From: Epithemia pelagica
Lineage: Eukaryota; Protista; Bacillariophyta
NCBI GenBank assembly: GCA_946965045.2
Contig: OX337229.1
Span: 4,278,001-4,342,000, forward strand
Length of the DNA: 64,000 bases
Reading direction: 5' to 3'
Below, piece after piece: positions 1-64,000 of the stretch. The notes beneath the pieces were generated by a model. The model saw nothing but the letters and a program-made list of their open reading frames with translations. It did no database searches and was not told the DNA's origin. Numbering within the stretch: position 1 is the stretch's first letter; the number at the start of each line of letters is the position of its first letter. Position numbers and translations under genes: made by a program.

Positions 1-78
1 ACACCAACAGCAACCCCACCCAAGGACCAAGTTCTACTCAATGACAAGGAAAACAACCATCACTTACCTGCACAATGG

Positions 79-666
79 ATGGCAGACTACGAAAACCTGC
101 GCCAGTACATGATGGACAACAATCTCGATTCTGTTCATCAGTTGGTCCGTGATTCCCCTTGGGACAAGTGGGTCCAACAAACTCGACAGGAATGGCACCG
201 CTTTGAGCAGAATTCAGCATCTCAAGAACAACTACGATCGTCTTCCCAACAACGTATGCCATACGTAGACTCTGTATGTCCTCCAAACTTGGATTACGTT
301 AAAAACGAAACAACTGGGACACACATTGTGTCAGCCGCGGAGGCCATGTCCCAACTGGATCGTTATTGGAATTGGACATCTCGTCGAGCGGTACAATGGG
401 AACGACAATGGCAAGCCTTGGTCGAGTTTCAAGCAATGTACGGCCATACCTGTGTACCCATTTCGTTTCCCGACAATCCGTCCTTGGCGCATTGGGTCAG
501 TACGCAACGCAAACAGTACAATCAATGGCAACGCGGGAAAAAGACATGCTTGACCACGGAACGACGCTTGCGATTGCAGTCTCTCAACTTTGTTTGGAAT
601 CGATGGGATTATGAATTCGAACAAAAACAACGACAGGAACAACAAAACGATCAGATCCGAAATTAG
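79..666 (+). CDS. Helicase-associated (HA) domain protein
   Basis: C-terminal WERQWQALVEFQAMYGHTCVP...LAHWVSTQRKQY...LTTERRLRLQSLNFVW is a typical HA repeat, a family expanded in diatoms. The 5' end may extend beyond the window. Confidence 0.8.
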   Translation: MADYENLRQYMMDNNLDSVHQLVRDSPWDKWVQQTRQEWHRFEQNSASQEQLRSSSQQRMPYVDSVCPPNLDYVKNETTGTHIVSAAEAMSQLDRYWNWTSRRAVQWERQWQALVEFQAMYGHTCVPISFPDNPSLAHWVSTQRKQYNQWQRGKKTCLTTERRLRLQSLNFVWNRWDYEFEQKQRQEQQNDQIRN

Positions 667-1081
667 TAAAAGGCATAGTGACCACCGAAGCAACGCAACT
701 ACGTGCGTGTGTGGCAGGAGCAGATACAACGAAACCCTCCACTGCACCCTCTGCGCTCAAACGGATCCGTTCAACATTCGCCGCTTCTTGTTCAGCAGAT
801 CTCACTTTGCCCTTTGTCTTTGGAATGAGACACATGTACCCTCGATAACAACTCACCTCCCATATCCTGAGGGGCCACACTTGGAGACAAACGACACCAA
901 ACAGTTTTCAGAGTTCTAGATCTCCAGGACAATGTTACAATCATTGGAATTGGAACTTCTGAACGACACTCTGCTGGAAACCTAGGTACTCTAGCACAAC
1001 CAAAAACCAAATGACTTTAAGAATGGAATTGATTCACCACACAACTTGTAAAGTAGGTCACTATGATTCAGTATCAAGTCT

Positions 1082-1944
1082 TTACGACTTTTCTTGAGTG
1101 GTGCTGGCCTGAGTTATGGAGAGGACTTTTCACGTGGCTTGCCGGTCCTGCATCATTTGCTGGACCAACTCAACAAAGCCGTCGGGGTCATCCAAGTTAG
1201 GAATACAATGCGAGCTCAAGTCTGCGGCTGCAACGACAAAGACTGTACCCTTGGCACTGTCGAAACAAGTTTTCCGTATGACGACCTCGGAAATTTCATC
1301 GAAGGGCATCTATAACACAATGAACATGTATTGATGGATTAATTCAAAGAAGAAAAACACTTTGAAATTTTGCAGCGACGGCAAGTTAGGTCACAGGTAC
1401 TTACCACTTGGGACATTGGGAAACGGAGATTGAGATCCATGCAAATGCCTCGCTAAGTTACTGCGATATGCCTGCATCTGACAGTCTTCTCCTTACGATT
1501 TCCATTCCCAGTCCAATCAATTATGCAAGTGGCTGTGCAAAAGACAAACCAACAAGGGAGCACAAACGCGCCGATGCCCCTATCTTCGTAATCGGAAAAC
1601 GATTTTGTCATCAATGAAAACAAAATAAGCAACCACCAAAATGCAATAAAAGTGCGGCAAAAACAGCAAGCCACGCTTTTCGACAATTCGTCACTGGTAT
1701 CAAAGACGGCAACCAAATCCGACGAGTCAATCTTGTCCTCAAAATACGTATCGGTCCAGGTTCGTTCTCTGCGCAACACCAATGTACCTTTCTCGAGGGA
1801 ATCATCCGAAGTTTTAGTGGAGGCCTCTTCATCGTACGCTACTGCCGCATAGATACGGGCATCTTTTCGTTTCATTGTATTGGTACTTGACATCAAAGGT
1901 TCCCCTCTATTAGACATGGATCGCGACAATTGAAGACTCTCCAA
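1082..1944 (-). pseudogene. Copy 1 of a two-exon small membrane protein gene, with an in-frame TAG
   Basis: Paralog of 2682-3506 with the same intron (1404-1310). In-frame TAG at 1453-1455 (HIAVT*RGICMDLNL) where copy 2 reads HIAVTNQGIRVDLNL. Confidence 0.65.
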
Positions 1945-2294
1945 CTCTGACGCAAAACTCTATCTACCACTGGCGTTGGCTTAAGAAGTATGATAATACC
2001 CAACGCGTGTAACAAAAGGTTGTATCATCCGATGGAATGTCGATTGGAGACAGATCTGGATGAGAGGAACGTGATTAGATGCATGTGGGGGACGGTGGAA
2101 GGGCTCAATTCGGAAGCACAATAGAAAACCTCAGATTGTTGATCACTATCCCACGCCCCACTACGGTAAATGCGACTGCAAACTGCTGGAAACCTAGGTA
2201 GGTACTCTAGCACAACAAAAAACAATGGGGCGACTGTTTATCGTGAGGTCGATATGGAATTGATTCACCACACAACTTGTTAAGTAGGTCACTA

Positions 2295-2677
2295 ACTCCA
2301 TACCAGACTGTGTAGGTAGTTCGTCTCACATTTTTATACTACAGTAGGAATTTTTTGTAGGACCGGGAAGTAGTTTCGTGCGGGTCGCGCGGTTTCCCTC
2401 TCCTGTGTGACACATGCGTGACACTTGTGTGACATATCTTCCATGCATTCTCACTACCTACGATACACCCTACACAGCTTGATAGGGAGTAAGTTTACTA
2501 CTTCCCTGTGTCTGGCCGTCCTCTCGCGTCGGGCGCGCCCGGGTTGTCGGGAGAATGACTCGACGGGCAATTGTCTTGTCGGGCGTGCGCCCTCCTCGAC
2601 CATTGCCCTCCTCGTCATTCTACCCTCCGCGCCGGGCGGTCCCTCCTTGAAAGGACTCGACACCGGGAAGTATTAAT
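2295..2677. other. ~380-bp structured insertion present only in duplication unit 2
   Basis: Unit 1 reads gtaggtcacta-tgattc-agtatca. Unit 2 has ~380 bp between gtaggtcacta and agtatca. The insert has a GC-rich part and several internal inverted repeats. Confidence 0.65.
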
Positions 2678-2681
2678 AGTA

Positions 2682-3506
2682 TCACGTTTGCGACTTTTCT
2701 TGAATGGTGCTGGCCTGAGTTTTGGACAGGACTTCTCCCGTGGCTTGCTGGTCCTCCATCATTTGCTGGACCAACTCGACAAAGCCGTCGGGGTCATCCA
2801 AGTTAGGCATGCAATGCGAGCTCAAGTCTGCGGCTGCAATGAAAATGACCGAACCCTTGGAACCGTCGAAACAAGTTTTCCGTATGACGACCTCGGAAAT
2901 TTCATCGAAGGGCATCTATAACACAATGAACATGTATTGATGGATTAATTCAAAGAAGAAACACTTTGAAATTCTGTAGCGACGGCAAATCAGGTCATAG
3001 GCACTTACGAATCGGGACATTGGGAAAGCTTTCTGATTGAGATTGAGATCCACGCGAATGCCTTGATTCGTGACTGCGATATGCCCGTAGCTGAGAGTCC
3101 TCTCCTTACGATTCCGATTCCCAGTCCAAAAAAACACGATGCCAGGGGCTGTGCATAAGAACAAAAAAGGGAGCAAAAACGCGTCGATACCCCTATATTC
3201 ATAATCGGGAAAAGATACTGCCATCAATAGAAACAAAACAAGCAACCACGAAACTGTAACAAAAGTGCGGCACAAACAGCAAGCCACACTATTCGCCAAT
3301 TCGTCACTGGTATCAAAGACGGCCACCAAATCCGACGAGTCAATCTTGTCCTCAAAATACGTATCGGTCCAGGTTCGTTCTCTGCGCAACACCAATGTAC
3401 CTTTCTCGAGGGGATCAGCCGACGTTGTAGTGGAGGCCTCTTCATCGTGCGCTACTGCCGCATAGATACGGGCATCTTTTCGTTTCATTGTATTGGTGCT
3501 TGACAT
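2682..3506 (-). CDS. Uncharacterised protein with two TM segments (exons 3506-3009 and 2915-2682, ~243 aa)
   Basis: GTAAGT donor at 3008 and TTATAG acceptor at 2916 join ...PMSRF to MPFDEISEVV... in frame. Two hydrophobic segments (VACCLCRTFVTVSWLLVLFLLM; GIDAFLLPFLFLCTAPGIVFFW). Confidence 0.65.
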
Positions 3507-4180
3507 CAAAGGCTCCCCTCTTAGACATGGATCGCGACAATTGAAGACTCTCGAACTCTGACGCAAAACTCTATCTGTCACTGGCGTTGGCTTAAGAAGT
3601 ATGATAACACCCAACGCGTGTAACAGAAGGTTGTACAATATCTCACTCCTCTCGTAGATGGAATACAATATGGAATGCCGATTGGGGGGGACAGACCAAA
3701 AGTGCGGGCACGTGCTTAGCATGGCGGGGCTCAATTCGGAAGCAGAATATAAACATCGCCTTGTTGATCGTTATCACGCCCCACTAATGTAAATGCGACT
3801 GCAAAATTCTTTCAGAAGCAAAGAGCAATGACAATGGGTCCATTCCATTCGAGACATACGGCGGGTCCAACAAAGTCCTCATGTCCGTCGCATATCTCAT
3901 TTTACACCCATGGATTCCAACACTTGAAAAGAACTTCTTCCTTTCTAAGGCTATGGTGCACGCCAGAGGGCCTGGTTTCGTGAAGCATGGTTCTACATTT
4001 AGAGTCACAACAAGGTGGACCTTCAATTCATTCAAGTTACATAGTTGGATCTTTGGCCATTAACATGTGGATCATTATCGATTATCTATGCAAGAAGGAA
4101 ATACGAATACTCCATCGCTAGTTTCGTGGAGGACCAGTTGATGTCTCGAAGACCAGAGGTCTTTGTTGGTGAACTCTGTT

Positions 4181-5554
4181 TTAATTTCCTGTCCAAATGG
4201 ACTGCAATCGGTGGGTACGAACCATGCGACGCCATTTTTTGGGTGACACAATGGAGCTGCGTCGACGACGAACAAGGTGACGGGAATTCTTTTTATGAAC
4301 CTCACGGGGTGTGGTGGAAGACAAATGATGGTCAAGAGACGGGGCAGGGCAAGACTGAACGGACAAGACTGACGGTGCTCGTGTGGTGTGAACCTCCTTC
4401 TCCGCTGAATGCTCTGTAAATGCTGCGACATCCTCTTTTCCGCCCTGTTCCTGTGTGTCATTGTTGTCCAAAAGTGGCATGGAAGCGATACTGTGTTGCG
4501 TGGAGGCGACGCTGACATCGTCGGAAACAAAAGGATCGGCAGCTTTCTTGCAGTCATTATTGGGAGGGACATTCGCAGCCATGTAGGTTGCGCTGTTGCC
4601 GTCATGGTTGTCATTCTCGTTGGTCTCAGGAATTGCTTCTACATCCATGGGAGTCTCCTGCACCTGTTCAATGTCGGTGTCGTCGTTCAAGACAGTGCTC
4701 TCTACTGGATTTTTGTCCAGTTGTGGAGGTGATTCCTTGTTGTTGGTCTCCGAAAAATTATTCTTTTCATCGCAGCCGGTGGAATCTTGACTGTCACTGC
4801 CAAGAGGGACATCCACGCCTGATTCTGTCTGGTTGCGGTTTTCATTTACATCATCGTCGTCATCGGTTTGGAAAGCTTCTTCCACATCCATGTTGGTCTC
4901 ATCCTGCTTCTCAACTTTGGAACCCGCCACCATGAGAGGATTCGACTGCTTGAAGTCCTCCTGGGATGGATTGTCTTGAGGCAGTTCTTCTTTGCTAGTC
5001 TCAACAACGCTCTTATTATCGTCTGTTGTGGTGACAAGCGTGGTCTTGGTCTCTACCATCATGGGAGTCAGTGTCTCATTACCCTCCTCCTCGGCAAACT
5101 TCCCCTCTGTTTCTGTTGGCATTGCTTTATTGCCATTCTCCGAGTCGTCGTCGTCGCCGCTGTTGCAGAGTTCAACGAATGATGTCGGCATGGTCTCAGT
5201 CGTCTTCTCATGGTCAGGCGAAGTGTCGAAGACAGCGGTAGATTCTTGAGCTTCTACCTGCTCTGTGGTATCCGGCTTTGCCGCAGACTTCGCTGTCCAG
5301 TCGCGCCATTCTTGTTTGGCCAATGTCACTTGACGTTCAATTTCTCCAAGTTCCTCTTTGGCGTTGGCAATGTCGTCTTGGTACTGAGCTTGTTCTTGCT
5401 TGATACGATGTAGGATTTGCGTGGTTTCGACATCCACCTGTTGAATCACTTGTTGGACATGCTCCAATTGATCTACCAAATGGTGAATCTGTGTGCTTGT
5501 TGTTGTTCGTAAGGAGGCCTGGTCGGTCGGGTTGCTTTCGTGAATTCGGTTCAT
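4181..5554 (-). CDS. Acidic low-complexity protein with N-terminal coiled coil
   Basis: Long ORF. First plausible ATG is MNRIHES. Heptad-like Q/E/L-rich region followed by a D/E/T-rich disordered tail. No family recognised. Confidence 0.6.
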   Translation of the reverse strand: MNRIHESNPTDQASLRTTTSTQIHHLVDQLEHVQQVIQQVDVETTQILHRIKQEQAQYQDDIANAKEELGEIERQVTLAKQEWRDWTAKSAAKPDTTEQVEAQESTAVFDTSPDHEKTTETMPTSFVELCNSGDDDDSENGNKAMPTETEGKFAEEEGNETLTPMMVETKTTLVTTTDDNKSVVETSKEELPQDNPSQEDFKQSNPLMVAGSKVEKQDETNMDVEEAFQTDDDDDVNENRNQTESGVDVPLGSDSQDSTGCDEKNNFSETNNKESPPQLDKNPVESTVLNDDTDIEQVQETPMDVEAIPETNENDNHDGNSATYMAANVPPNNDCKKAADPFVSDDVSVASTQHSIASMPLLDNNDTQEQGGKEDVAAFTEHSAEKEVHTTRAPSVLSVQSCPAPSLDHHLSSTTPREVHKKNSRHLVRRRRSSIVSPKKWRRMVRTHRLQSIWTGN

Positions 5555-5783
5555 GATGAATATGGACTTGCTCTCTTGATATCTTGGATTTTGATTTTGT
5601 GAGCATTCCGATTTGAGTCCGACGAAGAGAACACTTTGCATGAAAACTTCATACCACAACAAAAGCGGTCATCATCGCACATCATCGCACACAACGAGAT
5701 TTGATGCCGACCGGGACCGTCTGGACGTCCGCAGGAAAGGAGGGTTTCAAAAGCTAATGCGATTCGGAACTCGGAACCCGGAG

Positions 5784-6134
5784 ATGCCAAAAATGCGAGT
5801 AAACTCGTGTGCAGTACGGCAAATCATTTGGCGCGCAAACATTCAGGGACCATGGCGACATCCCAACTACGTCCTCCAATACGACCTCGACTGCGTTTAC
5901 ATGCGCAACAACAACCATGCCTCTAGCACAGTCTATGATAACATCATCCGCCTCCTCACAAACCGCGGATTTGAATGGCACCAATACTCCTGCTGGAGAG
6001 TCGACAACAAAACAGCCTTCGGTGCAAACTACGACGCGAACTTCGTCGCCACCCAAATGGAACTACGCTTCGGGGTCGGTATCATTCCACGCCTCCATTA
6101 CGAGCGTCGAACGAATTTCTTCGTCGTTCGCTGA
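5784..6134 (+). CDS. vapD: VapD/Cas2-like ferredoxin-fold nuclease
   Basis: YVLQYDL...TVYDNIIRLLTNRGFEWHQYSCW matches the VapD/Cas2 pattern (hydrophobic strand ending in D-L, helix, GF-x-x-x-Q-x-S-x-aromatic). Start ATG is uncertain (5757, 5784 or 5793). Confidence 0.72.
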   Translation: MPKMRVNSCAVRQIIWRANIQGPWRHPNYVLQYDLDCVYMRNNNHASSTVYDNIIRLLTNRGFEWHQYSCWRVDNKTAFGANYDANFVATQMELRFGVGIIPRLHYERRTNFFVVR

Positions 6135-6162
6135 AGACGAAATCTCGAAGCAACAAGCCGAG

Positions 6163-6666
6163 ATGGAAGCACTGCTGTCTGCTCAGAAAGGCCAAGGAGA
6201 CGGCCCTGCCAAGAAAAAGCGCCGGAAGACGGTAAGGGTACCGACGCTGACAGAAACGCATCTGAAAATCCGAGCGGTTGTCGACGCGGGAGAAACTTGG
6301 GAGCTGGAGTTGGAGAGTAAGCACGGCCTTTCAGATCTCGAAGCTTGTGTTTGTGTTGGTCTAGTTGCCAAGTACCAACATCAAGACTCTTTCCCTGCTT
6401 CTGAGCCTGGAGCCAATCAAGGGTTAGTCGACCACGCCAGAATCGGGTGGCGCCTCATGAAGGAAAGCATGGTAATGATGAACAAGTACCCCCAAGAATC
6501 TTGCGAGCAGACGAAAATCAACTACGAATGGAAAATGATCACAGGAGAACCAACACTGAAGGAATTGAAAGAAGAACGCGAGCGCAAGATCGCAGCACGA
6601 AAGCGCAAGACCTCCCTGCGTCATCCAAAAGTAGATGAAAACGAAGTGTTGGGGAAAAATAAATAA
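6163..6666 (+). CDS. Uncharacterised basic protein with NLS-like motifs
   Basis: ATG lies 28 nt after the vapD-like stop. Contains PAKKKRRK and RKRK. The frame is open back to 5809, but that S/T-rich part looks like a shadow of the vapD-like codons. Confidence 0.55.
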   Translation: MEALLSAQKGQGDGPAKKKRRKTVRVPTLTETHLKIRAVVDAGETWELELESKHGLSDLEACVCVGLVAKYQHQDSFPASEPGANQGLVDHARIGWRLMKESMVMMNKYPQESCEQTKINYEWKMITGEPTLKELKEERERKIAARKRKTSLRHPKVDENEVLGKNK

Positions 6667-6838
6667 ATATTGTCAATGATCAATTCAGCAGCATCTTTGC
6701 TTCTCAAGCACGGACTCTGCTTCGTCCAACGACAATGACGGAGGTGACACCAGCAGTAAGCGAAAGGCGGCTAATCATTCCCCAGACTTGTTCGGGACGT
6801 TCACAATCCGCTGTGTGCTACAAATCGATCTCCAAACT

Positions 6839-7623
6839 ATGCCGATCTTTGTGAGAGGAGAATTGTTGCAAAGGTCGCTTGCCAACTCAACCGAGGGCGA
6901 AGATGAGGAGGAATCACGAACAACAAAGTTGATGGCAGAAGACAACCAGTCAGCCCTGATGCGAACTGTTCTGCCCTCTTACGATGAAGAAAGTCAAATT
7001 GTCGCCTCAGATCCAAAGAATGCTTTGGATGTGATTCAGAGAACCATGAGTGCCACAACCAAAACGATTTCCTTACCGAATGATTTGACTTCGCTTTATC
7101 ATCAATGTCCTATCATTCCTTTGTGCGACACCCTGTGTGGGCAGTGCCTCCAATGTCTGTAGTCGAACCCATTGCGGAATATGATACCCGCCAAGATATC
7201 AAGGAAGATTTCGTCCATACATCTCCGAGAAAACTCGCTGTTGATACCAACTTTGCGGGTGGTGTTACCACTAGTCAAATGGGGTATTCATACGGATCAA
7301 CTGGTTCGGCTGACTTGAGCACCTACGACGTTAACCCGATTCAAAGCTGGGAAAAGACAAGGAGACGCAACGCCAATGTACCAACTCGCCCAAATCTAAG
7401 CGTACTGACTGATGCAGAGGACGAATCAAGGCAAGATCAAACCATGCGTTACAACTTCAGAGAACCACATCAACCTTCAGCAAGAGATTCTTCTCTAGCG
7501 ATGCTTGGAGAGGATGACGCCGACGCTGGAGAAGATGAACCCTCCCGAACTCGTATTCTATGGCATGATGAATCGAATGGGAATGGCGAAAAAGTGGCAA
7601 AATCAAGTCTAATTCAGTGTTGA
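6839..7623 (+). pseudogene. Possible degraded or intron-containing gene (two overlapping ORFs in different frames)
   Basis: ORFs 6839-7162 and 7105-7623 have protein-like composition and need a frameshift or intron to join. No family recognised. Confidence 0.3.
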
Positions 7624-7807
7624 CTTTGGAATTAGTGACTTATGACTTCACAACCCTGATTCGAAAGCTTGGAATTCTATTGTAATCGAAGCTACCAGCC
7701 AGCCGACCTTCACCATTGCAAGTTTGTTCTCACCCATTGCTTTGTCTGGTTGATTCCCTTGGCTACCGTTGTAGACTATCTTGAGAATATTATGAGCTGA
7801 ATTGGCT

Positions 7808-9943
7808 TTACGTCTTTTTGAGACTCTTGCTTTCTTCTCTGCTAGTCGTGGTAGACGACACATCCTTCGGAAGTTTCAAAATTCCGGCAAATACATCGGT
7901 TGACGAAAACAGTCCTTCATTGGGAGGAGTAAAGGCCAATGGAGTTGTACTCGATCGTTTTCGTTTGTTGGAATTTGGTTGTTGCTTGCGTTTTTGTTTT
8001 CGTTCTTGTTCAATCAGTGACTTGTACGACAAATCCAAAAAATCGTCTACATTGTGCAAGGGCAAGGCTAATTCTTCTGCCGTCCCCAACGAGGCGGCCA
8101 TAGTCGCCACGGCAGGATAATAATGCGTGCTCAAGGCGGACAATTCCCACAAACTACTCTGCAAAGCATTGGCCTTGGCGGGATCGTCAGTCGTGGCATT
8201 GTACGCATCGTCCAAAGATGAATCAGTACGATGCAAGAGGCATTGTGTTTCGGGATGCTTGCGAAACCAATTCGACACCATGGCGAGTGCTACCAAAATG
8301 CCCGCCGGCGGGGCCGAGGAAAGGGCACTGCGTAACAATCGCTTGCCCATTGCGGCCACCACATAGGCAGGTAGCAAGTCATTGCGCGAGATGGACTTGT
8401 CCAACAATTGAAAGAACCGATTCCGATACTTGACGGTGAACAAGGTGGGACGAATCAGTTGGTATAATTGCGAATAGTAACTCGGATACTCCAATCCATG
8501 TTGCGTCATGAGGTAAAACAAACCATCCAAGGCCAATATCGGGATCATTGAATTCGTTGTAATGGTTTGTGAATCGTCATCATCAACTTCTTTGTCTTGG
8601 GTGGTAGTTGTTGTTGTTGTCGCGTTGGTGGAATAGGCTTGCATGAAAAAGTCAGTAAAGACGAGTGGTTGGTGTACAACGGGTAGCACATGTTGGGGTA
8701 AAAACAATAGGGCTTGTTTCAAACATGAAACGGGTAACCATGGCAATCTCAAAACGGCCAACCACGCCTTGCACCATTGTCGACGATGGTACTGCAGCGA
8801 TTGCATGGGCCATCGTTTGGGTGTTGATTTCGTTACCTTGGAAGGTGGCTCTTGTTCCTCGTCCTCTTCATCATTCTCAACTTGCGATGGAGTGTCATCT
8901 TCATCGTCCGAAGAAGAATCGTCGTCATTGTCGGAACTACTATCAGAATCTTCATCCTCGTTGGAAAGTGTTGCATCAGTCAGTGGGGCAAACAAAAAGG
9001 AAGACTTAGTACTGCTGTTGTTGCCGTTGCTTTGAGGATTGTCCAAGTCGTCTTGTGAGGCAACCAGAGGAATGAGAGTCAACAATTGAAACAGTCGTTC
9101 CGAGGCGAGTGCCAAAGCAGACGAGGACATGGGTGCTTTGGTGGTGGTCATACCGCCTTTGGAACGTTTCTGGTCATCTCCGGGTTCTTGATTATGATGA
9201 CTGTTATAAAGTTGATGTGCCACAGTTCGAACATGGACCATCGTGTAGTATTGAACGTCATAAAAGGGTTGAATGAATTCGTATTGGACCATGTGTTGTA
9301 TAGACTGATCCCACAAGGGCAAGTGCGTCATGGCCTCAATCCATTCTTGCAACAGATTGTCATCCAATCGCTTTACTCTTGCAGTACTGGTGGTGGTGCT
9401 GGTTGGACGGACGGCTATCGGAGAGGAGGCCACGACACCCCAAAAGGTTCGTACAGCCGTTCGTTTGCCTTGTTGAATGCGATGTTGCAATTGTCGTCGA
9501 AATTGTACATGACGTGCTTGCAAATACTGTTTCCACTTGGCTTGAGCTGTGGTGGACGACCCGTCGTCGTCCTCCACGAAATATTTCTCGTGTACTTGTG
9601 GATGCAATTGGACAAAGAGGCGTCGCAATTCGTCCAATCGAGCCGCATCGGTGCGATCGTCCAACACGGATGGACGGTCTCCTTGTTGCAACAACCGTTC
9701 CATCTGTTGAGCCATGTTTTGTTCTTTTGTCATTGTGGATGTTGACATGGTAGTGGCGCCACTGGTCTTTCCGCCAGCGGACGACGACGCAATGGTCTTC
9801 TTGTGAGTGCTCATCGTCATGGTCAGAAGACGACGAGAGAGAAAAAATATTTCGTGGTCCTTCCACATCAAGTCTGACCTCCATCCGTCTGTCGGTCGCA
9901 TTTTTAACGGGGTCGCTCTTACAGTCGCTTTGGGTCGCGGCAT
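7808..9943 (-). CDS. NOC4: Nucleolar complex protein 4 (CBF/Mak21 family)
   Basis: ILALDGLFYLMTQHGLEYPSYYSQLYQL, KYRNRFFQLLD, LPAYVVAAMGKRL and ANALQSSLWEL...HYYPAV are NOC4 signatures. The true start may be an internal ATG. Confidence 0.9.
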   Translation of the reverse strand: MPRPKATVRATPLKMRPTDGWRSDLMWKDHEIFFLSRRLLTMTMSTHKKTIASSSAGGKTSGATTMSTSTMTKEQNMAQQMERLLQQGDRPSVLDDRTDAARLDELRRLFVQLHPQVHEKYFVEDDDGSSTTAQAKWKQYLQARHVQFRRQLQHRIQQGKRTAVRTFWGVVASSPIAVRPTSTTTSTARVKRLDDNLLQEWIEAMTHLPLWDQSIQHMVQYEFIQPFYDVQYYTMVHVRTVAHQLYNSHHNQEPGDDQKRSKGGMTTTKAPMSSSALALASERLFQLLTLIPLVASQDDLDNPQSNGNNSSTKSSFLFAPLTDATLSNEDEDSDSSSDNDDDSSSDDEDDTPSQVENDEEDEEQEPPSKVTKSTPKRWPMQSLQYHRRQWCKAWLAVLRLPWLPVSCLKQALLFLPQHVLPVVHQPLVFTDFFMQAYSTNATTTTTTTQDKEVDDDDSQTITTNSMIPILALDGLFYLMTQHGLEYPSYYSQLYQLIRPTLFTVKYRNRFFQLLDKSISRNDLLPAYVVAAMGKRLLRSALSSAPPAGILVALAMVSNWFRKHPETQCLLHRTDSSLDDAYNATTDDPAKANALQSSLWELSALSTHYYPAVATMAASLGTAEELALPLHNVDDFLDLSYKSLIEQERKQKRKQQPNSNKRKRSSTTPLAFTPPNEGLFSSTDVFAGILKLPKDVSSTTTSREESKSLKKT

Positions 9944-10076
9944 TGCTTTTCTTGACCCACGACGGAAGAAACGAAGACCATGACAAACGAGCAGCAGTCT
10001 ATCGAAGAACAGTAATTAGCAGCAGCATCACTTATCTAACCATCAACAGACGAGAAGAACAATTGACAAGAATTCA

Positions 10077-11750
10077 ATGGTAATATCATCGCCGCGGCCC
10101 TCCAATCCTCGAGAAGCCGCATTTTTGCGTCGGCAACAATCACGGCTCCAAGCACTGCACCAGCATCCGGACCATGGCGACTACAACAACAAGTCACAAC
10201 TACCAGCAGAACCGCAAGACGTAGAATGGTTGGATCAACAACTCGTAGAATGGAAAACTCAAGTTGAAGCCCTTCTTAAGACAATCACCGCAACGCCACC
10301 TGAGCTTAAGGGTCGTCCTCGTCATGGTGAATATCATTGGCAATTGATGCAGTATCAACAAGAGTTGTATGCCCTTCGCAACACATTTTTGTCATGGTCG
10401 TCTTCTTCAACAATCATGTCCTCTGATAACCAAAATGACACATATGCTCATTATCATGATGAACTGGTCGCCTGTCAAGCCCAATGGGACAAGGTACACC
10501 ATATATTGCAAGAACAACGGCGACACAAACAACAGCAATCGGAAGGAGGACGACGCAAATTCACCTTTCGACGCTACCATCAAGCCATCCTGGAAAGACA
10601 ACAACAACAACCTCCAGTTCCATCCGTAACCGAGGCAGAATCGCCGTCCTCGTCACTGGATGTTGAGGGACAGCAACAAACGAATGTCAAAACGCTTTCT
10701 CCAATGGTGAACTCCACTACGGTGCAGGGATATCGCCATGTTTGCATTGATATTTATCCTACGCGAGTGGTTCTTCGCAACCGAATACATAACAATACTC
10801 TTGTGGATCGCAACACTAACAATGATGATATCAACAGCCAAGATCAAACACTTAACGACGAAACGACCAAGGAGGACGACAAGGACCCAACCGTGATTTC
10901 TCTCGACCGACCTCAAACGGTGTTTGCACACCTGGAGGACTGTGAAATATTCTATCGTCTGGGGGAAAGCATGGACGACAGCAGCATTCCGACCTTGGCC
11001 AGTGTACAAATGGTCCATTGCGACAACGTTTGTTTAAGCTTTGGTGGTGATTTGTTGGTTTGCTCGACCAGCAAAGAGTCGGCCTCTCCTCGAGTCACCG
11101 CCACTACTGGCTCATCACCAACACCATCCTCTGCCTGGCACGCCCAAACATTGTTTGTGTCAGACTGTACCCATTGTAGTTTTGAACATGGAAGGCTACA
11201 ACAAGTACGATTGCATCGTTCCTCCCACATGCTCTGCCATTCTTGCATCATTACAGCGGGAGCGATTTTGGAAGGTTGTCGCGCCGTGGAATTTCGTGTA
11301 CAACAGCATCAAGTGCACAAGGACGATATTGATACCGAGGGTCCACTTTCTACTCCACCACCACTACTTTGTATTCGTGACTTTGACTGGTTGCAACCAA
11401 ATACTCCCAGTCCCAATTTTACCATTGTCTACCTCAAGGACGACGACAAGGCACTTGACACCGAGTCTACCAACATCCACAGTGGGGAGCAACCACAAAA
11501 CAAACATCAAGAAAGATTGACTTCACCCATATCCATGACGAGACCGGATGTATTGACACCAACATCCCGGCTAGTACCAGCAGACATATCGCATCCGAAT
11601 GGCGATCCGGAAACCCTCTCAAACGCGAAACAAACCACGGTTTTCGTACAAACTCATCATGAGACTGGATCGTCGGTACAACTTGTTGGGAATCGTTCAG
11701 TCCAGGACGATGATGATGATGGTGATGATGATGACGACGACGAACTGTAA
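10077..11750 (+). CDS. TBCC: Tubulin-binding cofactor C
   Basis: Helical N-terminal region, then a beta-helix with QVRLHRSS...AILEGCRAVEF and the C-terminal IRDFDWLQPNTPSPNF motif. Confidence 0.8.
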   Translation: MVISSPRPSNPREAAFLRRQQSRLQALHQHPDHGDYNNKSQLPAEPQDVEWLDQQLVEWKTQVEALLKTITATPPELKGRPRHGEYHWQLMQYQQELYALRNTFLSWSSSSTIMSSDNQNDTYAHYHDELVACQAQWDKVHHILQEQRRHKQQQSEGGRRKFTFRRYHQAILERQQQQPPVPSVTEAESPSSSLDVEGQQQTNVKTLSPMVNSTTVQGYRHVCIDIYPTRVVLRNRIHNNTLVDRNTNNDDINSQDQTLNDETTKEDDKDPTVISLDRPQTVFAHLEDCEIFYRLGESMDDSSIPTLASVQMVHCDNVCLSFGGDLLVCSTSKESASPRVTATTGSSPTPSSAWHAQTLFVSDCTHCSFEHGRLQQVRLHRSSHMLCHSCIITAGAILEGCRAVEFRVQQHQVHKDDIDTEGPLSTPPPLLCIRDFDWLQPNTPSPNFTIVYLKDDDKALDTESTNIHSGEQPQNKHQERLTSPISMTRPDVLTPTSRLVPADISHPNGDPETLSNAKQTTVFVQTHHETGSSVQLVGNRSVQDDDDDGDDDDDDEL

Positions 11751-12099
11751 CATATGCGGTTCAAACCTCGTTTCCATGAAACAAACATAGACCGAATACA
11801 GTTTGTCGGAAACGATACGATCGGACAGTTTTATCAAGCATGGACCAGTGTCCCTTCAGTGACAACATACACAATGCGTGTTTTGCATCTGAGATGTTGT
11901 TTCATGAAAAGGGACAGCGAACGACATCAAACCATATTATACCGTTTTCTCTACGGAATGAGTGTGGGTGGTCCTCGTTGTGTCAACAGGTATATGGAGG
12001 ATAAACATAATATTTTTAGGTAAACCTGATCTTTTTTACCTTCATACGGTCATTCTCAAGACAATCAATACAAAAGATGGTGATGAAATTTGGCCGAGT

Positions 12100-13299
12100 T
12101 TACACAACTATTTCATTTTTTATTTCATCGTATCCATCCTTGGTTCCGCGACGACGACGCAACATGGAGATAGCGACGCCTATGATGGCAGCCGTACCAA
12201 AGAGAGCGAGGGAAAAAATGGGACGGAAAAAGAGCCAAGCCAAGGCAATCGTAATGAGGGAAATGCAAAAGGCGACCAGACCCGAAACAATATAGGCCAA
12301 GCCTTGGACGCAATTGCCCAAAATGGGCAAGACATCAGCAAAGACAACCAGGGGTTCTGCCATGAGTTCCAGGGCTACCCACATGACGATAGAGGCCGCG
12401 AACCGAATGATCCACGCCATGGTGGTCAAACTACTATGGGCACCGTCAAACATGGCCTCGGCCGTATAGGTACCCGTCTTGACCAGCAATATTTCTCGGT
12501 CATTTGACGTGGTGTATTCGTCCAACGACGTGCCCGTTTGGCGAGCCACAATGGAAATGTTTTGTGCAGGAATTTGCTGGAAGGCTACTCGTACGTCACC
12601 CACCATGGGATTGACAGCACTGCCGCTACCAGCGTAAAAGCCCTTGTTTTCGTAGAAACTCACATTAGAGAATGACTTGGTTGCCTCAGGTACTGTATCT
12701 AGCGAAAGAGGCGTGGAAAGGGCTGCATAGGTTTGAATCTTGTCGAGTACTTTGGAGGGAAGCGTGAAACCACCAAAGGTAATGGGATTGGCGACATCAA
12801 CCATATATTCAAAGGGCATACTGGTAGGATTCTCGTAGCCTATCTTGTACTGTTCCGAGCTGACAAGGTAATGGACCCATTTTTTGGAATAGGTGTAGGT
12901 AGTCTTGGTTTCCACCGAACCTCCCGTTTTCTTGGTCTTTTCGACATGCGTGGTACGAAACCATTGATACATTTCGACACTGCGTTTGAGCTTGAGGGTG
13001 TTGGTGAGTGAGATACCAAAGACATTGTCTTGAACAGTATCAGTGGTAGTTGCCAAACCTGAAGCATGAATCAAATCATTTTCCATGGAAGTGTCCACCG
13101 TAGCAATGGAGGGAACCTCCTGGACCAAAGATTCACTTTCTTCGAGAGCCTTGCGTTCGGCAACCAAATTGGATTCATTGTAAATCAAAACAGCAATACT
13201 TGCCATGACAAAGACAGCACCAAAGCAAACCGTGCGTCCCGAACCACGAAGGCGGCTGCCCCAAGACTCGGTAGTGACCTGTTCGTATGTGTCTGCCAT
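12100..13299 (-). CDS. TMEM43: TMEM43/DUF1625 family membrane protein
   Basis: N-terminal TTESWGSRL...TM...NE, LKLKRSVEMYQW, PMVGDVRVAF, and three C-terminal TM helices (WIIRFAASIVMW...LAWLFFRP). Confidence 0.85.
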   Translation of the reverse strand: MADTYEQVTTESWGSRLRGSGRTVCFGAVFVMASIAVLIYNESNLVAERKALEESESLVQEVPSIATVDTSMENDLIHASGLATTTDTVQDNVFGISLTNTLKLKRSVEMYQWFRTTHVEKTKKTGGSVETKTTYTYSKKWVHYLVSSEQYKIGYENPTSMPFEYMVDVANPITFGGFTLPSKVLDKIQTYAALSTPLSLDTVPEATKSFSNVSFYENKGFYAGSGSAVNPMVGDVRVAFQQIPAQNISIVARQTGTSLDEYTTSNDREILLVKTGTYTAEAMFDGAHSSLTTMAWIIRFAASIVMWVALELMAEPLVVFADVLPILGNCVQGLAYIVSGLVAFCISLITIALAWLFFRPIFSLALFGTAAIIGVAISMLRRRRGTKDGYDEIKNEIVV

Positions 13300-13941
13300 A
13301 TTTCTTGCAAACCTGTTTACGGGCTGTTAACGGGAAAATCACGATCAATGGTCTCGATGCATGTGGAAACAATGAGCCATATGAGCGATAGAGACAAAAG
13401 TTTGGATCTTCGGACTACTGGTATGCAAGATGCAATCATGGCCATTGACCTCATGCGCATTGGATGCTTCCGAATCCGCGCAAGCTTTTTTCGATTATAT
13501 AGAATATTCAGTACTATAAACACTTACAGACTCCGATTATTTAATACTTTGGCCATAATACAGCTGCTCTAGGCCATTATCTTACAATACAGTATTATAG
13601 TACACATTAGTGCTAGACGACACAGGCAATAATACTCATTGACGGATAGAGATAGAGGCTTGAAAAGACTCTTCCGCGCGCCCACCGACCATTATTTTGT
13701 TGTAAGCCCCCCACAATTTTGATTTTCCAACGACATGTGCTCTACTCGTACGAGTACCTAGAAGTTTTCCCTCAGGTCAAAGGTTGCCAAACCAAAATGA
13801 TTTATTGGAACCACCCGTGAAATGTTTCTTCATCGAGAAGACCCCTGGATAGTGGACCCTACTACGTAACAAAATGTATGTTTCCCACAAACTCCACGAT
13901 TTACTAACAACCAATCCCAGGCAACACGAGAAACAGAAAAA

Positions 13942-16900
13942 CTAGTCCAAAAGTACATGTGCGGGGAATGCCAATTGTTTGAAGTCTGCGCAACCTGCCT
14001 CGTGTGCAAGATAATTCACATAGCACAAATGTTCATCTTGTTTCGAAATTTCGCACACCCACATACCCTTGTAGTGTTGTCGTCGCTTTCGCAACGCTTC
14101 CGCACGAAGTTCCTCAGGGGTAGGCTCTTTCGGTGGGGGCTCTTTCTTTTCGAAGATTGTCTTCTCTTCTGCCTTTGCTTCCTCTACTTCCATTATGACT
14201 GATTCCTCCGTTTCCGTTTTGACAGTTGTTGCTGGTTGGTCAGTGGTTTCCGTGGTCTCCTTTCCCAAATGTTCTGTGCCATTTTCTTTTCTGTCCGCGT
14301 TTTCTGCATCGTTGGTGTCTGAAGGCTGCTCCTTATTTTTTGGAAGAATCTTGTCTTCATCGACAATCTTCCTTCCTTCAGATTCTGCCACAGCCATGGA
14401 CGAGGGCTGATCGACTTTGTCCTCGGAGTCTTTGTCGTCGACAACCTCAACTCCTCCTGTTACAGTGGTGGCTGGGGACGCAGTCGTCTCTTTGTCCTCC
14501 TCTTCTGTTTCTTTCATCACAGACTCTCCCTCGTGCTTGTCGTCTTTTTCTGTTGAAACCTTGTGGTCTACCATCATTTTACTGTGACGTGTGCGTCTCA
14601 TGGTGTCGACTTCTGCATTCACGAATTCCTTTTTGTTCCGTTGAGAACCATCCTTCTGACTAGGCAAGGTTGATTTCGGTGCCGTGGAGCGTGCCAATCG
14701 TGGGCTATGGCGAGTCGACGACGAGGCCACAGCATCAAGAGACGTTATGGATTTCGGGTCATTGTCGACTGCATCCGCCACCGCCGTCTGACGAGAAGCT
14801 CTGGTCCGGGAGGGTAGTTTTCGCTGGGTAGATTTCAGGACAGTCCTTTTACTTTTCCGTGCAGCAGGTTTTGCTGTCTTTTCCTCTTTCTCTTCTTCCT
14901 CCTTTTGCGACAATTCTTCCGCATCCTTGTCTTCCGAACGTTGGGTGGGTTGGACATTAACCAAGGTTTCTACAGGTTCAATTGTTGCCGGCAAAGTGGA
15001 TTCCGCGGCTTCTGGGGCATCTGTTACTTTGCTTGTCTCCATAACAGTATCTGCGACTACTAGTGGTACATCTTTCATCTTTTCGTCCAAATCCATTTCA
15101 ATCGATTGCTCTGCGACGGCTGCAGCGACAGCTTCCTCCACCACCTTGGCCTCGACCAACTCCATGGGGACTGCAACTTGTTCATCCTCCTTTCCTTCTT
15201 CGCCATCACTCGCCCCTCCATCTTCCTCAGCCGTTGCAGGCACTTGTCGACCTGCTCCCCCTCCACGACTTGTGACTCCCACCAATGGGTACTTCTTTCC
15301 TCGGTCCATTTCAAAGACAAAATCCACCGACTTGAGCAGTTCAAAACGCTCCTTTGTAAGATAATTGTTCTCTCCCCTCTTGTATTTCTTTCCATGTGAT
15401 CGCTATTCGGAGTGTACGACGCATTGCGATTAGATGCTACAACAAGGAACGTCCCGTCGTACGCAAGTCCTGTACAGAGCATCAACGTACCTGTCGCATG
15501 GCCCATGAAGCGAGATCTTTATCAGCTTTCCATCTACGTGGAACAGCTGCATGCCCGTGAACCTCCTTGAACTTCAAAAGCTTTTCGAAACATTCATTCC
15601 ATCGGTCCTGAAAACGTTGCAACACAGCGTTTCGGAGGTGTTCACGAGTTCTAGTGTTGAAGACAAAGCCAAGATCACGAAGGCGCTTTTCGCGTTCATC
15701 ATTTAGTGCGCTCTGTCGCCCCTCAGATTTGGCCTTCATTTGCTTTCGTTGCTCTCCGACCCAACGCGCCAGTACCTGATTGCAAGCAATAAGTGTAAGA
15801 GACGCAAAGCCCGAAGCAAAACCAACTACGTAATAGGCAACGCCCACTTACCATGTTCGGTGCATACTCTTTTGGAACGAGACAGTCTCCTTTCTCCTTC
15901 TTGTAGCCCACCAGCATTTGGAACTTAAGTTCCCACCGATCTTCTTCCTGTGTCGTTTGTTGCTGAATTGCCCAAAAGGACGGGTCCTTCTTAGCCTCCC
16001 ACTATCAGACGCATAAAAAAGTGAGAATAAGATCACGTCAATTCATAAAAAAATCAACACAAAAAATGGAGTCCACGTACCACAAAGTTGGCTGCATTAA
16101 GGCGTTTCATCCGAGATCGGGTCAATCGTTTATCTTTGCTTTTCCACCATCGGCGGTTGCGAACTGTCCACCGCCCCAAAAATGGATTCTCTGCAAAGAC
16201 TTTGGGGACAATGCCATGACCATAAACCTTTTGAAATACTAAATATTCCAAGAAATTCGTTTCCCATGTGGCATTAGCTTTGGCTGTTTGATAATCGATT
16301 CCCTTTTTCTTGTTGGCCTCCAGAGCTTCTTCACAAACCAAAAGATCTGCGAATTCTTTCTTGCATTGTTCGCGAACTTCGTCTTCCTTTTCTTCCGGTA
16401 CATGTCGTCGTAGTTGCCGTAACGAGTAACTTCGTACCTCTTTTTTACCCGTTTTCTCTGACGTTTTCATGACATTGTAAACGACACTGTTTCGACCATC
16501 GGGAGATTCCGCTTCTAACTTTTGCCGTTTGCCATCTGGTTCTTCCCCCACTTCCAGGTACACTGGTTCACCTTCGGAGAGTGTTCGACGTGTACTTCGA
16601 CGAGGATACCGACTAGCGCTTGTGCTCTTTTCGTTCCCCTCTACTTCTTCTGTTGTCGGTGGTGGAGTTGTGGGTGTCGAGGCTGCTACTGCAGCGGCTC
16701 CTGATGGGGATTTGGCTTGAACCTTCTTTTGGCGGGAAGAGGATCTTGGACTTGCTCGTTTTGAGCGTGACTTGGCGGCCCTCACTTTTTTCTCAGCCCA
16801 ATCTTCATCGCTTTCCGTGTCATCATCATGCTCCTCGTCGCTGTAATTGTCATACTCTTCATCTGCCATGTCCGCAAAATGTTCTTCATGATGCAACGAT

Positions 16901-17424
16901 GCCACCAGATCATCGTCACCAGTTACCATGTAAGTGGCAGACATTTTTTCCATCTCCGGTGTAACAGGGCGATCGTTCTCTTTGGCTGGTTGTTTGCTAG
17001 TCTCCTCCTCAAGCGCCTTGTCGTCATCAGTTTTCTCTCCTGTAGTGTTGCCTTTGCTGTTGTTGTTTTCAGTGCTGGACTTGGTCTCACGGAATGGTCG
17101 TTTCTTCCCCTTGTTAGCTTCTTTTTCAGGAGCCTTTCCAGTCTCTTCTTGTTGTGGTAGGATTTTGTTCTCACTTTTGTCGTCTCCGTCCCTCTGTGGT
17201 GAAGATTCCCACACAAAACCTTTGGAATTCATTTGACGAATCATGTCGGCATTCATAATGGACGGTTTGCCCCCAACAAACTTTTTGTATTCGTCTCGTT
17301 GTTTCTCGACCCATCCTGCCAATGTAGGCTTGTCGGAAGGAATTTCCACAGCCCTTCCGTTTTTTGGTGTCATAGCTGCTTCTTGAAACATGAGCCAACA
17401 GGACCATGCAGATTCCCATTCCAT
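13942..17424 (-). CDS. Multi-exon protein with four helicase-associated (HA) repeats and long acidic/basic low-complexity spacers
   Basis: HA repeats WESAW...LAGWVEKQR, WETNFLEY...LGRWTVRNR, RWELKFQML...LARWVGEQR and RWNECFEKL...LASWAMRQ are spread across ORFs 16054-17424, 15723-15917, 15482-15847 and 13942-15327, joined by short GT-AG introns. An upstream exon may exist. Confidence 0.75.
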
Positions 17425-18369
17425 CTGCTGAGAAGAAGTGAAGATTTCGTTGTTGCCATCGTTTTTTTTTTCGATCCATCAAGGACACAGTCACAACAAC
17501 AGAGATAACAAAGAGTCAGCGTAAAACAAACAAACAAACAACTTCATCCACCAACAATCACAAGCTCACGATGGACCCACAACATTGTGTGATCTCTTTC
17601 CCGTGGTGCGAGTTTTGAGAGCGCACAGAACACGGGTGTCACCTAAAAAGACACGGGTTTGCGTCCAGGAACTAACCTTTTGCTTTGATATGCTGCTGCT
17701 CTCCGATTCCGCCATTTTGTAACTGAGGTGAATGTCAGTTGCGCAGAGTGTGTTTGATGATGTCTTGTTGTTTGATGATACCTTCTTCCTCGGGTCAGGC
17801 ACTTGTCTGGTTGCTTGGTAGCAGCAATTCTGGCGTTTTGGTGCCGTGGTGGGAGGGACGTTGAGGCAAACAGATTGTTTCAAACAACACACGTTGTGTC
17901 TTGTGTCTACGGTGGACGGTGGAGTTAAAACTTTTGGCCCAACAGGAAACAAGCAAACGTCTCTAAGAAATAATGTCCATTTAGCGATTGCGTGCTGGGA
18001 ACAAATGTATGCTTACTGCATTTATCTATACTATTTATTTCGCTCGCCACAATTATACGCGACCGTTCTCCTTCTCCTATCTCCACCCCCAAACCCAAGA
18101 AGAAACGAATCAAAACAGGGGTGCAGTTGCTAGCTCTAATCACTGAAAAGGGGTCTGCTGCTAACCCTATTGTAAGGAGAGGGTATGTAGGTGACTCATC
18201 AACCATTCAAACTACGAGAACACTACTTTCTATCAAGAATCAATCTATCGTCTTCGTTAGGCGGGTTTGCCTCATGTGAAAGTGCTTCGTTGAGTTCATT
18301 TCGCAGTCGACAAGAAACGTTGAAGTCCAGTCAACCTCAAGTTTCTCGTGTTGCGCTTTATGAGGCGAA

Positions 18370-20436
18370 ATGAGCGACTTCATCCCAGGACGCTACACAC
18401 AATCAGAACTAGGACGAGAAGGTCAAGATGTTGATAATGGAATGGGAACTTCAGCAACGTCTGAAGAGACATCCTTGCTTGTGCAACAAAATGGAGGATA
18501 TGAAGACGACCAGGGGGCAGCCTATGGCTCGACGGCCGATCCGATGCACACCGATGATGAGTTGTTTGGTGAAAGTGGCGACGACGAAGACGAAGACCCC
18601 GAAGAGTCAAGGGTTGACATTTACACATCTACGACAATAACCTCTTCGAATCGTTCCAGCACGACCAAAGGATCTCCAGCACCGAACACCACTCTTTCGA
18701 CCTTTACCATCGTGTCCATTCTCTCGACAGCCTTCTCGTATGGTTGCATCTTTTCGACGCTCTTCCTCATTACTCTTCCGGTTGAATGCGAGCGTATACA
18801 TCAGGAGCATGAGACCGTCCCCAAATCCGTCTCGCTTGGTGCCTTTGTGGCTATTGCTGGCGTGACACAGCTTATTTCTCCCCTTATTGGACGTTTGTCG
18901 GACCTTTACGAACCGCCTGTGGAACATGAATTGGGACAACGCTTGCCCTTTTTGATTTTGGGTGCCGTATGTACCATTGTCGGTTTGCTGGGACAAATGC
19001 TAGCCTCCTACGGTGGTTTTTGGTTGCGCTACGGTGCCTTTTTCTTTTTACACATGTTGGGTTTGAACATCATGTATGCCATGATGTTAGCTTTGATTCC
19101 CGATCAGGTACCAGCCAGCCAAACCGGGGTGGCCAATGGTATTTTGGCACTCGAATTGGTTATGGGATCGCTCTTTGGATTTGGATTGTTCTACATCTTT
19201 TTCTATGACTACGTGCAATCCATGTACAGTTTGTACGTGATCAATATTATTGTCACAACCATTGCGACTGGCACACATGCTCACGACCGCGATGCCGCAT
19301 TGGCGCAGCAACGACGGTCCACGCAACAACGACATAGACGTCAACAAGAGCGTGCCATGTTTTTGGCAGCCCAACAAGCACTGCTGCAGCAAGACCCTGC
19401 TTCGTCTTCTTCTCTTGTTCCAACCAATACTCCGCGACAATCTCCTGTTTCGTCAAACGCCAATGACCGCCATCGGAACCGTCGGCGCCGTCGTTGGCAC
19501 CGCGCAGCCAAAAAAGCGGCTCATCAGGCTGGTCAAGTCTTGGTCATGACACCGACTCGAATTTTGAAATCCATGTTGTTGGATACTTTTGCAACCTTGG
19601 ATTGGTCGGCAGTCTTACAATGTTACACCATTGATGTAAATCAGTACCGAGACTTTGCTGTTGTTACGGTATCACGATTGTTTTATTATTCCGGCATGTC
19701 CATTCAAACTTTCTTTTTGTACTACGTGCACGACGTCTTGCACATTACTCAAGATCCACAGGGTGTGGTTGCCGCCTTGGCCATACTGGGACAATGCAGT
19801 GCCGCCTTGACCTGTTATCCGGTTGGTGTGTGGTCCGATCGGTACGGTCACGGGGAACGACGACCTTTGGTGTACTTGGCCTGTGCGGTTCTCTGTGTGG
19901 TGAGTGTTTCTCTCATTTGGATTCGTACCCTGCATGAAATGACGGTCGCCGTCTTTTTGTTGGGATGTGCCAATGGCATTTACTTGACCATGGATACCAG
20001 TCTGGCAGTCGATACTCTACCGGACCATGTCGATGACAGTGCCCAGTTGCTTGGTGTGTGGGGAGTGGCCGCCTTTTTGGGATCAGCGTTGGGACCCATG
20101 ATTGGAGGGCCCTTGTTGTATACCTTTGGACAAAACCAAGAATCCGACTACGATGCAACCACTAGCAACACTGACGACACTAGCAATGACGATGAGTTTG
20201 CTACGGAATCTTATGGTTGGCATGGATACATTGTGGTGTTGTCCTTGGGTGGCTTGTATTTTTTGATTTCGGCTTTGACCTTGCTCGTTCTTTTGGATGG
20301 AAGCGACAGCAAGAACACGACAGCAAGTCCAAAGCATGCTGCACCCTCACCCAGTCCCATGACAAGTACTGTCACCACCAAAACCAATTCGGGTCGTACA
20401 CAAGACGACAACAAGCAACAACAAGGAGGCAAGTGA
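18370..20436 (+). CDS. Major facilitator superfamily transporter (sucrose/GPH-like)
   Basis: About 12 hydrophobic segments. MFS motif A-like IGRLSDLY...GQRLPF and VGVWSDRYGHGERRPL. Confidence 0.85.
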   Translation: MSDFIPGRYTQSELGREGQDVDNGMGTSATSEETSLLVQQNGGYEDDQGAAYGSTADPMHTDDELFGESGDDEDEDPEESRVDIYTSTTITSSNRSSTTKGSPAPNTTLSTFTIVSILSTAFSYGCIFSTLFLITLPVECERIHQEHETVPKSVSLGAFVAIAGVTQLISPLIGRLSDLYEPPVEHELGQRLPFLILGAVCTIVGLLGQMLASYGGFWLRYGAFFFLHMLGLNIMYAMMLALIPDQVPASQTGVANGILALELVMGSLFGFGLFYIFFYDYVQSMYSLYVINIIVTTIATGTHAHDRDAALAQQRRSTQQRHRRQQERAMFLAAQQALLQQDPASSSSLVPTNTPRQSPVSSNANDRHRNRRRRRWHRAAKKAAHQAGQVLVMTPTRILKSMLLDTFATLDWSAVLQCYTIDVNQYRDFAVVTVSRLFYYSGMSIQTFFLYYVHDVLHITQDPQGVVAALAILGQCSAALTCYPVGVWSDRYGHGERRPLVYLACAVLCVVSVSLIWIRTLHEMTVAVFLLGCANGIYLTMDTSLAVDTLPDHVDDSAQLLGVWGVAAFLGSALGPMIGGPLLYTFGQNQESDYDATTSNTDDTSNDDEFATESYGWHGYIVVLSLGGLYFLISALTLLVLLDGSDSKNTTASPKHAAPSPSPMTSTVTTKTNSGRTQDDNKQQQGGK

Positions 20437-21444
20437 GCATACCCGTCACCTCATTTGTCATGGGCACCAATCATGGACGGACCAAGAATGTTCATGGCGG
20501 AGGGATTAAGATTTGTGATATTCCAAAACAGTGTTCTGTTGGATGCCACACGCAGTGTACTTTTTGACCAACCAACCACTCTGCCATGCACGTTTGATGT
20601 CAAGGATTGTGATTCGGGAAAGTTGACCCAGTTTGGCGTTTATGAATCTCAAAATACTGTACGATCATTTTCCTCAACGATATGAGTATGCATTGCATAG
20701 TCTTGTCCAGGCCTCCGACCAGGAGCACAACAACCTCAGATCCAAAGGACTTGGTCTGAGTGGCTATATCTATTTTCTGAGTGGTCATGTCCCTGTACGA
20801 GGTCGAGTATTTTGAAATGCCGTACAATCTGTTCCGAAACGATCAAAGTGTTTCACGGCACCACCACCACAATGAGCACAGCCCCGGACCTATGACACAC
20901 GATCGGAATGGGCAACTCTTGTATGATACTAGAACCACAAGCAACAAGAATAGCCACGAGACACGCGGACGAGTGCATAGGATAATCTCCGACAAGGACG
21001 ATCACAACTCTCGGGGATTTGCATCGAGTTAGCTTGGGGTCGAGAAGACCTAGAATCAATCTACGCAGACGCCCTTTTTTGTGGTTATTGTTGCGACGTT
21101 CGGACAGCATGTATGTGGCGACAATGCTCTGTCGTTTGGCATAGCAAACGAAGATTTCTTTTTCTCTCTCGAGACTAAGCTTCAAGACCCAGCAGAATCA
21201 ACGCTTCAGACAAAAGATGAGGGCAGATAATAGAACACGTGGTCCCCGCGCGTTCTCGGCTTCTTCAGTCTTCGGTCGCTGATTCTCGTCGGGAAAAGAT
21301 CGCGCATCCTTCATGGGCAAGATTCGCTCGATGCTCTTTTTTGCTCCATGGGCCTCTTGTATGTTCCGACTGGAACAGGTGTTCGAGAGATCCTTTATTC
21401 TCACAAAACCAAAATCACAACAAAAAACAAGTATATAACACAAA

Positions 21445-22122
21445 ATGACGGCATCTGTATCTTTCAAGTATCTTGACTTGGGTCACATTGGTGGCCGGGG
21501 AAGAACTCTACGATTCTTTCTACTCGCAAACGGTATTCCGTACACAGAAGACTTGTACCAATACAATGATTCCGTATGGGGTGTCGAAAAGAAACGACTG
21601 GTCGAGTCTGGTGAGAATCCCTGTGGAACAGTTCCAGTCGCCTACACAGAGGATAGTCAGCATCATTTGAGTCAGCACATTTCCATGGCTCGTTACTTTG
21701 CCCGTATCAACAAGTTGGATTCGGGAGATGCATGGAAGGATTACGTCCAAGATGTCGTTGCCGATGAATACCAAGGATTTAGCAATATCTGGGTCGAAAA
21801 GTCTATTGCCAGCACGGACGAGCAAAAGGCGGAATATGCTTCCAAGACGGTTCCTGAGCTCTTGACCAAGTTTGAAGCCCTCTACAAAAAGTACAAGACG
21901 ACTGGCAAAGAAAAAGCCTATTTGAGCACCAGTCCGTCTGGCTCTCCCTTGTGGGGCGGTACCGCTATGTTCAGCATCCTGTACGATCACATTCAATTGG
22001 GCCATTTAACGGAAGAAACATTGACTTCTTCGTACCCGCACTTGTCCGCCATGTACAAAACATTCATCGCCATTCCAGCCGTCGCCGAATGGATCGAACG
22101 CAAGAAACCAACCACAAACTAA
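21445..22122 (+). CDS. Glutathione S-transferase
   Basis: KYLDLGHIGGRGRTLRFFL, cis-Pro motif GTVPV, SQHISMARYFAR and a helical C-terminal domain. Confidence 0.9.
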   Translation: MTASVSFKYLDLGHIGGRGRTLRFFLLANGIPYTEDLYQYNDSVWGVEKKRLVESGENPCGTVPVAYTEDSQHHLSQHISMARYFARINKLDSGDAWKDYVQDVVADEYQGFSNIWVEKSIASTDEQKAEYASKTVPELLTKFEALYKKYKTTGKEKAYLSTSPSGSPLWGGTAMFSILYDHIQLGHLTEETLTSSYPHLSAMYKTFIAIPAVAEWIERKKPTTN

Positions 22123-22266
22123 ATGAAATCCGTTGATAGAGATCATAAATGATTCATTGTAGAGGTCAGAAAAATCTTACGGGTACTCATAGCTCTAGGG
22201 GTAGGAGGATGCTTGGGAGAACGTTGAATTGAAACAGACTGAATACGACAAAATTCTTGAGATAAA

Positions 22267-22516
22267 CGTTGTCTGTACTGGGTGGAGTGACGTGGCCGAT
22301 GCTGGCCAGACTCCGCGACCGACAACAGAGGTGCGACTGCTCCGCCTCCTCGACGCGAGGCGAGCATCCGATTTGATTCCCACAATCGGAAGTTTTAGGA
22401 TGACCCTGATGCAGAGTCGTTGCAGCGTGAGAAGAGCTCACTCTTCTTGGGTTCAGCATCTTTGCAACGACTACGAGACGAGTTCGAGATCGCAACGATT
22501 CTAGTTAGCTAATCTT
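22267..22516 (+). repeat. Split direct repeat A1 (250 bp)
   Basis: Matches 29924-30173 except for 2 substitutions seen by eye. Confidence 0.95.
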
Positions 22517-22536
22517 CTGAGTTTACCTTGTTCATC

Positions 22537-25410
22537 ATGACTTTCTCTGGTTCTAATCCGTTCCTCGAAGATCTCCTTCCGAAAAAATCGTCGTCGGCGA
22601 AAGGATCCGATCCCCCTGCTCCTTTTTCGTCTGCTCCCGTGGCAGCCATCGTCTCCCAACCTGACGATTCGAAGGACGATGAGAAACCTCCCGCCTCCAG
22701 CAGCAAGTCCTCCCTCAAGGCTCATGCTCCTAAGGAAGATGATGATGCTTACTCGGTCGAGTCTGATTCCGAAGCCCAAGAGAAACTCTTTGCTGAAGCC
22801 AAGACCATCTCTGTCCTCAACGACAAGATCAAGAAACTCCAGGCCCCGCCTCCCTCTGCTCCCAAACGCTCCGACTCTCTCCTTGAAGACTCCGACGCAG
22901 CTGATGGTGACGATGAGTTTATCCTCGCCGACGGAACGATCGGTACTGATCCTGCCAAAGGGAATTCCCCCTCTCCTTTTCGTGCAGGCGCCTGCCGCCA
23001 CGAGTTTTACTTTACCCAGAACTTCCACACCCTTGAAGACAAGTCCCTTGACTTTATCTTCTCCGAACTCGCAAAGACCGAACCGATCGACTGGTGCGAC
23101 TCTTTCTTCCAACCTTTTCACGTTACACTGACTCGTGATCCATCCCTTTGGTCGGAAGTTTGCTCCAGCTTCAATCGTCTCACCTCCGCTGACGATCTTC
23201 ATGTTTGGCTGACCTCCAAGACGAAGAATCATCCATTTGCATTGTTGGGTTTGTCTCGCAACGGAAATCCCCTTCTCTTCCACAACCTTTGTTGCCCGGC
23301 GGATTGTGGTTCGTTCTTCGACCCCCAGATTCCATTTTATGGCCTCAATCGCATTTCTTTTGAGTCCATCCCGTTCCAACTTGACACTGATGACATCCCC
23401 CTACTTTTGAGCGACCATGTTTTCTCCCAAGTCCCCACTTTTGCGGAGATCCTCGAGCATTGTGTTGTGGAGGTTGACGACTTCTCCCCGTCGTCTTCTG
23501 TCCCTCACCTGACCTTCGACTCATCCAAGTTCAAGAATCTTTCAGTGGCTTCCGCCTCCTCCTCTTCATTGAAGAAAGATCGCGAATTTGTTTGCTCAAG
23601 CCTATGTCTCGTGCCGCCTTGCCTCTCAGGACTCATGCTCCATAACACCGACGCATCGAATCATAACGTCAATATTCCGTTTGAAGACTTGGCCAGTGGA
23701 CTTTATAAGGTTGCCCTCCACCATTGGTGGACAGCCTCTTTGGATAGCTCTATGGAAACCAAGAAAAAGGGAATGCCGACGGATTACCCCCTCCTCATGA
23801 TTCAGGAACCCATTATCCGTTTTCTCTGGGTCGTCCTCCATCGTCGCGATAACCCCAAGTTGCAGATTGTCTTTCCATCGATCCCCAAGGATCCCTTGAA
23901 AGCGAAATCCACATTGTTGAGTCATCGCTCTCGCCTTTTTCCCAATCCTCCCCCCCAGACCCACACGACTCCACCATCATCTCGACGCCCTTCCTTGCGT
24001 CGTTCCTCGTCCAACAGCGTTCGTTTCCAGTCACAACCGCCGGTTGATTGTTCGATTCCCCAAGATGGATCTCCCCCGACCAATCCTCATAGCTCGAATA
24101 GTGGTGGTGTGCAAATGCTCGATGACGAAGGCAACGTTCATTTCGTCTCACCAGAAATGTTCCTGCTTTCGAAGTGCATCAAAGAGATGTCCTCGAAGAA
24201 AAATGGCAACGAAGATGACATCACTGCCCCAGAGTCAAAGAGCATGTTTCGAGACATGCCTTTGAATGCTCAAAAACAACTCCGTCTCGGTTCGATCTCC
24301 TCCTCAGCCCTTTCACTCCCAGAAGACCTTTTACCAGCCATCAAGATCGTGTGGAAATCGAAGAACTCCGCCACATTTTTCGAGTCCTTCCTAGCCGAAG
24401 TCTTTGACCCAGCCGACAATGCCTGTACCATCCATTTCGGACAATGTACAGTGATCCAACGTCTTGGGTTACGTTGGAAATCAGAAGCGTGCCCTGGAGG
24501 CTTTAGCCCCTTTTCTTTCGATCCGTATGCCATTCCAGGCTTGGATTCCAACCAAACACTTGACAAAAACATTCGGCAGCAAATCCACGATGCTTCACTA
24601 TGTCATCTTAATGACATGAAGCAATCGAAGGAAATGCAACAACTTCACTCGGATCACAATCTCTTCTTTCCGAGGACGGCAGACGAGTTTGAAACCCAAC
24701 TTCGATCCTTTTGGGCCTGTGCCAAAGGCCTTTGTGGCGCATCATCCATGATTGCCAACCAAATTCTGAAAGTCTTGAATTTCTACCACCAATTCAGGAC
24801 CAAAATCATGGCAAAACAGTTGAGTTCGGGCAACGATTTTTATTTCGGCCAATTCTTATTCGCCATCGACGAGGCTGTCCAAGAGTTCGTTTCCACCCTT
24901 TCCAGTGCTTCATCGCTTGCTGACGTGGGTTTCAAGGACTTTGAAGAGCGTGTAAATTGGATCTTGTTCACAGTCAAGACCGGTTCGACTTTAGTCTCCC
25001 TCCCACCGGCACTCCAAGCTAAGTTTCAAGCGAATCAATTGAAGAACTCCCAGAGGAAACGTTCTGGAGGCTCTGACGACGGTTCCCCAAGCTCCAAACG
25101 TCAACAAAGCTCCTCCTCCTCTAATTCCGATCCACAGAAGACCGCAGCGACTTTCGACTCTCCATCAAACTGGCGTCTCCCGGCTGATTCGAACTATATG
25201 CAGGTCTTCCCCCCCACGGTCCTCACCAACATTCCCTTCATCGAGAAAAATGGTAAAAAGAAACACTTCTGCAACGTTCTTTTCTCCAAAGGAATCTGCA
25301 AGAAAGGCAAGAAATGCAAGTTTCTTCACGACGACCCAAGCAAACACAACAAGAAGGATGCCATGGATGAATTTTATCGGTCGGCATACGCCAACGTCAA
25401 TCGCAATTGA
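22537..25410 (+). CDS. YR-retrotransposon ORF1 (gag-like) with C-terminal CCCH zinc finger
   Basis: Starts just after A1. C-terminal CNVLFSKGICKKGKKCKFLH motif. Confidence 0.75.
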   Translation: MTFSGSNPFLEDLLPKKSSSAKGSDPPAPFSSAPVAAIVSQPDDSKDDEKPPASSSKSSLKAHAPKEDDDAYSVESDSEAQEKLFAEAKTISVLNDKIKKLQAPPPSAPKRSDSLLEDSDAADGDDEFILADGTIGTDPAKGNSPSPFRAGACRHEFYFTQNFHTLEDKSLDFIFSELAKTEPIDWCDSFFQPFHVTLTRDPSLWSEVCSSFNRLTSADDLHVWLTSKTKNHPFALLGLSRNGNPLLFHNLCCPADCGSFFDPQIPFYGLNRISFESIPFQLDTDDIPLLLSDHVFSQVPTFAEILEHCVVEVDDFSPSSSVPHLTFDSSKFKNLSVASASSSSLKKDREFVCSSLCLVPPCLSGLMLHNTDASNHNVNIPFEDLASGLYKVALHHWWTASLDSSMETKKKGMPTDYPLLMIQEPIIRFLWVVLHRRDNPKLQIVFPSIPKDPLKAKSTLLSHRSRLFPNPPPQTHTTPPSSRRPSLRRSSSNSVRFQSQPPVDCSIPQDGSPPTNPHSSNSGGVQMLDDEGNVHFVSPEMFLLSKCIKEMSSKKNGNEDDITAPESKSMFRDMPLNAQKQLRLGSISSSALSLPEDLLPAIKIVWKSKNSATFFESFLAEVFDPADNACTIHFGQCTVIQRLGLRWKSEACPGGFSPFSFDPYAIPGLDSNQTLDKNIRQQIHDASLCHLNDMKQSKEMQQLHSDHNLFFPRTADEFETQLRSFWACAKGLCGASSMIANQILKVLNFYHQFRTKIMAKQLSSGNDFYFGQFLFAIDEAVQEFVSTLSSASSLADVGFKDFEERVNWILFTVKTGSTLVSLPPALQAKFQANQLKNSQRKRSGGSDDGSPSSKRQQSSSSSNSDPQKTAATFDSPSNWRLPADSNYMQVFPPTVLTNIPFIEKNGKKKHFCNVLFSKGICKKGKKCKFLHDDPSKHNKKDAMDEFYRSAYANVNRN

Positions 25411-25422
25411 CGCCAGGACGGG

Positions 25423-27684
25423 TTGATTGCTGCCTCATCCTCAATTCCTTCTCCTTTGTTGCGAGACGACTCTCAACCCACCCTTAATAATAATACTTTA
25501 GTTGCGGAGTCTTCTTTTCCTTCGAAGCCTCTTGCTCCATCCTCACCACCCTCACCCAACATCATCCCATCCTTTCTCCCACCTTTGGCAATACCATCAT
25601 CTGACCACAAACCTAAGATCCCAAGCACTGCGAACCCTTTTCTGGTGCATCATATCACTCAAGATTATTCACGACACCCCGAGACCCGTCAACGAGAACT
25701 CTCCGACTTGATCTCATCCGTTCAGAATCAATGTGTCATCACGTCTGATTCCATTCCCAAGATCTCGTCGTCCGTTGATACACCGTCCTCTACTCCCACG
25801 ACTGCCACCAGTCACCCCCGACCAACTTCTAAGGATCTCCCAAGAGAATCTCTTACCGTTGGCAACTCTACAAGACCCCCAAGTCCCCCAAGTTCTCATT
25901 CCGAAAATCTATCCTCACAAATCGAGAAGACTCTCCCAGGAAGCTCTTCAGCGATAATTGGATCCGATTTCTCGGGTAAGCCCCTAGCGCGGAACGTCAA
26001 AAGATTGGAACAAGCACGACAAGCGGATTTAAAATTACTAGGTGAGTCTATATATGATGTCGACACGGAATCCGTTCCCCCAAGTTCCCAGCACTGCTAT
26101 CTCCCCAACAAGATCTCCATGATTTTCCCATCAAGACTCGCTCCTCCCCCACTCCAAGATGTGTGCCACCCTTTGGACCTTTCCACCATCCTCAAGATTG
26201 CCAATCACAAACCGCCAACACCCAAGCCCTCCCCCTTTCGTCACTCCATTGACGATGACGTTGTCCTATCAAATGCGACTTTCAACTCACAGCTGATTGA
26301 AAGATTCGACTTTGATCTGCAACGACTGATTGTCAGCCACCCCGGTTCCGTCATCACCCCAGGATCCGAATTCCGCACAGCGGAAATCTTGGAACCGCTC
26401 CTAGCCGTCCACCCATACTGGTCACGGTTCCACCACAACATCACGCAAGGTGTCTCATACCCTCTCACAGCTGAGGAAGAAGAGCCAGCCCGACGCGCTG
26501 AGAACGAGGCAATCCTCGAATACGGCAACCATGCCTCTGGTAAGAAAAACCCTGACGCTCTTTCCAAAGTCCTTCGAAAAGACGCGTCCAAGGGTTTTTC
26601 CCTCCCCATCACGTTTCTCTGCGCAACCGAGATCAAACATAGCCGGATCAGTCCAATGGGAGTAGCCCACCAAATGGGCATCGATGCCAATGGCGATCTT
26701 GTTCCCAAAGACAGTCTGACCCACGATCAATCATTTTCCCTTGGATTCTGCCCCTCGACAAACGACTTGATCGATCAAAACAAATTGATTGACCTGGTGA
26801 TGGGCCACTGTTTAGATCGAGTCATCCATCAAATTGTCGCATTGCGCTGGCACTTCCCAAATGATCGTATCGTCATCAGCAAATTCGATTGGTCCTCTGC
26901 TTATCGTCGCGTTCACGGAGACGGCGACGTTGCAGCAAGGAACATAACCATTGATCCCTCCAATTCCTTTGCCCACCTTAACCTTCGCCTGACTTTCGGA
27001 GCTTCAGCCAATCCAGCTGAATTTTCCATCGTCTCCGAAATTGGAACCGACCTCTGCAACGATCTCGCCGACTTCGACGATTGGCAACCAACCGATTGCC
27101 AATCACCACTCCAAGAAGGCATTGGAGGACCCAAGTACCTACCAGAAGAAATCCCCGTAGCTCCAGCATGCGAATTGGCTGTTTCTGTCCCGACTCGTCC
27201 TCATGGATTTCATGATTCATACCTGGATGACATGATTCAAGTCTTCCTCGCCACCAACCCACATCTCGCCCGATGTCCCAGTATTGTTCCACTCGTTGTT
27301 CATCTCATGACAAGACCCGTAGCCGACAACGAACCGATCCCCAGAAAAGACATGTTAGAAGCGGACAAACTCGCAGCCGAAGGCGCTCCTGCCGAAGAGC
27401 AACGAGTTCTCGGGTGGATTGTTGACACAAGGCGACTTCTCCTTCGCCTTCCAAAAGACAAGTTGATTGGTTGGACACACGAAGTGAATCAAATGTTATC
27501 CAGTCGACGGACAACCTTCCACAACCTTCGCAGTCTCATCGGAAAATTGCTCCATGCCACCAAAGGCATTCCACACGCGTCCTTCTGGTTGTCACGTCTA
27601 CGCGAATACCAAACATTCATCGAACGAGCGTTTCGGCAAAAACAGCAATCGAAACCACCCGACACCAACAAGGATCCAAAATGA
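25423..27684 (+). CDS. YR-retrotransposon reverse transcriptase
   Basis: DWSSAYRR, LTFGASANPAEF, YLDDM and QRVLGWIVDT motifs. Same frame as ORF1. Confidence 0.9.
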   Translation: MIAASSSIPSPLLRDDSQPTLNNNTLVAESSFPSKPLAPSSPPSPNIIPSFLPPLAIPSSDHKPKIPSTANPFLVHHITQDYSRHPETRQRELSDLISSVQNQCVITSDSIPKISSSVDTPSSTPTTATSHPRPTSKDLPRESLTVGNSTRPPSPPSSHSENLSSQIEKTLPGSSSAIIGSDFSGKPLARNVKRLEQARQADLKLLGESIYDVDTESVPPSSQHCYLPNKISMIFPSRLAPPPLQDVCHPLDLSTILKIANHKPPTPKPSPFRHSIDDDVVLSNATFNSQLIERFDFDLQRLIVSHPGSVITPGSEFRTAEILEPLLAVHPYWSRFHHNITQGVSYPLTAEEEEPARRAENEAILEYGNHASGKKNPDALSKVLRKDASKGFSLPITFLCATEIKHSRISPMGVAHQMGIDANGDLVPKDSLTHDQSFSLGFCPSTNDLIDQNKLIDLVMGHCLDRVIHQIVALRWHFPNDRIVISKFDWSSAYRRVHGDGDVAARNITIDPSNSFAHLNLRLTFGASANPAEFSIVSEIGTDLCNDLADFDDWQPTDCQSPLQEGIGGPKYLPEEIPVAPACELAVSVPTRPHGFHDSYLDDMIQVFLATNPHLARCPSIVPLVVHLMTRPVADNEPIPRKDMLEADKLAAEGAPAEEQRVLGWIVDTRRLLLRLPKDKLIGWTHEVNQMLSSRRTTFHNLRSLIGKLLHATKGIPHASFWLSRLREYQTFIERAFRQKQQSKPPDTNKDPK

Positions 27685-28965
27685 CCAAAACAGAACAGAG
27701 ATGTACCACCTTCATTCTATCGGTACTCCATCCCTGAGTCCATCGCCAACGACCTCCAAGTGTGGCCATCCCTCCTTCAACACTCCCACGACGGCATCTC
27801 ACTTAACCGACTAATTTGTCGCGTACCCACGCATCTCTTCCATGCAGACTCATGCCCTGAAGGAATGGGTGGTTACTCTGTTCGATCCGGCAGAGCATGG
27901 CGATTCCAAATCGACCAATCAAGACTCGAAGCTCTTGCCCAACTCGACCCATCATCCACCAACACACGCACCAATAACCTTTTTGAGTACATCGCAATTG
28001 TTGTGTCGATGTGGGTTGATTGTTGGTACGATGACATCGATGAAAACTCGGCCGTACTGAGTCTCTCCGACAACTCATCCGCCGTCGGCTGGATGTACAA
28101 ATCGTCCTTCGGCTCCGATAAGCCACTACACGTCCAAGTCTCGAAGAAACTGACCGACTTGATTCTCCACCACAAGTTTGCCCTTCAAGCGGAACACATC
28201 CCTGGGAGCAAGAACGACGTGTCAGACATCCTGTCAAGATACTGGTCTCTTAACGATAATGATCTTACCCTTTTTCTTCATGGAAATTTTATGTCGCAGA
28301 TTCCAGAGAATTTTCACATCAGTCCCTTGCCCAACGAAATACTATGTTGGATCTCCTCGATCGTGCCAGCGTGTCCCGAATCTTCTTCGGCAAAACCGAA
28401 GGGTCGCACCAAAAGCGCGACAAATGCTGGGAACGATGGACAGAACATCTTGACAAGATCGGATTCGGTCACGACCCGCTCCTTGAATCCATCCGAGCAA
28501 CCAACCACAGAGCCAGCATTGCATGCTCCTTCTTGCAATCCCTCCGCGATGCCGAATTCACCCCCAATCGCGACCGCTCGAACCCTCTTCGAGCAAGCAC
28601 TCTTGGCCAAGCCATTGGAGACTTGGCATCGTGCTTCCGGCATCACGACCGGCCGAGCCCCTGCCACAGTCAAAGACAGCCATCACCTCCACCCCCTCGT
28701 CACTTCCCTCAAACGCGCGTGGTCAAATCTGGATCCCCCGAAAAACGAGAAAAAGCAGTCACCGCAAAGCACCTCCGCTTTCTCTGGTTCCATTGCTGTC
28801 GAACAAACAAACTCACCAACCCACCAAGAGTCTACGACTTCTCCACATTCAAGGCCGTCGTCGCCGACCTTGCCGGCTGTGGGTTCTTCTTCGGCTGTCG
28901 CAGTTGTGAACTCACAACCGTACCCCACCGAGGAAAAACAAAGCTCCTTACAATCGGAGATGTAG
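27685..28965 (+). CDS. YR-retrotransposon RNase H (in frame with RT after a single TGA)
   Basis: ADSCPEGMGG, NLFEYIAI, SLSDNSSAV and HIPGSKNDVSDILSR are DIRS-type RNase H motifs. The tail overlaps the YR ORF. Confidence 0.85.
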   Translation, partial: PKQNRDVPPSFYRYSIPESIANDLQVWPSLLQHSHDGISLNRLICRVPTHLFHADSCPEGMGGYSVRSGRAWRFQIDQSRLEALAQLDPSSTNTRTNNLFEYIAIVVSMWVDCWYDDIDENSAVLSLSDNSSAVGWMYKSSFGSDKPLHVQVSKKLTDLILHHKFALQAEHIPGSKNDVSDILSRYWSLNDNDLTLFLHGNFMSQIPENFHISPLPNEILCWISSIVPACPESSSAKPKGRTKSATNAGNDGQNILTRSDSVTTRSLNPSEQPTTEPALHAPSCNPSAMPNSPPIATARTLFEQALLAKPLETWHRASGITTGRAPATVKDSHHLHPLVTSLKRAWSNLDPPKNEKKQSPQSTSAFSGSIAVEQTNSPTHQESTTSPHSRPSSPTLPAVGSSSAVAVVNSQPYPTEEKQSSLQSEM

Positions 28966-29708
28966 TCTTCTACACGGCAAAGAAACACGAAACAATCGCC
29001 GCAAATCACCCCAACTTTCACCATCTCGCGAAGTATGTATCCATTACCTTTCGCGACCAAAAGAACAACCACAAAGCAGAAACACGGACTCAAAGCCGGA
29101 CCAGCGATCCTGTACTCGACCCTGTCCTCCTCTGGGGCCGAGTCATTCGCAGAATCCTGCACTACCGTCCAAAAGCCCCTCCAACCACCACTGTAAATTG
29201 CTGGTATGACCCAACCAACCCATCTCTTCCTCCCCGTTTCGTCCGACAGGAAGACACTCGCAACCTGTTACGAGAAAGCTGTGTATTGGGCGGCGGATTC
29301 AACGCCTTCGGCTACCACCCAATGGACATTGGGACGCATTCCCTTCGATCAGGAGCAGCCATGGCTCTCTTCCTGGCTGATTGTTCTGTCACCAAGATTA
29401 TGATCTTGGGGCGATGGAGTTCGACAGCATTTATGAGATACATTCGACCCCAAGTACTCGAATGGACAACCGGCATGGCTCAACTCATGCTTACAACAAC
29501 GGACTTTCGCCATGTCGATAACTCCACAGCAGCTTCCCGCGTCGCCTCCTTGGAAAACCTGCGGAATCGACTCGACAACCTTCTTGATCCAGCGCTTCAA
29601 ACCAACAGCGAAACTGGTCTCGAATCACCGGATGAAAACCTCTTTAACACCTTCAATGGCCAAGATCCCCAACATCACTTCCCCAACACTCTCCATCTCG
29701 ACTTCTAG
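28344..29708 (+). CDS. Tyrosine recombinase
   Basis: Catalytic R-K-H-R-W-Y set: CRSCELT, TFRDQKN, THSLRSGA, GRWSS, FMRYIR. Confidence 0.93.
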   Translation: MLDLLDRASVSRIFFGKTEGSHQKRDKCWERWTEHLDKIGFGHDPLLESIRATNHRASIACSFLQSLRDAEFTPNRDRSNPLRASTLGQAIGDLASCFRHHDRPSPCHSQRQPSPPPPRHFPQTRVVKSGSPEKREKAVTAKHLRFLWFHCCRTNKLTNPPRVYDFSTFKAVVADLAGCGFFFGCRSCELTTVPHRGKTKLLTIGDVVFYTAKKHETIAANHPNFHHLAKYVSITFRDQKNNHKAETRTQSRTSDPVLDPVLLWGRVIRRILHYRPKAPPTTTVNCWYDPTNPSLPPRFVRQEDTRNLLRESCVLGGGFNAFGYHPMDIGTHSLRSGAAMALFLADCSVTKIMILGRWSSTAFMRYIRPQVLEWTTGMAQLMLTTTDFRHVDNSTAASRVASLENLRNRLDNLLDPALQTNSETGLESPDENLFNTFNGQDPQHHFPNTLHLDF

Positions 29709-29752
29709 CCCAGCTGGACATCGTTGGATTGTAATATCGGGTTTGATGGTAG

Positions 29753-29925
29753 TGGAGCCATTTTTGGTTTCAGAGGCCTTCGGCAAAACTATGTGTCTAT
29801 CGTTTAGATTTAGAATCTTGTTTACAAATCTCAACGGACCAAGTTTTCGGTGACAGAACCGACTGCGATCTCTCGGACAGACCGAAACGGCACGTGCCAA
29901 GGATGTTTGTCGTAGTGTCTCTTCG
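29753..29925 (+). repeat. Split direct repeat B1 (173 bp)
   Basis: Matches 30195-30367 with one substitution seen (cagaggcc vs cagacgcc). Confidence 0.95.
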
Positions 29926-30173
29926 TTGTCTGTACTGGGTGGAGTGACGTGGCCGATGCTGGCCAGACTCCGCGACCGACAACAGAGGTGCGACTGCTCC
30001 GCCTCCTCGACGCGAGGCGAGCATCCGATTTGATTCCCACAATCGGAAGTTTTAGGATGACCCTGATGCAGAGTCGTTGGAGCGTGAGAAGAGCTCACTC
30101 TTCTTGGGTTCAGCATCTTTGCAACGACTACGAGACGTGTTCGAGATCGCAACGATTCTAGTTAGCTAATCTT
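29924..30173 (+). repeat. Split direct repeat A2
   Basis: Copy of A1, overlapping B1 by the dinucleotide CG. Confidence 0.95.
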
Positions 30174-30194
30174 AAAATTTCCCCTTCCCCGCCC

Positions 30195-30367
30195 TGGAGC
30201 CATTTTTGGTTTCAGACGCCTTCGGCAAAACTATGTGTCTATCGTTTAGATTTAGAATCTTGTTTACAAATCTCAACGGACCAAGTTTTCGGTGACAGAA
30301 CCGACTGCGATCTCTCGGACAGACCGAAACGGCACGTGCCAAGGATGTTTGTCGTAGTGTCTCTTCG
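30195..30367 (+). repeat. Split direct repeat B2 (element 3' terminus)
   Basis: Copy of B1, separated from A2 by the 21-nt spacer aaaatttccccttccccgccc. Confidence 0.95.
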
Positions 30368-30866
30368 CATGTACAAAGGTACAAAAATACTTGTTGATTC
30401 ATATATCAGCAATGAATACTATTTCTCACGAGGTCGTTCGGCCGTGGCCTCGACGTTATGGGAACGCACTCTGCTATCGCTAGGCTTGCTATCTATCCAG
30501 CATTGGGCTTTGCATGGGTCTACGGTAGCTGTCATTGCCATGGGCATCATGAGCGTTCTGGATTCTGCATCACCAGTTTTTGCTATAATTCAATAGAATA
30601 TGACCGCCACTCGATCATATCTTTGGGATGTGGTTGGAGGATGTTGTGTGGGGCTAAAAGCGAGAGTCCCCACGAAACGATTCAAAACTATCTACTCCCC
30701 TTTCTCCTGACATTGAACTTTCTGGGATTCGTGGGCATTTTGGTCGCTGAAATGTCAGGCTTTTTCTGTCACATCGAGATCGGGAGCATCATCATCCAGC
30801 ATGGCGACAATCGCCGCTCGATGTTAGAGGAGAGTAAAAAAGATCCATATTGTTACTTTCAATCGA

Positions 30867-31799
30867 ATGGGAACCGATGAGCCTTGCCCTGGTGGCTCTA
30901 TGAAAACGGCGCTTGATGAATCTGATCCTCACTCGGTTGGTCCGTTGTTGGACGAATTGGTGCACCATTGTTTGGCCTACTGCGACGATGTTACTTTGTA
31001 TGCCGGTCGTTTGACAAATCGACGGTTCAAGAAAATGGCCGACCAAATCTTGCGTGATCGTACCCAAGAGGCGCTTCCCTTGGAATTTCCCTGGGGAGAA
31101 CAGCAGCCTCATCAGACACAACATGAGGATAGCCCCAAGATCCGAATCCAATTGGTCAACTGTCGGACAGATCAACGATCACTGGTGGACCATGCCATAC
31201 AACAATGGCAAGATTGTCATCATTCCTCATACGTCTCACAGGCCATTTCCAACAGCAAGAACCCGAACAACACTATCACCAATGAAACCACTCCCAATAT
31301 CGGTGAGGCGACGTGGACTCCTGAGGACATGCATGAGTTGCTTTGTTCGGACGGGTACTTTCAAACTCGTTTTCTGTTTCATGACCATAGCAATCCAAAT
31401 CCAGACATGGTCAATGCAGATACTATCGTCCTCCGTACAATTGTGGGTCTCAACATGGCATTGTTAGCACCCTCCAAGAGAGCAATTGAATGGATTCGCG
31501 CCAAGCTACTCGATACGGAACGTGAGAGGATGATAACTCGTGGTTTTTCGAAGGAGAACTTTTCTACAGTGCTACGGTTTCTGTTGCATTATTTCTTGTT
31601 TGTCGTGGATGATCCAAATGTTGAACGAGACCCAGATGAGGTACCAAGAGGGATGGCCTTGTGCCGGCACAGCATGCTTTGTCAGGATCTGTTGTCAGGG
31701 CATATGGTGGAATCTTGGATGGTTTTGGTACCATCCTCCACTTCACAGCCGTCGCAGTGGATGGAAGTGATTTGTACTCGAGGCTTTTCACATGTATAG
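30867..31799 (+). CDS. Uncharacterised protein
   Basis: 310-aa ORF with globular composition. No family recognised. Upstream exons are possible. Confidence 0.55.
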   Translation: MGTDEPCPGGSMKTALDESDPHSVGPLLDELVHHCLAYCDDVTLYAGRLTNRRFKKMADQILRDRTQEALPLEFPWGEQQPHQTQHEDSPKIRIQLVNCRTDQRSLVDHAIQQWQDCHHSSYVSQAISNSKNPNNTITNETTPNIGEATWTPEDMHELLCSDGYFQTRFLFHDHSNPNPDMVNADTIVLRTIVGLNMALLAPSKRAIEWIRAKLLDTERERMITRGFSKENFSTVLRFLLHYFLFVVDDPNVERDPDEVPRGMALCRHSMLCQDLLSGHMVESWMVLVPSSTSQPSQWMEVICTRGFSHV

Positions 31800-33988
31800 C
31801 TATCGTGGCGTGGGTGGACTGTGCTCTGAAATCGCTATATGCGGACATGTGCCTGCTAAAATCACACCGACTTGAGTGAATCACTTTCTGAAATGATTAC
31901 AGATCCGAGTTTCTCACGGTAAAGTTCAAGTCGTGCCCAGAAACAATCACAAAGAAGTCAGGAATATCCGAAGCTGATTTGCGCCTGTGACTATCCTCTG
32001 ACAAGGCTTTGAGAAAATATTTCAGTTTCCCAGGTCACCCAATTTGTTTATCAGAATAAGAAAGGCTGGTAAGGCATGAGTGGCATGCTTAGACACCAAA
32101 CTATGTTCTTTCTATAGGAGAGTTACTTGCAACATGAAGTTACTACACATACATTGCTGTTGTGAGCATCAAGAACAGGGACAGTTCAACCCAGACATCG
32201 CGAGGGGTAGCGCTGCTTTCCTTGGGGTAGTAAGCCGACCCCGGCTTCCGAATTCCGACCAAACACCCAAGTCCATATCCTCCGAGACATGGTTTGGTTA
32301 CGGGTAAAAGGCAAAGATGCATCATGTCCGTGAACGAACCTCATGTCTCATGTCAAACGCAATGTAAGAAGACTGGTCAATGATCAGGAACAGTTTGAAA
32401 CATGAAAAAGCTGTTAATTGATCTGATAAAGCGATGAAATCAGACGGCTTTTAAGTTCCAGTGAAGCTGGGGCATGAACTTCATTATTCCACAATGTCAC
32501 ACTCGATGCTGCATCGGAAGGAAGCCGGTGCTTCGACCCCCTTACACGGGGACACTAACTTCTTGATGAACCCAAATGGTAACACTGGCTTCTAGACTGC
32601 ACTGGTGATTTGTGCCAAGAGGAAGAAATTGAGTTGATTGAAATATGCAACTGAAGTGGTTAGAAACGAGTCGTCGCCATGAAGTGGACTCGATCAAGTA
32701 GGAGTCACCAAAAAAGGGGGGAACTATTATAAAGTTGCTTGTTGCAGTAGACATTGGTTGGCTCTTGCACTTTGTTGGTGCTGAATACTCGTATATGTTG
32801 TAGGTGCTAGAGAAGTTTAAAGAACATCGAACGAGGAATTTGTACCACAAACGATCCTTTGCACGGACAATCGCATTTCAACAAATGAAACAGGGGTATC
32901 GAAATAAGAGAATTACACGTACAATGCCATCAGGATCATCATAACAAAGGCGGGGAAAAGAGCTTTTCGACCATTGTGAGGGGAAGAGCTACTCTCCTTC
33001 GTATTAGGTTCCCTACACTTGGGCGGAGAATACGATTCGTCCAAGGCCCGACCAGTGATGGCACAATCAGTACAGGTTCCAGATTCGGCGTCCAGCTCGG
33101 TACCAGGTATCAAAGTGCACGCGTTCAAGCATTCCATACTCGACTCGGCGTCCTCCAAGTAGTGCCCAAGCTCACACTGAACGCCGGTCTTGGAGTTGCT
33201 GACAAAGCGCAAAGTTTTGTCTTTGGTGAACCCTGCTGTTTTCAAAAAGTCATCATACAAAGCAAAGTCCTGCTCTGTAAATAGGTCTTCCGGCTCAACC
33301 CCACCCGAGGTTTGACATTTAACGAGTTGATTCTCGTCTTCGACCGGCACAAAGCTAATGTGAGGACAATGAACAGCGTTAAGCGATGCCATATATCCAT
33401 GCAAGTACCGACATGACCGTGTATTGCCATCGATATAGGTTGTCACGTTGTTCAATGGTCCAGTAAACAAGGTGAGATCCTCAAACATTCGTGACGTGCA
33501 ATCCTCGATGGTGGAGGAAGCTAGAGCGGGGTCGAGAGCAGCCGTAGAGGCTCACTTGTCAGAGAACAAAAGAGAGCAGATGTAGGAGGCTGTTTCAGGT
33601 GTATCGATGGCTCGAAAGGAATGTTCCACCATGTCTGCAGGCTGATAGCCATGGACTTTGGCTCGTTTGGGGTCCCAAAATATATTGAGAAAAGTAACCG
33701 TCTCATATTCCAAATGCGACAAGTTACTGTACTGATCATTCAGAGTGATGCGAGCCACGTATGCAACATAGAATTGGCAATATTCCATAGCATCCTTGCC
33801 TGCCGCAACGGCACTTTCGTCGGTTCCAAACTTGATAAAGGAAAGAACATAAACGCTCACTGGAAGGTTTGACACAAAGGGCGATGCCTCTGAGACAAAA
33901 AGAAAGTACTCAACGATGTTGGTGGGTCCAATGTATTTTCCGCTATGAGCAAGCTGTACAAGTGTAGAACTCTTATACAAGGCAGGGC

Positions 33989-34809
33989 TGAGATCTGTAT
34001 GTTTTCGAAATTGTGAGCTTTAGAATACTTTGTTAAAACTAGTCGTACGGAATAAAGTTTGATACGGAACTTGATACGGAACATTTCACGTAAGATGATG
34101 CGGAACATAAATTGGAAGAATGAATCGTATGGAACGAGGAGGAATCTTGTGAATCGAGAGTAAGATGGAGAGTAGGTAGGTGATGTCAGCATAGGTGCAT
34201 ATAAGGGCTGGGTAAGCCGATCCATGTTCGGCTAAGTAGGTTCAGTACAAAAGCTACGTAGCGTACATAAAATCCCTTAGTACACGTCATACCTGAAATG
34301 GTGGGAAGTCCGAAAAAATGCAAAAACACTCCACGATGACGGCGAGATCCGTTGATGCCGCATGCATTTACCGATGCATCGCATCAACATCCTACTACTG
34401 TAAGTTGTTTGAGTTTGCTAGTATTACTGTGTTCTGCAGCTACAGAAGATTTGTCGCGTTGGATCAAAAGGTATACTGGTGATGTAATCCAAAAACCTTC
34501 CTAACTCATTCATTTCTCAACGGTGACTGAATCAAATTGAAACCATAGTTGCTGTAGTATTCAAGAGTATTATTCTAAAAGTGATTCAGTTAGGCTCAAT
34601 TATCCATGAAGTTATTGCCATGGGGGTGATTTCTTCGACCATTGTCGAGTGATGGTTTCCGGATTGCATTGTTTCTCGTGGCAGCAAGTTTTCGATTTGT
34701 GACCATTCGCCCCACTTGTTACAGTGATGAAAATAGTACTACGTAGCTTAATGTACTGAGCCTACTTAGCCGAACATGGATCGGCTTACCCAGCCCTTAC
34801 AACCTCACA
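33989..34809 (-). repeat. 3' LTR of copia 1 (225 bp, interrupted by a MITE)
   Basis: 33989-34203 plus 34800-34809 match 40557-40781. Confidence 0.92.
34204..34797. mobile_element. MITE / non-autonomous DNA transposon (594 bp, TA duplication)
   Basis: 37-bp perfect TIR agggctgggtaagccgatccatgttcggctaagtagg, extending imperfectly to ~58 bp. TA on both sides relative to the intact LTR. No coding capacity. Confidence 0.9.
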
Positions 34810-37800
34810 CTCCCTCGTGCTGCGGGACCGGATCGGAAGACCAATTAAGCAATCGATTCCGTAAACGGCGAAACGAATCCCGTGGCAAAGGTTTGGTACT
34901 TGTAAAGATATCAGCCAATTGTTCCTGAGAGGGCACATGTTCGATGGTAATACGCCCATTCTCCACATGACTGCGGAAATGAAAAAGACGAACCGCAAGA
35001 TGCTTGGTTCGTGGTCGGATCTTAGGCTCTGACGTAGCAACTTCAATACAAGCAGCGTTGTCTTCGAAAGTGCGACATTGAACCTGTGCCTTGGAGAAGG
35101 GAATTGGAAAACCAGAGTCACGTAATTCTTCTAAGAGATTCTGGAGATGAATGACTTCGCGTAGGGCTGTTGAGAGGGCAATAATTTCCGCTTCGGTCGT
35201 GCTGAGCGCTACCAATGACTGCATCTTGGATCCCCATACCAGCGGACAACCAGCGTACATAATCATGTAGCCTGTGCGCGAGAGCGCACCAGCAGGATCG
35301 TTGGGCCTATTCTTATTCCAGTTACCAGCCCAATCAGCATCCACGTAGCACTTGAATCCTTCACGAACATTCGGTCGGAAGAACAGACCTTTATCACGGG
35401 TCGCACGTAGATAGCGGCAAATTCGTTTGACTGCCACCTCATGGGATAGCTTAGGATCGTTACAGAACCTAGCACATTGATGCACAGCATAGGATAGATC
35501 CGGGCGAGACATAGCTGGAAGATAATTGAGGGAACCAATCACGGCACGGTAGTTCCAGTCTTGCTTCCGAGTGGGGCCATCAGAGTCCGCGTGTAGGATC
35601 TTATTGGCTTCGGCTGGAGTGTCATGCATCTTGACATTTTCTTGAGAAAGGCCCAGACCAAGATGATTCAAGCAGTTGTCGATCGACTTCTGTTGTTGTA
35701 ACTCAACGCGCCCATCCTCATGTCGAATGAATCGGGCTCCAAGATAGTCCAACAGTGGACCATCGTCTGTCAGGTCAAAGGACTTTTGGAGCAGCGCTAC
35801 TTCGCGGTCAATGGCTTTCGGATCCGGAGAGAAGAAGGCTGCGTCGTCAATATACAGAACGAGAAGAACGACGCCCTTTGAGAATAAACAGGGATCAACG
35901 TTGGATTGTTTGAAGCCTTGCTTGAGGAGTCCATCTTTTATGTGCTCATGCCAAGTCACTTGGCCGTCTTTCAAGCCATACAAGTTTTGTTGGAGCTTCA
36001 GCAAGCGTTTATTCGGGTCAAGGTCGGGCAATGTGGTACCTTTTGGCAATTGCATGAAGATATCAGTCTTCACCTTTGCTTGAGTGTACGCCATAATGAA
36101 GTCGATTGATCGCATGTCCCATCCCAAAATCAACGCCAGGATGAAGATGCACCAGACGGTTGGCCATGCAACAACAGGGGAAAAGGTGGACCAGTAAGCA
36201 TCACCAAAAACCTGTCTGTGGCCTCCAGCACAGAGGCGAGCTTTCCATTTAATGATTGCTCCAGCTGGGTCCTTTTTGCGCATAAACGACCAAACCATGG
36301 GGATTGGTTTTGCGTTGGGTGGAACTTGAGCTTTGTGCACGATCTTCCAATGCTTCAATTCGGCGTGCTGTTTGAGTTCCTTCACCATGGCCTGAATGAA
36401 CTTGTCGCTATCTTCTTGTTGGAGAGCGATATGCAAGGGTATAACATCTGGCTTGATGGTGGCGGTGCTCATCATCTGCAGCAGTGCCAAAGGATGATAG
36501 TCGGCCAAAGTCTTGGCCACATCTTGAGCCATAAAACAACAATGGTAAGCAATCAACGACAATCGAGAAGGGGGACGCACTTGTCGACCGGTCCTGGTTT
36601 GCCCTGTGGGGGCAATGTCCACTGGGTATGGTTGTGGAGTCTCTTCTGGTGGAACAGGAGCTATCTGTGGCTCGGGTTCGGCATTAGGAAGAGGAGCTGG
36701 ATCGTCAGCAGGCACTTGCGGAATTGCACCCGTCAAGAGATCGGGTAATTCGAGCAAGGCCTGTGGGATGTTGTTCCCAAAGTTGGGTAAGTTGGATTCT
36801 TGTTGTCGTTGTTGTTGTTGTGTACGTGATCGTCGTGTCAAGGGATGCAAGATCAGATGGCCAGATCTATTTTCATCTCCTTTGTGCACTAACGCCTTTT
36901 GCTTCCAAATGCTTGTGTCATGTTGTTCGTTCTTCACTGTCTCGAGTTTGTCGTCATACACGCAATGGAATTGTGGGCTTACAAGACCAGTTTGCGTAGA
37001 CAGGATGAGAGGAACAGAAGCAGCATGATGGGGCAAGTGACACAACAATACACCAACTCGAGATCGTTCTGCCCATTTGGGATGAGGGCTTCCTGTCTGG
37101 AGTGGAGCTTGGAGCACGTAAACGGGGCAACCAAAAGGATGAAAGTGTTTGGTATTTGGTTCCACATCGGAGTTGGAAAAGATGGAGATGGGAGATTTTG
37201 CTTTGTTGTTACGTGGGAGTGCATTGCGAATGTTCGTTGCATGCTTCACCGCTTGTGGCCATAAATTTGCTGTGATGATTTTCGGCCATCTGTGAGCAGC
37301 ATGAAGGATCATCGTTCTTGCGCTTTCGGTGAGGTCTCGAATTCGCCTTTCCGCGATCCCATTCTGATGGTGGGCTCCCACGCCACAGAAAGAAATTGTT
37401 TGGAGTGCGTTTTTGACATCGTTCACAAACTCCTTGTCCGCAAATCGTTCATTGTCACAATGATAATGCTGGACGGTAACACCATGCCGTTGCGCGAATC
37501 TTTCGAACTCGTGTTTTGCCTCCAAGGTTTCTTCGGTGGTAAGGGCGTGCATTAAATGCACGTAAGTCAAATCGGACGCGTGGTCAACAAACACTGTGGC
37601 ACCTTTGAATCTTTTCTTGGTCGGTTGGCCCTTTCCTGTTGGTACGAGACCAGGAACTGGGGATTCCAACTGGTCCATGCTCACGACTGCGCCAGGGACT
37701 GTTGAAGTGCGAATCTTTGGATCCACCTTGTGGGTGCGCCAAGGTTTCTTGTGCGCTTTCCCATAGAGGCAGCTGGGACATTTGGGAGGCGCAATCTTTG

Positions 37801-39064
37801 CTAACCGTTTCGGGATCACGCCCTTTTCTGCTAGTTGTTTCAGTTGTTGAAAGGAGCAGTGACCCAATCGCTCGTGATATTGCATCAAGAGGTCTTGGTC
37901 CGAACGCAACAATGGTTCATCTTCCACAATGGGTGGCAAGACATTGGGATCCGTGGTGAAATCGGTTGTCACTCCCTCGGATGGTGACGACCGGATTGGA
38001 TGAATCGGCTGGGGCTCTTGGTCTTCATCATCGGGCGGAGAATCAGGAGGCGGACGCTCAGGATCATATTCATCTTCTGAGACCGGGTTGGCAGGCATTG
38101 CAAGAGCCATGAATGCACGGAAACGACGGAAACCAGGGGCTGTAAAGCACATACCGACGTTGTTCTTGTTGAGCGGTACGTATTTGCTCACTTTTTGATC
38201 CTTGGTACTGAGCCACTCTAACTCTATGCTCATATCATCAATTGAACAGCGAGCTTTTGTGTCTCCTTCTTCTCGTCGTTGTCGAACAAAGACTTGGGGC
38301 ACCATAATGTTGAGAGGGGCAGAAGGTAAGTGCCGCACATCTCGCAATTTGATGGTGTGAATCATGTTCAAGTCATCTTCTAACTTGATTGGAACGGTTC
38401 CTATGCCTAAGGGCATGACAGTTTCTCCATTTACGCCGAGCAAGGCTTCCTTCATTCTTTCTTCTTTGGTCAAGGGACGGTAGGATGAGAAGGCTCTACG
38501 GTACTTCCACAGGTGATGAGAGGCACCAGAGTCGATGAGAAACTTGTCGGCGTCAGAATCGAAGACGGCAGTACGAGGACGGTCATCCGAGCTTGTGGTG
38601 GACGTGCCATTCATAGCCAAATCGATCAATGGATTCTTGGTTGGGATGAACAAGGATGCCAATTGTTTGGCCTGGCGGAAGAATAACTTCTTTTTGGTCC
38701 TCCCTCGGGTTCGAGAGGTATCAACGCAACAATCAACGTCTTGGAAGTGAAACGTTTTGTTGGCTTGTTTGGAAAGATGACCCACTGCAATCCACCGAAT
38801 CTTTTGGTCAATTTGCAGCGCCGCGAGACATAACAATATACGAGGCAATTTGATGGTGATGTCAACTGGGAGACGGCGGCCCACACTTGATCTGTGGATT
38901 CGAGTTCGGGGCGGACGACGCCGGAAAGGCTTGTTGACGACTTTGAATGGTTTGGTTCGAGCGGAGAAAAACTTCACAATCCGCTTGACCCATGACAGAA
39001 CCTCATGGAACACGACAATATTCATTTTGATCGTAAGAAAAACAACAAACGGCCAAAATGCCAT
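34805..39064 (-). CDS. Copia 1 pol polyprotein (protease, integrase, RT, RNase H)
   Basis: LIDSGAS, HERLGH..CPSC, MDQLESP..CDN..QNGIAERRIR, LYIDD, YVDADWAG and EDNAAC motifs. Confidence 0.95.
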   Translation of the reverse strand: MAFWPFVVFLTIKMNIVVFHEVLSWVKRIVKFFSARTKPFKVVNKPFRRRPPRTRIHRSSVGRRLPVDITIKLPRILLCLAALQIDQKIRWIAVGHLSKQANKTFHFQDVDCCVDTSRTRGRTKKKLFFRQAKQLASLFIPTKNPLIDLAMNGTSTTSSDDRPRTAVFDSDADKFLIDSGASHHLWKYRRAFSSYRPLTKEERMKEALLGVNGETVMPLGIGTVPIKLEDDLNMIHTIKLRDVRHLPSAPLNIMVPQVFVRQRREEGDTKARCSIDDMSIELEWLSTKDQKVSKYVPLNKNNVGMCFTAPGFRRFRAFMALAMPANPVSEDEYDPERPPPDSPPDDEDQEPQPIHPIRSSPSEGVTTDFTTDPNVLPPIVEDEPLLRSDQDLLMQYHERLGHCSFQQLKQLAEKGVIPKRLAKIAPPKCPSCLYGKAHKKPWRTHKVDPKIRTSTVPGAVVSMDQLESPVPGLVPTGKGQPTKKRFKGATVFVDHASDLTYVHLMHALTTEETLEAKHEFERFAQRHGVTVQHYHCDNERFADKEFVNDVKNALQTISFCGVGAHHQNGIAERRIRDLTESARTMILHAAHRWPKIITANLWPQAVKHATNIRNALPRNNKAKSPISIFSNSDVEPNTKHFHPFGCPVYVLQAPLQTGSPHPKWAERSRVGVLLCHLPHHAASVPLILSTQTGLVSPQFHCVYDDKLETVKNEQHDTSIWKQKALVHKGDENRSGHLILHPLTRRSRTQQQQRQQESNLPNFGNNIPQALLELPDLLTGAIPQVPADDPAPLPNAEPEPQIAPVPPEETPQPYPVDIAPTGQTRTGRQVRPPSRLSLIAYHCCFMAQDVAKTLADYHPLALLQMMSTATIKPDVIPLHIALQQEDSDKFIQAMVKELKQHAELKHWKIVHKAQVPPNAKPIPMVWSFMRKKDPAGAIIKWKARLCAGGHRQVFGDAYWSTFSPVVAWPTVWCIFILALILGWDMRSIDFIMAYTQAKVKTDIFMQLPKGTTLPDLDPNKRLLKLQQNLYGLKDGQVTWHEHIKDGLLKQGFKQSNVDPCLFSKGVVLLVLYIDDAAFFSPDPKAIDREVALLQKSFDLTDDGPLLDYLGARFIRHEDGRVELQQQKSIDNCLNHLGLGLSQENVKMHDTPAEANKILHADSDGPTRKQDWNYRAVIGSLNYLPAMSRPDLSYAVHQCARFCNDPKLSHEVAVKRICRYLRATRDKGLFFRPNVREGFKCYVDADWAGNWNKNRPNDPAGALSRTGYMIMYAGCPLVWGSKMQSLVALSTTEAEIIALSTALREVIHLQNLLEELRDSGFPIPFSKAQVQCRTFEDNAACIEVATSEPKIRPRTKHLAVRLFHFRSHVENGRITIEHVPSQEQLADIFTSTKPLPRDSFRRLRNRLLNWSSDPVPQHEGV

Positions 39065-39088
39065 GAATGCATCCCATGAGGGTAGCAG

Positions 39089-40423
39089 TCATTCACTGCC
39101 ATTCTTGATGGTGGCTGCAAGAGCATCGGCCAAATCATCAGTATCGAACTCGCCGCCAGGAAGGATTGCGGCCATTCCCTTTTTGAGCTTGTCCACATCG
39201 ACAGCAACTTCGGCGGCCACACCAGAACCAATTTGCTTTTTAGGTGCTTCCTTTTTGCCACTGCCTCCGGCCTTCATCTTCTTGTAGGTGTTACAATCCT
39301 CTACCTTGTGCGTGTGCCAATGAGAGTATTTGTGGTTCGCCGGGCACCAGTAATAGGTTTTCCCATTCCACTCTTTTGAATCACCGAGTTTGCCATCCTT
39401 ATGAGCAAAAGGAGGCTGTTTCTTATCTTTGTCGCCATCTGAGGCCTTGGATTCCGCTTTGCGCTTGTTCGACTTGGTACCAGAAGACGACTTGTTGGAT
39501 TGTTGAGCAACCATGGCCAAGGTTTGCTCCTCTGGTGTCTTATCAGACGGTTTCCAGAGTCCAGAGTTCACCAAGTTGTTGTACTTGGCTTGCGCTTCGT
39601 TGTAGAGCGTATCTGGAGCATAGGTTGGAGTGCTGGACGCTTTAGCCTCCAAAAACAAAATGTGAGACGTCCATTCCGCAGGAGCCTTGATTTTCTTATA
39701 GGCCTTGAATTGAAAATACAAGATTTCTTGATCTGTAATGGATCCACCAGTCGCAGAAGCAGCCTTCAAGGTCTTGATAGCTGAACGGATGAAATTGTTC
39801 ACCTGGGTTACGTCGTACTTAAAGCGTCGTGGGTGAAACTCGGACAATTTATCTCTCGTAGCTTGTGCGTTGGAGAATGTCGCAGTGAAAAGCTCGGACA
39901 CCAGATGGTAGAAGAGCTTGGGTCCATCATTATTGAAATCGACGTCACCACGTGATGCAAGGGCGGACTTGGCTTTGTCGGTGATGGATGCCATGAGGCA
40001 TTCGTACATCATTTGAGCGTTTTGTTTTGTACGGTGTGACGCAGCAGAACGCGTGATACGAGCAGCTTCAACTTGAGCTTCGGTCACTTTTCCATAATCG
40101 TCGAGTAACTTGAAGGTCGTACCTCCAACTGTGACATCCAAAATTCTGTGAGTTGCCAAATTCCAATGGCAGGTTTCAACGCGAGTGCGCAAGTCGGCTA
40201 GGAATAGGTGTAGATCTTCAACTTTCCCGGTGAACTTGCTATCCAGCGGGTCACATCCAGCGCGGAACAAGCCAGTGCCTGTGCGAGACGTTAGGTCAAG
40301 AGTGCCTCCCTCGTACGGGGAAACCATGTCGGGAGCAGCGGCCACTGCGGGAGGAGGACCAGGAATCGCAGCCGCGAGAGCCTGAATAGCCTGCGCTAAG
40401 GCATTAGAAGCAGCAGCGTCCAT
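39089..40423 (-). CDS. Copia 1 gag
   Basis: QNAQMMYECLMASIT, DGPKLFYHL and a C-terminal WCPANH...HTHKVEDC zinc-finger-like motif. Position between PBS and pol. Confidence 0.85.
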   Translation of the reverse strand: MDAAASNALAQAIQALAAAIPGPPPAVAAAPDMVSPYEGGTLDLTSRTGTGLFRAGCDPLDSKFTGKVEDLHLFLADLRTRVETCHWNLATHRILDVTVGGTTFKLLDDYGKVTEAQVEAARITRSAASHRTKQNAQMMYECLMASITDKAKSALASRGDVDFNNDGPKLFYHLVSELFTATFSNAQATRDKLSEFHPRRFKYDVTQVNNFIRSAIKTLKAASATGGSITDQEILYFQFKAYKKIKAPAEWTSHILFLEAKASSTPTYAPDTLYNEAQAKYNNLVNSGLWKPSDKTPEEQTLAMVAQQSNKSSSGTKSNKRKAESKASDGDKDKKQPPFAHKDGKLGDSKEWNGKTYYWCPANHKYSHWHTHKVEDCNTYKKMKAGGSGKKEAPKKQIGSGVAAEVAVDVDKLKKGMAAILPGGEFDTDDLADALAATIKNGSE

Positions 40424-40543
40424 TGCTTGAGCTTGAAACCGAGTGGTAACAATGGTGAGAACTTTGCAATTTCAAAGACAACTTAAAAAGAGGTTAACGC
40501 GCAGTTACTCAGTCAAACGGTCGTTCAAACAGAGCAATACACT

Positions 40544-40556
40544 TGGGCTCATAACC
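40544..40556 (-). promoter_or_regulatory. Primer-binding site, half-tRNA-Met type
   Basis: GGTTATGAGCCCA directly after the LTR's terminal CA, complementary to a CAT anticodon arm. Confidence 0.85.
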
Positions 40557-40781
40557 TGAGATCTGTATGTTTTCGAAATTGTGAGCTTTAGAATACTTTG
40601 TTAAAACTAGTCGTACGGAATAAAGTTTGATACGGAACTTGATACGGAACATTTCACGTAAGATGATGCGGAACATAAATTGGAAGAATGAATCGTATGG
40701 AACGAGGAGGAATCTTGTGAATCGAGAGTAAGATGGAGAGTAGGTAGGTGATGTCAGCATAGGTGCATATACAACCTCACA
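40557..40781 (-). repeat. 5' LTR of copia 1
   Basis: TGTGAGG...GATCTCA on the minus strand. Confidence 0.92.
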
Positions 40782-40975
40782 AGGGCTTCTCACATCGCCT
40801 TGCAGAGGAAAAGAGCGACATTGGTCTGGGACATCTGGGCCTTTGATGATCGTAGTTTCTGTGGATGATACTCCAGTCAGTGAAAAAGAAACAACAATGG
40901 CAAATGCGATAAGAAGAATATGTGGCATGGATTTCTTCATCTTCATTATCACTGTTTACGCCAAGTCGCAAGGCA

Positions 40976-41741
40976 TAGTAGAACTCTCACCGAAAATCAT
41001 CGGTTAGGTTCGGCACCTCATCGGTTAGTCGAGTCCCTTGGCTTCAAACATCACCTACATCACCTACATCCACACTACATACCTAGCTTCGCGCTAGCTC
41101 AACCTATATTTCGGTCGCATATACCAAAAAGTGAGAACAGATTGACGAACGCGCTATCAAGAATCAACTTTGGTCTTGATATCCCATCAACGGATGATCA
41201 TCCGTTGAACATCCGAGCCTGACCTATGCCCTAAGCGTGCGCGCCCAAATTCGTCAAGATGCGCGCAAGAACTATCCGAGCGTGGCGATCATGTATCCGA
41301 CCCAACGGTCTAAGTACACAAGGCACGAATCACGATCACGCGAGACCATATCATCGTTCCCACTATTTCAAGATTGCAAACAAGGACGCGCCAACAAAAC
41401 TACATATACCAACTTGAGCCAAGAATCGTTGAGGCTGTATATGATATACAAGCACATATACATGTTATATACCTCACATACATCAACTCCAACCATTCCA
41501 GACCTATCACCGCCAAGAACCTATTTCACACGATCGACAACAAGAATGGAAATCTCACACACCAAACCTAGTAGTAAGCTCACAATCATTAACATTACCA
41601 TATCATCACGTCTTCAGTGTCCTGACTATCCCTACGATAGAACCCTTGGGTTTCCTTTGTTCTCTGACCCGTGGAGAACCTTGGTATCAGTTGGTAATCG
41701 ATTGTGGCTCTTCTAGAGCGTGTACTGACGGAATTCTACTA
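40976..41741 (+). repeat. 5' LTR of copia 2
   Basis: TAGTAGAA...TTCTACTA. Differs from the 3' LTR by one substitution and one 5-bp indel seen by eye. Confidence 0.95.
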
Positions 41742-41752
41742 GATTAACAGTC
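41742..41752 (+). promoter_or_regulatory. Putative primer-binding site complementary to a tRNA-Asn(GUU) anticodon arm
   Basis: GATTAACAGTC directly follows the LTR. Its reverse complement GACTGTTAATC is a GTT anticodon loop with flanking stem bases. Confidence 0.6.
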
Positions 41753-41780
41753 TCAACTGTCTCATTTCCCCGAAGTTTTC

Positions 41781-42560
41781 ATGTCCAGTGACTCCAATAC
41801 TCCTATCCGTCGGATCTACAACGCTTTCCAGCAGAGTGGTGACCCAACACAGCAGATTGCCGTCCACCCTGGCGAATTCCTCATCGAGACGCCCTCTAAC
41901 TCCCCGGAGAAGGCTAGCGCGCCTAATCCGTTCCAGACTCCTGATCAAGTCGTCCCTCCGCCGTCCGACCCGAATCGCCCGCCGAACACCCTTGCACGCC
42001 GACCGAGTACACCTCCTCGCCCGAACCCAACTCGCACCCGACGTACGAGCCGTCTCATCAACGCGCACCTCCGTTACTTCCGCGAGCCATCCGAGTATCA
42101 TAGCGACCCGGACCACATCCGTTCGACGCTCGAACACGAGGTCTCGTTCGAGTCCGTCCAACCCGTCGTCGACCTAGAGGATATCCAACGACTCCTAGAC
42201 TTGCTATACCAATCTCCAAGCTACCGATACATAGCGACGACCCTATCGACCACCCCATCAGGCTGCCTTCGGGTACGCTTCATTACTTTCCAGCGTCCGG
42301 TCAATTACTTCCATACCATTTGGGTCGTGAACAAGACTAACCAACCTCTTCCTACCTTGACTACCCGTCTCGACGACTACGTTGGTTTCATCCACGTTAT
42401 CAAGTTGCACCAGGACTTCCGTGCCACTATCTTCCCTCTACTCACCCAACCAGTGAACCACCTAGTTGAGGACCACAACGGCAACGAAGAAGCTACCTCT
42501 GTTACTGAGTCTCCGATTCAACTTGATTACCACAACGAGCCCAGAAGTGACCACGTTTAA
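41781..42560 (+). CDS. Additional upstream ORF of copia 2, unknown function
   Basis: 259-aa ATG-initiated ORF between PBS and gag-pol. Pro-rich N-terminal half and globular-looking C-terminal half. Confidence 0.6.
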   Translation: MSSDSNTPIRRIYNAFQQSGDPTQQIAVHPGEFLIETPSNSPEKASAPNPFQTPDQVVPPPSDPNRPPNTLARRPSTPPRPNPTRTRRTSRLINAHLRYFREPSEYHSDPDHIRSTLEHEVSFESVQPVVDLEDIQRLLDLLYQSPSYRYIATTLSTTPSGCLRVRFITFQRPVNYFHTIWVVNKTNQPLPTLTTRLDDYVGFIHVIKLHQDFRATIFPLLTQPVNHLVEDHNGNEEATSVTESPIQLDYHNEPRSDHV

Positions 42561-42767
42561 GTAATTTTAAGTAGTTTTCACACCAAACCAGAGACAAAAC
42601 CGAGTTCCGCACATCCGGGTTACCTTTCGGACATCACATCACACGTGGACATACGTGGCACATCCGGGTTCACAAGGCACACCACACATCCGGGTTACAA
42701 CTTTTAACTAAAGTTTTCGACATCACAGGACACATATCAACATATCTTATCACCAAGTCAAGCAATC

Positions 42768-45700
42768 ATGGAACCAACTACACCGACTACACCAGAGTTC
42801 AACACCAATCAAAGTATATCTGATCAAGAAGTCTTTGATCATATTACTCAGGTGTTGTTCAACTTTTCCAAGGAAAGGGTCGATGTACTCGTGAAATGGA
42901 TGCACCATCATGCTTTTGATGATATCCTAAGTATCATTGAACATATGGCAATTGACCCTGAGAAGAACATGGATAGTATGACAAAATACAAGTCAGGAAA
43001 ACAAATGCACGACCTACATGTCAATACAAGCCAGCAGATCAAGTTGCTTGCCCATTGGTTCCGACAAACGAGTATCGACATTCAGGGTATACCTTCCAAG
43101 GCAACCTGGATGAATCTGACCAAGGCAGAATTTGATCTATGGAGGATAAACACTGACTTTCGCTCCGGAAGCCCTATCAATGACCCAGTATCACCTATGA
43201 AATCTCCATCCCATTCGACGTCACCCAAATCGTTTAGCACTACTTCTGCTGCATCACAGTCCCAACTGGACCTAACCGCATTCAAGAAGGGAACCAAGCG
43301 TGACGCTATGGCATATGAAACATTCAAGGATGAACGATACTACGACACGTTCTGGAGGACTTTCAAGACCACAGCAAAAGCCCAAGGTTTATCTAATGTT
43401 CTTGACTTCCGATACAAGCCACCGACGAATGATACGTATGCAACAGAACTTTTCCAAGAGCAACAAATATTCCTATACTCCGTCCTTGTGCGCATCATCC
43501 AGACTGATCAAGGAAGAGCTTATGTTCGCGAACATGAACATGATGAAGACGCACGAGCAGTGTTACAGAAGCTTCACACATTGCATACGAAGTCAGACTT
43601 AGCGAAACGAGAGGTCTTACGATTAACCAATTACATCTCCAACCTTCGCCTCGATGATACATGGCGTGGATCATCACGTCAATTTTTGCTTCATTTCCAA
43701 GACAAACTACGTTTACTCGATAACCTTGTTGATCTCTCTGATCGCATACCTGATCACACCAGGATGACGTTTCTTATGCAAGCTGTCGAGAAGGTACCTG
43801 ACCTTCGCAGAGTTAAAATCTTGGACAACGTCGTCAACACGAAGTCTGGAGCAAAGTCTTTATGTTATCAGTCGTACTTCTCCATTTTGATGGACGCAGC
43901 ATATGACCATGATCAAGTCACGCAATCTTCTGCAACTGGGCGTCGTCGTAGTGTCAAGCAACACGAGCAACACGAAACACAACATGATATTGAGGGATCC
44001 CTTCAGGAAGACGATGCATATCAGATAAACAATACCAATGTCCAAGATGATAACACGGCATCTCCAAAAGCCAGTCTTCCTCGTGACCTATGGTTTAAAC
44101 TTCCTGAGGATGCTTGCAAGATGATTGTTGAGTATAACAAGAACGTGCAAGCTTCTACTCCGAGTCCAAGAAAAGTACAGCAACACTCCCTTAACATTGA
44201 TCCTGAACCTGATCCTGACCCTGGTCAAGATGTTTTCGATGACCTGGACAACCCCACATATCCGCAGGATGATTCCGATCCAGCCACCCATCTCATCCAT
44301 CAAGCAATGACGTCAACCAACCTCAATCACCCAGCTTCTGATTTGTCTAATGTTCTATCCAATGCCGCATCTAAGACGAGTAAGAAAGTTAGTTTCAAAC
44401 AGAATGAGCACAAGCAGAAGGTCCACATGACTCAATATATGTTCTCTCAAAAGTCGACTTATACTGGGAATCAACTCATTGATCGTGGTGCCAATGGTGG
44501 TTTAGCCGGAGCTGATATGCGTATCCTTTCCAAGACAGGTCGTAACATCACGATTGTGGGAATCGACAACCATGAACTTACTGGTCTCCCCATTGTCACT
44601 TGTGCTGCCAAGTTTGAAACTAATGATGGACCAATCGTTGGTATCTTCAACGAATATGCATACTATGGAAAAGGACAGTCTATACATGCGCCTTGTCAAT
44701 TGGAACATTATGGGCTATCTGTGGATGAACGTTCTGTCAAGGTGGATGGAAAGCAACGTATCACTACCCTTGATGGACGTGCTTTACCTCTGTGTATCAA
44801 GGATGGACTTGCCTTTATCCACTCATTAGGTATCCCTTCTGATGATGACATGGACCGATTGCCGCAAATCATCTTTACTTCGCCATCTACTTGGGACCCC
44901 TCTGTTCTTGACCATACTCATTCAGATCCACAGCATGATGCTTCTACTACATGGCATCAGGTTGCGACCGACGGCAGTATGGCACGTTATCCATATGACA
45001 CGTATGGGGAGTACACTGATCGTGTTGTCTGCAATCTCAATCTTCTCCTTGACCTTCCTTATGACCACGGACCCGACAACACCACATATTTCTCTATCTA
45101 TACTGATGCTAATGGTGAAGACCCAACCCTTCAACATGCATCTGTCCATCGTCGTTATGTGGAAGAACATGATTGGAAACAATTTCGTCCCTTCTTTGGT
45201 TGGCAATCCGAGGAAGTTATTGCCAATACTTTCAAGCATACTACACGACATGCTAATGTGATTTTTGACTGTGACACTCTCAAGAAACATTTCAAGGCAC
45301 GCAACCCTATCCTGAATCTACCACGTTGTCATGAACCCGTTGCTACCGATTCGATCTTTTCTGATACACCTGCTGTTGATCATGGTGGAAAGGTGGCTCA
45401 AATTTTTGTTGGCCGCGATACTCTTGTCACTGATATTTACGGTATCAAGTCTACCAAGCAATTTGTGAACACTCTTCAAGACAATATACGCATGCGAGGT
45501 GTTATGGAGACACTCATTAGTGATGGGGGTTCATCTCTCATTTCCCATAAGGTTAAGGATATCCTTCGCACCTTGCTCATCGGGGAGTATCGCTCTGAAC
45601 CATACCACCAGCATCAGAACAAAGCCGAGAATCGTTATCAGACCGTTAAACGAATGGCGAACGCTATCATGAATGCAACTGGATGCCCGGCCAATGTTTG

Positions 45701-48434
45701 GTTACTTTGCCTTGAATATGTCTGTGACTTATTGAATCATTCTTCTTCACATGCACACTCTGGACGTACTCCTATTGAGGCTCTCACCGGTCACCCTCCC
45801 GACATTTTGCACCTCCTGTTCTTTCCCTTCTGGGATGAAGTCTACTATCGTGTTGACCCCTCCGAACCGTCGTCTGGTCCCTACCCTTCTTCGACCGATG
45901 AGAAACTTGGCCATTGGGTTGGTTTTGCTCACAATGTTGGTGATGCTTTTACATGGAAGATTTTGTCTGCTGACAACCATATCCTCTACCGTTCCGCTGT
46001 TCGCCGTGTCGCTTCCACTACACCCAACCTTCGTGTGGATCGACCTTCAGGGGAGACGTCTCCGAAAGATGACACTGATAAGCAGGCTGACACTGTCTTC
46101 ATTCGCAGTAAAAGTGAAGATCCATCCAAACCAATGCCTACAATTGATTATGAAGACATGATAGGACGCACTTTCTTATGCAACACTGAAGAAAATGGGG
46201 AGCGTCATCGAGCACGCGTTGTCAAACGAGTTGTAGATCTTAATGAAGAATCACTCAAGCAAGAAGAACGCATCAAGTACATCTACCGCAAGACAAATTC
46301 TGACGTTGATGAAATGATCTCTTATAACCAGTTAATGGAGTACATTGAGAGGGACAATCAAGCGCAGACCTCGGGAGATAATTTGTTCCGTTTCAGGGAT
46401 GTTATTGCACATCAAGGCCCACTGTCTTCAACCGACCCGGATTATAAGGGGAGTAAGTATAACTTGCTTGTGGATTGGGAAACTGGGGAGACAACCTATG
46501 AACCACTCTCCCTTATTGCCAACGACGACCCAATCACCGTTGCCATATATGGAAAGAAGCATGGGCTCCTCAACGAACCAGGATGGAAACACCTGAAACG
46601 CTACGTCAAGACGAGTAAACGCCTGATACGTGCTGCAAAACAATCAAGGATCAAACAAGTACGTCAATCAGTCAAGTATAAGTTTGGATTCCAAGTCCCT
46701 CGAGATTACGCCGAGGCTGTCAATCTTGACAAAAAAAATGGTACCACAAGGTGGCAAGACGCAACTGAATTGGAACTGTCTCAGATACAATCATATGAGA
46801 CATTCAAGGACCATGGGAAGGCCATCTTCACAAATGGCAAGGTATCAAATGCACCTGAGGGATATCAAAAGATTCGAGTGCATCTCGTTTTTGATGTGAA
46901 ACATGATGGTAGGCACAAGGCACGACTTGTTGCAGATGGACACTTGACGAAGGAACCTGTGGAAACGATCTACTCTGGAGTTGTTTCTATTCGCAACCTA
47001 CGAATTGCTTTATTCCTTGGATCTCTGAACGATCTAGAAGTATGGGGAGCAGACATTGGGAATGCGTATCTTGAAGCATTGACTGGGGAGAAGTTATATA
47101 TTGTGGCAGGACCCGAGTTCAAGGAGCTAGAAGGTCACATCCTCATCATCTACAAGGCCCTCTATGGTCTCAAATCTTCAGGCGCACGATGGCATGATGT
47201 CCTTTTTGACGTCCTCACCGATATGGGTTTCTCACCAAGCAAGGCAGATCCTGACATTTGGATGAGAAAAGCACCTGGGGAGGATTGCTACGAATACATC
47301 GCCGTATATGTGGATGACTTAGCCATCATAGCTACTGACCCTGGAAACATTTGCAAAGTCTTCAAGGAAAAGTACAACTTCAAGCTTAAGGGAGATGGAC
47401 CTATTGACTATCACCTGGGATGCCGGTACACCAAGGACCCTGACGGAACCCTAGTCTCTGATCCACGCCGATACATTAGCAAAATGATGGACACCTTCGA
47501 ACGTATCTTCAAAGAGAAACCCAAGAAGGCTAAAACCCCTCTCATTGCTGGTGATCACCCGGAATTGGACGACACCGAACTCCTTGATGAAGAAGGTACA
47601 CAGCACTTCCAGACCTTGATTGGACAGCTTCAGTGGGTGATTACAATTGGTCGCATTGATGTTTTTACTGCTACGATGACCCTTTCCAGGTTCCGCGCAG
47701 CTCCAAGACAGGGACATCTCAACAGAGCTAAACGCATCTATGGATACCTTTTCAATCTTTCTGATGGTGCAATCAGATTCCGAATCGGAGAGCCCGATTT
47801 CTCAAGCATTCCAAGTCAAGACTTTGATTGGAGTCGTACGGTCTATTCAGATGCCAAGGAATACATCCCTCATGATTGCCCAGAACCACTTGGACGATAT
47901 GTGACGACAACGCACTATGTTGATGCTAACCTTATGCACGACATGATCACAGGAAAGTCTGTAACAGCCATCCTGCATCTCTTGAATGGGACACCAATTG
48001 ATTGGTACAGCAAACGACAGAGCACTGTGGAAACGGCAACATATGGATCAGAATTTGTGGCAGCAAGGACAGCAGTCGACCAAATCACTGAATTACGGCA
48101 TTTACTTCGTTACCTTGGAGTACCAATCAGGGATCGCAGTTATCTGTTTGGCGACAATCGATCTGTGGTTGTTAACGCAACAATGCCTCATTCTATCTTG
48201 TCCAAGAGACATCATCTCCTTTCATATCACCGGGTACGAGAAGCGATAGCAGCGCAATACGTTGCATTCTATTGGAAGGATGGGAAGACCAACCCTGCCG
48301 ACATCCTCAGCAAGCATTGGGAATTTGCAACTATTTGGCCTCTACTCAAGCCCCTATTGTTTTGGAGAGGAGAAGTTCAAGATCTCTACGAATCCAGCGA
48401 TGACAAGGCTGAACCAACGAGCTGTGGGGAGTAG
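42768..48434 (+). CDS. Copia 2 gag-pol polyprotein
   Basis: FKKGTKRD gag motif, IDRGANGG protease, VATDSIF..ISDGG..QNKAENR integrase, KARLVADGH/YVDDL RT, and YVDANLMHD/GDNRSV RNase H. Confidence 0.96.
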   Translation: MEPTTPTTPEFNTNQSISDQEVFDHITQVLFNFSKERVDVLVKWMHHHAFDDILSIIEHMAIDPEKNMDSMTKYKSGKQMHDLHVNTSQQIKLLAHWFRQTSIDIQGIPSKATWMNLTKAEFDLWRINTDFRSGSPINDPVSPMKSPSHSTSPKSFSTTSAASQSQLDLTAFKKGTKRDAMAYETFKDERYYDTFWRTFKTTAKAQGLSNVLDFRYKPPTNDTYATELFQEQQIFLYSVLVRIIQTDQGRAYVREHEHDEDARAVLQKLHTLHTKSDLAKREVLRLTNYISNLRLDDTWRGSSRQFLLHFQDKLRLLDNLVDLSDRIPDHTRMTFLMQAVEKVPDLRRVKILDNVVNTKSGAKSLCYQSYFSILMDAAYDHDQVTQSSATGRRRSVKQHEQHETQHDIEGSLQEDDAYQINNTNVQDDNTASPKASLPRDLWFKLPEDACKMIVEYNKNVQASTPSPRKVQQHSLNIDPEPDPDPGQDVFDDLDNPTYPQDDSDPATHLIHQAMTSTNLNHPASDLSNVLSNAASKTSKKVSFKQNEHKQKVHMTQYMFSQKSTYTGNQLIDRGANGGLAGADMRILSKTGRNITIVGIDNHELTGLPIVTCAAKFETNDGPIVGIFNEYAYYGKGQSIHAPCQLEHYGLSVDERSVKVDGKQRITTLDGRALPLCIKDGLAFIHSLGIPSDDDMDRLPQIIFTSPSTWDPSVLDHTHSDPQHDASTTWHQVATDGSMARYPYDTYGEYTDRVVCNLNLLLDLPYDHGPDNTTYFSIYTDANGEDPTLQHASVHRRYVEEHDWKQFRPFFGWQSEEVIANTFKHTTRHANVIFDCDTLKKHFKARNPILNLPRCHEPVATDSIFSDTPAVDHGGKVAQIFVGRDTLVTDIYGIKSTKQFVNTLQDNIRMRGVMETLISDGGSSLISHKVKDILRTLLIGEYRSEPYHQHQNKAENRYQTVKRMANAIMNATGCPANVWLLCLEYVCDLLNHSSSHAHSGRTPIEALTGHPPDILHLLFFPFWDEVYYRVDPSEPSSGPYPSSTDEKLGHWVGFAHNVGDAFTWKILSADNHILYRSAVRRVASTTPNLRVDRPSGETSPKDDTDKQADTVFIRSKSEDPSKPMPTIDYEDMIGRTFLCNTEENGERHRARVVKRVVDLNEESLKQEERIKYIYRKTNSDVDEMISYNQLMEYIERDNQAQTSGDNLFRFRDVIAHQGPLSSTDPDYKGSKYNLLVDWETGETTYEPLSLIANDDPITVAIYGKKHGLLNEPGWKHLKRYVKTSKRLIRAAKQSRIKQVRQSVKYKFGFQVPRDYAEAVNLDKKNGTTRWQDATELELSQIQSYETFKDHGKAIFTNGKVSNAPEGYQKIRVHLVFDVKHDGRHKARLVADGHLTKEPVETIYSGVVSIRNLRIALFLGSLNDLEVWGADIGNAYLEALTGEKLYIVAGPEFKELEGHILIIYKALYGLKSSGARWHDVLFDVLTDMGFSPSKADPDIWMRKAPGEDCYEYIAVYVDDLAIIATDPGNICKVFKEKYNFKLKGDGPIDYHLGCRYTKDPDGTLVSDPRRYISKMMDTFERIFKEKPKKAKTPLIAGDHPELDDTELLDEEGTQHFQTLIGQLQWVITIGRIDVFTATMTLSRFRAAPRQGHLNRAKRIYGYLFNLSDGAIRFRIGEPDFSSIPSQDFDWSRTVYSDAKEYIPHDCPEPLGRYVTTTHYVDANLMHDMITGKSVTAILHLLNGTPIDWYSKRQSTVETATYGSEFVAARTAVDQITELRHLLRYLGVPIRDRSYLFGDNRSVVVNATMPHSILSKRHHLLSYHRVREAIAAQYVAFYWKDGKTNPADILSKHWEFATIWPLLKPLLFWRGEVQDLYESSDDKAEPTSCGE

Positions 48435-49192
48435 TAGAACTCTCACCGAAAATCATCGGTTAGATTCGGCACCTCATCGGTTAGTCGAGTCCCTTGGCTT
48501 CAAACATCACCTACATCACCTACATCCACACTACATACCTAGCTTCGCGCTAGCTCAACCTATATTTCGGTCGCATATACCAAAAAGTGAGAACAGATTG
48601 ACGAACGCGCTATCAAGAATCAACTTTGGTCTTGATATCCCATCAACGGATGATCATCCGTTGAACATCCGAGCCTGACCTATGCCCTAAGCGTGCGCGC
48701 CCAAATTCGTCAAGATGCGCGCAAGAACTATCCGAGCGTGGCGATCATGTATCCGACCCAACGGTCTAAGTACACAAGGCACGAATCACGATCACGCGAG
48801 ACCATATCATCGTTCCCACTATTTCAAGATTGCAAACAAGGACGCGCCAACAAAACTACATATACCAACTTGAGCCAAGAATCGTTGAGGCTGTATATGA
48901 TATACAAGCACATATACATGTTATATACCTCACATACATCAACTCCAACCATTCCAGACCTATCACCGCCAAGAACCTATTTCACACGATCGACAACAAG
49001 AATGGAAATCTCACACACCAAACCTAGTAGTAAGCTCACAATCATTAACATTACCATATCATCACGTCTTCTCTGACTATCCCTACGATAGAACCCTTGG
49101 GTTTCCTTTGTTCTCTGACCCGTGGAGAACCTTGGTATCAGTTGGTAATCGATTGTGGCTCTTCTAGAGCGTGTACTGACGGAATTCTACTA
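48432..49192 (+). repeat. 3' LTR of copia 2
   Basis: Begins with the TAG stop codon of gag-pol, right after the PPT. Confidence 0.95.
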
Positions 49193-49619
49193 AGGCAAAA
49201 GGCAATCATGCGATAACTGACTTTGGAGTAACTGAAAACTGAAGAGATCTGAGATCTGAGATCTGAGATCTCGATATCTCGGCATTCGGCACGCGCACCT
49301 TTTGCAAATGCCAAACGCGACGGTTATTGCGAGTACTCGAACTCGTAGTGAGCTGTAATTCTTCAAGAAAGCTGAAGGTCGGACACGCTCGCCATTATTG
49401 AGCGATTAAGTTTTCGTTTCGGTTTTTGCGAGACTTTGATACATACAAATAACTGTTTATCAACGGTTTTCGACCATGTCATTGTTTCCAATATTATAAT
49501 TTCTTCAGAGAATAGAAACAGCAAAGAGTGTGAAGACTATTTTAGGAGTTTCGGTCTAAGACTTGGAAGTGTTCTACTTCTCGCTCGCTGACACGCGGGC
49601 TGGCTGGTCGTCGGCCGGC

Positions 49620-51840
49620 CTAATCTATCTCCACTCGCATCTGGTCGCCGTAGTCAGCTTCATCAGTGGTAGACCGGGCTGAATCTAGCGGTAGCTCCTC
49701 TAGTTCACCTTCTTTGAATACAACAACTGGAGGGGTATCCTTTGGAGTGCTGAAGGTGAATCTAGCTTGGAGGCCACAGCTTCTTCGTTCGTGATAAGAC
49801 ATTTGGGGGACCTCGTTTAGAATACTGTCTCCCCTCATGTCCGTGCCCGTGTCTGTTTCATCATTTGAAGCATTGTCGGCGGCGGATGCGTTGGAGGGGG
49901 AGGTTGATTCCCAAGTGAAAATCGACGATTTGGAGTCCACAGATGTGGTTGACACCGGGCGGCAGATGACGACCCTTTCGTCGGCAACCAACTCATCAGT
50001 GCTGGCGTTGTTGTTGTTTTTAGGAAACCGGTGGAATCTAGGTTTATGGCGACAGGCGCCATAGACCTCGTTGCATTTGTTGATGGCCATCTTTGGAGAT
50101 TTCCTGGTGAACTTTAAAATTTCGAGCCTTTCTTTTGCGCAGAGTTTGCAAGAGTGGGTGCCGAAGGTTTTGACGGTGGACAAAGGTTTTCCCTGCCCAA
50201 GAATTTCTACCTTGAGGTTGACATGGTTCTTCATCTCCTTTCTTGGTATGTCGCGTGGGACGAAACAGGCGAAACGGCTGGCGAACGAGTCGGATTGTTT
50301 GTCGTGTAATACTAGCGCTTACACGTCTTGGACGTGCTGCTGGAGGCGCTTCTTGACGTGTTGTTGCGTATTCCCGATATATTGTTTGCCAGATTGGAGA
50401 CAGGTGGCTTTATACACAACGATAGAGCGTCTGCAACGGCCTCCATAGGGGCAGGCCTCTCTGTTGCGACAGTTGCAATCGAGATCTTCGAAATCGAGGG
50501 ATCTTAGTCCGTCGGCGAGTTTGGCGTTTAGGTCGCCTTGGAACAGTTCCCGGACATTGTTGAATCTGTGGTATGACATAGATACCCTCAGCCAAGCCAG
50601 GGATGGGAATTTCCCTTTGATCTCTTTGATGATTTTGTGTATTGGTTTGCGCCAAAAGTCTGAGTAGCCTATTTTGAAATAGACTGCTCGTTTGCGATCG
50701 CGTTCCCTGCGTTTCTTTAGGGCTTGCGAGGCGGTGTCGTTCTTCTCTTTTTCCATTTGCTTGTTTGACATTCCAAGGGTCGGGATGGATTCTTGTTTGA
50801 TTAGGTTTGCTTTGGTTAGAGCGTCGAAGTGGACTGGGTAGATTTCCGCCAGTACTTTGTCAGCGTTCTCATCGTCAACTGTGGTGAGTTTTGTCAATCT
50901 TTTGATAACTCCACTGAAAACAGCCTGGAGTATGAGAACTGCCTTTGTTCAAATACTTAAGTTGTTGATTCTTCTTGATGTGGACCTTGTACTTGAGGAC
51001 TTTGTTGTCGCCCCAGTACATTTCCATGTCCAGGAAGGGAAATGTGTTTGATTGTGCGATGGAGATGTTTTTGTTGTCGATTGTGGAGGTGTCGTGTTCT
51101 GAGAAAGGGTCCCAAATCACAGCTGTAAACTTTAGAAAGTCGTTACCTGCGATTTCGTTGATGTCGGTTTGGAAGGATTCTAACCAGTCCTTGATTTCTT
51201 TCGTTGACAGTTTGCCTCTGAAGACGGCTAGGCCGTCGTCTCGGTACATTCCAAAAAGGTGCATCGGATCGAAGAGCGAATCGTAGGTTGCTTCAAGGAG
51301 GTAGGACATTACGAGATCGGCCAGCCATGCCGATTCGTATCCCCCGATGGTGAGCCCGCGTTCGGCCGGTTTCAAGTCTCCGTCGTAGAGATAGTACTCA
51401 TCTTGGAAGGCAATGAGGGTGTTTGTCATGCCGAAGAAAATGAGATCTAGACAGAGGTTGATTGTGCGGTGTGTTTCTGGGGGGAGGGCGTCTGCGTAGT
51501 ATAGGACTGCGTCGTAGATCAATTGAAACTTGATTGAAGGATACATTGCTTCTGCGTCCACTGAGACGATTGTCGCGTTGGACGAGTCGAAGGACATGGC
51601 TTCTAGTTTCTCTTTGAGGTCCGAAGCTTGGACTATGTTGCGGAGGCCGTAGTCGATCTCGTACTCTTTGAAGAGATTCTTGATTCCCAAGTACCCAATT
51701 TTGGGGAAACCGGCGGTGAAGATGGTGGCAGGCACAACTAGGCGAGTCGGGTAGTTGCCGTCTTGGTCCGGTTTTTTGTGGTCTTTTACAAGGATTTTTG
51801 GGTTTGGGATTGCTTTGGATTGCACTCTTAGAATCTTTTT
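49620..51840 (-). mobile_element. Degenerate, 5'-truncated Penelope-like element (RT + GIY-YIG endonuclease)
   Basis: RT motifs LTIGGYESAWLADLV and YRDDGL. GIY-YIG-like VYKATC..KQYIGNT..RLQQH and C-terminal CKLCAKER..CRHKPRFH. Frameshift near 50900 and in-frame TAA at 50319. Boundaries are approximate. Confidence 0.88.
49960..50006 (-). ncRNA. Hammerhead-ribozyme-like core within the Penelope-like element
   Basis: Minus strand CUGAUGA-GUUGG(UUG)CCGAC-GAAA gives the conserved core and a 5-bp stem II. Stems I and III are imperfect. Confidence 0.5.
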
Positions 51841-52171
51841 ACGAGTACAATACAATACGCTACTTCTTATACTAGTAGCTCTTGACTCGTGACTCGAGGC
51901 TCGAGGGACTTGAACCGATTATCCACATCCGTGCCCCCAAGCAGGGGTGAGTCACGCGTGATTGAATGCACGATGTGCATTCCCTACTCACACTACCCCC
52001 AAGCGCCGGGTGAGTTTTGAATCCCGCCTGAGTTGGAGAAAATATGCATTCGTGTTCTCACCCCCATGGCGCGTCCTCCAAATTTGGCGATTTCTCGGTG
52101 TTGATACAAAATCATTTGCACCTCAACGCCTTCACCGCGGATCCAAACTTGTGAGGCCAAGTGCATCAATC

Positions 52172-52601
52172 ATGGACCCTTCCAACCCATTCCAACGCTT
52201 TTCCCAGGAAACTAACACTATCGAAGAGCTATCTACGACGTCACTGGTACCTGCAACGAACCAATCTGTATCCACTGCAGAGGTTCTATCAGCCCTCCGT
52301 CATAACAACAACGACGACAGTGATGACCATGCAACAAACTCCCACGACACCTCTATTCAACCCGTCCAACTCGCTTCCCCGTTTCCTATCAATAACCCTC
52401 ATGCGTTACCCCTACTTGAGCAGCCCATATTGCTTTCCTTCACGGACTGGCAAGTGGCACACTCTGCAACCTACCTCCCCTCCCATCATGTGTCCTCTGC
52501 TTCTTGTCCGCGCCACCGGTGGTGGGAAGTCCGCCGTGCGAGCCGTCGCTGGTTTTCTTTGTGGAGTCACCATTGTCCATTCCCATACCATGCTTTCGTA
52601 A
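52172..52601 (+). pseudogene. RecQ-like SF2 helicase N-terminal fragment, frameshifted and truncated
   Basis: LLLVRATGGGKSAVRAVAGFLCGVTIV resembles RecQ motif I to Ia. It is out of frame with the upstream ATG ORF. Confidence 0.6.
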
Positions 52602-52747
52602 AAGCACTCAGTGACACAAAATTAGTGATAAGATTCAAAAGTGTGTGTGGGAGGAGAATCCTTCAAATTGAACAATCGCATGATAGTCTAAACATCATTT
52701 TATTGTATGGTTTAAATGTAATAGCAATGTGCAGGGTCATTCATGTG

Positions 52748-53167
52748 TCAACAAGGAAAAAGAATAAGTGCAAATGAAATAGCGTTCATGACCGACAGGA
52801 TCCATCGACAGTTGTGTCGCTCATGCTTTGTTCCAAGTGCCCACAAGAGCGGTGCAACGTGGAAATAAAAATACAATAGATGGAATGGTCGATCACATAT
52901 TGTTTGACCAATCTCATCGGGCAGGGTAATGTACTGTCCCATGGCTTCCCACCCAGCCACTGTCACAATGGAAAGCACATAGTTAGGTAAATAGGCCGTA
53001 GCCACTGTGGCCACTGTATTGGCCAAAACCACAGATGTGGGTTGGATTTGAGAATGACAATGACAACCAACGCCGCAGGTACAATCAAAGGCCAAAATGA
53101 AACCAACAACCATGGCCGGTGTGAGAATCAAACTAGAAAGATTGAACCATACATTGAAGCGATGCAT
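52748..53167 (-). CDS. Small multi-TM protein or fragment inside the inverted-repeat element
   Basis: Several hydrophobic segments (LSSLILTPAMVVGFILAF; YLPNYVLSIVTVAGW; FHLLYFYFHVAPLLWAL; WILSVMNAISFALILF). Confidence 0.4.
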   Translation of the reverse strand: MHRFNVWFNLSSLILTPAMVVGFILAFDCTCGVGCHCHSQIQPTSVVLANTVATVATAYLPNYVLSIVTVAGWEAMGQYITLPDEIGQTICDRPFHLLYFYFHVAPLLWALGTKHERHNCRWILSVMNAISFALILFPC

Positions 53168-54134
53168 CTTGGGAGTGGAAAGCGGAATGGCGGTTTTGTT
53201 GGGTGGATTGTTGTGGTTGTTTGGATTGTTGGTATTAGTTGCTTCTTGGTTTTCCTCCTCAAACACTTGCGAGATATACAATGCTTTGACCGGCGAAGAT
53301 TGAGTTGCAAACTCGACTTGTCCCAAAGAGTGACGACGGTGTAGAAGGTGGAAGGACAGGGAAGATGCACCTCTGTTGCTTGTTGGTTGTGCGCTGTTTG
53401 GTTCGAGATGACCTTGTGCTGCGGTATCATCACCACCAAAGGGGTTTGGTAGATAGGAAGAGCCAAGGTGCTGACTTGGACCAATGAAAGAAAGGAAACG
53501 GATTGGATGGAGAAGGGGTGGGAGGATTCGGCTCTTGTGAAGATACGTTCTGAGTTTTGGCGATGCTGTTGTTTCTGCCATCTTGCATTGACGCTCGGGA
53601 CGCTTCGGATGCACCTTGCGCCTCAAAAGCATCTTGGGCTTGCTTCTGAGAGAGACGATGCTTTCGGTGGGAAGATGAAGACATTGATAAGGTCGTTCAC
53701 AGGCACCGTACCTCGGCCACCGTAATGAATGTGGTGTGTGGTTTGGGATTTTGTATCAACACCGAGAGCTCAGGATCGCGCCATGGGGGTGAGTATACGA
53801 AAGCCCTTTTTAAGTGCGACTCAATACTCGCCCGGCGCTTGGGGGTAAGGTTACTACTCACACTCACCCCTGCTTGGGGGTAGCCCATGACCCATTTTCA
53901 GTCCCACCCAGCGCAAGGACACCCAAAGATCCATCAAGGCGATGGAGATGGATGGCAACAGTGACGATGGCGTAGACAATCTCTTAGTGACAGATTGCAG
54001 CAGATCTGTTGAAATCGACAGAGTCGGAAGGAAACGGTTAAAGTTGGCAAGACATATCGAGAAAGATTCAGCTGATACAACGTGACCTCTGTACAATTTT
54101 CAGCAAGAAGTAATATCCATGTAGGCACACCAGT

Positions 54135-54851
54135 ATGGCAATGGCAGGCAAGCGGCAAATGTGTGATCGCTGCAATCGTGCCGTGAAAGGAGGATGCATC
54201 TGTTCCGCATTGCCACTCGAGCCGGTGGTACTTCATGAGTGTCACTGCTTTATCCTACAGCATCCTCATGAACACGAACGCAAGAATCGCAGTTTACCCT
54301 TTGTCGAACTGTGCTTGTCCACAGAGAGTGTGACGGTTGTGGTAGGGCGACATTTCGGACGAGTGGAATCAAGATTCGTCGAACGCCTCCATGATCCCAT
54401 TGCAACAGTGTGGCTCATTTATCCTTCGGACGAAGCAATACCTCTGGCACAAGCCCTATCTGAATGGAGAAATGAACAAGAACGGACGTACGATTCCAGT
54501 GGTCTCCATAATCGACCAAGTCTGACACTGCTTCTACTGGATGGAACATGGAAATATGCCAAGGAAATGGATACAGCCAATCGTGCACGAAATTTGTACC
54601 CCGCACACCTAAAGCATGTCAAGCTCACACCGGACGACCTCCGCGACCTTCCCCTACGGAATCGGTTTGATATTCGAACGCCACCCTCCGAGAATCATTT
54701 GTCAACGGCAGAAACATTGGCATGGGTGGCGGCCCAAGTGGAAAACGATACAAGTGTGTACGATACGATTATGAAACCCTTAGATCGAATGGTGGAGCAG
54801 TGGCATTCCTTTCAAGAGCAATCGAAACCAACCACCAAAACTGATGATTGA
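54135..54851 (+). CDS. DTWD2: DTW-domain tRNA-uridine aminocarboxypropyltransferase
   Basis: N-terminal CDRC..CIC, ILQHPHE, LIYPS, LLLDGTWKYAKEM, IRTPP..LSTAE. Confidence 0.92.
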   Translation: MAMAGKRQMCDRCNRAVKGGCICSALPLEPVVLHECHCFILQHPHEHERKNRSLPFVELCLSTESVTVVVGRHFGRVESRFVERLHDPIATVWLIYPSDEAIPLAQALSEWRNEQERTYDSSGLHNRPSLTLLLLDGTWKYAKEMDTANRARNLYPAHLKHVKLTPDDLRDLPLRNRFDIRTPPSENHLSTAETLAWVAAQVENDTSVYDTIMKPLDRMVEQWHSFQEQSKPTTKTDD

Positions 54852-55237
54852 CAAACATGAGTCATTGAGTAAAAATCCATTGGAAACGGAGGGCCGGTTT
54901 CAATCCACTAATACCTCCATTGTTCCTCCTGAATGAATACGTGATAGTCCCAGCAGTGAAACGAAATTCAGCTTTATGATGAATGTGATGAAACAAGCAC
55001 GAGGAAAATATCCTTCATGATGATGGCTTGGGAATCCACACTGACGGCATTCACCAACACCATGAACCATTCATGCCGTTTCTCCCTCCATAATGATAGG
55101 AGTAATAGACTCCTCTAAGCCCTATACTAGCAGCTGCTACCATTCCAGAAAAGGTAGCCACCGCTTAATGCGACCAATCTGCTGATGATAGTAAAAATAT
55201 CTCTCTCGAATCGATTTCTGTTGTGTCGAGAACAATC

Positions 55238-57397
55238 ATGATGGCGAGGACAATGAGGACGGTACTCTGGCTGATTTTCGTGTTTCAATGGACCAGACAT
55301 GTCTCTGGGAAAGAATACCCGAGTTTGATTCCGAAGACATCGCATCCCGGGTTTTTAATACTGGGAAAACAACAATCCTCGTCGTCTCTCAAACTCGAGG
55401 CAGACGAGAGAAGCATGACAACAGCCAAGCTCGCAGCCATGGTGACCATTCTGCGCACAAGGGGAGGTTCAGGACGCAAGGCAAAAAGCCCTCCTAGTAA
55501 GAAAAAGAGAAACGATGTTCTTGATCCAGAACAAGACAGTGACAACACCGTCGACGAGAAGGAAGACGATGATGATAGTGATGACGTGGAACATGACGAT
55601 GTCTTCACGATGTTAGCTCATGCTGTCCAAGACCGACTCGATATGAACGATGACGCATCAGAGCAGGAGAAGTTATCGATTGACGATTTGGTTCAAGCGT
55701 TTGAATCACTGGCAAAAGCTCAACAAACATTCAAGGGTTTGGACGGTGTGGCCCATGAAGCCTATCAACGAACGCATACCCAGTCGACATCTTCCTCGTC
55801 ATCGGCATCTTCCTCAGTGACGCAAGTATCGGGACGTGCATCTCGAGTCGCTGCACGAACCAGTGCCGTGGCGCTGGCTTTGGGAGCTTGCGAATTGTGC
55901 GAACTGGTCGTTCTGCATCCACCATCGACATCAACTCCTTCTTCGGAAGACCCTCTTTCCGAATGGAATGCCACCACATGTACATTGTCCGACCATTATG
56001 GGCAGGTCTTGTGCAACGAAACCATTGCCGTGCTTCCTTCTGGTAATGGCCGTCGCACCAAGACAAAAACAGAAGCAGAACCACAACTTTCTTTGCGACT
56101 GTTGGTTTTGTTCGACTCATCGTATCAAGGTGGTGCTGGAGTCCAGTACGGAGCCATTGACGAATTGGTAGCACAGGGTCCCCATCCACGAAAGGGTGCT
56201 TTGCCCAGAGGACGATTGGTGGTGGTCTTGGGTGTCGATCCTGGAAGACAGGGCCGTCCTCCTCTCGATGGAATCCTTGACGTTTTGTCATCTCCACCTC
56301 GTCATGTCCGATTGGCTGACCCAACCAGCAACAAGGCCGAAACGAACACCAACAAGGAGCCTTCGATCGCTCACGAAGCTGCCTCCGTACAACCTATATT
56401 ACATACGGTCGCCTCGCAAGTGCTACATCGCCTCCAACCAATTTTACAGCATGCGCCATACAATCAATCCGCCATTCATTTTGTCGGTCATGACTTGGCT
56501 GGGGGTGTCGCCTGCATTGCCGCAACCATTCTACAAGGACAAATTCCCCTAGACAAGAAAACAAAAGCACGGGCCAGCAAAGCTAACAAGAAGAAGCAAA
56601 AGCAGAAGAAGTCATTAAAGAGCCAAAGGGAAAACCTTTCAACATCTACTGACAGCACTAACGATACCAACAGCACGTCTCTTACAAACGATGACAGCAA
56701 CACCACAGAACCTGAAATACCTAGTCTTCAAGGCTTTGGCCGTGGCAGAACTTCGGCCGTAGCATTGGGAGGACCGCCCTGTATTTCATCTAATGTACCG
56801 ACGGAGATTATTGTAAGCATCCTTGCTGGAGATGACCTAGTGGGGAGAGCAACAAGTGACTCCTTGCATCGTTTGTTTCAACGAACCTGGCAAAAAGCAA
56901 GTCGACGTCGACGACACAAGACTGCTGCTGCGTTGTTTGGGCAACCCTGGAATCGCATGGCCGACACCTGGTCCTTGGCGAGCTCCAATCTCAAGACCTA
57001 TGTACATGGAAGTGAAGGAGAAGAAGCACGATTGGCTGTTCCAGGACGAGCCTTTTTGATTCGACCACGACGACTGGGACATCAACAACAACAAGGATCA
57101 GCCGCAGAAGCTATGGGTTCTACGAGCATTCACGAATTTGGTAGTCAACAAGTCAAGGGTGGACGAGAGGCGATTCGGGCCAGCATTTTGTGGCAGCTAA
57201 ACGATATCCTCGTTAGTCGCAGCATGTGGAAACATCATCAACTCAACTACTATATTCAAGCATTAGATCGAGTTCATATCCGTGGACTGGAAAATGCAGA
57301 CCAACCACCACAAGAAGAAGAAGATGATGATGAGGACAATGACGACCAAGACGGAAACGAGGACATGGAGGAGACTCAAGAGGAAGAGGAGGAATGA
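55238..57397 (+). CDS. Class-3-lipase-like alpha/beta hydrolase with signal peptide, apparently lacking the nucleophile Ser
   Basis: IHFVGHDLAGGVACIAATIL, ALGGPPC and SILAGDDLVGRA follow Lipase_3 motif order. N-terminal hydrophobic leader. Confidence 0.7.
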   Translation: MMARTMRTVLWLIFVFQWTRHVSGKEYPSLIPKTSHPGFLILGKQQSSSSLKLEADERSMTTAKLAAMVTILRTRGGSGRKAKSPPSKKKRNDVLDPEQDSDNTVDEKEDDDDSDDVEHDDVFTMLAHAVQDRLDMNDDASEQEKLSIDDLVQAFESLAKAQQTFKGLDGVAHEAYQRTHTQSTSSSSSASSSVTQVSGRASRVAARTSAVALALGACELCELVVLHPPSTSTPSSEDPLSEWNATTCTLSDHYGQVLCNETIAVLPSGNGRRTKTKTEAEPQLSLRLLVLFDSSYQGGAGVQYGAIDELVAQGPHPRKGALPRGRLVVVLGVDPGRQGRPPLDGILDVLSSPPRHVRLADPTSNKAETNTNKEPSIAHEAASVQPILHTVASQVLHRLQPILQHAPYNQSAIHFVGHDLAGGVACIAATILQGQIPLDKKTKARASKANKKKQKQKKSLKSQRENLSTSTDSTNDTNSTSLTNDDSNTTEPEIPSLQGFGRGRTSAVALGGPPCISSNVPTEIIVSILAGDDLVGRATSDSLHRLFQRTWQKASRRRRHKTAAALFGQPWNRMADTWSLASSNLKTYVHGSEGEEARLAVPGRAFLIRPRRLGHQQQQGSAAEAMGSTSIHEFGSQQVKGGREAIRASILWQLNDILVSRSMWKHHQLNYYIQALDRVHIRGLENADQPPQEEEDDDEDNDDQDGNEDMEETQEEEEE

Positions 57398-57571
57398 AAG
57401 GATACTTGGATGGCTATGGATTTGGTTTTCATAGGATCATATTTTGTCTTCGTAGTTCCATTCCATGCAATGTCTCTAGATATGCAAAGTTCAGTTACAT
57501 TATAAGCTTTAAGACTTTTCATGGATGTTACTTCCATTCTAAGCGGCACTATCATTGCTTTGGTCCAGTGC

Positions 57572-60309
57572 TCATGGTTGCGGTTTGGCCATAACATTGG
57601 TCATTTCCAAGGTTTCCTTTAATTGTTCTAGTTGGAGGGTAGTGTTCTCGTACTGACACAAGGCCGCCGCCAATTGAACTGCATTTTTGATTTGCCGACC
57701 ATTGATCTCCGGATATTCAGTGGCCAAATAATCCAAATCGTCTTTGCTAATGCCCGATTTGACGAGACGATTGTTCGTGCCGTTGTCGTTTGCGTTATTT
57801 TGTGAAATTCGTCCCAAGGTGGTTTCCCAAATTTCCCTTCGAGCCTCTGTATGCAGAGCGTCGTATCCCAAGGTACACGTTAATCGAGAGGCAATTGCCG
57901 GATCCAATCGTTCCTTGCCACTATTGGTGGTTAAAAATAAAATGCCAGGATAGTACTCCATTAAACGTAGCATGACACACACCATTGCATTGCGTACCAA
58001 GTCCGTTCCGGTGTGGGTTCGTTTTTCCAACAACATTTCCGCTTCGTCAATCAGCACCAAAGCTTGCCAAGGCAAACACAAGTCAAAGATGTCTTGTAAT
58101 CGACTTTCTAGGGCTTCTGGTGTGACACCCAATTCTCCCATGGATACCCGATACAAGGGTCGATGCAATACTTCGGCAATTGCTTCAGCTGTTAGTGTCT
58201 TGCCGACACCGGCTGGCCCGTGTAACAAGAATATGATCCCTGTCCACCAAGGCACACAATGTAGGATCAAACAACAAAACAACTCTCCTGAGGGTTCTTG
58301 TACAATCACAATGAAGACAAGAAGACAAGAAGAGTTTGCTTACCTTCTCCTTTCCCAGGCAGGACATCGACTTGTCCCATCTGTTTCTCACTCTTGTGAC
58401 GATGATTGGAGTTGTGACTGGTAATCAAGGCTCGCAACAACCGTTTTCTGGCAGCTGGCAAGACCAATTCCTCAAAGGCACGGGTATGGAATTGAACCGA
58501 TGATAATCCATCGACCAAGACAAGGCCCCACAATCGAGTTTCCAAGGAAAACCCACACAAGACAGGCCACGTTTTCCGCAACAGTGTAAGAGGGAGTCCG
58601 CCGTTGTCAGCACTGGAACTGGATAACCACAAGACACTTTCGTACATCATACTCGTGTCCATTTCGTCATTGTTGTCGTCCTCATCCTCACCGTTGTTGT
58701 CGTTTGGTTGTGTTGTTGAGCTTGGTGTGTGGTTGGAGTCGGATTGTTGTTGTTGCTGTTGTCGATGCAAACGAGCCATGGCGGCAAAGGCTTGTGTCAC
58801 GGCTTCTCCTGCCATACCATCTGCTGGTGGTTTGGCTGGATGAATGCCTCGACTCCAGGCTTCGATAATATCGACCATGAGACGTCCTCCTGTTCGTGAC
58901 GAGCGACCAGTGCCATTGGCACGGGACGTACTGGATGATGATGATGACCGCGAGGACGACGACAAGGAGACGGGCCAAAAGGATCCAGCCGTATATTGAA
59001 CCAAGGTTCCACTTGCATGTTTGTCTTTGGGTGGTCGAGAACAAACTTGTTGATATAGTTTGCCTCGCGCCTCCAGTTGTTGAAACAAGGCAGCATGAGT
59101 CTCTGGTGTGGCCAAAACACACATTTCGCCTGTAGTTGTCCCCAGTGACGACGGTGTACCATCTTTCTCCGATGTAGGAGAAGATGCCACAAGATCTTGT
59201 CGAATGCGTCGTGTTCCCTTGAATTCGGAATGAAACACGCGAGCTTCCACCACGGCCAATTGACCTGGTTGTGTGGCCACCACAAATTCGCACGACGCGG
59301 TAAAGGTAGACACTGGATGTCCCAGAGCGGATTTGCCACGGGTAAAGTACGACGCTCGACACGTGACGAGCAATGGACTGGCAGACAATCCGGTCAAGAG
59401 TCCATTGGTATCCAATAAATCCACACCGGGTCGATACAACTCTTGCAAGGCATCAAAATCCACGACACCCTGATCGTAAATGAGGCTACGAGCTGGAGAT
59501 ATACGACTGGATGCAAAGGTGGTTTCCACAAACGTCACCAGTTCGTCCAATCCATCAATCTTGACTAGTGTCGGGGATGACGAGGTTGCTCCTGTGGTTT
59601 GCCATGGCGGTTCGAGACGGACGCCCAATTCCATGGCTTGATGAATCAAACGATAACAGGCGTAGCGACGTTCGTTCTTGGTCAGTTTGGGCAGGGTTGT
59701 AGTACTTGTGGCTGACGATTGGCCCTGACGACGACGTTGGACGTCCTCCACTACGGTATTGTATTGTTGAATGTCGTATTGCAAGGCACGTAACAAGCCC
59801 AAGACATCGTACAATTGTGTCACGGCAATGTGAGTCGTCGATCGACCCCTACTCTTTGGTGTAGGGCCTTGGATGCGAACCTGACAATAATGCCGAGCCG
59901 CTGCTTCCAAGGACAAGTGGCTTTGCCCTGGACGACGCAAGGCATTTGGTTGGACTGCAAACACCACTGTGGCGTCTTCTGATGGTAATGCCTCGCTGTT
60001 ATCCCCGCGTTTCGTCTCAAGTTCGTTGTTGTTGTTGTCCTCTTCATCCTCTTTTGTCAACACATACCAAATATGAGAGTGATCTTCTGTCATCGTTTCT
60101 GTCATCGTCGTCATGACGTTTGAGATTTTCGACTCGAATGGCTGTTCTGCTGCTGGTTCGGTAGATATTGTGTCAGAAGTGGTGAGGTCGTTGGTTGGTT
60201 TTGACTTGGTTCGTCTTTTCCACAACATATGCCAAAACCACAACACACGTTGCACCCCAAGGAAGCAAGAATAATGAGAAATGCGGAGACGATTGCTCTT
60301 GGGGAGCAC
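57572..60309 (-). CDS. AAA+ ATPase (fungal/algal type), intron 58343-58240
   Basis: DVLPGKGEG joins GIIFLLHGPAGVGKTLTAE via a GT-AG intron. Walker B VLIDEAE, LRLMEYYPGILFLTTN and INGRQIKN motifs. Confidence 0.88.
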
Positions 60310-60587
60310 GGTTCGTTGGATGGTATCTTGATCGCAGTTGACAAGATTTTTTATCGATTCTTTTGAATCTTGTTTGGATCTTGGGAAGTCGTGGATCTGG
60401 GCTTGGGGCGTTGGTCGGAAAGTACATTGGGTATTAGGCTCCCAGGTAGATGATCTAAGTTTTCCTCTAGCTTTAGCTTGTCTTTCGAGCAGCGCCGAGA
60501 GTCCCTCTAGGATAACCTTTTATATGTTTGGTGAAGGAGTAACTATGATTCCATTTCTTGTCTCTAAGTACGATTGAAAACTGCTGC

Positions 60588-61319
60588 TTAAAGGGATGTC
60601 GTGTTCCAAACGGATGCCAGGCGACGAAATTCATCCCTCCAGACCTTTAGATAGTCATCCGATTCTAGGGCGTTAAACTTGACTGGATACGAGCCCTTGG
60701 CCTTGATCTTGACTGGGTGCCTCCAAAACAGATTAGGAGATTTGATGAACTGAAACTGGAGACTGTGTGGTAAATTGGCTGCCATTGTACTAATGTCGGC
60801 ATCCTCATAACCATGTCGGTACCTTTCGACACGCTTTTGTTTCGCTTCTTGCACAATCTCGGTTGCGACATTTGGGCTCATGCCGTAAAACTGCCCTTGA
60901 ACATAGTACTGAAGATGTCCAAACCCAGACCCACGATCGTAATGGTGTCGGAGGGCAAAGAAAGCTTCTTTCTTTTTCCTGAAAATCCATTCGTGCTTTG
61001 TGGCAGCTTTTCCCATAATGGTGTTTGAGTTGAATGGGTAGGGAGGCAAAAATGCGTCCAAGTAGTCCACAAACTTGTCAAGAAAAAGCATTGTGTCTCC
61101 ATCCATCTTGGCAATGTAGTCGATTCTTCCTTTTTCTTCCACAATTTGTGTAGCAACATTGAGCCAGGTTTCGGACTTTCCATCTTCCATGTTCTCCTTT
61201 ATATTCAAAACAGTAAAATCGTCGTGTCTTTCGAATCTGAAAAGGCCAATGGCAAGGGTCGTTGTGCTCTGGGATGAGAGATGGAAACGTTTTTGTTTCG
61301 TTCCAGATATTTCGTGGGA
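60588..61319 (-). pseudogene. 3' part of a GT31/galactosyltransferase-like gene cut by copia 3
   Basis: LNIKENMEDGKSETW, DxD motif YIAKMDGDT, YVQGQFYGMS and GYEDADI. The N-terminal anchor is missing and the sequence abuts the LTR at 61320. Confidence 0.65.
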
Positions 61320-61555
61320 TGCGAGTATAGCTGGGGTAGCAAGCTTATACATGGCAACAAGACTCATCAATCACGAATGATGAGCGACGTAGATGTGAAC
61401 GAGTGGATGGAATGACTCATCCAAAAGATATTGAAGAAAAGATCCAAGTGAATTTAGTGAGAATTTAGGACTAACATAATAGTGATTATCAGAATAAGTA
61501 TCCTTTACGGATTGCTCAATGGGAAAGAGACCGCCGTTCTTTTCCACTACTCGCA
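61320..61555 (+). repeat. 5' LTR of copia 3 (236 bp)
   Basis: TGCGAGTA...TACTCGCA, followed by the PBS-like GGTTCTGAGCCCAAG. The second LTR is outside the window. Confidence 0.7.
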
Positions 61556-61657
61556 GGTTCTGAGCCCAAGTATTACGCTGTAGAAGGTTTCCCAAGGTCG
61601 TACGGTGTCAAGGAAGTGAGTGCTCTGGCAAGATAGGACAGAGAGAAGGTGAGAACA

Positions 61658-63400
61658 ATGGCGCGAGCAGAAGACTCGGCAAATGTTTCACCCGCTTCAG
61701 GTGCAGCACCGGCTAACACGGGAGACGATGAGGACTATCAAGACGCCTCAGCGGAAGACCAGACTGGAACCGACAATCGGGAATCCGACTTTGGATTCCG
61801 AACACTCGACGAAACGCTTCAGGGTCTTAATGAGAGAAGACAAAGAAGAACAAGCGATGAAAACAATTCGGATAAGAGTTCAAAGAGCGATGACTACCCG
61901 TTAGATACAGATACCCAATTCATGGTTGGGGGACTGGCAGTTGAGCTGGTGGAACCAGGTTCAAGGGGATATGGTGTCGCAGATCAAGGACCTTTATATC
62001 GGAAAGAGAACAGGGAGAAGATGTCCTTGGAGAAGAAACAAGATCTCTTCAAGGAAGCCGTGAAGACATCGCAAACAAAATATACTTTCACGAGTATGAG
62101 TTTGACCGATGAAAAGAAGTTGGATGAGTGTTATAACACTGCCATCATGATTTCCAAGACCAAGGACACGCATATGGTTTACGATATGCATGACGTGTTC
62201 ACGATTGTGTTCCCCAAGTCGAAGGGATCCCGGAGTATTGAGTCTCGTACTGTAGATCTATATTTAAATTATGAGGAAGTTACTCCCGATGAAGTTGCAG
62301 CCAGTTGTGAATGGTATCGCCGCTGGACAAAGAAGGATTGGTACCGGGAGAATTTGGTACTGACCTACAAGCATCTGGAAAATAACATGACTCAAAGCCT
62401 GTTTGAAAAATGCTACGAACAGTTTGAGACTTACCCTACCATTCAACAAGGGGGTCCGCTGCTCTTCGTCATTATGATGAACATTCTGGTTTCAAGTTCG
62501 GAAGCCGCTATCGATCACTTGAAAGACTTGGTTAAGAATTTGAAGATCAATGAGTTTCAAGGTGAAAATGTTCTTCGTGTTGTAAGTTTGATCCGTGGTG
62601 CACACAAGCGCTTGAAATGGGTCAAGAAAGTTCCAGAGCGTTTTAATCAGCAAGTGCTAAAGGTCATGCAAACTTCATCCGTTGGCAAATTTAACTCCTA
62701 TTTCCGCTATATCGAGCAAACTTATACAATGGCACGGGACATTGGTAAACTTCAAGGTGATCCTGATGACACTGGTGGCTTGGAAGTTGATGTTTTACTT
62801 CGCTTAGCCGAAACTAAGTATAATGAATTATGCAGCAGTAACGACTGGCACGGTTCTAAAACGAAGGGAAAGAACTCCGTGTTCAATGCCCAAGAAGATG
62901 CCAAGAAAGCTGCCAATACTGCCTCTTCGGGCAATGGCAAGCCCCAACCAATTTGTTGGAATTGTGGAAAGCCGGGACATACGGCACCGAAGTGCACGGA
63001 ACCCCGCAACGAACAGAAGATTGCTGCGAACAGAGAGAAGTTTGGTTCTAAGAAGGCAGCCAATGGGACGAGTTCCTCAAATTCTGGAGCAGGTGGTGCA
63101 TCCGGAAAGTGGGCGCCTCCAAAGTCGGACGAGCGAAATCGACGCGTGATTGATGGAAAACATATGTTCTACAACCATCGCACGCATCGCTAGGTTCCGG
63201 ATCGGACGCATTCTTCCAACCAAGATGCGAGTGCTCATGCCGCGCGAGCCGACGGCGCCAGCACGACCAGCACGCTCACCGGAGCGACTGGTACTGTGGC
63301 TGGTTCTACTGTCAATCGCGCTGAGCTCGATGCTGCAGTCGCAAACGTGGCACGCTCCGTCGACCAGTCGCTCCGCAGTCTCGTGGAGCATTTCTCCTGA
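61658..63400 (+). CDS. Copia 3 gag, with probable nonsense TAG at 63191-63193
   Basis: QQGGPLLF and zinc knuckle CWNCGKPGHTAPKC. The frame stays open after the TAG (HR*VPD, likely a former TGG) to TGA at 63398-63400. Confidence 0.8.
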
Positions 63401-64000
63401 TGGGGTGGCCGCTGGGTGGCGTCTTTGGATGGTCCATCTGGTGTAGGCCGACCCTATCATCGCTATGGTCCCAGGAGGGAAACCTGGGCGACCTCTATCT
63501 TCTCATCCTTACTCGACTGTGCGCTCATGAGGGGGATGGGGGACCTATTTTGGCTTTATCTGCCGTGGTTATTTCTACTGTATCTCGCCTTGTTCACAGG
63601 CCTTTGTTGTGCCATGAGCTTGGTCGAGCAAGACTCCAAGTCCGGAGCCACAGCTGCTCATGCTGTGAGCACTCCACCAAGACCGCCAAAACCTCGTTTG
63701 AGACAATCGGTACGCTCCTATGGCCTCAAAATGAAAGCAAGACGTCGAGTCCATCGTGTGATCTGGCGAAACAACCGTCCTTGTCTTTGGTACAACACGG
63801 ACGACTGGGACAACTGGACCAACCCGAGAACGTCGTCTCCAGAGGGAGCGACAAACGACACGACGAAGACTCTTCGAGACCAAATCTTTGGTGGATTGTT
63901 GCTTTGGAGTTTGGCCCTGAAGGACGATTCCTTGCTACCACAAGTCGATCCAGTTCGTCAGTGGCAGACAATCAAATTGTTGAGTCATGGGGCGTGGCTC

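Follow-up and report, generated by a model that had tools for sequence, protein, structure and literature searches.

A divergent, putatively VapD-type ORF and its overlapping-frame partner in the nuclear genome of the diatom Epithemia pelagica

Organization of the locus

The window, i.e., the whole 64,000-nucleotide stretch analysed here (C2:4278001-4342000), belongs to the 60.5 Mb, 23-contig genome of the diatom Epithemia pelagica and carries on its forward strand a short VapD-like open reading frame (ORF) that is overlapped and followed by a second ORF in the +1 frame (Table 1). The first-pass annotation had described the former as an intronless gene for a VapD/Cas2-like nuclease; the ATG-to-TGA ORF of 116 codons is present with both quoted motifs, YVLQYDLDC and VYDNIIRLLTNRGFEWHQYSCW, inside it, and the existence of family relatives argues against a chance ORF. 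Its extent needs correction, as the conserved unit is the last 91 residues. Three relatives retrieved by a word search begin exactly at M-P-N-Y, therefore the conserved unit in the window is the core given in Table 1; the 25 residues encoded by 5784−5858 are an extension peculiar to the window copy, because the canonical family start ATG CCC AAC TAC reads CAT CCC AAC TAC here. By comparison with its relatives, then, the window copy has lost the canonical family start codon. The only in-frame ATGs available to the VapD-like ORF are at 5784 and 5793; a 164 aa gene model starting at 5640 is ruled out by the second allele, which carries deletions at 5680 and 5764. The overlapping +1-frame ORF can also be counted from a GTG at 5809, with the same stop at 6666.

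Table 1. Features of the VapD-like locus, in window coordinates
Feature	Position	Strand	Basis or remark
VapD-like ORF, 116 codons + TGA	5784..6134	+	Longest ATG-started reading compatible with the 7 nt deletion allele at 5764
VapD-like core, 91 residues, predicted ferredoxin-like β1-α1'-α1-β2-β3-α2-β4	5859..6131	+	Family alignments, AF2, Foldseek, hhalign
Asp codon GAC, end of strand 1, core residue 9 = ORF residue 34	5883..5885	+	Aligns to catalytic D7/D11 of bacterial VapD
Ser codon TCC, Q-Y-S motif, core residue 44 = ORF residue 69	5988..5990	+	Aligns to catalytic S46 of C. jejuni VapD
Out-of-frame ATG, strong context ACCATGG, 24-codon ORF, 7 nt 5' of core	5852..5854	+	Occupies the place of the relatives' start codon
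Long +1-frame ORF from first ATG (candidate partner form), overlaps the VapD-like ORF and continues into the partner domain	5917..6666	+	ORF list
Partner ORF from first ATG past the VapD stop, 167 codons, 28 nt after the stop	6163..6666	+	ORF list
Basic patch KKKRRK, partner frame	6211..6228	+	K/R-rich patch at the same place in most copies
Partner domain PTExHxKLR..DAG..WE.DLE..HGL...E.C....FP....AK.GW.LLK...YPEC	6238..6540	+	Alignments; 48 relatives

Chromosomal residence and allelic variation

GC content is even across the window, and the neighbouring gene at 7811−9943 on the reverse strand encodes a CBF/Mak21 nucleolar protein (E 2.5e-41); HSF, SBDS, calpain and DEAD-helicase genes adjoin family relatives. 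Sequencing of the locus consists of DNA runs, namely four runs from three samples of one study; single DNA contigs cross the locus together with its flanks (4057−7593 and 4057−7646) at even depth and with no joints. With these contigs, the adjacent CBF/Mak21 gene and 11 family places in the genome, residence in a eukaryotic chromosome, as the first-pass annotation had it, is borne out; the window locus is not contamination. No close relative turned up when 185,579 prokaryotic species genomes, or IMG/VR, were scanned with a sequence pattern. Cas1 (PF01867), which had been reported missing from the window, was not found anywhere in the 60.5 Mb genome; the control was found in 7 of 14 genomes. 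The notion of bacterial contamination, an assembly chimera or a Cas2 from a CRISPR adaptation module draws on the otherwise prokaryotic distribution of VapD and Cas2 and on one relative that a JGI pipeline called ‘VapD’; against it stand the contigs of all four DNA runs, which cross both junctions at uniform depth, the eukaryotic neighbour gene, the missing prokaryotic relatives and Cas1, and the phylogenetic split from bacterial VapD described below, so that its probability is negligible.

The second allele differs by 13 substitutions, a 3 nt deletion at 5680 and a 7 nt deletion at 5764. All of its coding differences (5811, 5821, 6036, 6195 and 6412) are non-synonymous and fall at variable positions, which fits weak constraint on the window copy. 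As the canonical start is missing, the copy is possibly impaired; its product may be a protein with an extended N-terminus, or there may be none. An alternative reading is that the VapD-like half of the window locus is inactivated or decaying, the nuclease half being the first to go, and that the locus now yields the partner alone or no product at all. Besides the CAT in place of ATG, the nearest ATG (5852) being out of frame, and the exclusively non-synonymous allelic differences, this reading draws on three family loci (L009, L010 and L015) at which the VapD half is broken and the partner still scores well. It is countered by the 91-codon core, which is unbroken in the window and keeps every family-invariant residue, Asp and Ser included, by the two in-frame ATGs, whose frame survives the upstream 7 nt deletion, and by the relative P0004, which also lacks the canonical Met and has an intact core; decay of the window copy is considered unlikely, if a serious contender.

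Sequence relationship to VapD and Cas2

The three relatives from the word search, which covered 5.8e9 proteins, are 91−155 aa long and 53−61% identical to the window protein over its last 91 residues (E 1e-17 to 1e-25); they sit on other eukaryote-type contigs, and it is one of these that bears the JGI name. The NCBIfam VapD model NF041506 is the top match for the window protein and three relatives, in the same register, with E 0.002−0.008 and scores of 17.3−18.7 bits, far under the equivalog cut-off of 100. Because of this distance (17−19 bits against 100), the window protein is classed from its sequence as a divergent eukaryotic branch of VapD and not as an equivalog of the bacterial protein. 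Pfam gives no Cas2 or VapD match for the window protein; some relatives match Cas2 models weakly (TIGR01573, E 7e-4 to 0.035; PF09827, E 1.4e-3). Searches of PDB sequences with a single sequence or a four-sequence profile returned nothing, or noise (MINDY-2, enterotoxin).

Family alignments comprised 18 and later 48 sequences. The 18-sequence profile retrieved 72 proteins at E<=1e-3 from 1.84e9 representatives, among them P0084 (E 8.7e-4), a bona fide VapD that scores 120.7 bits against NF041506 (cut-off 100) and whose domain corresponds to vapD genes annotated on 144 plasmids. With the 48-sequence profile the best PDB matches are the VapD entries 3ui3 and 9kan (E 8.6e-4 and 9.5e-4), and three more VapD entries follow below; hhalign of this profile gives 89.7% against P0084, and 94.5% probability (E 8e-8, 58 columns) against annotated Campylobacter/plasmid VapD. 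The family is 12−19% identical to bacterial VapD; the N-terminal ~60 residues are alignable by sequence, with no similarity past that point. The Helicobacter VapD sequence quoted in the first-pass annotation agrees with H. pylori VapD (PDB 3ui3) in the alignment. Weak PDB profile matches to the N-terminal helix of Bcl-xL (E 0.035−0.7) were dismissed, since the fold search returns VapD/Cas2.

Bacterial VapD and the diatom family have two motifs in common, Y-x-x-x-[FY]-D-L at the start and G-[FW]-x-x-x-Q-x-S after helix 1, which retain the catalytic Asp and Ser. In the 18-sequence alignment the core Asp (D9) is invariant and the core Ser (S44) is conserved in >=90% of sequences. D9 aligns with the F-D-L Asp of 3ui3, 9kan, P0084 and Campylobacter VapD; D9 and S44 correspond to D11 and S46 of C. 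jejuni VapD, and S46 is invariant in the alignment of annotated bacterial VapD. D11 and S46 are the two catalytic residues of the C. jejuni protein, and a D7N change in VapD abolishes toxicity (PMC11980593); D7 is the equivalent of D11 in H. pylori and H. influenzae VapD, and in the bacterial proteins this Asp and the Ser make up the catalytic cleft. The retention of both residues, as the first-pass annotation proposed, therefore extends from the window protein to its family.

Predicted fold and activity

AlphaFold2 (AF2) modeling with 48 sequences gives pLDDT 89.8 and pTM 0.77 and predicts the order β1-α1'-α1-β2-β3-α2-β4, with elements E3−9, H12−17, H22−35, E39−42, E45−48, H53−71 and E78−84; the C-terminal 7 residues have a low pLDDT (63). 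Modeling with four sequences only yields a pLDDT of 57. In a Foldseek search of the PDB, ranks 1−6 are all VapD from H. pylori, H. influenzae and C. jejuni (TMq 0.71−0.83, rmsd 2.0−3.0 Å); Cas2 structures rank next below, at TM ~0.5 and rmsd 4−5 Å. The predicted protein thus falls in the same ~91 aa length class and has the same modified ferredoxin fold (TM 0.71−0.83, ~2 Å) as VapD of H. pylori (HP0315, 3ui3), H. influenzae (VapXD, 6zn8/6zi0) and C. jejuni (VapWD, 9kan). Cas2 shares the superfamily fold with the diatom family; unlike a Cas2 module, however, the diatom locus is accompanied by neither a genomic Cas1 nor an array, its partner is a different one, and its structural match to Cas2 is poorer. 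Since profile and structure matches were obtained and the locus is no chimera, the VapD interpretation is supported: the VapD/Cas2-like identity given in the first-pass annotation is upheld by the PDB profile matches, by hhalign and by the top six Foldseek ranks, and homology of the window ORF to VapD, judged from sequence profiles and a predicted structure, is very probable.

Bacterial VapD is an endonuclease, acting as an RNase in vitro and inducing SOS in vivo; it forms a homodimer through a C-terminal segment, which creates the catalytic cleft, and a hexamer in H. influenzae. By homology, the diatom product is inferred to be an Asp/Ser-dependent VapD-type nuclease that would be dimeric. 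A complex prediction with two VapD-like cores and the partner domain scored 0.01, with no verdict and no interface; this calculation used no alignments, the fold of the partner is uncertain, and the result counts neither for nor against binding.

It may also be that the VapD fold has been domesticated and is neither toxic nor nucleolytic, serving for example as a nucleic acid-binding or scaffold subunit together with the partner, comparable to Cas2 in the Cas1-Cas2 integrase. Cas2 function does not need its nuclease activity (PMC11980593), and within diatoms the family is divided into old, conserved clades of paralogues, as is typical for host genes. Yet no positions of the family are better conserved than the two residues on which VapD toxicity depends, and frequent decay together with turnover of copy number would be unusual in a housekeeping complex; domestication is accordingly considered improbable, and a VapD-type nuclease is retained as the preferred reading of the product.

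The partner domain and the two-ORF cassette

A second conserved domain lies downstream on the same strand beside the VapD-like ORF at every locus examined, including 8 of 8 genome loci fetched, decayed ones among them, and 7 loci from other sources; a metagenome scan contributed only two loci, both with the partner. At all 13 loci that can be compared, the partner is read in the +1 frame relative to the VapD-like ORF, despite a spacer of anywhere between 28 and 109 nt; a K/R-rich patch is read in the partner frame just past the VapD stop. The VapD-like ORF is the first half of a ~0.6−0.9 kb cassette, the second half of which overlaps or abuts it and is a domain of ~85−100 residues after the basic patch. 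An obligatory two-ORF cassette is highly probable, and the description as an intronless nuclease gene has to be amended accordingly: the core ORF is real, however it is one half of a cassette and no stand-alone gene, and its canonical start is missing in the window. An intron joining both ORFs was rejected: conservation of the VapD frame extends to a stop that directly follows the conserved C-terminal Arg, and the spacer is itself preserved as K/R-rich coding sequence.

Database searches give 48 members of the partner family, which matches nothing in Pfam, PDB sequences or the Atlas. It is no VapD homologue (hhalign 0.1% probability against the VapD-like profile) and resembles none of VapX, VapW and VapY. 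In the bacterial vapD genes examined the small partner ORF is upstream, whereas it is downstream in the diatom cassette.

Five loci (L001, L003, L005, L010 and L022) lack any ATG from the VapD stop to the partner domain, therefore translation of the partner must enter from upstream. Most copies have a +1-frame ATG within the VapD ORF, at +52 (AAC AAT GGN) or +58 (CAT GCC / TAT GCC), with A at −3 in both; the +52 ATG is formed with AAT, the rarer of the two Asn codons (10 of 56). A transcriptome peptide from Amphiprora (MMETSP0724; P0129), the counterpart of genome locus L011, reads the +1 frame through a VapD-like region into the partner domain; both ORFs are on one mRNA in this related diatom.

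With genome-wide codon usage, 1.6−2.7 stops are expected in the +1 frame and 0−1 are seen (P ~0.1−0.37 per locus). When codons are shuffled synonymously within each gene, so that its own codon set is retained, P(0 stops) is 0.3−0.9 and Fisher p is 1, i.e., no signal for an open +1 frame; the open frame was thus rejected as independent evidence of a second coding frame, since it is predicted by the genes' own codon composition. The converse proposal, that the long +1-frame ORF (5809/5917−6666) is the real gene and the VapD-like frame is incidental, takes its appeal from the greater length and openness of that ORF, which gene and transcriptome ORF callers chose in P0086, P0099, P0114 and P0129. 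It is very improbable: the VapD frame is conserved at the protein level down to ~20−30% identity, with invariant catalytic positions, a fixed stop after the conserved C-terminus and a confident fold, and the +1 reading across the VapD stretch is low-complexity and S/T-rich, its openness being explained by codon composition.

Family distribution and phylogeny

Profile searches find the family at 11 places in the genome, scattered over at least 8 contigs; the copies on C11, C2 (the window copy), C8 and C18 span the full length and have no stops, and the other seven are partial or contain stops. The C11 and C8 paralogues (C11:516181 and C8:3447706) have the canonical start. The cassette is also found on many other diatom-type contigs. 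Several database ‘fusion’ proteins (P0039, P0021/22, P0055, P0065 and P0083) were considered as splice products and rejected; their contigs display deletions or frameshifts, which makes them decayed copies. With many decayed copies, the family may be dispensable.

In a maximum likelihood (ML) tree all 43 eukaryote-type sequences lie on one side of a 100/100 branch, apart from three bacterial VapD; the phylogeny with bacterial VapD proposed in the first-pass annotation thus sets the eukaryote-type sequences apart as a clade. The four intact genome copies fall into at least three well supported subclades, each common to sequences of other sources, and because of this separation the tree places the family as old and paralogous, with no recent transfer. 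The earlier proposal of a horizontally acquired or lineage-specific nuclease is retained in so far as the family is a eukaryotic lineage clade; a transfer can only be ancient, given the deep, well separated clade and its old paralogues. The ML tree names no donor.

A divergent wing of the family includes a protein from Sylvanvirus, a giant-virus metagenome-assembled genome (MAG). This protein is the only significant BFVD match of the window model (TMq 0.91) and has an overlapping downstream ORF beside it; the downstream ORFs of distant members (Sylvanvirus L016, L018) have no detectable kinship to the diatom partner. Direct repeats of 31 nt and ~160 nt bracket two genome copies, and none are found around the window copy. 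Flank comparison of paralogues reveals no similarity outside the two ORFs; a transposon context is disfavoured by these dissimilar flanks.

The cassette could also be the cargo or remnant of a mobile or viral element, whether giant-virus-related or a small selfish insertion. The Sylvanvirus member with its overlapping ORF, the spread over contigs and the repeats around two copies speak for such an origin; the unshared flanks of the paralogues, the window copy's lack of repeats and the lack of a close IMG/VR relative speak against it, and the deep subfamilies common to other species imply no recent burst. An origin of this kind is given a low probability; it would be compatible with the main reading of an old VapD-type cassette, to which the following refers.

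Proposed mechanism

It is hypothesized that one mRNA carries both the VapD-like and the partner ORF, as for the Amphiprora relative; the VapD-like protein would be translated from the first AUG, and the partner from the +1-frame AUG ~52−58 nt further on, most likely by leaky scanning. Alternatively, ribosomes could reach the partner through a +1 shift at the CGN-UGA stop or by reinitiating. Co-translation of both proteins from one mRNA is mildly favoured. As a dimer, the VapD-like protein would then cleave RNA or DNA by means of its Asp and Ser, and the partner would bind and restrain or direct it in the manner of bacterial VapX, VapY and VapW. The cassette may be a toxin-antidote, defence or selfish module, a reading suggested because the partner is obligatory and co-duplicated and because copies are often decayed, frequently in the nuclease half. 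That the pair consists of a toxin and its neutralising partner is a tentative proposal by analogy, somewhat short of an even chance. Taken as one statement, the explanation comprising homology, cassette and mechanism is held with moderate confidence. The fullest version is doubtful and on balance unlikely; it would see an old, self-contained VapD/Cas2-derived toxin-antidote cassette, with a novel antidote that bears the basic patch, in the nuclear genomes of diatoms and in at least one giant virus, expressed from overlapping frames of one capped mRNA at a ratio fixed by leaky scanning or +1 frameshifting, and serving antiviral defence or selfish ends.

Comparison with known systems

The VapX and VapY antitoxins are SH3-like barrels, and VapW is an inactive VapD homologue. 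A tightly linked small partner gene is found for bacterial VapD and the diatom family alike (PMC11980593, PMC3351183); however, unlike VapX, VapY and VapW, the diatom partner is unrelated to these proteins and lies downstream in an overlapping +1 frame instead of upstream. Unlike bacterial VapD, the diatom family is encoded in the nucleus in multiple copies and constitutes a separate, deep clade.

Like type II toxin-antitoxin modules, the diatom cassette consists of two small, tightly linked ORFs that are passed on and copied together, many of the copies being decayed, and its first component is of the nuclease type; eukaryotic toxin-antidote (killer-rescue) elements have the same likeness of layout. 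By this analogy, the cassette resembles a toxin-antitoxin pair inside a eukaryote. Unlike type II operons, the diatom cassette would use eukaryotic means, i.e., a dual-coding mRNA. Dual-coding mRNAs read by leaky scanning or +1 frameshifting are a general mechanism in eukaryotes and viruses; the diatom locus is similar to them in its second AUG ~50−60 nt after the first, in the +1 frame and with A at −3, and in an overlap kept through multiple-of-three indels. It is unlike them in that its open +1 frame gives no statistical signal once its own codon use is kept.

Significance

VapD systems figure as prokaryotic in recent surveys (PMC11980593), and the literature search found no paper joining VapD with diatoms and none linking VapD to giant viruses; a eukaryotic VapD branch with a novel partner in an overlapping-frame layout is new. 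ORF callers for transcriptomes commonly cut off at 100 aa. The family may have escaped annotation because its ~91 aa fall under this limit.

If the interpretation is true, a VapD-type cassette brings a nuclease toxin family into the small set of defence or toxin-antitoxin modules of prokaryotic origin that eukaryotes have kept. The partner, match-free in the databases searched, would contribute a wholly uncharacterised domain, and the cassette would be a tractable example of two proteins in overlapping frames of one eukaryotic mRNA; it would, if true, be a eukaryotic counterpart of the operon-style coupling of toxin and antitoxin.

The window cassette, its alleles and its neighbour

The window copy of the cassette, a VapD-like ORF with its downstream +1-frame partner, sits in a 3.6-kb block that has a short repeat, or else a structural variant, at its borders; contigs break at window 4057 and 7629-7658 in all four DNA runs, with differing loose ends, and depth in these runs spikes 3-5 fold at window 7618-7751. 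One allele (run X4, and run X3 in part) carries deletions of 3, 7 and 11 nt at window 5680, 5764 and 6736, all within non-conserved stretches, as well as 13 substitutions across the 3.6 kb; these differences represent divergent haplotypes or strains inside one study. The neighbouring 493-aa ORF has no Pfam match and is separated from the cassette by ~220 nt, a spacing at which the two may share a promoter region.

Perfect 31-nt direct repeats flank the paralogous cassette on C18 (L008), and direct repeats of ~160 nt, 86-94% identical, flank that on C8 (L007); these may be the trace of an insertion or duplication. No direct repeats were found around the window copy.

Coordinates of neighbouring, flanking and distant features
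Feature	Location	Strand	Remark
493-aa ORF	window 4181-5662	-	acidic, low-complexity; divergently oriented neighbour of cassette
Direct repeats, C18	L008:1445-1475 and 2137-2167
Direct repeats, C8	L007:37-198 and 1887-2034
AYV86567.1 + downstream 142-aa ORF	L016:4001-4730		family member; Sylvanvirus contig, giant-virus MAG

Start codon and N-terminus

The family start codon is displaced in the window copy (5852-5861); the ATG at 5852 (ACCATGG) is out of frame with the VapD-like core due to 7 extra bases preceding CCC AAC TAC, and opens an ORF of 24 codons. The same -7 out-of-frame ATG is present in the C18 paralogue. The N-terminal extension (5784-5858), found in the window copy alone, is basic with zero acidic residues; its composition resembles that of an organelle-targeting presequence, possibly by chance.

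Distant relatives of the family

When PDB was searched with A6, the 48-sequence profile of the eukaryotic family, Bcl-xL came up repeatedly as a weak match through its first helix (E 0.035-0.7), because the two have the pattern V-x-x-F-L-x-x-K-L-x-Q-x-G-[YW]-x-W-x-Q-[FY]-S in common; kinship with Bcl-xL found no support in the fold search. On the Sylvanvirus contig the stop of AYV86567.1 overlaps the downstream ORF by 23 nt, and a protein kinase gene lies nearby; no relationship between this 142-aa ORF and the diatom partner is detectable. P0084, a 337-aa bacterial-type protein from a Logan contig of 1804 nt, contains two tandem VapD domains (residues about 1-100 and 118-204) and is the sole bridge from the eukaryotic profile to canonical VapD.
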